From NCBI RefSeq assembly GCF_964204865.1, contig NC_135252.1, positions 15,934,001 to 15,998,000 on the forward strand: DNA of 64,000 bases, in the 5' to 3' direction. Below, piece after piece: positions 1 to 64,000 of the stretch. Source of the DNA: Styela clava. Lineage: Eukaryota. The position numbers and the translations under genes are program-made. Numbering within the stretch: position 1 is the first letter of the stretch; every line of letters begins with the position of its first letter. The notes beneath the pieces are model-generated. The model had not been told where the DNA came from. It saw only the letters and a list, made by a program, of their open reading frames with translations, and searched no databases.

Positions 1-3000
1 AGATGAACCTTATAATGCAATAATATTTCTCAACTAAGACTAATTTTATTGATATCATTTGTTAAGAGGACATCTCACAATTCAATAACGTTTGGAACCA
101 AATAATGTGAACATACAAGAACTATATCAACAGTGTTCAAACAAAAATCCCTCTCATGATATTTGAATCCCAAAATGCACTAGCTAGTCAAAACTACAGT
201 CCAATTTTGCTTAGGATATAGTCTTGAACTATTTTCAAGTAAGAGACAATATCATGGCAGATCAAAACGCTCAAGATACAGTATGTAATGTTTGGTTGTT
301 AGACTTGTGAGTATAGCAACTCTCTTTTGATATCATATCAAATGGGTCTGAAATAATATTTCGTGCAAAATCACTACAAGCAAATGTGTACATTTTATAG
401 GCTGCGCCCTGTAACAAATGTAATTGGCTTTGAAGATAATGCTATTATTACATTTACCTTTTGCATCCATAAAAAACATATCCTCTTTATTTTCAGCATC
501 TTTATTCAAATTCTGTTTCGATTTCAAAGCTAATTCTGCCAAATCCTCATACTCTAATGATGATGAAAATTAGATAAACAAGTTAAGAAAGTAGGTTATT
601 AAGTTACCTGCAATTTAACTAGGGATGTCTAAAATGAATCGAATGACTAAAACAACTAAAAAATGACCATAAAAAGAGAACATCAATGAATACGATGTTA
701 CATAAAAACTTTACAGTGATCGTTACATTACAGCAATCATGCACTAAACATTACAGTGGTTTAAAAAAATTTCTGCAATGAACGTTCCGATTTCGGATTT
801 TAGAATATATTTGATAATCCATATTCAAATATATTATTTCAGAATGCATTCGGAATGGTAACTACTTGTTTTTGGCCATTCCTGGAGTCAACTACGATCG
901 ATTTTCCATTCAGTCATAGATAATATTGGATTTTCCATTCAGTCATAGATAATATTGAAGGACAAATATTAAAAATTAAGTTTTACCTATGTCACTGTCA
1001 GATGCGTCATCATCGGAATGAAAGTTTTCTCCTATGTTTGTCAAAACATCTGTGACATCCTCAGCCCCTTCAGCAATGTCATTGAAATTTTTTCTGTGTG
1101 AAGTGATGAAATAATTTTATGAAAAACAATATGGATATAATTTGCATATTTTCACCTGCAGTGAGGCTAACTCTGGAAAGTTTGAAAAAAAATTCATAAT
1201 ATCTGTGAATGACTGATTTTTCACATTTACAACAAGAAAGACAGCAGCAAGGGCTACTACGCATCACACACATACATGTTGGATATGATACATTCTCATA
1301 TATTCATTCACATTGTATTTGTTACCCTAATTTCTTCCCCATAATCTCACTTCAGATTCGGAAACTTGAAACTCGAAAGCTTGCGAAGCTTTTTGGATAT
1401 CTTGAATGACAAGAAGCTATATTTTATTATACTTTCACTCTTACTTGTTGGCTTCTTGAGATACTGATTTGTCATGTGTTGTAGGAAGTAATGGTAATAC
1501 AATCTGATATCCTTCAGCTGTTGTTCCAATTATTCGCTCTTCCACCTACAAATAGGTTATAAGAAATACTTTCTAAGAAACAAACAATAACGGGAAGTTA
1601 AGGTACGACATTTTTCAAAATTGGAAAAGATTATATTCTGGCTGCTGTTATTTCACATTATGGGCAAAAAAATTGAGTCAGGAATGAAGTACAATTTATA
1701 CCATACCACCATAGGGCTTGCGTCTTCTTTTGTTACTGAAACATCATCATCATTTTGGTGGGGAGTATCATCATTAGAAGCTTCTCTCTCTTCTTCTTCA
1801 TCGTCCGAAATAATATCACCTTCCATACTATCGCCATCCTCAGTACTATTGTTTTCTTCTGGCATGAGATTACTAGAAATTTCATCAATTTTTAAATTGT
1901 CAGTTTGTAATGCAATGAATTGATCTGGCTTTTGCTTCTTTGAAAGTGGCTTTTTCTGCATCAAGTTCTTTGTCGCTGTTTCTAATCTCATTTGTAGTTC
2001 GTTATCTTGCTTCACATCTGGCAAAAAACATAAAATTCAGAGTAGTCAGAGAAAATTTATGATCATTCTTAGTTCTTACAAGAGCTTGAGCTGAACATCA
2101 CACAATGTATTGACCAGTTTCTGCTAAATTCAATGGAATTTCATTCAGATATTCAAATGATTAATTTTATTATATGAAATACGGTATATGCTATTTTGAC
2201 CAGAGCTGACCATTGCTACATATACATGTGGTTTACAAAAATCAGCACCTTGAAATTTAAACTGGATATTGAATCACATTATAAACACAAAAATGAAGAT
2301 GTAAAAGAATGTTGCAAAATAGACTAAAATAAATATGAGCGCACACATATTTAGGTATAGTGCATAGAATCTTCTTATATACGGTAACTTAAGGCAATAC
2401 AGACTATATAAAATATATCACCTCCAACATCATTTAATGGTGGTTCACATTCTTCAATCGTTTTAGATGATGGTTTGTTGGTTCTTTCAAGATTGAAAGT
2501 GGATACTTTATACTTGATATCAGACATTCTGGAAACACAAGAAAATAATTTTTGCTGCCGAATCAGATTTTATATCAAATGTACCGTAATTAATAGTGGG
2601 TGATATCAAAATTAAAGAGCTAATCAATTCTTCAAAAAGGCTACAAAAAATTATGAGCCATCAATAACAATTTGATTGCTACATTAAAATTACATACTTT
2701 AAAATGTGTTGAAAAAATTAAAATGAACTGTAATCTAATATCAAGCACATACATTTATATAACGAGTTATGTGTTAGTGTTACACATTATTCATGTGATT
2801 CCGATGATTAACCTGGAAGGCTATCGATTATAGTCCCGAAACTACGGGTGAAAGTGGCGATCCCACCGAAAGTTGATGAAAGAATAAAATGAGCTATTAA
2901 GATTTTGTCAAACATTTCTAAAACATATTCCTCCACCTCCACTAAAAGAATTCAATTTTTATTTAAGTTCAAATTATTTTACTTGAAAGCTAAAGGCTGA

Positions 3001-4468
3001 TGATGAGTGAAATTGAAGAGAAAAACCACAAAAACGAAGTTGATCAAACCACATTATTAACAATTCTAACTACCTGGTTTGAATAAAAGTTGCAGAACCA
3101 ATCCGAATAATTGCTCTTTGCGTCAACGGTAAATCAGAATTCATTAAAGACTGCGGACATGATTTTGAATCAGAGTTCAAAAGTGCTTTAAATACATCGT
3201 CAGGCTTCAGATCCTGTAATGAGAAATAGACAAAACAATGGAAGACAAATTCAAAACTTACAGTCTGGTAGGGCCTATCAAAATTACACTTGGCATGATG
3301 ATCAGTGTCAAACTAAGGTGAACAAATAACTCATTCGACTGAACAAAAATTTTATAAATAGAAAAAAATGTTGATATCAAAAAATGTAACAATGCTAAAT
3401 AGTGTACCTTGATAACGTCAATTTCTTCAATTAGTCTTTCAGCTCTTCTTTTGTTTTTTGACAATTGCATCTCATTTCCCCTAGAAATAATAAGAACATT
3501 TTATTGCCAATTTAGCAACATGATACATGTCCATAGTACATGGTGCTAGTTTGCATTTCACAACTCAGTGGCACTCACATGAGTACCGATGAGTACTAGT
3601 CCATTACACACTATTAAATGTTAAAGTGAGACTTGTTTAAGTTCGAGCCAATACGATAAGAAGTCAGCTCAGGTAGAATATTACACAGAACTGAAGTTCA
3701 GGAAAAAGATTTCTGGCATTTTTGACTAGACTCCGACTAGAAGATGCTAGAGAGATCTTGCAGCCAGCATGTGAAGACAACAGAAAATTTTTTTGAAGGA
3801 AGCAAGTTTCGAAAGATTAAAAGAAGTACCATTTGGGTGTCATATGCAATCAACATTGAACATAAACACTGTTGGGAATGATGAAATGAAAATTTTCAAT
3901 TCAAATCAAAGTAATGAACCAATGCTGTTTAGTGATTCTATAATCGGTACATAAAAAATTGATGATGACAATGTTGTTTCTTCAAATTTTAAATCAAAAT
4001 ATAAATTAAAAATATAAAATTAGATTGAATAAAGTTAAGTTATCATAGTATTGGGTGATATGAAATAAACTATCATTACTCTCATTCCTTACTTTTTATT
4101 GCGAAGATTCCGAACATTCCGAACAAGTTTTGTAATTGCCCATATCTTCCCTCGTTTGATTTCCTTTCTCATTTTTATCATCTAAAAGAAGTTGAATAAT
4201 ATTCATATTTTAGACTCCATAAACTTTGAGATACTTTTGTTGTGTATTTAAATGCAAATTGACAGTAAACTTTATCTTATTCAGCAGGTGAAATATTTAT
4301 GTCAATGTTGATATATTTTTGGTGCCAGATTTCCGTACCTCAAAAGAGAGAGAGAGAGGAAGATCGAAATATATGTGACACACAATTCTGCATTATTAAA
4401 ATGTCATTTATTCTCACTCATATTATTTAGGCACTCACCTCATTGTTGATATCACAGGTCGATTCCAT
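1..4468 (-). CDS. SRFBP1: Serum response factor-binding protein 1 (BUD22 family), multi-exon, 3' end outside window
   Basis: Exons joined with GT-AG sites and consistent phases (approx. 4468-4439, 4181-4093, 3480-3408, 3213-3074, 2528-2422, 2017-1707, 1544-1445, 1093-988, 553-457) give MESTCDINNE-MIKMRKEIKRGKIWAITKLVRNVRNLRNKKGNEMQLSKNKRRAERLIEEIDVIK-DLKPDDVFKALL...TQRAIIRIG. This matches the recalled SRFBP1 N-terminus (LNNEVVKMRKEVKR...KNQRRAQRLLEEI...ELKPD...TERAIARL) and is followed by an acidic low-complexity middle. Confidence 0.88.
900..957. repeat. 29-bp direct tandem duplication in SRFBP1 intron
   Basis: GATTTTCCATTCAGTCATAGATAATATTG occurs twice head to tail. Confidence 0.85.
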
Positions 4469-4768
4469 AGGTCTGGTAGGTCCAGGATACGAACGTCTGA
4501 ACGTAGTTAATGATATTAGAACAGCACTTTTACAGTTTTAGGAAGTTGTAGCTTAATTATCCAATTACGTACTGAATTATCGAAAAGATATCATGACTAA
4601 TGAAATTGAGTTCAGATACTGAAGTACAGTATATTTTGACAATTTTGTGTCTATACAACCATAATCCAGTAATCAGCATAACAGTCAATAAAATAAATGA
4701 TAAAAACAAACAAATTACAGTATAAAATATGAAGAGGATCAGAAATATGGCAGAATTATAAGAGTACC

Positions 4769-5129
4769 GGCGCGGCGGTGTGTCTCAACGGGCTAAGAGT
4801 TAGGAATACGCTCGCCACCGCACCTCTAATTACTCTGCGTGGGTTCGCAGGTTCGAATCCCATGCAGGGATGGTTATGTGCGAGAGGATTGCTGGACTCC
4901 TCGCCGTCGTTGGGTGGTTCACGTAACCGCTGGTCGGTTACCTACGGCTTCCTCCACCACCAAGTCCATGCTTCCGAAAACAAACAATATACGGTACCGG
5001 TACGGTACCTAATCCCATACCCGACTTGGAATGGTAACCGAACGAAAGGCGGTGGTTCGCCATATGAATAGGCCGTCTTATCGTCTTTCCTCTCCCCTAG
5101 GATAAATATGTAAATCCTATCCTATCCTA
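4769..5129 (+). mobile_element. tRNA-derived SINE, family A, full-length copy 1
   Basis: A-box-like TGTCTCAACGGG, B-box GGTTCGAATCCC, body shared with other copies in the window, (ATCCT)n tail. Confidence 0.85.
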
Positions 5130-5329
5130 CCGGTACCGTACCGGTAAGCCGTACCCAACATCTTTAGTACAGTAACATCAGTCCTGCACCTGAAGTCTGC
5201 TAGAAGAAGTTACGGTAGCCTAACCATTTTAAAGTACAGAAGTGTGATATCCCAAAATAGAGATACACTACATTACAAAGCAAACGGTGAAACCAAATTA
5301 CGGTCCTTCAACAAGTCGTAATTACACGT

Positions 5330-5560
5330 CCCAGACACGAAACAGGTACGGCAAACGACAAATGCAAGCTTCAAGCATGGCGCTCAGCGAGCATGTTGAT
5401 ATTTTTTTCAAAGCACCGACTTCCTTGTTTACTTCCGTGATATTGAAAAATGAGCAAAATGTCAAAGGTAACGTAACAATCGATTTTTTTTACTCGGAGC
5501 GATTTTTAGTCGTGATTACAGAGATAACATACAGGTCAAGACCGCAATGATCGTGGTTTT
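5330..5560 (-). promoter_or_regulatory. Putative SRFBP1 promoter (locally CpG-rich, ETS-like ACTTCC motifs)
   Basis: CpG density above flanks; GACTTCCT and ACTTCCGT at about 5418-5438; about 0.9 kb upstream of the SRFBP1 ATG. Confidence 0.4.
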
Positions 5561-5634
5561 GCTAGCTACGGTATTTTTCAGTTCTTAGTTTTTGAAATTT
5601 AGGTATACACCATTGGATTTTAGTTTAGTTGCAG

Positions 5635-5740
5635 TACCGTGTTTCCCGAAAATAAGACTGGGTCTTTTTTTTCAATTTTCTACCGAAAAATAACACTGGG
5701 GCTTATTTTCGGGGGATGTCTTATATATTTATTTATCAAA
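5635..5740 (+). mobile_element. Tc2/pogo-like (TcMar) non-autonomous element end
   Basis: TA followed by CCGTGTTTCCCGAAAATAAGACTGGGTC...GGGCTTATTTTCGGGGGATGTCTTAT; partner end not found. Confidence 0.6.
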
Positions 5741-6015
5741 AGCGAACTTACAAGTAGAGAATTACTAGATTTTCAAATGTACAAAATATGAAAACCGATA
5801 TCCCTTTTTCTATAAATAACACGTTTTTATTAAAATAACTGCAAAACGTAGATTATCAATCATTTAAATATCCCATATTTACGTCTAGATCAAATACTGG
5901 TAACTTCATAGTCATTTTGTCTAACGGTTTCATTTTTAAAAGCACTAATACCGTTAGCGAATTTATTCTGGCTGCTTTTTCGGGACCCAATTTTAATTAA
6001 TATACCGGTACTAGT

Positions 6016-6120
6016 ACAGTGTTTCCCCGAAAATAAGACCTACCCTGTAAATAAGACCTAGCCTGAATTTTAAAAATGATTCTAATATAAGCCCTCCTCC
6101 CCTTAAAATAAGACCTAGTC
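6016..6120 (+). mobile_element. Tc2/pogo-like element end (second, truncated copy)
   Basis: TA-CAGTGTTTCCCCGAAAATAAGACC with subterminal AAATAAGACC repeats; near-identical terminus to the 5635 copy. Confidence 0.6.
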
Positions 6121-6461
6121 AATAACGCGAATATTTTTTTGATTTAGTCGATAGCCATCTTTCCTACACGTTTTAAATATGGGATGGCATGGAACCAAAA
6201 CGACCAGCAAAACCAGTCTATGATTACAACCATGCCTTGAACTCAGTCTGAGACTCTTGAGTAGCTGCTAAAATTGAAATTGTCCCCAGAACCAAAATAT
6301 CGCACAAGCGCTACCGGTATACGGTATACATTAACGCTAAACGCTGTAATCAAATATTTGTGCTGTTTACTGTGCATTCGGTAAACGTTCAGAAACGCGA
6401 TGTAGACTCCCTTAACTTGAAATTTCACGTTATCAACAGGACCGAAGTACGACCAATAATT

Positions 6462-7258
6462 CCGAGTGGTCCAAGGTTGCGAGGTTGAAGGGCCGCAAAA
6501 ACTTTTGAGGAGGTCTCGCGGGCCGCTGTCGGAGAGAACCCAAAAGTGATCAAAACGTCGCGATTTAATCACTTTAAATATATTTAGAAATATGATTTTA
6601 TCGTTCTAATCAGTTTTTTCAAGGAAACTATATAAAACCTTTAGTTATTTTAAAATTGCTTTCTGAGAAATATCTTGGTACTTTCAGTATCTTTTCTACA
6701 CTCGTTGTATGATGATTGATGATTACTTGTAACGTGAGCAGGCTTAGTGTTACGGTCAAAAAGAAACCAAGTCCGTCTAAGTTGGGACCTCAAACCCAGG
6801 TAATAAGAAAGCTGGATCGCGCGTCGCTAATTATGTCAGCTCTGCAGTTCGCCACTGCTGTCACATGGCCAACTCTTAAAAATAGAGGACTGTTTTGACT
6901 AAAACAAAGGCACAAAACGTATCTTTAAATGAGGAGTTACTTGACGCGAGCTCATCTCATCGGCTTCGTCCTGTCTGCACAAGACAATTCATTCACCTTT
7001 TACCGACAGGACCCTATTCCCATGTAGGCACCCTCTTAATGTTTATAGACACAACAATGAAATTCCGTGATTTTAACATGCATCAATCCCGACATCGGAA
7101 TTAAGAAAAGGACTATTCTCGGTTGGAATAGTTTAGAAATAAATCCAAATTGTTCTGCTTGTAAATACAAATATCTGCGAATGGTTTAGGAGTGTACTTT
7201 AAAATTGTTCTGCGAGCCGCACGGAATGTGTCGGCGGGCCGCAGTTTGAACCACCCTG
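6462..7258. mobile_element. hAT-type MITE
   Basis: Imperfect TIR CCGAGTGGTCCAA / TTGAACCACCCTG, subterminal GCGGGCCGC motifs at both ends, 8-bp TSD CAATAATT / CAATAAAT. Confidence 0.7.
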
Positions 7259-8313
7259 CAATAAATTAATCTGCAGCAAAAAATGAAAATCCGTAGATAT
7301 AGAAAATAATTAATGCAGTACGAGACATTGATTTAAGTTTCTCTAGCTCATTGAAGGAATATACCTGCATTACTCTGCCATGGACGTTCATCACGGGAGA
7401 GGGGGACCAGAGTGCACATATGGATCGCTATGTTAAAATATTGTTCGTGTTGCGAAGGCTAATTATTTATCCAAAATTTTGCAATTTTATTCAATTCTTG
7501 GCAAGACTTATATGTGGCATCCGTTACAACTATTTAAACGTTCGCGGTTGCGGTACCGTTCCTATTCCTAATTATACGTCTTTATTTGATATGGGACCTT
7601 ATAGTTCAGGAGGAACAAACAATAAGACGCCCCACTTGCCTAATGAAATATCCCATTCTACCTACTTGAACACAAGTGGTAGTTGAAAGCATGACTGTTG
7701 CTAAATTGTCATCAATTCAATCTACCATCCGATTTTTAAATTTTAGGATCCTGCAGGTTGAACTTGAGTACCTTGCCATAACCCTTAAACTGTAAATTAC
7801 ACACAATTTAATTGCACAATATCTACTCAGCGACTCAATTATACACTCACTTGAGGGTGAAAAAGTAAGAAACAAATGACTTTGAAGAATGGAATCAAAA
7901 TGCAAAGAAAAAAAAGATGAACAAACATTGTGAAATAAAGAGAACAACATCATTCCTTCAATGGAGTTCTAATAACACAGTGAATAACATGGGTGCATGA
8001 AAATTATATACAAGAAAAGTAAAAAACAGATATGCAATTGTTTCAAATCTTCCCCACTGCCAAGCATAGGCGTAGAATAGTGGAAGTTTTGTGCGAGATT
8101 ATTATTGTTCTATCTGTGAACTCAGGTCATCATATGTGGCAAGAAAACACACATCACATTCAAGGATCTATCACCAATAAGGAGCTGATAAGTAATTGCA
8201 AAGGTGATCACATCATAATTCCTATAATGTAACGCAACACTTAATGGCCTGACCATCAAGTCTTCTCCGCAGGATACGAGTCCATTTTAAATCTATAATA
8301 GAGGTTGTGGTAC

Positions 8314-8374
8314 GTCATATGATTAAGCCATCTGGCTTTTCTTCCCCCCGGAATAAATGTGTAAATATCCTATC
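8314..8374 (+). mobile_element. SINE family A 3' fragment
   Basis: CATATGATTAAGCC...TTCCCCCCGGAATAAATGTGTAAATATCCTATC matches the 3' end of the full copies. Confidence 0.6.
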
Positions 8375-9145
8375 AGTGGCAAAAAAATTAAATTTAAGCA
8401 TAGATTTTACAGTTACAATACAAAATAATGGCTAATTACTATGAAGTTAATTGAATAAAGAGATACTGCAAAAAACAACAATACACACTCGGGAAAAAAA
8501 AACAATAAAATTATCTTTATACAAATGTAAGAGAAGTATACTTTAAAAAGAATACATTCATTTGATTTACATCCAACATCCCTTGTGAAGCTAACACAAA
8601 TTAATCTCCAAAAACAATGTGGTGTATATGGCATCAAAATTTGAAAGTGTTCAACACCAATTCCACCATAAAACACTTGTCAAGTACAAAGGGTGGCAAC
8701 AGGTGCATTGTACATTGAAAAATATAATACTTTTAAATGATTGATGAATACATAGCTTGTACCTACGGTATATTTAAATGTCCAAAAAATATAATATTTC
8801 GGACTCTAGAAGTTGCGTACTATCTGAGCCCTCATATTTTACAGTATAATGTTTTATTAAAGCTGCTGATAATAGATTTTGCGATTGATCATAGATTCGT
8901 AGCAAAACGTTTCCCCACCAACGAAACTAACACGATAACAGGGGATTTAGTATAGAAAGTATTATAGAATAATACTCCACTAAATATAGAAAATTTACCA
9001 CAATGTGTTTAACAAAATACGTATAGTATCTGTATTCTGTACTATGTGTGGCACATAGCATTGTGCCCATATTCCAAAGCCACTTGGATTCAGTGTGAAT
9101 CCATTTCAGACGATTGGAAAACTAAAGCTCCCGCAATAGTGAAGA

Positions 9146-12100
9146 TTACATGATGGCACAAGATATATTGAAAGCATTACAACAAGAACAAAAACGAGCT
9201 TCTCTAAATTCTCGAGGCGGAATCAAGTCCAATTCCTCATCATCTGGCATTTCATCGAGTCTATATCCATCTTTTTCTAATTGTTTTGTTAATTGCCTAT
9301 TGACTTGATTTGCAGTTGGTCTTGTGTAAGATAAAAATAGGTCATCCTCATCATCGCTGTAGATAAATAAATAATTTAAGAGGGTACCTCATGATAGGAC
9401 TGGGATCTTTACAACTAGAAAACAAGAGCTTTCACACAGTTCAGAGTCCGCAATAAAGTGTTGTGTTAATATTTGCTATATAAAGTCAGCACTTATATAA
9501 GTAAAAGAGGACATAATGTTCACCTTTCACATTGTGCTGAAAGATTGTAAATCTGATTGTTCTTCATGACACAAAATAAAAATGGCTTTAAAATATAACT
9601 TGGCCATTTATATGTAACATTAAGAGAGTATGAAACTGAGATATGACTCCTCGTCGATTATATGTAAAAATATTTTAATAACTGACATACAACAAAAGGG
9701 TTGCCCAAGAGTCACACAATCTGCAACTTTTGACAACAGTCTTGTCCAATTGCTAAAACTACATTTTAACTAAAATGAATGACTTATACCAAGAGAATAA
9801 CATATTTATTAAAGGCTATATGAACAGAACTATATGAACATTGAACACCCTGTACAATTTACACTTCAAAGGAAATAAAAAACTCTTTCGAAAGATTTGA
9901 GATTACAAGTAAATCGATTAGCATTAACTAAACACTGTAAAAAATTCTGAATTCGCTTAGATGTGTGAATATGAATTTTTGATTAAATTAATAGGAATTA
10001 TAAAGTTTTGATCAGATCCACTGAAGAGTTACATGACATTTAATATGACATTATATCAAACTCTATAACAAATATATTTTATCAAATTGTTAATAGCTTT
10101 CGTCTAAACATACCTGTCAGACTCCAATTTTAATAATGGTGAATTATCTAATCTTTGGTATTTCCCTGAATTTGGAACTTGCAACCTGCGATGAATAAAT
10201 ATTGGATGGGATAATCAGGAGGAAAAGATAAGCACAGGCATAAAAATTATATATGTTTTAATATACTACAAATGGTCTTTTTTCCGCTTCAAAGAAATTA
10301 TAAAATTAAATAAATTTGAATACTTGCAAATAGAAATTGAACCTTTATTGTTAGAGATAATAATCCATAAAAACGTTGCATGGCCTAACAATAAAACATT
10401 TGAGCACGGTAAGGTTGTCACAAATTACCAAACCTCCCTCTCTAAGGCTTCTGATCACCAAAAGCAAAATTACATTGAACGTGCATTCATTCCAATTCAT
10501 ATCAAACAAACATTAAAGCCCTAATTTCATGACTTTTAGAAGCCATCCGTTTCCAAATACTTCATACAATTACCATATACATTTGTACTACTGCAGATTA
10601 CAGCAATACACAACCTGCCATTTTGTGCGTGTTGTATTAATAGACTTGGGGATAACAGATAACTTACACCCCACTCCATGTTTAATATTTGGAGAAGCTT
10701 TCAATAAATTACAATACTTGGAAGAATATGCAGACCAGAGTTCAAAAGTGTTAAAAACCATTTTATATTCTGGGCTCTGTCTACTATTAGACCAGAGTAA
10801 TTACATGTAAACTTGCATCATATGAAGCATATAAATACCATCAAAACATTTTCAAAATCAATAAAAGTTCTGAGTCATGAGATCAATATTCAAGTACTAT
10901 TGATATGACTTCCTTTACAGACAAGAATCACATTATTACTTACGGTATATTTCAAGACGACAATAATTAAAAATAAATATTAATAGATAAAAATATTTAA
11001 TTCGTCTGTCGGTTTGGGTTTGTTATTAGTTTCGTGTTTCGATTGAAACAAAAGAAACCTATTCAAAAATATTAAGATGGATCTTGAAAATAAAAAGCAG
11101 AAAGAGTAAACAATTTGCCTATAACATACATCCTCAATTTATAGTATACTATAAGATCCTTGACATCAGGCATTAAATTTTCGACTATTATCGCGAAACT
11201 TGCATGCCTGTGATAAACCAACCCCAAAAATATGAGAAATTGAACTGACCTGGCAACAGACATTAGACTTGTTTTCTTTGGTTCTTTCGTTACAGTGACC
11301 GTCATACTTGCTTTTGCAAAAGGCTTGCGTTCTTTTCTTGTCTTATTTGACTGATATCTGAAAACAAAATTTATGCTTTGAAGCTCATATTTTTGATTAT
11401 TTTCAAATCATATAAAACTATTCTTAAAATCAACAATGTAAACAACAGGATACAATTAAAATCAAATCGACCAATCATACAATTTATTTCAGGCATCCTT
11501 GGTTCAAACATTTCTAATTGTTCACAAATTAATATGACACTTCTCTACGTAACCTACTATTTTGAAAGCTGAGAAAATTCCAATCCCAACTTCACAACAA
11601 ATTTAATTGGGCCAAAGCCGAGCATATTAATATTTGAGCCTTCTCAAAAATCCTTGTCATTTGAGTGATGATCTCTACTAATCTCTCAAGGCAATAAATA
11701 TACTTGGTTCCAAACGGCCAATTAACGCTGGGATGAAAAATTGAATAATTTTTCATAGTCAATTACTTGGTTAGATTATATAACGTATTTTCACTTCCAC
11801 AATGTAGTATTCATGTGTATATACAGTATCTATAATGTGGGAATGAACAAGTGTAGGCCTATACGTGTTTAATACATGTCCAAGGGAAAAGCAGATAATC
11901 CTTATGATAATTAAACTCCCGGAAACTTTTTACAACATACTTTTCTAACTTATCTACAGCGCTTGAGAAGCAGAGCAAAATAATTTGATATTTACGAAAA
12001 TACAAACCTTGCCGTCAATGGATGACTTTCATTTGAACTCTGAAAGGTGAAAAGAGTTAATTAAATCATGTATATTAATATCTACTTAACACTTATACAA

Positions 12101-12966
12101 ATGTTTTATGAAGTAAATATAAGATTTAAGGTATAACAAATTTTAGTGAAGTAGTTTGTGATGATTAAAGATGATTTAGAAGAAAAAAACACAGTATGGT
12201 AATGGGGTAATTATATTTCTAAATAGAATTGTCTAAAATTCAAGTGCCTTCCTAGTGCCAAAGACAACCAGGTACAGTACACTCATTCAAACATTGGTTA
12301 CGAATATAAGGCGCGGCGGTATGGCTCATCGTGCTAAGGGTTAGGAATTCACTCGCCACCGCATCTCTGACTACTCTGCATGGGTTTGCAGGTTTGAATC
12401 CCATGCAGGGATAGTTATGTGCGAGAGGAGTGCTGGACTCCTCGCCGTCACGTAACCGCTGGTCGGTTATGGCTTCCTCCACTATCAAGTCCATGCTTTC
12501 GAAAAAAATAGCTAACTAAGTCCATACCCGACATGGACTGGTAACCGGACGAGAGGCCGTGGTTCGCCATATGACAGTATGATTAAGCCGTCTTATCGGT
12601 TTTTCTCTTCCCCGGGATAAATATGTAAATCCTATCCTACATGTGACCTATACCAGTATACAGACATAAGAACTGATTTTATGAAAGAATATTAGATCAT
12701 TGTCAGATTGTGTTACACTACAGTTGGTTAGGAAATTAGGACCACATTCTGACATCAGGATGTTACAATTGTCTATAGGCCTAGTCAGATCTGCAGATAG
12801 TGATGAAAGCAAAACTTTTTTCTTGCTTTACTTGTATTTTGGGTTCACGATATCCTCTATCCTACAATTATATCGGCACACCCCTCTACCCCAGCAACCT
12901 CAAATATGGTAATAAAGTACTCACATTTAAAGACAGTTTTTCATTTTCTTCTGTGTCATTATCCAT
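9146..12966 (-). CDS. FAM219A: FAM219 family protein (FAM219A/B-like), 5 coding exons
   Basis: Exons approx. 12966-12925, 12039-12008, 11357-11250, 10185-10114, 9356-9146 give ...EPKKTSLMSVAR-LQVPNSGKYQRLDNSPLLKLESDS-DDEDD...QLEKDGYRLDEMPDDEELDLIPPR...CSCC...CAIM*. This matches the FAM219 signature KDGYRLDEIPDDEDLDLIPP and the Cys-rich CaaX tail. A/B paralogue assignment is not resolvable. Confidence 0.88.
12310..12639 (+). mobile_element. tRNA-derived SINE family A copy 2 (FAM219 intron 1)
   Basis: TGGCTCATCGTG A box, GGTTTGAATCCC B box, shared body, ATCCT tail. Confidence 0.85.
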
Positions 12967-13352
12967 TATACTTGTATACAGGAATACCTAGTCTTCTCAG
13001 CGCTGATGTGCTTGAAATTTCTACGGTATCTGGGTATAGATACTCTTAATACACTTACAAAACCGTATCAGTAATCACCAACAGCGGTTAGCGCAGAAGA
13101 AAACAAGTCAGAACTAACGACTCGAACAAACAAGACTCCAGACAACTCAATCTCAACGAAAATACTTCGTAATCTTATGATATCACGCGGATAGTTGTTG
13201 CATTACGTCACAGACATAGGCTGATGATCATTGATGTTTTAAAATAAATATGATTTGGGGGGGATTTCCGAATGGGAGTTATTCTGGGCCAGAGAGCTAA
13301 ATATTTTCAGTTCAGTGTTCTGGGCAGGCTCTGTAGTTCCCAGAAATATATT

Positions 13353-13609
13353 ATGCAGGGATGGTTATGTGCGAGAGGATTGCTGGACTCCTCGCCGTCG
13401 TTGGGTGGTTCACGTAACCGCTGGTCGGTTACGGCTTCCTCCACCACCAAGTCCATGCTTTCGAAAACAAACAATACAGTAAAACTAATCCCATACCCGA
13501 CTTGGAATGGTAACCGGACGAGAGGCCGTGGTTCGCCATATGGATAAGCCGTCTTATCGGCTTTCCTCTCCCCCGGGATAAATATGTAAATCCTATCCTA
13601 TCCTATCCT
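13353..13609 (+). mobile_element. SINE family A copy 3, 5'-truncated
   Basis: Starts after the B box (ATGCAGGGATGG...), near-identical body, about four ATCCT tail units. Confidence 0.85.
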
Positions 13610-13832
13610 AATAATAATATAGTATGTATTATGGCCTCGAATGTGAGTTGTTCCTGTCTGGTTTTGCTCATTCGCCGTTATTCTCCAATATATATTTGTG
13701 TGTATTTTATAGTTCCAAAAATATACTTATTGAACACAAAATGTTCATATGGCTTGATTTTCTAAATCACTGTTGTTGGACATGAAATCTCCACATGAAT
13801 CGTTCTGCGTAATCGTAATCGTTGCTTTAGAG

Positions 13833-14713
13833 CAGTGGCCGGCAAACTTTATGTACTCGCGGGCCGCATATACACATTTCCGGTAGCGTGCGGGCCGCAT
13901 CAATTTCTGCCTGTGAACAATCGCCAGATTAAACCTATAATTATGGCGCACCCGCACCTTCTATTGCTGTGTTACAATGAGACGTTCATGTTGCCCTTTT
14001 TAATATATATATTATCAAACAATACATTGTTTTTATTTACTTGATGTTTTTTCCGTGCCATGGCCAAAGCCTTGATATCAAATGACAACCTTGTTTCCTC
14101 ACATTACGTCTTCCAAAATCCAGATGACAATTTGACAGGCGAGTACGAGATTTATTGTGAGTGTAATACATTTCATATAAAGCTGCTCACAGCAATATGT
14201 GACGTACACATTACACGTTTTGCACTGGCGCAACCTGGAGTCCCGGGGTCAAATTTTGTATTTGTAGTGACACGTTCTGTAATGACGTTTAACATTGAAT
14301 CCGTTTTGACGTTTAACATTGAATTTAACATTAATTATTAACTGCGATGCTGACTTGGCATACCAAGCAAACCGTTTTCGAAATACGCAAGAAAAATATT
14401 TTTGTCCAAGCACTTCGGAATGTTCGACCCTCAACGCGAACTTCTCTTCGTTCCCGGAAAGAAAAAAATTCCTATTTTTATATTTTAAATATCAGAATAA
14501 AACTTATTTCAAAATTACAACCAACATCAAGTAAATGGCATAAAACTCTGAACTGACGCTACAGAAAAGCGCGGTACAGATAGATTCGTTCCCGCGCAAA
14601 TCCATGTGGAGACAACAATAAATTTGTGATAAATTTTTATATCATGCATTCAAAGTCGGGACGTTCGGGGGGCCGCAATAAATTAGTTCGCGGGCCGAAT
14701 TTGGTTTGTCGAT
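13833..14713. mobile_element. hAT-type MITE
   Basis: Left TIR CAGTGGCCGGCAAAC, eroded right end GTTTGTCGAT, GCGGGCCG subterminal motifs, perfect 8-bp TSD CTTTAGAG (13825-13832, 14714-14721). Confidence 0.75.
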
Positions 14714-15119
14714 CTTTAGAGTTTAATCTAACTAACTGTTGGGGCAACTTTTTGGTTGGAGAATATGTCTCCTTTCATGTCTCATTAATAGGCAGTTTTA
14801 AACGTGGACGGTAGGTAATTAAGGTAAGATTATCAGTGTAATGTCCGGCGGTATCGGTGTTGCGCATCGTGCAAAATGTTGGGAATATGCTTGCCATCAC
14901 ACCATTGATTACCCCGTGCGGGACGTCCGTTCTGTAAAAACACTGTTCTTTTGCTGTATTTTTCACATTATTATTACCAATGGTGGGATCCATGGGGTTC
15001 GCGCGAACCCGCTCTTAAAAATAACGTGATAATCACGTACTCGTTTTTTTGTTTTAGACGTCAGACCTCAGCATACGGGTAACGCGTGCCGCAGGTGGTG
15101 ACTGATCAGGAGTTTAGTT

Positions 15120-15229
15120 GGACCTCCAGAAGTATGTGCACCAAGATGGCGCACAACCTGAACATAGTAGTTGTACCAGGTTAGGGTTCAGGTTGTGCGC
15201 CATCTTGATGCACATACTTCGGGAGCGCC
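15120..15229. repeat. Miniature palindromic element (40-bp arms, 22-nt loop)
   Basis: CTCCAGAAGTATGTGCACCAAGATGGCGCACAACCTGAAC (15124-15163) pairs with 15186-15225 with 2 mismatches; GTTTAG on both flanks. Confidence 0.8.
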
Positions 15230-16389
15230 GTTTAGGACATCCACCATATATACATGAAATACCGTACACTAATGAATATAGAATGTAAAAAGAGGCGAAA
15301 CTGATAGGTCGAGGTGAAAGGGAGTCGCAAGAAACCAAGACTGGTTAACGAGCAGCGACTAGCGATATATACTTGGCATTTCGTAATGTGTTTGGGTTTT
15401 TTAAAACATGTTAAGGTAGCTTACGTATTTACATGGGCGTACATACCTTTTTAATTAATTGTGTACGTGAGTTCCCACTTATTCAGTGAAATATTCCGTA
15501 TATATAGTTTCCAATTTTACTGCAATTTCCCGTACATAGACATCCAAGTGTATTTTTCTCGTTGCTCTCGCTTACTTGGGCAATTTTCTCTACACATACT
15601 CTAAAATGCATATTTCTATCTCCTTAAAGATATTTCCCGTCATTCCCACTGTTTGGTGCATTTCCCGTTTCGCTCATTTTAGAACGAATTTCATGGTTAC
15701 TTCATTATTAGGTCTTTATTATCATTTTACTCAATTTACATGATACTAGTAAGAGGATTCCTTTTTTTGAAAGAATATTTGCTCAAAGCAAGGTCACGAG
15801 AACTCGTTGGGTAGTTGAAAAGAATTATTCCCGAGCGAAGCTACGTGCGACCACTAAAATGCCAAAGTTATTAACACTATAAAGTATATATTATAGTATG
15901 GGATTGAGCGTTATTCAATACCGGTTGACACGAGACCGACCTGAGGCTGTTCGCGTCAATGTGTCCAGGAAAACTGCTATGAAATAGCGATTACCTGATA
16001 ACTGAGATTCTTCGGAAAAAACTTTGGCCAAAACTTTTTGTCTGGTAGTAGGCTACACTGACTGTGAACGGATGGGAGTGCACAGCTAACCGAGTTTGGT
16101 GGCTGAAAATTCCGTCTTTGGAAAGAGTTCGCAGCTCGGACGCCAATTGAAGGCCAATCTTATTTGATATTATTTTTTGAATTCGGCCTAGAAGGTTTAG
16201 TACGGTCACGGTAGCACCAGCGATATGACAGCAATACTCACAACATGGATGTATCAGTGTAAGTGAAGTATTCCGTCGCGGGGCAAATATCGACGGCAAC
16301 GGTTGAGAGATCGAACTTTCACTGACGATTTTTTCAGTGACTGACGTTATATATATATTCACTACAATTTAAATCTTTGGAGATAGCGA

Positions 16390-17700
16390 GTCAAACCAGA
16401 CGAAATTAGTAATTGGGGCTGTATCAGTAATAATGAAACGATTGATTAACAAGATTTTTTGAGTTGAGACTTGGCACTGATTAATCCATTTGGAGACCCG
16501 AATCAATTCCGTTTCTATTCCAAACGGCGTTGTTTATCGGTCTTCCCATCCAGACAAAAATAAAGAGTAGTGTTGTCAGCATAAATGAGTGAGTCGCAGA
16601 TGAGATTATCTGGGAAATCATTGATATATATATATATAAATATTGAAAACAATATAGATCTAAGAATTTTAGCTCTGGAAAACTTCAGAAGATATAGAGC
16701 GTTGGCCATATAGAATAACATTAATTTTGCGATCAGAACGAAATGATTTATTGATGTCAAAAATCTGACCAGATATGCCATAGGATCGAATTTGCGAAGG
16801 AGTTCGACATGGCAAACTCTATCAGAAGCTTTTGGAATATCCAAGGCAATTGATTTAGCCTAACCCAAGGTGGTCCAAGGTTGTCGGCTTCACGGGCCAC
16901 AAAATTATTTTTGCATTGTTCGCGGGCCACAATAGTGCCAAGAATTGGTAAACAGCGCAATACAAAACAAACACTTTTATTGTGCAAACACATAGTTATT
17001 AGACATAGCCATCCCAGGCTAATAGAATCCGCATTCGATTTTTAGTTTTCTATGATGCCTATTTTGTTAGCATATTTTCCCGACCAAAAAGATAGAAAGC
17101 CAGATAATAATTTAGACTGCCAAGCACATCATTCAACTTTGCTAGTTGCCTCAGCTAGCCATAACACTAGTCAATTCAGTGACATTATTGATGTAACAAT
17201 ATGTCAAAAAAAAATTCTGAATAATTTCATTACGAAACAACACAAAAAGCGATTTTTTGATTACTTTCCGACTGTGACGCGGGCCACAGATAATAAAGCG
17301 GCGGGCCACATATGGGTTTGGACCACCCTGGCCTAACCACTTTGTTCCAATCTACGGAATACTCCTTCAGTTATACCTGTTAACAGCTCAGCGGTGAAAC
17401 GTCTACGACGAATACCATATTGTTTGTAGCTCAAAGACGATGCAATTCTAGGTGTTGGTCGGTAATGGCTGAATTGATAAGTGCTTTGAATACATTTTTT
17501 ATAATTGGCAAGAGACTAATAGGGAGATATTCAGCAGGACCAGTTTGATCACCACTGTTTTTAAAAGCGGGAACAGCGGTAGCAAATTTTCAGAAGTCTG
17601 AAAAAGGGTATTCTGGCAGACGTTTGTTATTAAATAATTTTGACGATATCGAAACCAGTTTAGGAGAGCATTTTCAACACCAGAGCAGGTAAACTATCTT
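16390..17700 (-). pseudogene. Decayed non-LTR retrotransposon (CR1/L2-like LINE) reverse transcriptase fragment
   Basis: Frameshifted RT motifs: VPAFKNSGDQTGPAEYLPISLLPII, QYGIRRRRFT, DIPKASDRVCHVELLRK (cf. DxSKAFDRVxH), IYINDFPDNLICDSLIYADNTTLY (cf. YADD); interrupted by a MITE. Boundaries approximate. Confidence 0.75.
16866..17330. mobile_element. hAT-type MITE inserted in the LINE
   Basis: TIR CAAGGTGGTCCAA / TTGGACCACCCTG, GCGGGCCAC subterminal motifs, perfect TSD GCCTAACC (16858-16865, 17331-17338). Confidence 0.85.
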
Positions 17701-20513
17701 AGCCGTACGAACAGTCGTGTATAAGTACAAACGTATGTATTTTCTGGAGCGTGCGTACCGCAGCGTAATATTCGTAGTTTAACTTTTCATCTACTAAAAT
17801 AAGGCATTTAAAGATTTTTTAATAAGCTTTTAGAGCGGTTTAGTGTCAACTTAATTTTAGGTATCCGAACAAAAAACATGAAAATATATAACTATTCTTA
17901 CAGGTTTAAAATTGTTCAGTTGGCTCGTGTTTGGAGAAAATAGCAAGTTGACTTTCTAAATGGTGTTGTATGGATCATAAAGACTTCGGTTCATTCGACT
18001 AAAATGATTCAATTTAAAAACGTTATAGAAAAGCAATATATACTATCTATACTAAATTCGTTTATTTTTTTTTATATATTACTACATACATATATTACTA
18101 CAAAACTTATTGACAACCGTATATTCTGATCTCGCGGACCTCCAGAAATTAGGACTCACCGTTATGCGACCCCATCCAGATATGTTTTCTTATAAATTTG
18201 AATTTACATTTTTTTTTGATATATAAGTGGTTAGCAACCGGGGTTCCGCGAGTACAGTCCACGAGTTCCACAAGTTTTGAATCAAATCCAAGAGTCTATA
18301 TTAATAATATATGTATATTATTTAAATCAAATTAAATACGTTACCTATAGGTTTGCCAGTATATATTATCGAACTCGCCACAAAATGAAAATTATTTTGC
18401 CTTGCCAGTGCTAGGTTCGCTTTTATATATATATGCTTATGGTTTATAGTTTGACAATTCAGATAACTAAAGGCTCTGCACATGGATTTCTCGAGCCTCT
18501 GGGAAAGTTTGATTGGGATTTGGCTCCAACAAAATGAATGAAAACCATTGCTTTAGATTTCGAATTTTGGTTGATCGAAGGAGTGTTGAACTTCAATGTG
18601 TCGCTGACGCCCTGACACTGTACTGGTTTCTTTTGAACTTGGATATGGCATATTGACTTAATCCAGATCTTAATTCCTCAATTCTGCCATGTTTGCAGTT
18701 TGCACAAATGTAATCGCAAGTTAATATCAAAATATAATCGCCTATGTATAAACCGATGTGTCTTTCATCCACGTCTCTCGTATAAATAAACTGTTCGGTG
18801 AAATAAATAATAATTTTCGTTGTCTCGAGGAATATCCTTGCGACTAAAAGCAATTTCAATTAGCAGTAACGAGGATGGCGGATGTTCGGACTACGAATTC
18901 GGAATTTGATACTTTGTAAGCGTCTACAGAACGTCGAGAAAGTCAAAGATCAAAATTGGTTCAGTACGAAAGAATTAAAAGACACAGAACGAAACTAGAA
19001 AAGTATTTGTAAGTGTATTTCAGCACATGCATTTCTGGCGGCCTTAGAATACTCGCATTTCGTTGTCTTATTGAATTTGAAAATAGTTTTCAATATATCG
19101 GATGTCTTATTAAGAGCTTATCCCAGATGTGTCAGAAAGGTCGTTGACAACTGGAGTTCCCGACCATGTTTAAGCGTAGTGTCATTTAAAATTGATGAAC
19201 AAATTTATTATCAAATATTGCGTAAGTGTGCGTCCAATTCTTCAAGTTGGAGTTAACTAGTTGGAAGTTGGAATTCATCATATCAAAAAATAGGAAAATG
19301 ACAATAAGATTGTGAAAAATGCCTAAATTTACAACGAAACTATAACGTAAATCGTAATCACATAAATCGCACATCTTTCATTCTCCTATTTTCTTACCAC
19401 TAATGAGTAATTTTGATATTTACGTGTTCACAGTCATTTTCGCTTAAATTCCTTATTGAGTTGACGAGGGAATTATAAATTATTCTGGCAGGATTGAGTG
19501 ACATGTATAGTCGTTGAATAAAGGTTTGTAAAATTATTATCGACCGTTGAATGAATTCGAAGGCAATGTCAGCGTCTTACTGTGGAATCTAAGCCTATTA
19601 TTTGAGATTTCATTGAGGCTTATATTACTGATTTTAACCTTTATTGTATGGAATATGGAAATTTTCACAATATTGTATGGTTGTAGTGGTACCAGCAACG
19701 AATGATCACATGTGTTCTGATATTTTCGAGAATATTTCTCATTATCAAAATTGAGTCTAATGAGCGAATCGATATTCATTTCCGTGTGAATTTCAGTCGA
19801 ATATCTGAACACGGTAGAACAGGCATACATTCAGGTCAACTCAATATTTACAAGTGTAAAAGTTAAGCGATAGCCTATTAATCTAAATTATTGATAGCTG
19901 ATAATTGCTTTGCATATAACGATGGTGTTGAAATGATATTTCAGTTTTTAACTTGAGGTTAAATTGTTTGGGAGTCGCTCAGTTATATTTATTGTCTGTA
20001 TATAAATAGTTATATATATTACATTTTCCGCGTATATTTCATCGTATATCGTTATTATTTTCCAAACTCAATATTGAAAAAGACAATTTTATTGAAGATG
20101 GACCAGTACGCGCAAGATTATTCTTTCTTATCTTCAACTAAATGCTATGGTGTGTATGATTATATAAAACTAAAACGTTATTGAAAGGCTCTGTTTTTGT
20201 TTGATTATAATATTTATAGCATCGAGATTACCCATAAAAGATTTGGCCTTTGTAGCACCTTCTTATGTTGCGTTAATTCCATCAACAAGGCTTTCAACAG
20301 CGAAAAGAGATAATGGAATACTTTTTGTCTTCAATTATCGATTGAATTGTGCTCGAAAAAATTGATCGGAAATTTTACTAAAACCGTTAAAACGTCCTCA
20401 CTAAACGCACCACAAGGCCTATAAATAAATCAAGCACTCATGGGAGACCGTTTTCCTTTTTAATACTCTCACAGTAATTGAAATATAGTTACACAGTTTG
20501 GAAAGTTGTGGGT

Positions 20514-23500
20514 ATGGAATACGAGTTATTGTTAGTCTCCTTATTGGTGTTATTCTTTGGACTTACAACAACGTCTGGATGTATCGTTGAACGGGAAAAT
20601 TCTTGCACCTGCGACCCTACAATGCGACAGGTGTCATGTACACGGTTGGGAGACTCTGTGGATGATGTGTTGCCACATTTAATACCTGACGAAACTTGGC
20701 AATTGGTGATGAAACGCGTGTGGGTAGATGATGCGGTTGAACTTCGACCTCACAATTTTGTGACGCTGAAACAATTAAGATGGTTGGACTTTTCGTACAA
20801 TCGGATTTCAGTGATACATCCCGAAACATTCAGGTAGATTAACTAATTGTAAACGTTTTAAGTATGTACCACATTAATTAATTTCATGTGTCCAGACGAG
20901 GTGGGGGTCTAAGTTTTAAAATGCCTTCAATGTTTTTAAAAAGATCGACAGCAAATACGGCTGAATCACATTTAGCTGGGATTTCACTCGTTTCAGTTCA
21001 AGTTTATAACCAAAATGACAAACGAATATTTTCGTCAAGTAACAATCTGAAAAAGCAATGCATATATACAAGAGACCGTTATTTATGTATATATAATATA
21101 TATATGTATATAATGTAAACTTATTTGCCTATATTACTTATATAAACGATATTTCGTCGCAGACTGCCAGCTCGACTACTCCATACCTATATGGAAATTA
21201 CCCCCATGTTGGTATTGTATGCGTTGATATAAATTTTCGCGATTCATTATTACACCCTGATACATCATTACATTAATGGACCGAACTGTTGGTAAAAGCG
21301 TATTAATCTATTTAAACGCAGAGGGTTGCTTCCTCTTTGTAACTAATGAATTGAATTTGAGCTCTAATGTACTGCTTCTTGTACGTATATGGTGCCCGGT
21401 TGGTGAATCAAATTATCCCTGGGTCGATAAATAACGTATTAAATACTAAGCCCTATTTGAAGAAAAGAAATCTCGAACAAGGCTATGGGTCACAGTATTC
21501 ATTTTATGCGTTTCCCCCATTTTTTGTCCAGAATTTGGGCAAGTATTAAGCGATCGCCTGGTCTATCATACTTAAAATTATCGAACTCGTGTATTTTATA
21601 AACATTGGGATAATTGTTTTTCCATTAGACTGCCACGACTGCTAAATAACATGTTTCCTGTATTTCCACAAGTGAGAAAATTATTCGAGGAAGTTTGCGA
21701 TTGCGAAAAATCGATTAGACATGGATTTCCCAATTTTTCGGTTGTAACATTTGACCAGACAAATTGTACTAGTAATGGTACTTGGGAAATGTACAAGGCG
21801 AAAACATTTTTGCTACTTCTATAATATCTGGCAGTACAACTTGTTTTTATACACTCAAATACCATAAATGCCAAACTTTATCCTTTGTCAACTTTCAGTA
21901 AACCTGCAAATTTTGCAACCTTTGTACGGGATTTCAAGTCAGGAAGATTTTAATCGTAAAAGTGCATTGGCGATAGTAGAATTTCCAATAGTTTCTATTC
22001 TAAAAATAAGGCCCATCTAATAATAGAAGGGTTTTCATATCACTTTATCCAGAAAAATCACTAAGGTGTCATTCGCTTGTTTAAATCTACTTTTGAACTA
22101 CACTTTACATAATAATGACTCTACATTTTATTTAGTACCCTAAGCGAATTTGAATTTTAAAACTTTTTTCTCACTTTCGTATAAATAGTTGTATTTTAAT
22201 CATGCTCGTGAAAATTTAAGCACATGAACATAAATCGAATCGTCAGTTGTTCTGTATTTCATATCAATCTTTTTTAGTTTATACTCTTGTGCGGAATTAA
22301 CTAAAAAATACCAAATAAGAAGGTGCTGCTAGGAATTTAACAACGTTTTTTAAATTTGATGTGTTTGCATATTCACTCCTAACAAGGCTTGATAAAGCAG
22401 ATATTTATACGTCAAGCTTGGTAAGTTACAGTTCGAACCATTATTGCAATTTCAACAATGAAATTTTATTGAATGAAACGGGCAAAAACTGCGCAAAAAA
22501 CGTTTATTTTATTTTCACTATCCTCTAAAACCGTATGAATCACAGTCTTTTTAATTTTATGTTATTCAGTGACATGAGGAGTCTATACTTCGTGAATTTA
22601 TCTCACAACCGTTTGAGGCTGCTGGAATCGAATGCATTCAATGGAAATTTACCGGATTTATTGTCCTTAGACCTTTCTTATAATCGATTGTTACTGCTGA
22701 CGGAACGCAATTTCAAGGCTGTAAAGAATCTGAAATTCTTAGATCTCAGAAACAATCCAATTTTGTTCATATCAGGAGAGTAAGTATTGCTAGCTTGTTA
22801 TTTATATATAGTTGGTATTCATTTAGTATATTGTAGAACTATGAGGTAATTTCAAAATCCATATCCGATCACTGATTACAAAACTTTCAATGCTACATAT
22901 AAGGTAGACGGTTATTAGGATTTCGGCATTTGTCACCCAATTTTCCTGTCATTGCTACACAATTTTCGATCACCAAAAGGGAATTTTTAACTCAAAATTG
23001 CTAGTTATCACCGTTATAATGAGGTATATCATAGGGTTCACGTAGCCCACTGTGCCGAACATCTACTTTCTTGGAAGCGTTTTAAATGCTAAGGAAGGGT
23101 AGTACTTTCGCATATGAAAAAGAAAATGCAGAAAATTTAATCATATAAAATTGGGTACTATGCGCACAATAAATATTCTCAGAATCTCGATGTGAATGTA
23201 TCTGCTATAAATGGGCATGATAATATTAGGATGATGCGCAGATGTCTGATTCTTGAAATTTATAATTAATTTTGCAGACGGATTGCTCGTTAACCATGAC
23301 ATTAGTAATGATGCTTTGGGGAGAAAACGCGTAGCTAATGCTTGGAACATATGTTTCATTTGTCGTAAGACATATAGTATAGTAGAATACTTATTACTGA
23401 GAGCAATCTTTTTAACCTCATTCGAGTGATGTCATCATATATATATATTTCATTGCCACTATTAACTAGACCGTACCGCAATGTCACTGTCTAGTTTTCT

Positions 23501-26500
23501 CCTCCTTTTGCGGCATTTTATGGTGGTTATTTCAACAATTTGTGGCAAGTATGAGCGTGGAAAAGAGAGAATATACATTGAATTAATCTCGAAATCTGTA
23601 GGACATTTTCCAGCATTCTGATATAAGTGAATATGTGATTAGAAGTATTCCAAAAGCAAGTACTCTTTCCAGATATACGAACTCGGTTGAAAGAGAGCCT
23701 TACGTGATCATCTGTTAAGTGCCCCTCCGAGACGGTCTGAAGTCTCTCCATATCCATAGCAAATCAGCGGTCCATATTTTAAAACTCCAATTGATTTTTC
23801 TGAATTACAATTCGGAATGATAGGTCTCATTGGGGGTTTGATTTTATTGCATTTCGCGTTCTCGGTGACAAGCTATGCTCTCATTTAGCTGCATACGAAG
23901 ACGAGGCCGTGCACATATTTTTCATATTGGAATTCACCAGTCTCTCATGCATGTTTCACTTGCTCTTTATTTATTGAAATGACCCGGCCGAAGATATTCC
24001 CAAAACTAGATAATAAACCACTTTATGATAAGTCCAAATGAAACTTATAAATAATAGATTGAAGTCGTTTATAGATGTATCAGCCGTTATATTTATTTAT
24101 TTGTGTGTTTCATATCTCACTATTTACAATGTTCATATATCTTTGATCATTTATTAACCTTCATAATTCATCATTTCAGGGCATTCTGGGGACTTTCACA
24201 GTTGGAACGTTTGAAATTATCGTCTGCAAATTTCACCAAATTTCCGGCAGAACCATTGAGTTCTTTATTAAACCTGAGAATGCTGGAAATGCGTGATATG
24301 CCTTTCATAAAATCCATTCCAGATCATGCATTCAGGTCAGTACAATCCTTCAGTTTGCTTTTTAATTAACTATTAGCAAGCAAAGGTAATGAATGATACG
24401 GGGCAATACCGCCCGATTATTTTTTTCAATAAATAAATTAGATTGTGATCTTGGAGATTTAATGTTGTTGTATCACCATCAGTCGTAACTACTGATTGTA
24501 TGCGAAAGTTTTCGAAAAAATGAGTGATGTATTCTATAGTTGATTCGCAGTTCACTTATATATTCTACTACTCATGTAGGAAAATATTTAATGGATGTGT
24601 AAAAGCAGTTGTCGGCAACCACCAGGTCGAGGCTCGTTGCCATTTCGTAAAAGGCTTCTTACTTACCGGGTAATGTTTTCTTTCTGGGTTAAATGCTTTG
24701 AAACATTTTGTAACGTAATTTCTGTCAAGAGTTGGTTATCTGATTTTTCATATCCGATGTTGAAATATTACTGATTTAAACGAAATAATGCAGTCAGTAG
24801 TGTGCTAGCTGCCATAGCACATTGCAAATGTATCTTTTGTGTTGCCGAAGATTTGTGGTTTTGAAAGATGGTACAAGAAACAATTCCATTGCGCAGTTCG
24901 AAAAAGGTTCCCGACGCTTGTATTAAAGAATCACGCAACTTAAGCCTTAAAATTTCCATTAATATATTAAAAATGTGAATGAACGTTGAATTTCGATGCT
25001 TATATTCCATTATCCCTATATTGCACCTATTGGTGGAAGACATGAAGGGCAATTGCGGTATTTGATACAAAATCAATATGCTCGGTTTCTCCTCTTTTCT
25101 ACAGGAATAAAATAAAATAACGATGAAATATTTTAATATTATAATAACCTTAAGACGACATGTTTCCGCAAACATATAAGAATTCCTTTCATATCCTTCA
25201 TGTGGCAAGTGGAATATATGTTTCATTCTAGAATCGGAATCAAATATTAATGTACTGTGGTATTCGATGAAATCGATGAAAATTACATTTTCCATGTATT
25301 TATAGAAATGGGGCATAGAAAATGTGAGATTGAAGATGTGAAACAAGCTTTTCATGGCGGCAAAATGATTTATCAATGCAATTTTCAACGGTAGTGATGC
25401 CACACTGAGCCGATACTATATCTGTGTGATACACAATCATGAAATCGAAACGCTAATAAAAAAAACGTTGAGAATAAAAAATTTTTTTCTTTGAGGGATA
25501 AAGTTAGGATGTAATTTACAGAATTCGGAAGTATTTCAAAGTTTGAGGTATGTTAGAAATTTTAAAGATCGAAAATACATTTGTTTACCATATTTAAATC
25601 CGAATACGCAAACTACTAATTTAACCACAAATCTAATATCTAACTTTATCCATTTGCCCAAAATTTGATACCCATTAAAAAGCAGGACGTATCTCCAAAT
25701 TCATCCTGACAAAAAGCACAACGCATAAAGTTTTTGCGTGAACATACTGCCCTCAGCTTATACATTCGATTTGGTTTCAACCCTCCTGTTAGAAGGATTA
25801 CGATTCGATGAAATTCCTATTGTCATTTTCTTTATACATTTGAAACACACAAACGGCGCTTTCAGCTTGCGAGTTCTGATTTTGATTACAATATGATTAG
25901 GTTGTCGGACTTTAAAGAATGTTTCGTTGTTTTCTAAATTCGATCACATTGTTGGAGGAAATATGCATAAACGACTCATAAGAATGATACAAGCATTTTC
26001 TATTTGTTAATACTTTGTTCATCAATGTAAAACTACTATTTTAATACGCCGAACAAAAGTAATTTTTATTACTAGAACGGTAAATAAGAATGATTTTAAA
26101 AATATTTTTAACCGAAAAATCATTGTGATAGCCTACATTCAGCACAATGTTACAAGTTAGATGATATTTTCACATCGATTTTTTATTTATCAAGTTTTTC
26201 ATTAAATAAGTTGGACATGGTATAACAGAATTCTTGTGACATCACGACATTCAATTTGACCATTTCTCTTAAAAGTCATTTAGTTATTAATTATTTAGAA
26301 CAAGAATGTTGCCACGGTCCACGAAAAAGCTACGACTTTGCTCTTACTAGGCGAAGTTTCTGTTTTCTTAAATCCCATTCTAAATCCCACTTAATCCGGC
26401 CGTCATGTGTTTTGTCTCAAAAACATGTTTGATTGATTAGAAAAACTAACTTCTACTATAGTGCAATATAAACAAGGGTACATATTATAATGTTTATTAA

Positions 26501-29500
26501 AATAGGTGGGAAGATTTTATGAAACTGCGACTCATCAAAATAAATTTTAAGAAAGTAATCGGATTTATAATTTTATACAAAAGTTAACATTTTTACTAAG
26601 TTTTATAAAATCTGGCTCAATTTGTTAAAAATAACGATTTTGGTTGTACTTTTATTTGGAATTCTGGGATTTTTATTTTTGGTCGATAAATTGAAATATT
26701 CAGCAAGTTTGGTATTTTTATGCTATCGATGTTCAAAACTAGTCTTTGATGATGTCACCCTCATTATCCTGATAATCATTTTCCTATTGCAATCACTGTT
26801 TAGCAATGAATTAATAATGTATTTAAAAGATCGATATAATAAGAGAGCTATGCTCAAACATATGGACACAAAGGTCAAATGACTACCGTGGGAACAGGTC
26901 AGAAAAATGTTAAAATATTTGCTCCGAATTTCATATGAAGGTGTGCCCTGAAAATTTAAAAAATACCAATTTTGGAGTGAAGGACTCAGAAAGCGTCTTT
27001 CTCTACCTTACAGTATTGAGAATTTTGAATTGATTGGCTATTAATTGGTTCAAGAAACCCAACAACGAACTGATAAACAGATTCATATGAGCACTTTGTG
27101 CTCAAAAAAATTTTCTTTTTCTTAGTACGGTTGCTTTGAATTCTTGAGTGAAACAAATTAATACTGTTCAAGCACAATCAGTGGTCTAGACTAGAGTCTA
27201 GACAAAATAAATTTGTATTCTGAGTATTGTTCCTTAGGTTTTCTGAGCATAATTATACCGCGCCGTCATCAGTTACCTTGCGTCATCTGTGTTCTGTCGC
27301 TTCAACGGTTAGGAATAGGGATAGAGTTATAGACCCTTTGGCCATTTAATGGCCTCTTAGAGAAGCTATTGAGCTGTCACCTGAACAGCAAGCGCCAGAT
27401 AAACCATATAGCAAAATTAACGAACAACATATTAAAACGAACGCTACTTTATTGAGTATCTTCAATTTCAGCTTTTGGCATCGAGCGCAGAATTTGAAAA
27501 ACGCAAGTGACGATCATTTATATTTTATACGGAAACCATAGATATTGCTCTTCGAATATAAAAACACAATTTCGTGTATTGATGACGAAATCTTTTTTTT
27601 TAATTTTTTGTCGTTAAAAATTCACTTTTCGAGCGAAAGCGGGAGTTCGGATAGCAGTAACTACACTTGGGTCTTATTTTGCCACGTCTATTGGAAACCC
27701 CATTGTATTGATTATTTCAGCAATTTTCTCTCTTTCCTTATGTTCATTTGCATATGAACGTTATTTAATACATTAAATCCTATTTCATAATATTGTATAG
27801 TTAATATTTCAGTCGGCCCTTTATTCTTTTTATATTTTTCAGTTTCAACAGCCGACTGGAAAGTCTTGTTCTTGAGAAATTGCCATTATCAGTTGGTGGA
27901 CTCTCAGTCGATGTTTTTTACGGCTTGGAAAGTTTGCGGCACATGACTATCGCGTCTTGCAACCTGACTTCGGTGCCATGTACGTCATTGTCAAATGTGA
28001 AACATAGTCTGGAAAGTTTGGACCTTTCGAGAAATTCAATTCAGGTGGGAATTGGTGCTAATTTTCATTTTGACTAAGCTAAATATATAATGGGATTTAA
28101 TGGGTCGCGAGACATTTAATTTTATTAGCATCAGAGCCAAACGCGCTGTTGTAAAATTTGTAAATTTTTCTTCTGTCTTATTGCTAACAATGTGTCAATG
28201 TAATAAGAGATACTTATTGGAATTTTACCAAATTTAAATTGAATTTTCTAGTATTAAAAGCGGCTAATACACTGGAACTACACAATTTGAGTATTAAGCT
28301 CTCATTTTCTTATGTCTCTTATTCTAAAACGTTATACCATGAGGGATTTAGTTGGCGACGATCGACAATAAACAAATCAATTTCAGTATTCTATTGACAT
28401 GGATAGGAACAAAAAAAAAGGCTTGTTTGAATGAATGTAATGAAACTGTTATACGTTTAAAGATGAGAACAATTTTAAAATAATTTTCAACGTTTTTTCC
28501 GTTGCATTTTACAATTGCCCTGATCCTGGTACTCAACGAACAGCGCACTCTATTTGTTGGTCATACCGGGAATGTGGAGTAGAGAATATAACATCTGACT
28601 TCAAAATCCGGACCATTTAAAAACGATTTCGACTGCGCATCCATTTCTGGCTGAAGAAAATTTTGACTCTGAGAAAACGAAACATTGATAACATATTGGT
28701 TTATGCGAGCGTTCCTGAATTATCCATTGGAAACGCTTAGTCAACTTTATCTTTTATGAGTTTCTGTCGAAAATTTTAGGCCCAGGTTATCACATTTAAA
28801 AATCTGAAATCCCGGCTCCGAATCCCAAAAAATCAGAATTTCGACTTCGCCCTTAACTCCAGGTGTTGGAAAATGCGGGTCTTGTGCCGACGTCAGTACC
28901 AAGAAAAACACGCGAACTTCAGAATTCGACTCGCCGCAGCCATGAATCACAGACATAGAAGAATAGCCACATACACGAAGATTTTCATTAAAGCAGTGTT
29001 TAGAAAAAAGTTCATAACAAAATCAATTTATGATCCTATATTGTGTCTATCATACGCGGATTTTCACAACGTTTTTCGGCACATTTAATGCGTATTTCGC
29101 ATTTTTGGGCACAGTTTTTTTGCTGTTATCTTTTTGACTTAAATGCTGACAAATTTAATACATATGGACACATGGAAATTACTCATATATATTTTAAATT
29201 TAAAATAAATTCAATGTGCATTCACATTAAGGTCACCATCGGATTAGAGTCCAATTTAATGCGTCAACGAAGCTGTCATTTCGTGGGAAGTTTAGCTTTT
29301 ATAAATTATTTATTTTGCTTGTTGTTTCAACTTATAGTACATATAACTAGAAACATCAATATTTATCATTTTAACTGATAAATCTCTTGATATACTGCGG
29401 TTGTGTGAAAATACGCGTATCGGATTTCGTATGTGATCACCCAACTTAAGTTAAAACAATTGACTGTATCTAACTCTTTCCAAACCGCAAATCATTTTAA

Positions 29501-32500
29501 AAGCTTGATTTTATCTGTTCAATTTTGTGAAGTAGACCTATCCAAAGCTGTTTTTTTTGTATATTCGTGTTTTTAATATGTATGTGATAACTTTAGATAA
29601 GATTCCGTTCGATTTTCTGCGTGAATTTTAAATTTTGTCACCTACTTACGAAACACAAGAGTCGTGATATCAAATGTAGAATTGGTGTCAAATTATCATC
29701 GGACATGTCAAAAATATTTATAGAATTGCATTGCAAACTAGAGTAGAGAGACGGATTCTAACTTAGCTTTGAGAAACCCGAAATTTGAATAAATAAATCA
29801 TACACTTCGTCTGATCATGTGAAATGGTTAATTTGCTGAATAGAATGGAAAAATATACATAACTTTCAACCCGACTCAGAGTTATGCCCCTATTATACTA
29901 AAAGCATATTTAGGCAAAAATTATTTCCATTTAATTTCAACACATTAGTCCACGTCACACCTACCCGATGTCATGTATGCCAATATCGTATACCCGCCAG
30001 CAAGCTACTTTATTCCGATATTAGAAAAATAGGAGCAATAAATTTCTTGATACACTCACGAAATAATTTTTAACTTCTTTTTCTAAATTACGTGTCGGCG
30101 TTTATGAAGTTTTATGCCGAGAAAACAAATTAAATTGGTTCAATTTTGTTTTCTAATGACCCACAGATGTAACGTAATGTACGAGTATGTCGGTACGAAC
30201 GTTTGTGATCATCGAATTTCCTCAAACATTAATTTTTAATCAACATTTGTTGAAAAACTAACTCAAAATTACACCTCTGAAAGAAGCATCGACTCTATGT
30301 TCCGATGATTACAGAAAATTGGAAAGCGCACTTGTATTATTCATGGATACGTGATATCTGAGTTTGATGAGCCTGTCTCACTATGACTTACACTTACAGT
30401 ATTATAATGTGGACATGACACAATAATTATATAATTATTCATCAGGATATTTTACGTTGTTTTTTCTTTTTTTTTTAAATTATTTTTCAACTCCCAGATT
30501 CAGCAGAGGGATGGCGAACTTTTTCATATGAATGGGCCAAATATTATATTTTTATTGTCGGAAAGAAAAATTTGGGTCACATATTTGATCAAAGTTTGCA
30601 CCAATGAAAAAGTGCTATTGCATTTTCCCGTTATCGTGTAGTCTCGACCTTTACATATGCAGCAGTGCGCTGATTTCTGGTATGGACTTTATTCAAGCGT
30701 AGAAACACGGATTCACGTACATACGATTTTCACTGTACAAAGTTTGTATTGCTACGGCGAAAAAGAAAAACACTCTCCGCGCCATTTGATTCATGGATTG
30801 CTGAAAAATGAACAGTTGTCACACGACCAGTTGCGAGAAATATACAAATCAATTGTATTGTTATAGCGTAAATTTTGTAGCAGCATTCTTGCCTGTAGCT
30901 GCATAACGGTATAGTATAATTTAGTAGTTCACAGTTCACACATTGTTAGATTAAAACCAGGCTTATCGTCAATTATTATCACTGGAATGTTAGTATGTTT
31001 TTGCATAATTCGTAACTTGGCGGGTCACTGATAAAAACATGGTAGGTCATGGTCATGATCATGAACTACCTTAATTTTGAAATTACTCGACTAGATAATA
31101 TGATACGTATAGATAAAACAATGACAGCAATATCTAAAATGGCCAAGAATAATAGAACATTAATCTGATTGTTAAATAATTGAACTTATGGTCCCTTCAA
31201 ACCCCCTATTCAAAAAAATATTCATGATTTGCTAGGGTCAAGTTGAGTAGTAAAATACATTTATTTGACCCTGATGTCGAAAACAGTACTTTTTTAAATG
31301 CCAATAACCTCTTTTCGCCCTGGCTGTGTCCTTTTTTTGCTTTTGGTAATTACCTTTACCGGTAACACAAAGTTCGAAGTTAACGCAGAAGGCAGAATAC
31401 ATAAAATATTTTAATTGTGTTACATGTGATACTAAAAAAGGTGAAAAATTTGCGTCATTTTCCCTTCATGACTGATTTCAATCGTTCCAGGCTTTAATTT
31501 TGGGTTTCTAAACTAACTATTAGGCGTACTTTCGTATACTTTTGCCCTGAACGTAAGTACAAATTTGGACGGTATTATAATTTGAAGTGGTTACTCTCTG
31601 CATTTTTTCCATTCATTTGAAAGCAATTCTACTGTTTGAAAAACTGATAATCTTCTGTGGTTGATCTATTTCATTTTGAGAATATCAGTTAGGCATCACA
31701 GAAGAAATGAATGTTAGTAGAAAGTTTTTTCTTTGTTAATTTTCTGATTGGCTAAATTGCCTATTAACCGTCCATCGATTCCAATCCAATTCACTCACTA
31801 TCCAACCATTTCAGTGAAGAAATGGTTTAATTTTTCTACTTTATAAATGCGTGAAAAACGTGCTTTTTTGAATTGCCAAAGTGCTGCGTATAGGGTCAGG
31901 TATAAATCAAAACGCTATATATATTGGTTATTTTGGAAATATTATTACGGCCGTAAATATGAATATAGAGGGTATGAGAAACAAAACTTAATATTTGGCC
32001 CGACTCCTGTATAAATAGACGTGTTAGTGAGTATATATTCAGTTCACGGACTTTGGGCTAAACTTTCTCTGATTTCTATGTTTTAAACAGCATATTTTTA
32101 TCTTAAATTACGACTTTTGTTTTCAGATCATATATCCGGATGATTTATCAGGTCTCTCGGATTTAAAAAACTTGACTCTGCACGACACGCATTTGCAAGA
32201 GATAAAACCGGGATCATTTATCAAATTAGAAAAACTTGAAGCTTTAGACTTATCCAACAACAGGTGGGATTTTGTATTGTTGTTTTGAATTGGCCGAAAT
32301 ATCTAATACAAAATGATATTCGTATCAATTGGGTATCGTAGTAACCCGACCAAACACCTATAACTATACGAACCATGTGACCTTGTTGGGTTACTAATTC
32401 AGTTTCAACATTATGTGTACATGATAATGTCGTGTAGAAACCGCCGCCGTGCCAGCCCAATACCATTTCGAAATATCGGTAATGCTTTCCCAACAACGTT

Positions 32501-35376
32501 TGTTCTTTTAAAACAAATCCATACGCACCATTCACGCGCCACAACATTGGTTTAAATAGGAAAACGCTACAAAAACGAGGTAGACTACTATTCCACCCCC
32601 GTAATCCCTATCGCGTTAGGGGTCGATATCTATCCCTTATATTGAAATTGTCTCGAAGAAGGGGGTGCTTATACTGTGCACTATCCAATCAATCACTCTA
32701 TGCTATATACACGTGCTTTCAAAGAACCGCTGGTACTTTTAGACGAAATTTTTCAGTTGTGGTTGGTGATTACAACACGGAACGTCAAAGTCTTTTTTTA
32801 GTCAATCGAGAAAATTTAAAATATATATATATATATACAAATAGATAATTCTACGCAATTCTGCTTTGATACGTAACTTACTTAGTGATTGAAATAAAAT
32901 AAAAGCATTCAAAATGTTATACAATGCATATTGTTCTGTGCTAAGAAATCCATTGAATTTCTCATACTGTTACGACTCTGTTTCTATTGTTTCTAGTGAC
33001 GGCATAAAAATACCATAACAGCTTTACTTACTGTAACAAAACACACGCGTTTGGGCAAATTTTGGCGACGTATTGTACTCCGAAATCATAGGAATATTTT
33101 ATAATAAATCATGTAAATATCATATATATATTCAGGTTGAGAACCTTGTACCAGGATTCATTTCCGGAGAATTTAACCAAACTGCAGGAGATACGTTTGA
33201 CTAATAATGTTTGGTCATGTGATTGTAGTCTGAAGTGGTTAACAGAGTCTCACATTAGTTTGGGACATGATCACGTGACCTGCACTGACCCCAGGAGCGA
33301 AAGGGTAAGTTATCAAGACCCATGTCAAAACCTAGCATTTCATATTCTTTTTTTCCGACAGTGGTTTGCGTATTGGAAAAGTTACCTGTACTTTTAGGAT
33401 CATATGTCAAAACGAGAGATCAATGCTCATATTATATATAGACACGAAAGTTAAATGACTGACCGCGGTAATCTATGTAAACTACATAGAAATATTTTAT
33501 CTGATCATTCAAATCGAACTTGCAAATTAAGTACCCCCTTAACCCACATCCCCCCTTCCCTCCCCAACGTGCAACTCACCTCAGCGCCGTTAGGGCCTAA
33601 GCTGAGCATCGGCTTGTCAAACAAATGACGTACTAGTCTGACGAAATACGTCATAATGGCGCAAAAATAGCAAAATTTCGAGGTAATCTTTGGCGATTTT
33701 TTCAGTATTCAATTATTGAAATCGACTCGTCTATAGTTGCGGAGGAAGAATATTGTTTCATAACAACATTAATTTTGGAAAACGATCCATGTATAAATAT
33801 TGGATCCAATAAACTACTTCTGGCTCATTGAACAATAATTGATTATGTACGCGTCATGTTATTAATCGCTTTGTAAAGTCTTTGCCATTTAATTATGATC
33901 CACACTTGCCCCATACCGTGTACGTCTTTCTGAGTTAGGTTAGATATATATTGTGGGGTGAATAGTTAAAGTAAGCATATGAAGTTGGGATTCGTGCTAT
34001 GCTCTGGGATAAGATATACCGGTATGTAAGACTTTGGCAGAAGATTGGAACATTCATATGAAGTGAGATTCATGCCGCATGTCGCATGTGGGACAAGGCA
34101 GTTTCTAGATTTAATTTTCACATTTTGATACCAAATCAAATGCATAAATATTATTATTTGAATCCCAGGGGAAGAGTCTTAAGGAAATGAGAAAGAAACT
34201 TCCTGATACCTTCTATAAATGTAAATCACCTATAATTACCACAAAAGAATACAGCGAAGAGAGATATGTCGAGGGCGATCAGGCACTGTTATATTGTGAT
34301 GGTAGTGGAGAACCTTTGTCATTTTCTTGGTACTTTGCAGGTTAGAGAAATGAATTTAAAAAATTAAATAAAGATATTTTACTGCATTGTGCTTCATATA
34401 TAATAGGGAGTCACGTGATACCGATGAGGGTTCGTATGTTTTAACATGTTCGGGATATCTCGGTAGAGACATTAAAGAATATTTGAAGCTCGTGGAATCG
34501 TAAAAACTTAGTTAGTTTGGGCTGTGCCTTATTTGTGATATACTCCACGAAAACAGTTTAAAACTATCTGCAATATTACCACGTTAAGATCATTTGTTTA
34601 GGAACGTAGAAAACATATAATATATATTTATTTATCACTACATTTCTTACCCGACTTTTTAACTTGGCAATGGGGTTCCGCTTAACCAAAAGGTTGAAAA
34701 CTAATGTAAACTTATCTAATTTTTAGGTACAGTCATACCAGTTCGTGGAAGTGATTTACGTAAAAATGGAAAAGAACTTACTATACGCAACGTTCAACTT
34801 AATGACGCGGGAGAATATACTTGCATTATACGAAATGCTGGAGGACAAAAGTCGATAACTGTACTCTTGCATGTAGATGCAGCCAAGCACGGAGACATGA
34901 GCAGCAATTTGCCTCCTGGTCGTGGTAATGACGGAAGCGTTAAAGATTCCGGTAAAGACTGTTCAACTGGCACGCAAAATATTCGACGTGAATTCAGCAG
35001 GAAACCTGGTTTTTCCTCTGAAAATTCTTTCGACAAAACGAATATCGCCACAACAGCGATACTGATCACAATTTTAGGCTGTGTCACAACACTAGGAGTC
35101 GCTGGTGTTTTTTTGTTTGTTGGATGCGTGTGGAGTAAAAGACGAGATGCTGCTGGTCAAAATTCACGAAACACGCAAAACTCTGCTCCGTCAGTAAACG
35201 TAAACGGTCATTGCAAACACGAACAATCAAAAAATGCAAGCAAAAAGACCATGAAATCAATTGAACTTACAGATGAGCGTGTAGTGTTTGGAGGTCATGG
35301 TATTTACTCCAAACCGATACAAGACTTGGACTGCCCGAAAATAGATAGGCAGTCAAATATCAACAGAAAAAAATAA
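20514..35376 (+). CDS. Leucine-rich repeat + Ig-like domain type I transmembrane protein (LINGO/LRRN/LRRC24-like architecture), 8 coding exons
   Basis: Exons 20514-20833, 22570-22779, 24180-24335, 27843-28044, 32127-32263, 33136-33304, 34169-34340, 34727-35376 join in frame. They encode a signal peptide, LRRNT (CTCDP..VSC), LxxLxLSxN repeats, LRRCT (NNVWSCDCSLKWL), Ig (LYCDGSGEP..W..DAGEYTC), a TM helix (ILITILGCVTTLGVAGVFLFVGCVW) and a short cytoplasmic tail. Confidence 0.88.
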
Positions 35377-36728
35377 CGAGCCGGGCAACATCCTGTAGTA
35401 TTTGCGAGCTCAGAGAAGAACGCAGTTTATAATTGCGTATACAATCATGGGTTCAAAAATGCCCGACGCTTCAACGTTCCGATTACGGCATCAAATAAGC
35501 GTGCCTTTGTTTGGAGGTATTAGATTGTAATTCATCTTTTTGTATTTCTCAAATTTTTCATTCAAATATCCCACAACGGAAAATATTTGTAAAGTTACAG
35601 AGAACTGATGTATGGTCGGTTGCCACATAAAGTAGAGTATTTACATGTATTTGCTTTGCATGCTTTGCACTTCTTTTGAAATGTCTTGAACTATTCCAAT
35701 TCGAAATACCCAATTTTCAACTTCGTTTTTTATATTTTGCGTAAAATGACTTTAAATTCAAATTCCACTTGCTTTTATTTGCGTTTTATGCAACACAGTT
35801 AAGAGAATTATTTTGAACTACACTGTGGTACAACAAAATTGAATACACTCAAGCCGGGAATTCGGGAAAATTAATTCCTAAACATGCGACATAAAAGTAC
35901 AACACGGGCCTTGCAAAGTTCGATTTGAAGCGTACAAAATATAGTAGTAATTCGCTCATGGCGACAGGAGAATTGAAATGCCTCTCAATGGACATTTCGT
36001 TCAATTGGCATTAAAAATGTATCACTACAAAACGATCCATTTGGTGAAATTCAAAGCCTAGCGCCTGATCCCACCGCAGACGTCTTCCCGCATCGCAGAC
36101 AGCCATTAAAAAAACCTTCACAAATGATAATCCTAAACAGTAACTCAGACAACCACTTAATTCATATATTTGCGAAGCTGTCACAACGTCTCATTGAACA
36201 ATTTCAAATACAAAAATGGTTTAATTTTACTAGCTGCAAAAAGCCAAGTTGAAGTCGTCATGTTTTACTGCCCATCCACTTGACGGACAAATTCAACCAC
36301 ACACTATCATTGACATTAATCCCATCCCTGATTGCCTTCACACTAACACCAAACAAAAACAATAGACCTGCTATACACCATATTGTTACTTTATTTTTTC
36401 AACAAGATAGAGAATGATTGCAAAAACAAATTGTAATAGTTGCTGCAAGGCCAAGCCAGCATTTTATTTTTTTTTTACCACAAAGACATATTCAACTATG
36501 AAATGAGCAGAAAACCCAAGGAATGGATTAAAGCTTCAATATTTGTGACACACGATAATACACAGCTCAATTACCGATTCCAAGAAAATAGCTTTATTGA
36601 TTTAAAATAGCAGACATTTTGCACCAAAGGGAAACTACTTGAATTTAATCCAGAAAAGCCATTTGTGGGTAATGAAGAAAAGAAATACCATGAGACCACA
36701 TGTATTCAATTAAGCAGGAATGACTTTG

Positions 36729-39700
36729 TTATGGCTGACATCTTTGAATGAATCTAGGGTAGAGGCAGACATCTCTTATATGGTATTGGTTGCAAAGCCA
36801 TGTTAAAATTCTTTCCAATCCCAAACCATATCCACCATGAGGACATGTTCCAAATTTTCGCTAAACATTAAAAGCATATATAATATTAATATTAACTAAG
36901 AAATGTTGGAAGTTATTATTCAATGACAAAATAATGGAAACATTACTAATTTGGTGATTCGACAAATAGGAGGACATTGTTGATGTTAAAGGTTACAAGA
37001 CAAGCACTTACACTACTGGTTCTCAATATTTTTTTCTCAAGTTGCACAAGAAATTTCTGTGGCCTACTAACTTTCATATGCAAGGGAAAAACTACAGGAA
37101 AAACAGAAAAGTCTTATCGCAAAGACAGGCACTTCCACTTCAATAATTAAAATGAAAATTACCATTTTGTACCAGAACATTCATTATCATTCATTTCTAA
37201 TACAATCAAATTTAACTAATTTATCAATCACGACCAAATAAAAACAAGAAAATCTGTTAACAAACCTGGTCTGTGTACCAATAATATGGCTTTGAAGAAA
37301 TTCCTTCAGTTTCATAAGCTTTCATTAATTCATCATGATCCCACATTCTCATTGATCCTCCAACTATTTCACCAACATTCGGCATGAGTACATCCACCTA
37401 TAATTAAATATAGGATAAAATTTTGTTATTCATACTGGGGGATAAGAGAGTGATTAGGCGAAGCAGTTTTCCAAAAAAATCATCAAATCACTGATTGAAA
37501 ACAGCAAAGTTACCTACTAACAATTGGTGCAAAATATCATAAATTAGACCTCAAAATATGATAACTCACTGATTCTGTCAGCGTGGCATCATCTGCGCAT
37601 TTCTGCATGTAAAATGACTTGATAGGAGCTGGAAATTTACATAACATGATGGGTTCATTAATTGCATCAGTCATCTTTCTCTCAGGCATTTCAGGAATAT
37701 CTTCACCATGTTCATAGTATGTTCCTGTCACAGAAAATATGAATAGGATTTGACCAATTTGACATTGAAATATAACTAAAAAACTATGATTCGACCGTGA
37801 CGATGCATAAAAGATGGTAAATTGAATGAGATAACAAAAATAAATAGTTTGAACAACATTTTTGGCTATATAAAAGCACCAAGTCATACAACAAAGTAAG
37901 AGTGTAGAGTAGGGTAAAATTTACAACAGGCACCAAAACTCCCGATCTTTTGACTTTGGCTACTGCTCATAATTTTGATCTATCTTCGTCTCCTGACTCC
38001 AGATTGAACATAATTTACACTCCAACTTGCAGAAAACCAAATTTCAATCAGAAATTTTTGGCACATGCAAGGCCATTTTCAGTTGGGAATGTTTAGTCAA
38101 CCCAATGTTTTTTTGATTTAGACTCAAATTTTGACATCAATTTTCACCATTAGAAATCTAAAATTCAGACAGTGAAACATCTACTTTGTCTCAGACTCTG
38201 GGATCTTTAACGACTTCAATATCAATAAAAACACAACAAACTCTAACTCCAGAACTAAAAAGAGTAAGGCAATATACACTGTCTGAATTACCATCATCCT
38301 TTTTGACATCATGCTCTTTCAACCATTTAATTGCTTCAGAATATTCCATCCTTTTGAATGGTCGTTTTGGAGGAACAAAGTCCTAAAACAAAAGAAATTA
38401 TGATCATATTTTGAGTTTGATAAATTCCAATCCAAATGATGAATGAATAGTACTCACAGGATTGAGGTCTTTTATTAATTGTCCAGCAGGAGTTTTCATA
38501 ACTCTTTCGATAACATCACAAATTAAATATTCTAATTTATCCAATAGGTCTTCAAAAGTAATGAAAGCACATTCAGCTTCAACATGAGTGTACCTAAAAA
38601 GTAAAAAGCACTGTTGATTGACTTCACATAAAAAGTTTTTGATCAGGTTCTCAGAGTCGCTTTCTCGAATTCCCTGCAGCCAGTTCAAAATGTAGCTTTA
38701 TTAATGACATAAGTTGGAATTCACAATTGAAACGATTCTTCCAGGTCAAATTCCGTTTTTCCCGGAGGAAAAGTATTTTTATCAGATTCCCAACTCTGAA
38801 AAGTTTGTGGGTGTTATTGAACACAAAAAAGCTTTTGATGACAGGACAAAGAATTGATTGTATGATTGTGGAGTTCTCTCATTATGTGATTGCCAGCAAA
38901 TCTCCCCAGAAGCAACTTTACATCATATATGTGTTGGTATATAAAACATCGCTTTAAAAAAATAATCATCATAAACGATTATATCAACAAAAAAAAATGT
39001 TGCATTCCAGATATTAGCACGTATTTATCGATATATTTTTTAGTGATTTTCATTCCAACTTCAGTAATGTCTTGAATAAGCTACCATTCAAGTAAATATT
39101 TTTAAATAAATCTATTCTTGCATGACAATGCCATAAATAAACAACAATCCTACTCTGCTAAATGTCGTCTTGTTCGACTTTGTTCAGCTCTGAATGATTC
39201 GGCAAGACAGAACACGTCACCAAGGGATGCAAGACATGTTTCAAGATAGAGTTGAGATGATTGAGTTAAATAAGCTTGTTCTCCAAAATAATCAAACTTA
39301 AACAACGTTGATCCGCCTTCACATTGTGTCATCACTAAAGATGGTGGTGTTACCTAGAATCAAGGAAAAACTTGTATAAATTTTACACTAGTTAATAAAT
39401 ATCGAGTGAGGCCCAAACAAGCAGAAAAAGGCCATTACCTCAGAATAGCCATTTGCAAAGTAGTGATCACGAAATGCTTGCATTAGATAAGACCGAACTC
39501 GCAATATTTTTGATGTTTGTTCTCCACGAATAACAAGATGGCGATTGTCGAGGCGAATATCAACATCAGCATCCTAAAAAATTTAAAGTATTAGAATAAT
39601 ATTTAATATACTCATTCTGAACAAAAATTCAATTTGAAAGTTTAAAGAGAATGAAATTAAAAATATGGATAACTGGTCTAATAACTGGTTGAATAATCCG

Positions 39701-42700
39701 ACACTGACTGTTAACCAGACAAGAGATCGTGGTTTTCCATCATATCCACTTTTTTCGCCCCTTGGAGAAATATGACAGTCATATCCATATCCTATTCAAG
39801 TATACAGATAATTAAGATTTATGTTATTTCATATAACATCAGCATTTTTGCTGTGAAATCCTAATTTTCATAAAAAATGGATTTATCATAAATTCATGAT
39901 CAAACTGAATTGCAGAATATTTTAATAACCGAAGTACTTAAAATTCCAAATGTGAACGATTTAAAATTATCTGGAACTTCAAGATTGAACGTAGACATTT
40001 TTCTTTATCCTTGAATATCAGTACTTTTATCAGAAAATCAATAAACCAGAATGTAAATCAATCAATATCTACTTGCCTGGTTAAGAACGTTATCTATCCC
40101 TCCAGGTGGAGCCAAACCAACTAGTTCCCAGTAGTCACATATTAGCTCATGACCTCCAGGTGCCTGAGAGAGAAATTTTCAAATATTAGAACAAGAAACA
40201 ATTTGAATGTACTAATATTTTTAACACAATGAGAAATATATATTATAACAGTAGTTCACCAAATTGCACATATCAATATATAAGTCAAGAAACTGTAGAG
40301 CGAGTAAAAGGTTTTTTCTGATCGTCAGAGAATTAGTGAAAATAGAAAATATATACGGTATTCATCACCATCAGTCTATAAAAAACTATTAAAAATTTCT
40401 GATAGTAGATAATCTAAAATAGAATTTGACACATGTAAAGGCTGCAAAGTTTAGGTAGCGAAAAGTTTTCTGCAAAATGTGCTCGGTACGCTTGACCCAT
40501 AAGATACATGCCAGTTAGGGCTTCCTATTAATTCTTCAGGATTGGAAATGAAACAGTCACCCACTCGCCGAATCTTGTTACTTTTTTGAACCCATCAAAA
40601 ATAATACGTTATGGACAAAAATCATCTGCATGTTGTATTGAATATGAGAGATTGGATGACAAAATATGTTACATTACATCAAAATACTGAATATGGTGCT
40701 TGAAAAAAACTCATACATACCGATTTTCCTTCTGGGACAGGAGTTACAACGCCATATAATGCTACTGTGCTTTCAGGTGATAAGACAAGTGCATTATACG
40801 TTTGACACAGAGTATCCTGTAGAACACATTGTAAGTATCCACTTCCATCTCGTAATACGATGAACATCAAAGTTTTTCCTGATGAATTGAATGAAAGTTG
40901 TAATTATACACGGGGATTAAGATTATAATAACTTAAATTCAACATTTATCCAATTTTCTGATCAAGTAATTTTGGATATGATACCTTATTACAATACAGA
41001 AAGAAATCATCAATCAATTTTATGTAATATATTATTTTTAGCTGTGTTGTCATTGTCAATTGAAAATTTTCCCAAATACTATTATCTGTGATTCGTACAT
41101 TACTCCTGACAACTTCTGGATAATTAACACTAACCATGGTCATTTTTTTAGAATGGTTCTTTTGAGTGCAAAACACATTAAATAAATTTCATTATATTTC
41201 TACCTTGTCGACGTAAGCGATGAACCCAACCAAATATCTTCACTCTTGTTCCTCGCTTATCTGTGCTTTCTCGTATTTTTATCTGAAAATGAATCATTTT
41301 CAATAATATAATCGAACGCAACTGGTAACTGCTTCTAGTTATGGGGAATGACTATTATTTACAAGCCCGACTTGTCCAAACACAAGAGCCCAATTTTTAC
41401 CACAAACTACACGCATTGTGGAAAATTTCCATACTTCCAATTCCCAAGATTTACATATTTATCTAGAGGAGGGAAAAGATGACAGGCCTTTTGCCCAGTA
41501 ACCATTCCATGCCAGGTATGGGAAGAGTTCAGGTGTATGGACTTGATAGTGGAGAAAGCCATAACTGACCAACAGTTATGTGAACCATCCTACAAAAGTC
41601 AGTGATCCATCCATCATCTCTCGGCATCAATATTCTTCACAAGATTCCAGGTGGCACCCTGGATCAGGGTAGAATGGCGAGAAAGTTTCTATCTCAAATA
41701 ACTGAATTCATTGCTGAAAAACATATAATGAATTCTCACCATTTTAGCAGCAGGTAATGATTTATCTTCCTGTATTTGAATTTGTTTTGCTTCCTCCAGA
41801 TTCTTTTCTCTTCGTTCAGCATCTTCTTGTTCACGAATCTGTTAATTATTACAGGTTTTGTTTGAATTTTTTTATTACAAAAATTTTTAAAATCACATAA
41901 ACAAAAATAAAAAGTAGAAACCTTTTTTGCTTCATCCTTCCGTTTTTCAGACTGATATATTTTGACTTGCTTCTTTAGTTGGGCTTTTGCGATCGGTTCA
42001 TAGTTCTAAAAATTATGAATGGAATTTTATAACATTAATCAGAGATTAAAAAATATCAAAATTTCGTATTGGTGATTAATCTAAATTAGTACTACTTATT
42101 CAACAAATTTTTCCCCCATTTTTGAACAAATAGTTTTCAACCGGGTGTAAATTTGAGATGAATCTAACCCATCTCAGAGGTAAATTTTGTGAGTAAATAA
42201 CCAAATCAATATTAAGATTGCTTCCATTGCATATTAGAGAGATTGAAAGGCAAAGTGCAACAGAGTTCTATAAAATGATAATTGGGTGAGGAATACATTT
42301 TACTTTAAAAATTTGCCAAGGGTTAAACAAGAAAATGAAGGCCGAGAACCACTGATTCAAATAAATTCCCTCATAATAATTTGAGAGTGTAAGTTATGAG
42401 GATTCCAACAGAAATGATAAAAGATATTTATAACATATTGGAAGATGGATATGACCAACTTGATGACATATAATAAAGACAATGCTAATGAACTAACAAT
42501 AAAAAACAATTGAAAAACTAGGAATTACATTTCCTTCCTTTGAATCAACATAGATCGCAGGCCATGGTTCTCCACCAGCTTGCTGTAATGCTTTCAGCAC
42601 ACTTTTGAATGGACTTGCTTCACTTCCAAGTCCATCTTTATCACATCCCCGTTTCTCGCTGGTATATAGTTCACCTGGTGAAAAAAAGTACAATTACTGA

Positions 42701-42795
42701 ATAATGAGTAAGTGAATACAATATTTCGATTTCTAATATACTGAATATAGCTACTCACTTATTTTCAAATCTTTTATTCCTTCCACTTCTGCCAT
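36729..42795 (-). CDS. NARS1: Cytoplasmic asparaginyl-tRNA synthetase, multi-exon
   Basis: [146 protein letters not shown] at 42795, stop at 36729-36731. Confidence 0.96.
41448..41600 (-). mobile_element. SINE family A, degenerate antisense copy in NARS1 intron
   Basis: Reverse complement matches the SINE body and 3' end (GATTTACATATTTATC..., CCATTCCATG..GGTATGGGA, TGGACTTGATAGTGGAGAAAGCC). Confidence 0.6.
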
Positions 42796-43299
42796 TTCTA
42801 AGTAATTGAGATATGATAAATTTAAATCAGTTCCGCAGAATTCAGCAACTGTTATTTACACAGATCTGCAGATAGAGTCTATCATTTTAATTAAATAAAG
42901 AACCACAACTTAAAAGCTTCTAAGTAACAATACGTTTTCTGCTTCTTAATTCTATGCATTGCTCTGACTCATGTTTTGTTAGTAGTTTCCAGTCTTCTGG
43001 TACTGTATTAGCCCTTCACTGCGTCCTACCCGAATGCCAATACAGCAATATCGCATATCCATAGCTGTATTGCCTTAAAAAATCTATTCTGTCCATCACA
43101 CTGGCACTAACACAAAGCAACTGCTTAAATTTTTAATCACTTAGCTTCTTGAAAACCATACGAAGCACTTAAATGTTCTCAAAAAGTCTGAAGTACAGAA
43201 GTAACTAATCATACAGTCATAGCGTTACGTACTGTTATAAACGGTAGGTATAATTTCAAATAAACGAATATTTATGATGCAGTGATGTTTTTTTTTGTA

Positions 43300-43770
43300 T
43301 ATATAGTTTACTTCTGACTAGCTATAGCGCGGAAAAAATCCCGAATTTATGTATCTGCGTATTAACAAAATATTTATTTTATTTCAGCACAATCTGACGA
43401 TACCGTATCTAGCCAATAAGATTACTGTATTCAGGTTTTGTCAAGTTTTAGTATTACAGCATTATGACATGTTTCATCACGTCCTGTTTCATGATTTCTT
43501 ATCTGACCATTTCATCGGAAGGATATTATAATTGATAGCAAACACGTAAGCTCCCAGTTAGGATATTGCCTCAAAAATAAGATCAAACGGCGCACCCCAG
43601 CTGACCAACGTTACATCATCCACAATATGCCAAACCGCCGTCGTAAAATATGAAGTGACACGCCCATTAAACGCCTTCATCGACACGTGTTACGTCAGCC
43701 CAACGACTGGTCAGCCGAAGTAAAATTGAATATTTATCTCAAGATGGGGGGACTCTTACGAATCAGGTAC
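43300..43770. promoter_or_regulatory. Bidirectional promoter region NARS1 / EIF2B4 with CARE-, CRE- and E-box-like motifs
   Basis: Head-to-head genes; locally CpG-rich; TGATGAAAC (minus, 43471-43479), TGATGTAAC (minus, 43610-43618), CACGTG 43684-43689, TTACGTCA 43690-43697. Confidence 0.5.
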
Positions 43771-44240
43771 GGAATGGTAATAGTCGAGGAGATAGTTATT
43801 CAGGCCCCGTACATATTCCCAATGCATACATGAAAACCTATTAAATGATTTTCCCATCACATGTCATACGGTATCCATTGGTCACATATTTACGGTTACA
43901 CAACTTGCATATTTAAATAGCAGAAGAAGATTTAAACAGAGTCGAGTCTTCTACCGGTCAAGTTAAGTCATTGTTATTTTTATTTAAAATATTACCAATT
44001 ATAATTCAAAAGCTTTTGACATAATTGAAATGTTAAAATAAACTGAAGTTGTGCGTCTTGTAACTTTTTTTATATTTTTTTAAATTCATCGGATGGCTGC
44101 GCATAGGGGAATCACCGAAATTACAGAACGTGTGTTGTTTTTCACTGGATTACAATTCACTGGTTCGGGAGTCAATGTTCTCTCGGCATTTTCTTTCTCT
44201 ATTTTTTTGCGGCTTGGTCGTTCAATTTGATGCGTATCTG

Positions 44241-45581
44241 ATGGATGGATCTGGTGGAACACAAGTAAAGAAACATGATGCAGGTGGTGGAATGTCAGAG
44301 AAGGCCAGGTTGAAAGCAGAACGTAGAGCCAAACAAGAAAAAGAGCGTGCTCTCAAACAGGCCAAGAAAGCCGAGAAGGAAGGTGAAACTAAAATTAAAG
44401 CCCAGAATGTTCGAATTTCCAGCAACGTTCAAGCGGATGATCCGAAAATACGAAAGAAAACTGCCAAAAAATTGGAGAGAGAACAAATTCCGAAAAGAGC
44501 AGAAGGGCCAAAGAAAGTTGGATTGTTTTCGCATTTGCATCAGTACCAAAGAGGTATTTCAATGACGAAAGAACTTGGTTTGGGTAGCACTAAGATTCAT
44601 CCATCAATTCTTCGCTTAGGTCTGCAGTATGCAGAGGGAGTCATATCTGGTTCAAATGCGAGGTGCGCTGCTTTAATCAATGCAATGAAAGAGGTTGTTC
44701 TTGACTATCAAACCCCACCCGATAAAGAATTGAGCCGTGATTTGGAGTCAAAAATCAAACCGTGTATCACGTTTTTAAATCAATGTCGTCCTTTATCAGT
44801 ATCAATGCAAAATGCAATTAAATTTATCAAGGCACAAATATCGAGTAGTAAAAGTGAATTATCGGATGTCGAAGCAAAACATAAATTATGTGAGAGTTTT
44901 GATAATTATGTTGAAGTGAACATTCATTTAGCGGGTGAAGCAATATCGAAATTTGCTCGGCAAACTATTAAAAATGATGATGTTGTGCTGATTTATGGAG
45001 GATCTTCATTAATCAACCGTGTTTTAATTGACGCTCACAATGCTGGCTGCAATTTTAGAGTCGTTGTTGTCGATGGCCGCCCACGATTAAGTGGTATAGG
45101 AGCACTACAAAAATTGACAAAAGCTGGAATAAGTTGCAGCTATACTCTTGTGTCTGGAGTAACCTATTTGCTTCCTGAAATCACCAAAGTCATGTATGGT
45201 GCTCATGGTTTACTCTCAAATGGTTATGTTATTGGAGCTGTTGGTACTTCACTAGTTTCTCTTGCAGCTCAAAGCCTAAATATACCAGTTATCGTTTGCT
45301 GTGAGACGTACAAATTCTGTGAACGAGTTCAAACCGATTCAATTGTGAATAATGAAATTGGTGATCCACTCGATTTACTTGCTGATGATGGCAGCTATGA
45401 TCCTATGCTCATCAGCAAGGAATCATGGAATGAACTAGAAAACTTGAAAGTTTTGCATTTGACATACGATGTCACACCCCCAGATCTTATCGCTACAGTT
45501 GTGACTGACCTTGGAATGATTCCATGCACTTCTGTTCCTGTTGTATTGAGACTTAAAAATTTGGAGTTGGATACGTCTTGA
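44241..45581 (+). CDS. EIF2B4: Translation initiation factor eIF2B subunit delta, intronless CDS
   Basis: KAERRAKQEKERALKQ, VGLFSHLHQY, IHPSILRLGLQYAEGVISGSNARC, CRPLSVSMQNAIK, VCCETYKFCERVQTDS..NEIGDP, LTYDVTPPDLI..VVTDLGMIPCTSVPVVLR. Start taken at ATG 44241; the ORF is open from 44130. Confidence 0.95.
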   Translation: MDGSGGTQVKKHDAGGGMSEKARLKAERRAKQEKERALKQAKKAEKEGETKIKAQNVRISSNVQADDPKIRKKTAKKLEREQIPKRAEGPKKVGLFSHLHQYQRGISMTKELGLGSTKIHPSILRLGLQYAEGVISGSNARCAALINAMKEVVLDYQTPPDKELSRDLESKIKPCITFLNQCRPLSVSMQNAIKFIKAQISSSKSELSDVEAKHKLCESFDNYVEVNIHLAGEAISKFARQTIKNDDVVLIYGGSSLINRVLIDAHNAGCNFRVVVVDGRPRLSGIGALQKLTKAGISCSYTLVSGVTYLLPEITKVMYGAHGLLSNGYVIGAVGTSLVSLAAQSLNIPVIVCCETYKFCERVQTDSIVNNEIGDPLDLLADDGSYDPMLISKESWNELENLKVLHLTYDVTPPDLIATVVTDLGMIPCTSVPVVLRLKNLELDTS

Positions 45582-45823
45582 AAGTTTAATTTTGCATCTG
45601 CTTTTTATAAAATGTATCGTTAAAAACACTTGGGATGAGTTCAAATCCCTAGTTGTGTGTGGTCACTCTGTTATAGTATTATCATGGCAAATGAAACCTG
45701 TATGTGGCCAAACTAGTAAATATTGCTGTTCAGAATGATGCAGATATAACAAACAATATAATGGGATGTTGTGTTCGATTTTTTTCGATAAATTTATTAT
45801 TAATAATGTACCTTGTGCAAGTG

Positions 45824-46208
45824 CAGCGGTTCCCAAACTTTTTGTCTGCGCTGGCCAAATTATCAGGGAAAAAAATTCACGGAACATGAAAAAAAATGCT
45901 GCTTTCAAATAAAACACAATTTTGTGATAGTTAGTGTGTACTTTATGCTTTTTAAAGTTTGTAAACATGTAGGCCTAAAGTATACAGGCAAAAGGTCAAC
46001 TCTTCTTCCTTATCTCTGCCTAATTTTCTATTCAAATGCTGAAAAAATCACTCATGTTTGCTAAACTCGGTTCAACAGATAAATAAATCGCAGCTCACAA
46101 AATTGAAGTATGTAAAACATAATTCAATATGTAAAATATTCAATCATATTTTAGTTATGTTTAACACAATTTGGTTAATTTTCACAACACACTTTTTGGG
46201 AACCGCTG
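45824..46208. mobile_element. hAT-type MITE between EIF2B4 and METTL15
   Basis: Perfect 14-bp TIR CAGCGGTTCCCAAA / TTTGGGAACCGCTG; TSD TGCAAGTG / TGCTAGTG. Confidence 0.85.
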
Positions 46209-46377
46209 TGCTAGTGTATTTGTTTTGTATTCTACATTTGTGCAAATAGAATTTTGTTCTTTTTTGGTGGAGCATATGTTGGAGGGTTGATACTATGAAT
46301 TGTTGACATGAAAATTTTCCAGAATAATAAAGTAACTTGTTTGTATTAAAAGATCAATTTACTGATATTATCAGGAT

Positions 46378-48802
46378 ATGTTAATAAGAGGATGTTCAAT
46401 ACATAAATTGGTTCACAATATCAAGTCATGTACCTTCATACAAAATGCATTTTGTGCTGTGATTGAGAATGGAAAGAGTTACGCAACGCTTCACCAACCT
46501 GTGATGGTGAAAGAAGTTTTGAATGCTTTATATCCTCAAAATGGTGATATAATTCTTGATATGACGTTTGGTGCTGGAGGACACACAAAAGCAATTCTCG
46601 AGAATTGCCCCGATTGCAAAATAATTGCACTTGACAGAGATCCATATGCAAATAGTCTTGCTCAACAATTAAGAGAGGAAACCAGGTTGGTAATAGTCAC
46701 TGCTAGCATGTTTGATACCAAAAAAGTTAAAATATATAACAATAAATACTCAAATCTGTTTGGAGCGAAGCAAAAATGTACTACAGCTAAAAATGATTTA
46801 CATGTCACTTGTACAGCACCTATTAAAAAAAGGGAACTAACCTGTCACTATCAAATATAAAGTTTAGTAGAGAATGGGTCTTCCCTACCTGCAACCCTTC
46901 AATTAGTATGTGAAATTATTAATCATTTTTTTAAATAAAATAAAAATTTTGACAGCTCTTCAGAATCAATTATTACAATGGGTCATAATATTCTTTTGGA
47001 GTAGAATCCTTTTGTTAAAATAGCAATGAGGAGGCCTCCGAGTGCTTTTCAATTTCTTAACTTTCATGTATTCATAGTGCATCTATCAGTCATCCTTGGT
47101 TTCCACAACTTACCGGTATGTCCTTTTGCTGCTCTGATATATATTTATGGGCATCCAATTTGATCATATTATAAAAACACTACTTCACAGCGAAAGAGTA
47201 ATCCCAGTTCTTGGGAGATTCAGTGAGTTGGAGAAGATTTTTCAGCATCTTAAAATCGAAGAAATCAATGGAGCTATTCTGGATGCAGGTTGCTCATCAA
47301 TGCAATTCGATACCGGTAGAAGAGGATTTGCAATATCAAAGGATGGACCTTTGGACATGAGAATGGATGGTGACAGGTTATTACAATCGAATTTCCAAGT
47401 TTTATAATACCTTCTAGTTAGGTTGTGATGCTTTACCATATTTTCACAAGGTATCCAGACATGCCAAGTGCTGCTGATGTTGTGAACAGAATGAGTGCAA
47501 AGGATTTAGCGGAGATATTATGTAAGTGATTGTATATATATTGAGTAGATGCGTAACTAGAGTGATGATCAAAAATGGATAATGAATTTTATTATTAGAT
47601 AAGTATGGTGATGAAAGATATGCTCACAAAATAGCAAGAAAGATCATTCAATATCGAAGTGAGGTTGGACCAATTGGACGAACTCGGGAACTTGCCAACA
47701 TTGTTAAAAGTGCTTTCGATGAATGGCCGAAATCAGGCCTCAGAAAAGATGCTTTGAACAGGACGTGAGTGAAAATTTCGGAATGATATTCAAAAGAATA
47801 TTTCCTTAGTAACAGCTTTTTTACAAGTGTATTTATCTGAATTAAACACCATTTTTTGATAACTGATTAACGACAAGTAAACTTCTGAATTGTCTATCTT
47901 AAAAATATATGATATGTCAAAGTATGAAATATGCATTAACGTCTAGCACACTTCAGAGATAATAAATGTCACTGCCAATGTGACAAAGCTTGATATGAGG
48001 GTAATTACATACAATTGATTGAAATATATTCTGTCTACTACAGAGCACATAGTGCAACAAAAACATTCATGGCTATAAGGATATTTGTGAATAATGAACT
48101 CAACGAACTGCATGAAGGTCTGAAAACTGTTGAAAGGTACATGAAAAAGGGTAAGTGATTTAAATTCAGGATTGAAAACCCAAGCTGAATCCAACAGTGT
48201 AATGTTTTGGTCACATCGACATAACGAGTGAATTTTCAGTTTTTTGCAATACAATCTCGCTTGAAAACTATATATTTGCGGCGGTTAGTCAAATCTCGGT
48301 TTGAACTTTGAGCATTTGCAACAATGTATTAACAATCTTATCTTTCAGGTGGACGACTGACTGCCATCACCTTTCACTCTTTGGAGGATGTGATTGTCAA
48401 AAGGGTGATATCAGGAAGGGATCTGCATAAACCGAGAGGAATGTCATTATCTCAGCAGGTTTTTTTATGCATGTTTGCTTATGATATTTTGGACCTGTCT
48501 TCTGCATTTAAACATGCCACAAGTTTGATAAATGCAGGAACCTTTTGCCCAAGATGCTGGGCCCATAATAATTGTTCAAAATAGTTTGCCAATGTTGTTT
48601 TGTTATCTTTCATAAAGCGCTCCCCTTGCTCATTCTATCATCATTTGGTTAACAGCGCAGGATAGAATCTGCAAGTGAAATAAAACCAGAGAGAAAATGG
48701 ATGACTTTGAATAAGAAGATTGTTATACCACAATTCGATGAAGTGGATGACAATGCAAGATCTCGTTCCGCCAAACTTCGGTCAGCGACGAGGATAACTT
48801 GA
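46378..48802 (+). CDS. METTL15: Mitochondrial 12S rRNA m4C methyltransferase (RsmH/MraW family), 7 coding exons
   Basis: [101 protein letters not shown]. Exons approx. 46378-46685, 47191-47376, 47450-47521, 47600-47764, 48043-48149, 48349-48457, 48656-48802. Confidence 0.93.
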
Positions 48803-48907
48803 AGATTTATAGCATTGCTGATTTAACAGGTAGTGTTAAAAGACAACAGAATAAAGGCCCCTTCTTCATCAGAAGTGACAACACTTCTCTAAAGCAGTTG
48901 GCAAAAC

Positions 48908-50602
48908 CAGGAGCACAGCTGGGATTTTCAAAAGGGGGCTTCAATATCGTAATATGCAACGGCTTCTGAAACAGTTCCCGCAATTGTGTTTTTTTGATTT
49001 TTTAACCTATTATGATTTTTCTGCCGTAAAAGATTCAATCAAAGACTATGAGAATTTAATATGTTGGTATAGGTAGTATATGTCATTAACTACAAAATAC
49101 CATGGGTATCTCCAGGCCAAAAAAAATTTTGAGATAAACTACAGGAAAATTTTCAATTTGGTTAGGTAATTTTGCAAACTTGTGAATTCCTCATCGCTCT
49201 TAGATCTGCTACAAAAGACGACAAAGTATAAATTAATTTAGTACAATAAAATTCGTATTTGTATACAAAAATACATATTCACTACTTCGAAATCCCCGTG
49301 GAACGGTTTAAGAAACAGTTGCCACAAGCCGAGTTTTTCAACGGATGATGACTTTTCTCTTGCGGAAAGTAATCAATTCTTAACCTGGTATATACATATA
49401 ATATGTCCTGCTTTAACAGTTAGTGAATTCGACTGATGAGCCGTTCTTGCAACACCGACTGTATCACAATGCTGCGGCTACTATTTGTCCTAAGTCTGCG
49501 ATAAAATTCCACGCATGATAGAATATACTTTTTTGCTACTTTGCCGCATTTTTCGAACAGGTTAACAATGTGCAGAAAAAAACAAGCAGGGTGAGCACAG
49601 CCTAAAACGTACATGGATATGCGCTCATCCACCTGATAGAAAAAAACACTTCAAGGAGTAAAACATGTAAGCGGGAATGTTACTCTTAATCAGCATGCGA
49701 GCACGGTCCTTGTAAATACCTGCAATGCAAATTGTAGGTTGCGAGTACAGCCATCAAAATGAACCGAGTGATGAAAAAAAAAAACTAAAAGTAGTTTAAC
49801 ACATAGACACAAATTCTGATCATAGCCAACATGCTGTTTTTTAACTGTAAATAGGTACAGTTCAAAACGAAGCCTACCTGTCGAATAGACCTATCGCCAT
49901 CAAAACAAAGTGATCTACATACACTTCATAATTTTGAACGGTGACAATTCCAGACGCAAAATGCAAATGGAAGCACTTCACTTGTCAAGCTTTAAAATCT
50001 TGTGTTCGTGTAATATATCGTCATTTTAGATTCGTGAATTGCAAGTAAATTTTCCCCATGTGAGGTTTCAGAAGACTTTTCTGGTATTGCATTAAGTCTC
50101 TGGGATTGACTATAAAGCGCCAAACGAGCCATCACCAAATTTACATCAATTACCTTATAAATCGTAATCTCATGGAAAGCCACATCAGTTTCCGTCTCTC
50201 CCCCGGCAGCACCATTTTCCAAAGGTAACTGCTTATAATCCGTAGGCACACGAAGTTTTGCTATTTACAATGTCTAAGAGAGTTTTTAATCTGTGGCGGC
50301 CCCCTAAAGACAAAATTTGGTGGTGGTATTTTATGTCGCTTTTCAATCTAGAGAATTTGGGGGGCCAATTCACTTTTTTATTTCTTAGCATCTGGTCGTT
50401 GATGATTTAAAAAAAAATTAATTATAAATATACTGATGTTGTGGAAAATTTAGTGATCTAGGGAAAATAAACATCACCCGGTTGACGAAAACATGGGCGA
50501 GTTTAACAAACTGCACGCGTTATTTACTAGCGACCCTTCCGTTCTTGCAAAAATATCAAAAGGGGGAGTTTAGATCCTGAAGACACCCCGGCTGCGCCAC
50601 TG
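48908..50602. mobile_element. Old internally deleted hAT (Tip100-like) derivative between the METTL15 and ETNK 3' ends
   Basis: Imperfect TIR CAGGAGCACAGCTGGG / CCCGGCTGCGCCACTG, AAAAGGGGG subterminal motif at both ends, weak TSD (GGCAAAAC/TACAGAAC). A minus-strand remnant RRLRT...LQERL...IH resembles the hAT dimerisation domain. Confidence 0.5.
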
Positions 50603-50836
50603 TACAGAACAATCATCAAAATTAGATTTGAATTTATTAGCACAAAAAATCAGTAAATAAATATATATGAATAGCTCATTAATTTGATCTATTTCAGAAA
50701 TATTATTAATAATCCAACACGCCCCAGCAGACCATGCTCCCACTGCTTAGTTGGTTAGTTATTGCACATCGGAGGTTAAGCAAGGAATGTATGAAGTCTT
50801 TGCATGGCTAAATTTGGGTTTGTAGCGCTACATATT

Positions 50837-53800
50837 TTACGGCATCTTCAGTGCAAGGAATTCTTCTTTTCTCTTTTGATATTCATCCAATCTTTGCTGG
50901 GCATATCTGAAAAAGGAATCAACCATATGGCTTCTGCCAGTCTTTCTAACACAGCGCGATCGTGCTGAGCGTTGGGAATACGCTCGCCACGGCTCCTCTG
51001 CGTGGGTTCGACTCCCATGCAGGTTATGTGCGAGAGGATTGCTGGACTTCTCGCCGCCGTGGGGTGTTTCACGTAACCGCTGTCAGTTGCGGCTTCTTTC
51101 ACCATCAAGTCCATGCTACTGAAAACAACTAACTAATCCTATACCCGACATGGAATGGTAACCGGGCGAGAATCCGTGGTTCGCATGTGGTTAAGCCGTC
51201 TTATCGGCTTTCCTCCCCCCAGGATAAAATATGTAAATCCTATCCTAACACCTGGTATATAGGCGTGCAACTGCCCGTCTACATCTGTATCTGTGGTGGT
51301 GATTGAAGAATATATGATTAAAATAAGAAAGCTGCAATGGGAGAATATATGTTGCTTAGAAAAAGTATGGGAGTGTCAAGTTGCTTTCAATATTATATTA
51401 AATGAAGCTTGTACAGGGATATATGAACATTTTAAAATAGTTTCATTCGAAAATTGATTATTTTGATCAAACCAACATCTAAACTCTGACATTTTGAGAA
51501 TACAAAAATCGATCAAAACAAGGTTTATCTCGCCTCAGATTTCAATATTACAAATTTGAAAGTATTACATTAGAACATTCTTGTTTGAGAGCGTTTTTAT
51601 CAACTTTAGGTGTAATTTGTTAACAAAGAATACTACTACATACCCCAGGTAGTCAAATTCAATGGATGAATATTTTGCTTGCGTCAGTGACCAAGTTCCC
51701 CACAAGAAATGTGCTGCCTACAATAATGAACATTCACATTAAATAACTTGTCAAAGACTATAAAACAGAGATTTAAACAGGCTGCTAATACTGTAGGAGT
51801 TGAGGTGGCCTATAATAATGAAAACCAAATAGAGAGTTGCATACCGATCAATAAAGATCTATACTTCTACCAAGATTGATATGCTCAACCGTCCCAAATA
51901 ACAACTTAAGGGTGGGGATATTTAATTGATTTGGCTCAGAATCCGTTTGCATTGCTATTATCAAACCATTCTGTGGAAACTATGTTTAATAATATATCGG
52001 TTCTGAGAATAAAAAATATTGGACCAAGGAAAACAATACAATTATACAACATAACATTTGAAATTTATCTTCATTCAATGTATGTGATTTCAGGAATTAC
52101 CAAATATTGCTAAAGAAAGTCTCTAAGAGGATTTTTACCCAATGTATCTTTCCTCACAAAATTATAGACATTTGAATGAATACATTTACAACATTGTACT
52201 ATGAACTGATTTGATTAAAACCATATTTCGTAAGCAAATTGGAGAGTCTCTACAAAATGGGTAACTTGTGTAAACTATACACTATATAGTACTACCAGTA
52301 CTATACGCAACATACACTATATTCATTTTTCTATGCATCTACCATACATTTAAATGATTCAACTATAACTCATTTAGCCATCAACTCACCAAAGCAAACT
52401 TATTGACTTGAATATACAATCTCATTATATCATGATCTGATGGTTCTGTTCCTTTATTCCAATGTTTCAAGTATTCTTTGATCCAATCGATTTGAAGATT
52501 ATAATCAGGATAAAATGAAAAGTCAGCATCATCGACTCCTATAAAAGATTGAAGCCTTAATCATCAGTGTAAAGTTTATGTCTTCGACTCAACTATAAAA
52601 AAGCCAGATATCAGTTCGAGCTTGCAAAAAGTTTGACCTTGGCTCCAGCTCAGAGGAGACCAAATCTTGATAAAAACTTATTAATACATACACACATTTG
52701 TTGGGATTACCAGTATGTGATCAATTTTTCGCGTTTCAGATTACTGTCAGAAATTTGGGCCTTTACGTATTATATCATTAGAGGTCTGAAATTCTGACGC
52801 AAAGAATTCGGATTTTCAGCTTGGACTCCATTATCAAAGAAAACATGCCAAGTCCTGCTTTTTACAAACAATATTTTACCTGCGAACTCACAGAAGTGGT
52901 TTGCGATATCATAAGCTTGAAAGTTCATTCCAGTATATTCGAAGTCAATGAAATGGACAGAGTCTGGTAACAGAAAATATTTGTCATATATAATTTAATG
53001 AATTAGTTACATCTCTCGGTTTGCCAACGATTATTTAAGTTGTGTAATTCGAGAACATGGTCATTTTGGGAGCTTGGTAACAGGAAATAGACATACCGCC
53101 GATACCGGCCTTCAAATTTGTTGATGGATTAGTAAACTAATTAAATTTTGTTATGTCCTGTTATATAGCTAATACCATATATATGTTCAAATTAAACCTG
53201 ATTATGCCTGGCCACTTACAATCTGTTCATATAGAAATATTATTGTCGTGAAGGGTTTATGGATGTTGATTATTTTACACTATCAATACAATAACTTATA
53301 GTTAAATGAATATATATCACTTAGCACTGGTTATATTACTCACTTTTTTCATCATTATAAATAATGTTATTCAGTAAAAGATCGTTGTGACAATATACTA
53401 GTTGAGAGCCTAATTTGGACAGATGTTCTTCTAACATGTTCAATTCCTTGTGAAGTTCTTTTTCCAATGGGCCAGTATAACCATTCAGACTGAGAAATTT
53501 CAGTGTGGTGGATTAATAATGAGTTGGCAATTCATCCTCTTAACTTAGAAATAAAGTTATTGGTATGAGTGATGATAAGGAAATGATTTAAGTTCTCAAT
53601 GTTGTTTAACACTGTTAAGAATGCTTAGTAAAATTAATTCTAGTTTTAATTACTTATTTTATAACCAAATTCCAGAATCCAAACCTCTACAGCTTAAAAT
53701 GACAGGTAATACATCTCTAATTTCTTACCTCCTTCCAGGTGGTGAATTTTCTGAAAAGCTCAAATGCAGAAACTTATTACAGTATCGAAATACAGCAGGA

Positions 53801-55657
53801 GAATTGCCATTGCAATCAATTTCAGGTTGAATCTCATGCAATCGTGCCATCTCTTTTGCTATTAATCTAAATATAATAGCTGATATGGGATTTCATCATC
53901 GAAAAAATCATAAACACAATTTATTAATGAAGCATTTGTTTCATACTTCAAATTTTTATTGCATTGAAATTCTATCTGGAAAAAAATGAAACATACTTTT
54001 CAATCTATTTGAAATTTCTCAGAAAATAAATGAATTGGATAAGACAGTAATCAGAAAAATATAGAGCATAGTAAAAAGTTAACTATGCAGCATTATCAAA
54101 TAAACTTTCTATGAATTTACAATACTTTCTCTCATTTCCTTTTCTGAACATGACTTGATTTAGAATATCAGAGAGATGGCCTAGCGGTTAAAACATTAAA
54201 CTTCTCTGTGTTGGTTTGGCATCGCGGATTACACACCCTGTGTTCAAATCCCACTCACCCCACCTCACCCCAGTTGTAATCAATCGATTAAGGAACCGGA
54301 GAGAATACGATCTTTCCAAATAATAGTAGCTCATTATATATCGGTGGCTACTAGTGTAGGGCCTTGTTCAAAGTGAAGATCAGAATACGCATCGTATAAA
54401 ATATATAGTACATAATGTATTTTTCAATATGGGTTTATCCTCGTTTCTCACCTGTATATTTTTGGATCTCTGACTTGCTCACGAGAAACTGTGTTTCCAG
54501 GTATATATTCATAACATAGGCCGTTACTGAATATACAATAGAGATTGGGGGCACATCCAGCTTTGTGCAATGTTTTAAAGCTTTCTACCTATAATATAAG
54601 AGATTGAGATACTTAACTCTTGTGATATTGTTAAATGATAATGTGTTATTCACAATTGTAAAATCAAAATTAGTGTGTCTATTATAAACTTAAACACACT
54701 TTAAATAGAAGAAAAATTACTTTAAATTTTAAGCTTTCTTTGAAGTATTGTTTTAACTATTTTCCAATTGTGCATGTTCTTAATATTATTTTATATCACA
54801 ATAATATTACACGATTCTGCCAAAAAAAAAATAAAAAAATGCATTGAAAATACAAAATCAGTATCTGAACTGTACTGAGCAGCACTATTCACGTATACTA
54901 TACCAGATTAATGTGGTGGCTCACAAAACATGCATGTTAAACGTGCATCAATCAATCTAACTTTTGAACTTGATACCATTTATTCAATCAAGTCTGTCTA
55001 TAGACATAATCATTTAAGATTAGAAAATAAAGGTCACATATCAAATTGATTACATAGGCATATATGTTATAGAAATTTCCTCTATCATAATTTAATGTTA
55101 CCGAGGTCAAATTTCATTTCTGGTGCAACATGTAAAGTAACCAAGTATGGGAAGCTTTGGCAGAAATAATAATTATTTCAATGGTCAATACATAATGAGG
55201 GGGTACCAATGAGTCATAAAATAACTTGTTAATTTATTGGGTATAAAACGATAATCAAAATCATTTATTTAATAGAAAACTGAAAAAATCGCTAGAAATT
55301 TAATTACCTCTGCATCTCTGTCCAGAAAAATCTCAGTTTTATTTCCATTTATTCTGATAAGCACAATGTCAGATTTATTCTCTTTATGTGTAAAACCTAA
55401 CATTTTATTGGTGATGCCGTTTGAAAACACCTGCAAACAATTGTATTGAGTTATTAAAAAGAAACAACGTACAAAAACTCATCAAAGACACTACTAGCAA
55501 AAATGTTAATATACTTTACTTTCATGGTTATATTTTCTTTGCTCCAGTTGGGTCTGACCAGGTGAAGTATCCGATCAACACCCTTTTCATAATCCTCCAT
55601 ATCAAGTGTCAGATCAATTTTTAGAGGCTCCACATACTGCTCACTCGACAATGCCAT
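50837..55657 (-). CDS. ETNK1: Ethanolamine kinase (ETNK1/2-like), about 9 coding exons
   Basis: VFSNGITNKM, VLIRINGNKTEIFLDRDAE, APNLYCIFSNGLCYEYIPG, Brenner motif VYCHNDLLLNNIIY, FIDFEY...[46 protein letters not shown]...KMP*. Stop at 50837-50839. Confidence 0.92.
50954..51247 (+). mobile_element. SINE family A copy 4 (last ETNK intron)
   Basis: GGTTCGACTCCC B box, shared body with small deletions, ATCCT tail. Confidence 0.8.
54170..54400 (+). mobile_element. Second tRNA-derived SINE-like element (family B)
   Basis: A box TGGCCTAGCGGTTA and B-box-like GTTCAAATCCC, spaced too far apart for a clean cloverleaf; single copy in window, 3' end uncertain. Confidence 0.45.
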
Positions 55658-56178
55658 TGTATTTTGCTTGCAGTGAACTGGCTTTGTTGTAGTGTTTCAA
55701 AACGGTGTTAATTATTAAAATAATGATTATGACAATAGGTAAATTGATTATTTGTAAAAACATATTGCACCGCTTACATAAAGATCAACATACAATATTG
55801 CAAGAAGGCAACATAATAATTGTTATGGAATGAGTACATCCTGACATGTAAGAGAAAATTCAATGTGGTTGCAAAGCACTAAATATAGTACATGATATGA
55901 TAAGTTCACAACTAAAATATGTTACACTCTTGCTTGAATGAAATGCAAACATTTGTTCAAATATTATTTGATTTTGAAATATTACAAATTCCTTTTAAAC
56001 TCTTAAGAACTACCACACATAAACCACTACCTGACTACCTAAAAAATTTAACACACCTTCAACACATATCTTATTCTAATGTCACAGAGACCAGTAAATT
56101 CAAGAACTGAAGCATTATAGATCTAACGATTCAACACACTTGATACTAATCAATCATTGAAACCACCTACGACAACCG

Positions 56179-56736
56179 TTACTTAATTTTATCCTTCAAA
56201 ACTTTAATCACTTCCGGGAATACAATTGATTGGAAATGCCCTCTGTCTTTAAATTTATGAAATTCAGTATTCAACTGTTTCGACACTTCAAGCTGTTCAT
56301 TCCAATCTAGAAACGGGTCATCTTCTGATCCAAACTGTACAATCCAGTTTGTATTTTCTCTAGCTTTATCCCACAACCATGGTCGATTAAAATATCCCGC
56401 TAAACGTTCATTTTCAAGCCCACAATCTGTTGTATAAGCTCCCACAAGAATAATTCCATGGACTTCGTATATTTCACTAAAACGAATCGCTGCAACTGCT
56501 CCAGAACTATGTCCTATAATCACAGAGTTCTCTCCAATCTTCATTTCGTCTCTCATAAAAGGAACCCAGATTTTTTCTCGAGCTATCACAGGATCAGGCA
56601 TGTTTCTCATCTTTAGAGATAAGTCAGGAAACTCAGTTTTTATTTTATCATAAACCCAGCGATACCACATGCACTCGGCAAAAATATCGCCTCCACCATT
56701 TCCTGGAATAATAGCAATATCTTTGATAGCTGACAT
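56179..56736 (-). CDS. RBBP9: RBBP9/YdeN-family serine hydrolase, intronless CDS
   Basis: IIPGNGGGD..WYRWV, NMPDPVIAREKIWVPFM, IIGHSSGAVAAIR (GxSxG), NERLAGYFNRPW.W, IVQFGSEDDPFL, DRGHFQ; 185 aa. Confidence 0.95.
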   Translation of the reverse strand: MSAIKDIAIIPGNGGGDIFAECMWYRWVYDKIKTEFPDLSLKMRNMPDPVIAREKIWVPFMRDEMKIGENSVIIGHSSGAVAAIRFSEIYEVHGIILVGAYTTDCGLENERLAGYFNRPWLWDKARENTNWIVQFGSEDDPFLDWNEQLEVSKQLNTEFHKFKDRGHFQSIVFPEVIKVLKDKIK

Positions 56737-59132
56737 CTTAATTTTTGAAGGTTATGTTATGATACGCACATTATTTACACACAGTGCATATGAAATGAAA
56801 AATAAAAGTTGTTTATTAGTATTAATTAATCATATTTAATAGTATAATTTGTCACCTGGTACCGCCAATTCTCCAATTACTCCTTCAGCGGAATTCACAC
56901 AATCGTGTGACAGATAATTCGCCATTTATTCTGGCGACTATGTCCACAATAGGACACATGCTAACTCGCGCTCTGAATATGGCTATTGGTGTATTGTTAT
57001 CATTTTATCGATGCGTCGTTCTACCTCTACCGCCATTTATTCCTGTGTTCGCATTGCATATGCCGGTATGACTCTTCCGTCAATTACTCGTACGCGTAAT
57101 TGTAAATAGTTACGCTCTGTAGTGTATCCTATTACAAAAATACGGTTACGCATTGCGGTCTGCAGAAATAGCTTCGCCCTTTTTATATTGCTCAGTGCAT
57201 TTGCATCTTCGATTTAAAAGTTGTTGGCCTATTTTTATATCGTAAGTCTTTATTTTACTGTGTACTTTCGCTGTTTCTGGTTGACGGGCGCATATATATA
57301 AATTATATACTACGTGTTAATAATGTCTTGGATATATGTTAAGTTCTACACCCAAGCTATTATAGAATAAGGGTTCAACTGAATACGCTTACACTTCTTT
57401 ATTACACCAGCACAACACAAGATGCTTACAGCAACAGAACATACTAGCGAGTGACGCAACTGCGACACGTTAGCACTAGACGTTAGCACAGCGTTTCCCA
57501 ACCTTTTTTGGTCGCGGACTAATTTCTCATCAGCGAAAACTTTTGCGGACTCAAGGTGCGTTTATTGCAACCGTACTCTGTGTGTATAGGCGATAAAACC
57601 AAACACAACGGAATTTGAACGAATTTCAAAATCGAAAATTCGACGCTAAAAGAGCCGACTTTTTATTGTATAATGGCCTTTTCTGTCGCACTATATTCAA
57701 TCCATGACAACGACGAGAATTTAAAATGTCTATGTCTTGAAATGTCTTCTATTGTGTTCATGGTATCTCGCGGCTGCGTCGACTTATGACAAGATGATAG
57801 CATTACTTCTTTAAAATGCCACAGCAATCTGCTGACATATCGCACGATTATATTTAGTTTTGATACATATTTTTAGAGATCTGTCAAATTTGTTATCGTC
57901 GTTAAAAAAATCCTACTATCTGCTATAAATTTCCAGAAAGTACAACTTGATTTAGTACTTATTAAAAATATTTTTATAGTATATATATTAGTAAATCAAA
58001 AATACATATTCACCGCCTTGCTTCATTATTAATTTAATGGTGATCATTTTAATCTGCGGTTGTGTTGACGAAATAAAAGCAATACTAATCAGAAAATATC
58101 ATGACAATTCGTGGACACAAAAATGCGTTGTAAAAGGCCCGATTATATTTTGTTTTGATTCGTTAAAGCGTTTTTTCGGGCGCGTACAATCATAAAACAA
58201 AAATTATGGTGTTCTCCGTTTTATTTTTAGTAATTTGTATAGCCGCTTTTCATTTTAGAAAATTTGGGTTGCCCCCATTGACACCTACTAGAAAAAAAAT
58301 TATTCCTCGTTGTCGAACTCACGAGAAACACCACGCGTGTGGTCGTGTATTCGTCGGAAATTCGCTAGTAAGTTGTGAAATCCAATCGTTTTGACCAGTC
58401 GCGTCACCTGGTACCAAATTTCCGAATAGTGAATTGCTATTCTAATAGTTAAATATTCGAATATATATATGCTCAGCCATACTCAGTAACTAGTAATAAT
58501 TGACTTGATAAATGTTATGTGAATAATCTTGCTCTTTATGTTTTATGTGAATTTTAACCTAAATCGTAACTTGGCTGATAGTTAGGGTTAGTCCAGTGGC
58601 GGCGCGTCAATAGGGCCAACCGGGGCAATGCCCCGGTTGTTTTTTCGGTATAATAAAAAATATTCGAAAAATACCTCAATATCGGTTGCACAGACTGTCT
58701 ACACTAGCCATATTCTCCCGACATGGTTCATTTTTCGCTCGCAAAGCCTTCGCCGAACGTCGACGGGGCGACGCAGATTTTGCCCCGGTTGCTCATTGTA
58801 TATCGAATTCTCTCTTTTATCTTCCACTCGCCGCGTTTGTCTCGTTTGTTTTCTGTTTCTTTTACTAAATCATCGGGGCCGATCGGGGCTAGCCCCGAAA
58901 TTATGACGACACAATACCGACGTTTGTTACAACAACGTAATGACATATTCACGCATTCCTTCTCGTTCGTTGGTTGCTTGAAGAGTTGATAGTTTCCTCG
59001 CCTTCGTTTTTGTCGCTTGTTTCGCTATTTGAATCAGTTAGAACCTTTAGTCCATTTGCTTTCGATTTTCCACATTCCTTTTGAGCTCCTCACTTCTTTC
59101 CGGCTTCGCATTTCTTAGCCTTAGACCTCATA

Positions 59133-62100
59133 ATGAATAAGGTTGATGCACTACTTCGCACTCCGTTTTCGCAGCTGCCGCTGGAACAAAAATTACAAGT
59201 ACAACGTCTTGGGCCTTATCAACCAAAAAATTGTTCACTGAAACAATCCCATGACGGAGGAAAGCGTCGGCGTACATTCTGCGCAGAAACTTGGTATAAA
59301 AAACACGAATGGTTGTGTTACAGCGAGGACAAAAATGCACTTTTTTGTTTTTATTGCCTACTTTTTGCTACCGCCCGTGACTCACGTTGGTGTAAATTTG
59401 GTTTTAGAGATCTTAAACATCTTTCCGAGCGTGCCAGGGATCATCAATCTTCTATGGAGCATCTGGACAATGCAGTAAAATACCGAACATTCGGAAATGT
59501 TAATATTGCAGCACAGTTGGATGAAGGACGCGCGGTTTCTATTCGTCGGCACAACCAAAACGTCGAGAAAAACCGCCATGTTCTCGGTCGATTGATAGAT
59601 GTTTTGAAGTTCATTGGTTGTCTCGAGATGTCCCTCCGTGGGCACGATGAACGGGCTGGCTCTTCTAATAGAGGGGTATTTTTGGATATGGTGGAATACA
59701 CCGCATCCCTAGATAGAGTATTGAGATCATCTTGATGCAGCAACTGTTTCGAAAGGGACATCTAAGGATATCCAAAATGATTTGCTCGACTCAATGTATA
59801 AAATTTATTCACAACATTTGGCTCTGGAAATTGAGAATTGCCAGTTCCTTTCGATTCAGTCTGACGAGACAACTGACATCACGTGCGTTTCCCAACTGGC
59901 TGTGATTTTTCGGTTTGCGAAAGATGGTAAACCTACCGAGAGATTTCACAGCTTTGTACCAATCGTTGATCGCACTGCTTGCGGGATATCGGCTGTACTG
60001 AAAGAAGTGTTACAGCCTTACAACGCGAAGTCAAAATTGATAGCTCAAACTTATGACGGCGCGGCAGTCATGAGTGGGTCGAAACATTGTGTTCAAGTTT
60101 ATATAAAAGAAGATTTTCCTCATGCGCATTTTTTACATTGTTATGCACACCAATTTAACCTCTTTATTAAAAATATGTGTCTTGATACCCCTCTCGTCCG
60201 TATATTTTTTGCAAATGTTTCGGGGTTTTCTTCATTTTTTTCCGTTTCGCCCAAGCGCTCTGACCTCCTTCGCCAGATATGTAGCCGCCGTCTCCCAGCT
60301 TGTGCACCAACACGTTGGAACTTCCAATCACGCGTGGTGCAGGGCGTGTCCGGAATTAGGTCTGAGCTCATTGAGTGTTTCAATGGCATTCAGAGTAGAG
60401 ATGTACCGATACCACTTTTGTCGCCGATACCGATACCGATCCGATACCAGCTAAAAAAGCCGATACCGATACCGATATGCCGATACTACAGAAAGGCCGA
60501 TATTACCGATATTCCGATACCGATACTATGTAAATATTACTTAATTAGGTGTGCTGTGTAGGGCAGACGGGTTAAAACAATGGTCTTTGAGCGTTGTTCA
60601 TAGAACACATTATTTCAGATCGAAATAAATATATATCACATAATATGAAATTAATGTTTGGTGTTTGCTTTAACTGATTAAGATACACTGTACAGTAACG
60701 CTAGTAATCTCGGTGTTCAATTAGAAAACTCATAAGCCGGGATGTCCAATTTGAATTTAATGTTAATATCGCGACCTTCGTATATCGTTATTCGTGTTTA
60801 AAAGAATATCGAATATCACCCACACATTCTAGAGCCGCCGTCCTACGTTCGAATTAAAAGCATTTTTCAAATATTTTATTTCGTGGCTAATCGTAATCGT
60901 CGACGCAATAAGTCAAAGCCAACATGAAAGAATATCAATCAGCACTGACCAAAAGAAGGCCTACATATAACCGTCGAGGATGTTTTTTTACTTTACTATT
61001 TTATATTATTATACAATTGCCATCATATATTTTGAGACAGTCTAGGACTCTAGGCCCTCTGGGGCTAGGCGGTCATGTCAATATATCTATAAAGAAATTG
61101 TGTAGTTAAACAAAATTAATATCTGCGAGGGATAATTGTGTCGGAATTTAGTTTATCGATGTCGTCTGACTAAATGACACTCGTACTTGACGACAAACAG
61201 TCAGAATTTATGCCCGTGCCAAAAGTCCATGTGCCGTTAATAAGGACCCCAATTCCACTGTATGATTTAAAACTGGGCGCCTAATTGCTTTTTGTTATGT
61301 GCCGTGTTGATATATTTCTTCATAATTACTATGTAATATTAAAAATATCAATATAAAAATTTGACAGCGAAAATAGCTAAAAATACGTGAATCCTATTCT
61401 CTCGCGGGGGTAGGGACATGTATGGCTCATAGCTCACGATATCTCCAGACAAAAAATAAATTAAAAAGTAGTATTCCAACTTATCTTTTAAAACATTCTG
61501 GACCATATCAAAAAGGTAAATATATCGGAAATATCGGCCTTAATCTAACCGATACCGATACATGGCCGATACCGAAAAAATGGCCGATATTACCGATACC
61601 CGATACCGATACATCGGTACATCTCTAATTCAGAGCTCTCCGGTTTGGGACGAACGCTCTGTGAGAGAGGCGGCAGGTCTAAAGGGTCTGCTAGAAGATG
61701 GTGAGTTTTCATTTTTTCTCGCTTTTTTCTCCACAATATTCTATCACGTGGATGTATTATACGGCGCATTGCAGTCAAGGCTAATGGATGGAGCGTCTGT
61801 GCAGTCGTGTATTTCAGACTTCTGCGATGCTGTATCTCGTATCCGGGAAACAATAAAATACGACGACACATGGAGTGCTTCTTTACGCCGCGGGCAAACA
61901 ACGCAGCGTTTGATTTTGTCTGCAAAGGAATGCTGTGACATTCTGGTGAATCAAATAGGCGATCGTCTGCGCACTGAACACCTTGCCGCGTTCTCTTTGA
62001 TGAACCCCAAAAATTTTTCAAAATTTGCACGTCAATTTCCCATCCATTTGTTGGCTACTGTCTCCAAATTTTACCCCATGATAAACGTGGGTAAAATGGA

Positions 62101-62462
62101 AAATGAATTGCGATGTATATACACCAATCAAACTTTTTTGAACATCACATCAACTTGCGCGCTCTATGGGTTGGTTCCTCATAGATAACACTCTAGTAAC
62201 TACCTTTGCGGCGTCTGCAAAATTTCTGGACATCATTTTGACGACGCCTATTTCTTCCGCCGACGCAGAGCGAACATTCGGCACGCTGAAGCGTATTAAA
62301 ACGTATCTCAGAAACACAATGAAGCAAGATAGATTAAATTCCTTGGCTGTTTTATCCATTCACAGAGACGTTATTTCTGGGATGCATGACTTTAATCAGC
62401 GCGTTATTGAGCATTTTGCTTCCAAGAAACCGCGGCGTGTTGCATATATGTTCAAGCAGTAG
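59133..62462 (+). pseudogene. hAT transposase (TTF-type Zn finger, DUF4371-like, hATC dimerisation), inactivated
   Basis: WYKKHEWLCYS..ALFCFYCLLF..HQSSMEH, LRGHDE..SNRGVF, SIQSDETTD, QTYDGAAVMSG, HCYAHQFNL, PTRWN, TPISSADAERTFGTLKRIKTYLRNTMKQDRLNSLAVLSIH. Frameshifts at about 59725 and 62170 plus a MITE insertion. Confidence 0.9.
60396..61627. mobile_element. hAT-type MITE (innermost layer) inserted in the transposase CDS
   Basis: Perfect 15-bp TIR TAGAGATGTACCGAT / ATCGGTACATCTCTA, arrays of CCGATA(C) subterminal repeats, perfect TSD ATTCAGAG (60388-60395, 61628-61635). Removal restores the frame FNGIQSSPVWDER. Confidence 0.93.
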
Positions 62463-63524
62463 AAGTCTAGCAGCATATATATCTACGAGTGAGCGACGCA
62501 TGTCCTTATCTTTGCATTAACTTTCCTTTCTTCATAGTAACGTTTTAAACCTTATTTTAGGTTTTGTCTGCTTTCCCGAAGTTTCTGTTAATATGTCATT
62601 GTATTTATCTGGGTAAATATTGCCTTTCCTTTTGAAAGAGGTTTCAAAATAAACTATGTCTATATTTATTAATCCCTTGGCTTGGACCGGTTTTAAAGAC
62701 ACTTTCTTATCGTTAAAAATTGTTGCTTTTGCCGATTGGTTGTTACCGATGGATTGGTTTTTATACTCATAAAATGATGGGAGAACTTACAGCGCTCATC
62801 CTGTCCCCGTAGATGGGGGTGACTTGGTCCCGCAGTAGCTTGCCCCGGTTGTCAAAATGACCACGCGCCGCCACTGACTGGGTTACCATATTTTTGTGAC
62901 TTCAAATCGGGACGCCTCAAAAGACAACGACCCCTTAGCTGTGATTTTGTAACTTCACATTTTCCAATTTTACTACATAGGCCCACATTCCTACATTTTA
63001 AGCTGTCCCCGCTGTCTTTATTGACTATATTGTTATCAAAATTTCATGCGCATATTCTCTGTCCAAATATCGGGTTCAGTTCGAAAAATAGGAAGGAATT
63101 GACGTTAACGATACCGGTACAAATAATTCGAATTCAGACTAATTAGTATTGGTTTTACATGCGATACGTCTGCCATCAATGGGAATCAGCGGGAAACTAA
63201 CGCATTCGCCTTCAGTAAGTAGGCTAGCGCTGCGCTACACAGAAACAACGAGAACATGTTTGTGTATTATGCTGGAAAAGCGGGACTTTTGGCTGACTTA
63301 TCGGGACGGCGGGACAAAACGCTGAAATGCGGGACTGTCCCGCCTAAAGCGGGACGTATGGTAAGCCTACTGATAGTTAACTTTCGCAAAAACGTTTGCG
63401 GCCCGCAGCGAATTTCTGGCTCGTTGCGGACTCATTCAAACCCCTCGCGGACTCATTTGAGACCGCGGACTCGGGTTGGGAAACACTGCGTTACTCGACA
63501 AGGCATTATTAGCCATCATCAACA

Positions 63525-64000
63525 TCCCTCTTTGTTTAAGATAAATTTCATAAATTATTTTCAAATTCAGAATAGGAAATATTCTCCTTAACCTATATTA
63601 CACAATTCATGACCACTACAATTAAGACACATAAATGAGCAATAATATTTAACACTCAAATTCAAGATATATTATCGGTACCGAGTCTTTCATCCAAATA
63701 GGTCATAGGAGGTTTACGATTTCGACGAGGTCATTCGAAATCAGAGGTCGAGAATTGTCATTGGCAACCGAAAGGTTGTTCGGCTTATAGTCAGACAAGA
63801 ATGGAATACTTGGTTCATATTTTTCGATACTACAACTTTCAGCAGGACGGATATGAACACGATTTCGTCTGTATGAACACCATCCTTCGATTTGACAATG
63901 TAAGATCGTGTAGCAATTTGTTTCACAATAGTTCCTTTATTCCATCCCTTCCGTTCTGGATGTTGAAAATATACAGCTTCGCCCAAATCAAGTCCTCGCA
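63525..64000 (-). pseudogene. Gypsy/Ty3 pol 3' end (integrase C-terminal region) and PPT; element continues beyond window
   Basis: GEAVYFQ..KGWNKGTIVKQIATRSYIVKSKDG, then after a frameshift YRRNRVHIRP, typical of animal Gypsy integrase tails; followed by PPT and LTR. Confidence 0.75.

Follow-up and report, generated by a model that had tools for sequence, protein, structure and literature searches.

Upstream of the SRFBP1 gene, the DNA analysed here (64,000 nucleotides in all, hereafter the window) carries many short words in which a few bases are enclosed by TA on both sides, some of them stacked end to end, and we wondered what had written these words and why they had accumulated at this place. 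A sequence-only reading had taken them for serial excision scars of Tc1/mariner transposons, and a direct check of the sequence found all of the words that it listed in their places (Table 1). Positions 4625-6330 (1,706 bp) hold 11 CCG-type words (TACCGGTA, TACCGTA or TACGGTA) in 6 sites. In a random sample of 400 kb (40 evenly spaced 10-kb pieces of the genome) cut into 200 equal tiles, none reached 6 sites, the maximum being 5 sites and 6 words. In the 64-kb window TACCGGTA occurs 10 times versus 0.5 expected, and TACCGTA/TACGGTA 16 times versus 5. Contigs from a short-read run, probably of the assembled individual, agree with 5109-5316, 5350-5664 and 5876-6044 at every base, so the scars within these stretches are not assembly errors. 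The contig across 6237-6486, which differs by 7 substitutions and 1 gap letter and is probably the second haplotype, suggests that the stack at 6312 is present on both haplotypes. A short-read run of another individual gave a depth of 0-3x in unique sequence, its tables being swamped by repeats.

Table 1. Coordinates of the features discussed, in positions of the whole window.
Feature	Position	Strand	Basis or remark
SRFBP1, inferred first coding exon (MESTCDINNE)	4438..4468	-	translation and following GT donor
TACAGTA words (three)	4625, 4716, 5168 (range 4625..5174)	none	background or CpG-decayed TACGGTA, about equally likely
Young tRNA-like SINE copy	4769..5129	+	92-93% to top genomic copies; reference for empty sites
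TA-CC-TA (TACCTA)	4939..4944	none	4-base insertion at SINE TA; absent in 29/29 other top copies
Stack TATACGGTACCGGTACGGTACCTA = TA-TA-CGG-TA-CCGG-TA-CGG-TA-CC-TA	4988..5011	none	stands in place of SINE consensus TACAGTAAAAACTA
Stack TACCGGTACCGTACCGGTA = TA-CCGG-TA-CCG-TA-CCGG-TA	5128..5146	none	final TA of SINE tail; exact in short-read contig 5109-5316
TACGGTAGCCTA = TA-CGG-TA-GCC-TA	5211..5222	none	CCG-type scar and GCC unit of a second, separate source
TACGGTA, single TA-CGG-TA	5567..5573	none	likely scar on statistical grounds; no empty allele seen
CCG-ended MITE, ~400 bp	5635..6190	+	right part inverted (~5870-6190); 12-bp inverted repeat at breakpoints
TACCGGTACTAGTA = TA-CCGG-TA-CTAG-TA	6003..6017	none	adjoins inverted right end of MITE
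Stack TACCGGTATACGGTA = TA-CCGG-TA-TA-CGG-TA	6312..6326	none	sequence; diverged contig 6237-6486 cannot lack the stack
FAM219A, last coding exon	9146..9388	-	PF15260, E 1e-18; upstream gene, bounds the intergenic stretch

The words are not equally unusual in the genome. In the 400-kb sample, with expectations from an order-2 Markov model, TACCGGTA was found 29 times versus 2.9 expected (10x), which made it the fourth most enriched 8-mer behind poly-C and two AT repeats; other NNCCGGNN palindromes showed no enrichment in this sample. TACCGTA/TACGGTA occurred 64 times versus 28, with 7 of the 64 continuing like an element end. Extrapolated from the sample to 377 Mb, the excess of CCG-type words amounts to ~50,000, and the double word TACCGGTACCGGTA is present 1,090 times genome-wide versus 5 for its reversed control. 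The expectation that the listed words exceed a Markov background thus held for the CCG type but not for TACAGTA/TACTGTA (95 versus 70.5, 1.35x), TACCTA/TAGGTA (155 versus 140, 1.1x; CC units are not enriched genome-wide) or TACTAGTA (5 versus 5.4, 0.9x). A CTA family as the source of the last of these found no support, and TAGGCCATA (13.5x) was set aside because it belongs to an unrelated repeat. TACCGCGGTA was found 0 times in the 400 kb, with 0.1 expected. Near TACCGGTA, the words TACTGGTA (4.2x), TATGGTA (1.8x) and TACAGTA (1.8x) are enriched, which fits the prediction of CpG decay. TATGGTA is the other decay product of TACGGTA, and its equal enrichment argues that much of the TACAGTA excess stems from decay of TACGGTA. 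The proposal that TACAGTA words are scars of a separate CAG-ended family is therefore not supported: they are probably for the most part consensus, background or decayed TACGGTA. GCC words (enriched 2.1-3.5x; TAGCCTA/TAGGCTA 49 versus 23, 2.1x) were also found as an insertion at a SINE TA, and none of the loci examined held a GGC-ended, TA-duplicating element that could be their maker.

To see what the sites looked like when empty, we used the other copies of the SINE. The units at 4939 and 4988 are missing from all 29 of the other best-matching copies, which were chosen by likeness to the window copy; TACAGTA stands in 27 of these 29 and is the consensus of the young subfamily. The CCG-type units are accordingly foreign to the SINE, and the TACAGTA cited from SINE copy 3 belongs to its consensus. 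Genome-wide, the SINE TA of 4939 is empty in 1,742 copies and has 19 insertion alleles. Ten are unambiguous scars, namely CCGG (three times), CCGG+CCGG, CCGG+CCG (twice), CCG (twice, once with a mutated TA), CCG+CGGG and the CC of the window copy; four are CGG and ambiguous, as each could also be a duplication of the flank, and the remaining 5/19 are other insertions. One SINE copy holds a full CCG-ended element of 2.16 kb, reading TA-CCGTAAAAG...TTTACGG-TA, after which the SINE resumes. At one homologous SINE TA there are thus three states, 1,742 empty, 10-14 scarred and 1 full, compared across paralogous copies and not between alleles of one locus. Since the same TA carries CCGG and CCG scars and a full element in other copies, the TA-CC-TA at 4939 is likely a trimmed scar; CC units also border a full element at locus L269. 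For the stack at 4988 we infer at least 3 events and one small deletion, and at 6003 the CCGG unit is likely a scar, next to a CTAG unit, whose word TACTAGTA is not enriched.

Two span scans, in which any insertion between fixed anchors was counted, covered 5 more TAs together with the intervening bases. TA-core-TA alleles made up 10 of 26 in one scan (CCGG x5, CGG, GCC, CCG, CCAG, ACC) and 8 of 19 in the other (CCGG x6, one of them mutated, and CCG x2), all at TAs, and no CCG-type word was found at a non-TA position in either. The other alleles (16/26 and 11/19) were tandem duplications, gains of TA (6) or other changes. As the alignment of SINE copies had been expected to reveal, TA-CCGG-TA, TA-CCG-TA and TA-CGG-TA came about by insertion into a TA that was already there and became duplicated. 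A second scar at another TA of the same SINE copy was counted by hand in 6/19 copies with an insertion at the first site versus 2/79 comparison copies (Fisher p 6e-4); scar density in the outer flanks of scarred and unscarred SINEs did not differ significantly (0.89 versus 0.54 per kb, p 0.10). The evidence for excision consists of full-versus-scar pairs between paralogous copies, and none was seen between individuals at one orthologous locus.

Which resident elements could leave such units? A DDE_1 profile search gave 126 matches, and at least five TA-flanked families end in CCG, with tips equal to the scar cores CCG, CGG, CCGG and CC, the correspondence that the sequence-only reading had predicted. 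They include two Passer-like families, the family of the window MITE and a Fot-like clade (HTH_psq, DD35D). The attribution to TA-duplicating elements with matching tips was supported, but the candidate makers are Fot-like members of the pogo superfamily, which is treated as separate from Tc1/mariner (PMC7386202, accessible part). The Fot-like candidates combine HTH_psq with DDE_1 (Pfam matches at L242 and L230), DD35D spacing and TA duplication, and their termini match over ~25-33 bp. One Fot-like family of 2,938 bp shows full identity (100%) among 7 chromosomes, with a further copy at 99.8% on an eighth; it has a GT-AG intron between two frames and an apparently intact transposase and, judged by its sequence, is probably still active. 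A hand count of its 16 ends gave a purine at -2 in every one and G at -1 in 13, and no scar abuts any of the 16.

For a sister Fot-like family, an exact-pattern search gave 270 ends. Its sample consisted of the first 75 listed (70 after collapsing one duplicated group) and omits the last 25 listed, which come from a segmental array. By hand count, 44 of the 70 have G at -1 and 12 of the 70 directly adjoin an exact scar. The background rates for adjoining a scar are 0.27% per TA genome-wide (p 1e-18), 2.5% per TA in hot neighbourhoods (p 2e-7) and 5.9% per G-TA in these neighbourhoods (p 8e-4). No intact transposase was present in the sister-family copies examined, and we assume that the family was moved by the transposase of another (cross-mobilisation). 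Isolated TACCGGTA words have G at -1 in 38% versus 17.6% and G at -2 in 35% versus 17%; G-TA-C is found 3.3x and C-TA-G 0.47x as often as expected. Fot-like elements thus prefer the target RG-TA-CY, which the scar itself supplies. Taken together, domains, tips and flanks point to a clade of Fot-like pogo elements as the likely scar maker. The Passer-like families L091/L094 (BrkDBD, HTH_Tnp_Tc5 and DD35D; 96-99% identical) share with Passer a length of 400-500 aa, TIRs under 30 bp and TA duplication. They were rejected as main maker, because their ends lack the G-TA bias (G at -1 in 1/9 and 0/9) and adjoin a scar in 0/9 and 0/9 cases, both small samples. The MITE family (1,784 first-look candidates genome-wide) is likewise not the main maker, since it favours C-TA (11/24 ends), opposite to the depletion of C-TA-G among scars, and abuts a scar at 0/24 ends. 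The ends at 5635 and 6016 both belong to a single copy of this family, in which the right part is inverted.

The suspicion that the same TA was hit repeatedly proved correct. At L269 the sequence runs TA-CCGG-TA-CC-TA-CGG-TA, then an element, then TA-CC-TA, which is nearly identical to the 4988 stack with the element still inside, and L268, L271, L270 and L242 similarly have an element within or beside a stack. In one paralogous pair the scar stands alone at L242, and at L267 an element occupies the left TA of the same scar. At unselected loci, a further CCG-type unit comes next after TACCGGTA in 12% of strand-wise cases (34 of 274), a rate five times that of hot neighbourhoods. Together with the scar-abutting ends of the sister family, these cases show that one TA is re-used by successive hits.

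Upstream of the inferred SRFBP1 ATG, the scar cluster occupies the stretch from 470 to 1,860 bp. The first coding exon carries an N-terminal translation that we take to be SRFBP1-like, and a BUD22 domain marks the 3' end of this minus-strand gene just left of the window (locus L225). A plus-strand ORF at 5378 was considered as a possible divergent gene and set aside, as it had no Pfam match; in two RNA runs, the choice of which was a guess, exon signal was absent. For a wider view, we took as anchor the first domain exon in each of 40 Ras-family genes and 22 out of 30 DnaJ loci, 62 in total. Such anchors mark coding sequence and not TSSs; among the 40 from Ras genes, 13 are without an in-frame ATG, and the 8 DnaJ loci dropped had no nearby in-frame ATG, several of them with upstream scars. 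With 0.81 sites/kb, the kilobase upstream of the 62 anchors exceeds both random DNA (0.22) and the downstream side (0.13), at p ~1e-11 for the rates and 3e-5 in a paired test, in line with the enrichment near gene starts proposed earlier. This corresponds to 3.7x for all CCG-type sites and 5x for TACCGGTA alone, with 2.6x for CpG-free GCC words and 0.85x for other CCGG 8-mers. At least one upstream site is present in 26 of the 62 genes, and a cluster of 7 sites occurs at a single Ras locus out of 40, so the dense cluster beside SRFBP1 is a strong but not a unique hot spot. Scars cluster to about 350 bp, and among 581 pair distances there was no nucleosome-scale periodicity. The idea that scars seed CpGs near the promoter applies locally, where they supply 11 of the 78 CpGs of 4625-6330, but not in general, as the density of CG upstream of the anchors is not above random (27.6 versus 29.4 per kb). 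By analogy with Passer, which is biased to TSSs and active chromatin, scar hot spots may mark open germline chromatin.

We consider it highly probable (about 0.87) that the CCGG, CCG, CGG and CC units are insertions at TA, likely the inherited scars of Fot-like pogo elements that probably insert into accessible DNA close to gene starts and prefer their own scar as target. The transposase would cut 2-3 bases inside each element end and leave CC(G) overhangs. Joined through CG microhomology these would give CCGG, joined with a mismatch at the centre they would give CCG or CGG, and after trimming CC; overhangs of 2 and of 3 bases could both yield CCGG, CCG and CGG, and the CC units would favour 2 or trimming. 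A CCGG scar would offer TA-CC at its left edge and GG-TA at its right edge, both of them half-sites of the preferred target, and the junction of two scars, or of a scar and an element end, would create the full GG-TA-CC target. Because the scar supplies the preferred target, hits would feed further hits on top of the regional hot spot of ~350 bp, and CpG decay would subsequently turn scars into TACTGGTA, TATGGTA and TACAGTA.

Could the stacks instead have grown mainly by replication slippage from a first unit that was a scar or a chance word? The commonest stack, CCGG-CCGG (16/274 strand-wise), is a perfect tandem duplication, at the TA of 4939 a CGG unit repeats the adjoining flank, and several SINE alleles are plain duplications; slippage may well add to the 16 cases. 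However, CCGG followed by CCG, which one duplication cannot make, is as common as CCGG followed by CGG, which it can (11 versus 7), and full elements sit in stacks at 12/70 ends and at L242, L268, L269 and L271. We therefore regard slippage as the main source of the stacks as unlikely. Slightly less probable still is that the same transposases left only their tips in abortive or at once reversed integrations, or that the promoter bias arose only from methylated gene bodies and selection. At the single site with counts there are indeed ~14 scars for each full element, but the full elements that survive lie in scar-rich flanks (0.77 versus 0.16 strict sites per kb), which speaks against abortive integration. 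Erasure in gene bodies is in keeping with a CpG o/e of 0.74-0.89 downstream of the anchors, and selection with the finding of only 3 of 106 TACCGGTA words in long ORFs, which make up 9.4% of the sequence. Far-upstream and random DNA, however, has a CpG o/e near 1 and also a low scar density, CpG-free GCC words share the upstream enrichment, and CG as such is no denser there.

A reading of another kind sees TACCGGTA and its kin as transcription-factor sites that selection retains in front of genes, a view taken in Phytophthora. The 4-5x enrichment upstream of genes is what it would predict, and TACCGGTA (M94) and TACATGTA (M93, motif-1) are described as promoter motifs in the accessible parts of PMC3597505 and PMC3520976. 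In the present genome, however, the words arise in SINE copies as whole insertions with TA duplication, one such site holds a full element, the units differ within stacks, and CpG-decayed forms stand at 4.2x beside intact ones. Binding sites are thus a very improbable origin, although selection may filter the scars after they have formed.

Footprints and promoter bias are each already known. Excision by ITm elements cuts the non-transferred strand inside the end and leaves 3' overhangs for end-joining, and Sleeping Beauty footprints are TACAGTA/TACTGTA (both PMC6943129, accessible part); those of ZB measure 0-3 bp (PMC7913693, in part), and for Tc1 taCATGta is stated in the accessible text of PMC3520976. 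The units described here are alike in having TA on both sides and 2-4 terminal element bases between, TACCGGTA corresponding formally to TACATGTA, and TACCGTA/TACGGTA to the Sleeping Beauty pair. Whereas those footprints are single experimental or rare events, we find ~50,000 natural words (extrapolated), stacked and apparently made by the pogo superfamily. Passer, a pogo-superfamily element (Wang et al. 2023), has DD35D, the target AAGTACTT, a bias to TSSs and active chromatin, and footprints of 0-4 bp (PMC9976928, accessible part). It resembles our elements in DD35D, TA duplication, a GTAC-centred target and the bias to TSSs or 5' ends, but carries BrkDBD, whereas the best candidate makers have HTH_psq; the accessible text on Passer gave no description of re-targeting of scars. 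Fot-like elements were delimited by Gao et al. (2020) by HTH_psq and DDE_1, DD35D and 1.2-5.2 kb, with TA duplication in 50 of 70 (PMC7386202, accessible part, which does not treat footprints or target bias). Our candidates, likened to them by domains and not by a tree, share HTH_psq, DDE_1, DD35D and TA duplication, but their TIRs align over ~25-33 bp instead of the typical 40-60 bp. In the text of open full-text papers, we came across no description of naturally stacked footprints on the scale of a genome. New here are the element, its apparently intact transposase, the finding of empty, scarred and full copies of one site, and a reason for stacking at the level of sequence.

Cut-and-paste transposons are usually counted by their remaining copies, and here departures appear far commoner than residents. 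The likely scars in promoter DNA are among the most over-represented words of the genome, and their counts offer a measure of past transposon traffic; if the link to chromatin holds, germline accessibility could be read without chromatin data. With an apparently intact element and its identical copies in the same genome, the footprint spectrum, the target bias and the re-targeting of scars are directly testable. A broader generalisation, to which we give somewhat less than even odds, is that of a scar ratchet. A GTAC-preferring pogo element would write its own ideal target on leaving, so that palindromic stacks gather in promoters, come to exceed the elements by orders of magnitude in number and serve as an inherited record of germline-accessible DNA that can be read from sequence alone, and this would account for TA-bounded 'promoter motifs' published elsewhere. 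Promoter motif discovery can in any case return transposon scars, for the same words are binding-site candidates in Phytophthora. There, TACATGTA and TACCGGTA are abundant promoter motifs (PMC3520976, PMC3597505, both in part), a footprint origin having been considered and rejected in the accessible text of PMC3520976, and in Trichoplax (ACAGT)n is an abundant TA-bounded promoter repeat (PMC2871265, accessible part). These words are the same as or analogous to ours, very abundant, and concentrated upstream of genes, but they were read as binding sites or as a microsatellite, whereas the single genome studied here lets the origin by insertion, the element and the target bias be seen side by side.

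On chromosome 6, the 2,938-bp Fot-like element that we consider a candidate scar maker is present in six head-to-tail copies that are 100% identical, with a single TA at each junction between them. Since the element end provides GG|TA, one reading of this array is tandem insertion of Fot-like copies at the preferred target; another is that the array is a product of unequal crossing-over. A segmental array on chromosome 5 contains numerous adjoining Fot-like elements together with scars.

Among the genomic SINE copies, a second class of insertion allele was found, in which 5-6 bp of upstream flank are repeated with a filler of 2-3 bases whose first base is C, placed immediately after the TA (e.g. 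GGAATA-CA-GGAATA). These alleles possibly reflect templated repair following excision, or possibly a scar from a different superfamily. At a SINE site other than the TACAGTA position described next, six genomic copies carry an additional TA. Finally, the young SINE subfamily reads TACAGTA where older copies read TAACTGGCTA; TACAGTA may itself be an old scar that was fixed in a master copy.

Other DDE elements were also present in the genome. A 4.09-kb DDE_1 element, with copies that are 99% identical and an open frame of ~690 aa, has the ends TAGGGTG...CACCCTA and no flank base in common. Several DD35D families with GGGGAG ends and TA flanks have copies that are 97-98% identical. TAGGGTA/TACCCTA was not enriched in the random 400-kb sample (1.0x), and the GGGGAG-ended families are thus without a comparable mass of scars.

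Features and their positions (window, or chromosome C of the same genome, G000; L, locus)
Feature	Position	Loci
Six-copy Fot-like array	G000:C6:21823670-21841296	L232, L274
Segmental array	G000:C5:5.64-5.99 Mb	L242, L267, L272
SINE flank duplication with filler (examples)	G000:C6:5733444; C6:11703708; C4:9232962	L069 (a further example)
TACAGTA consensus position	window 13475-13481 (matching)	
4.09-kb DDE_1 copies	C2:20.71 Mb; C14:0.38 Mb; C6:6.14 Mb	L226; L227; L228
GGGGAG-ended DD35D families		L110, L113, L236-L238, L240, L243, L277, L280, L286, L291
Intronic CCG-type words	window 2180, 2380, 2582; 47111, 47311	
Inversion within MITE	window 5856-6210	
Short plus-strand frame	window 5378-5470	

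Within the window, intronic CCG-type words are spaced ~200 bp apart in two places; a general 200-bp periodicity of these words was not found among 581 pair distances. The inversion within the MITE spans ~320 bp, and its breakpoints carry a 12-bp inverted repeat. The short plus-strand frame, which begins with ATGGCG and stops at a GT, gave zero matches in a Pfam search. It lies next to an ETS-like CTTCCG and could possibly represent an exon or a promoter core.
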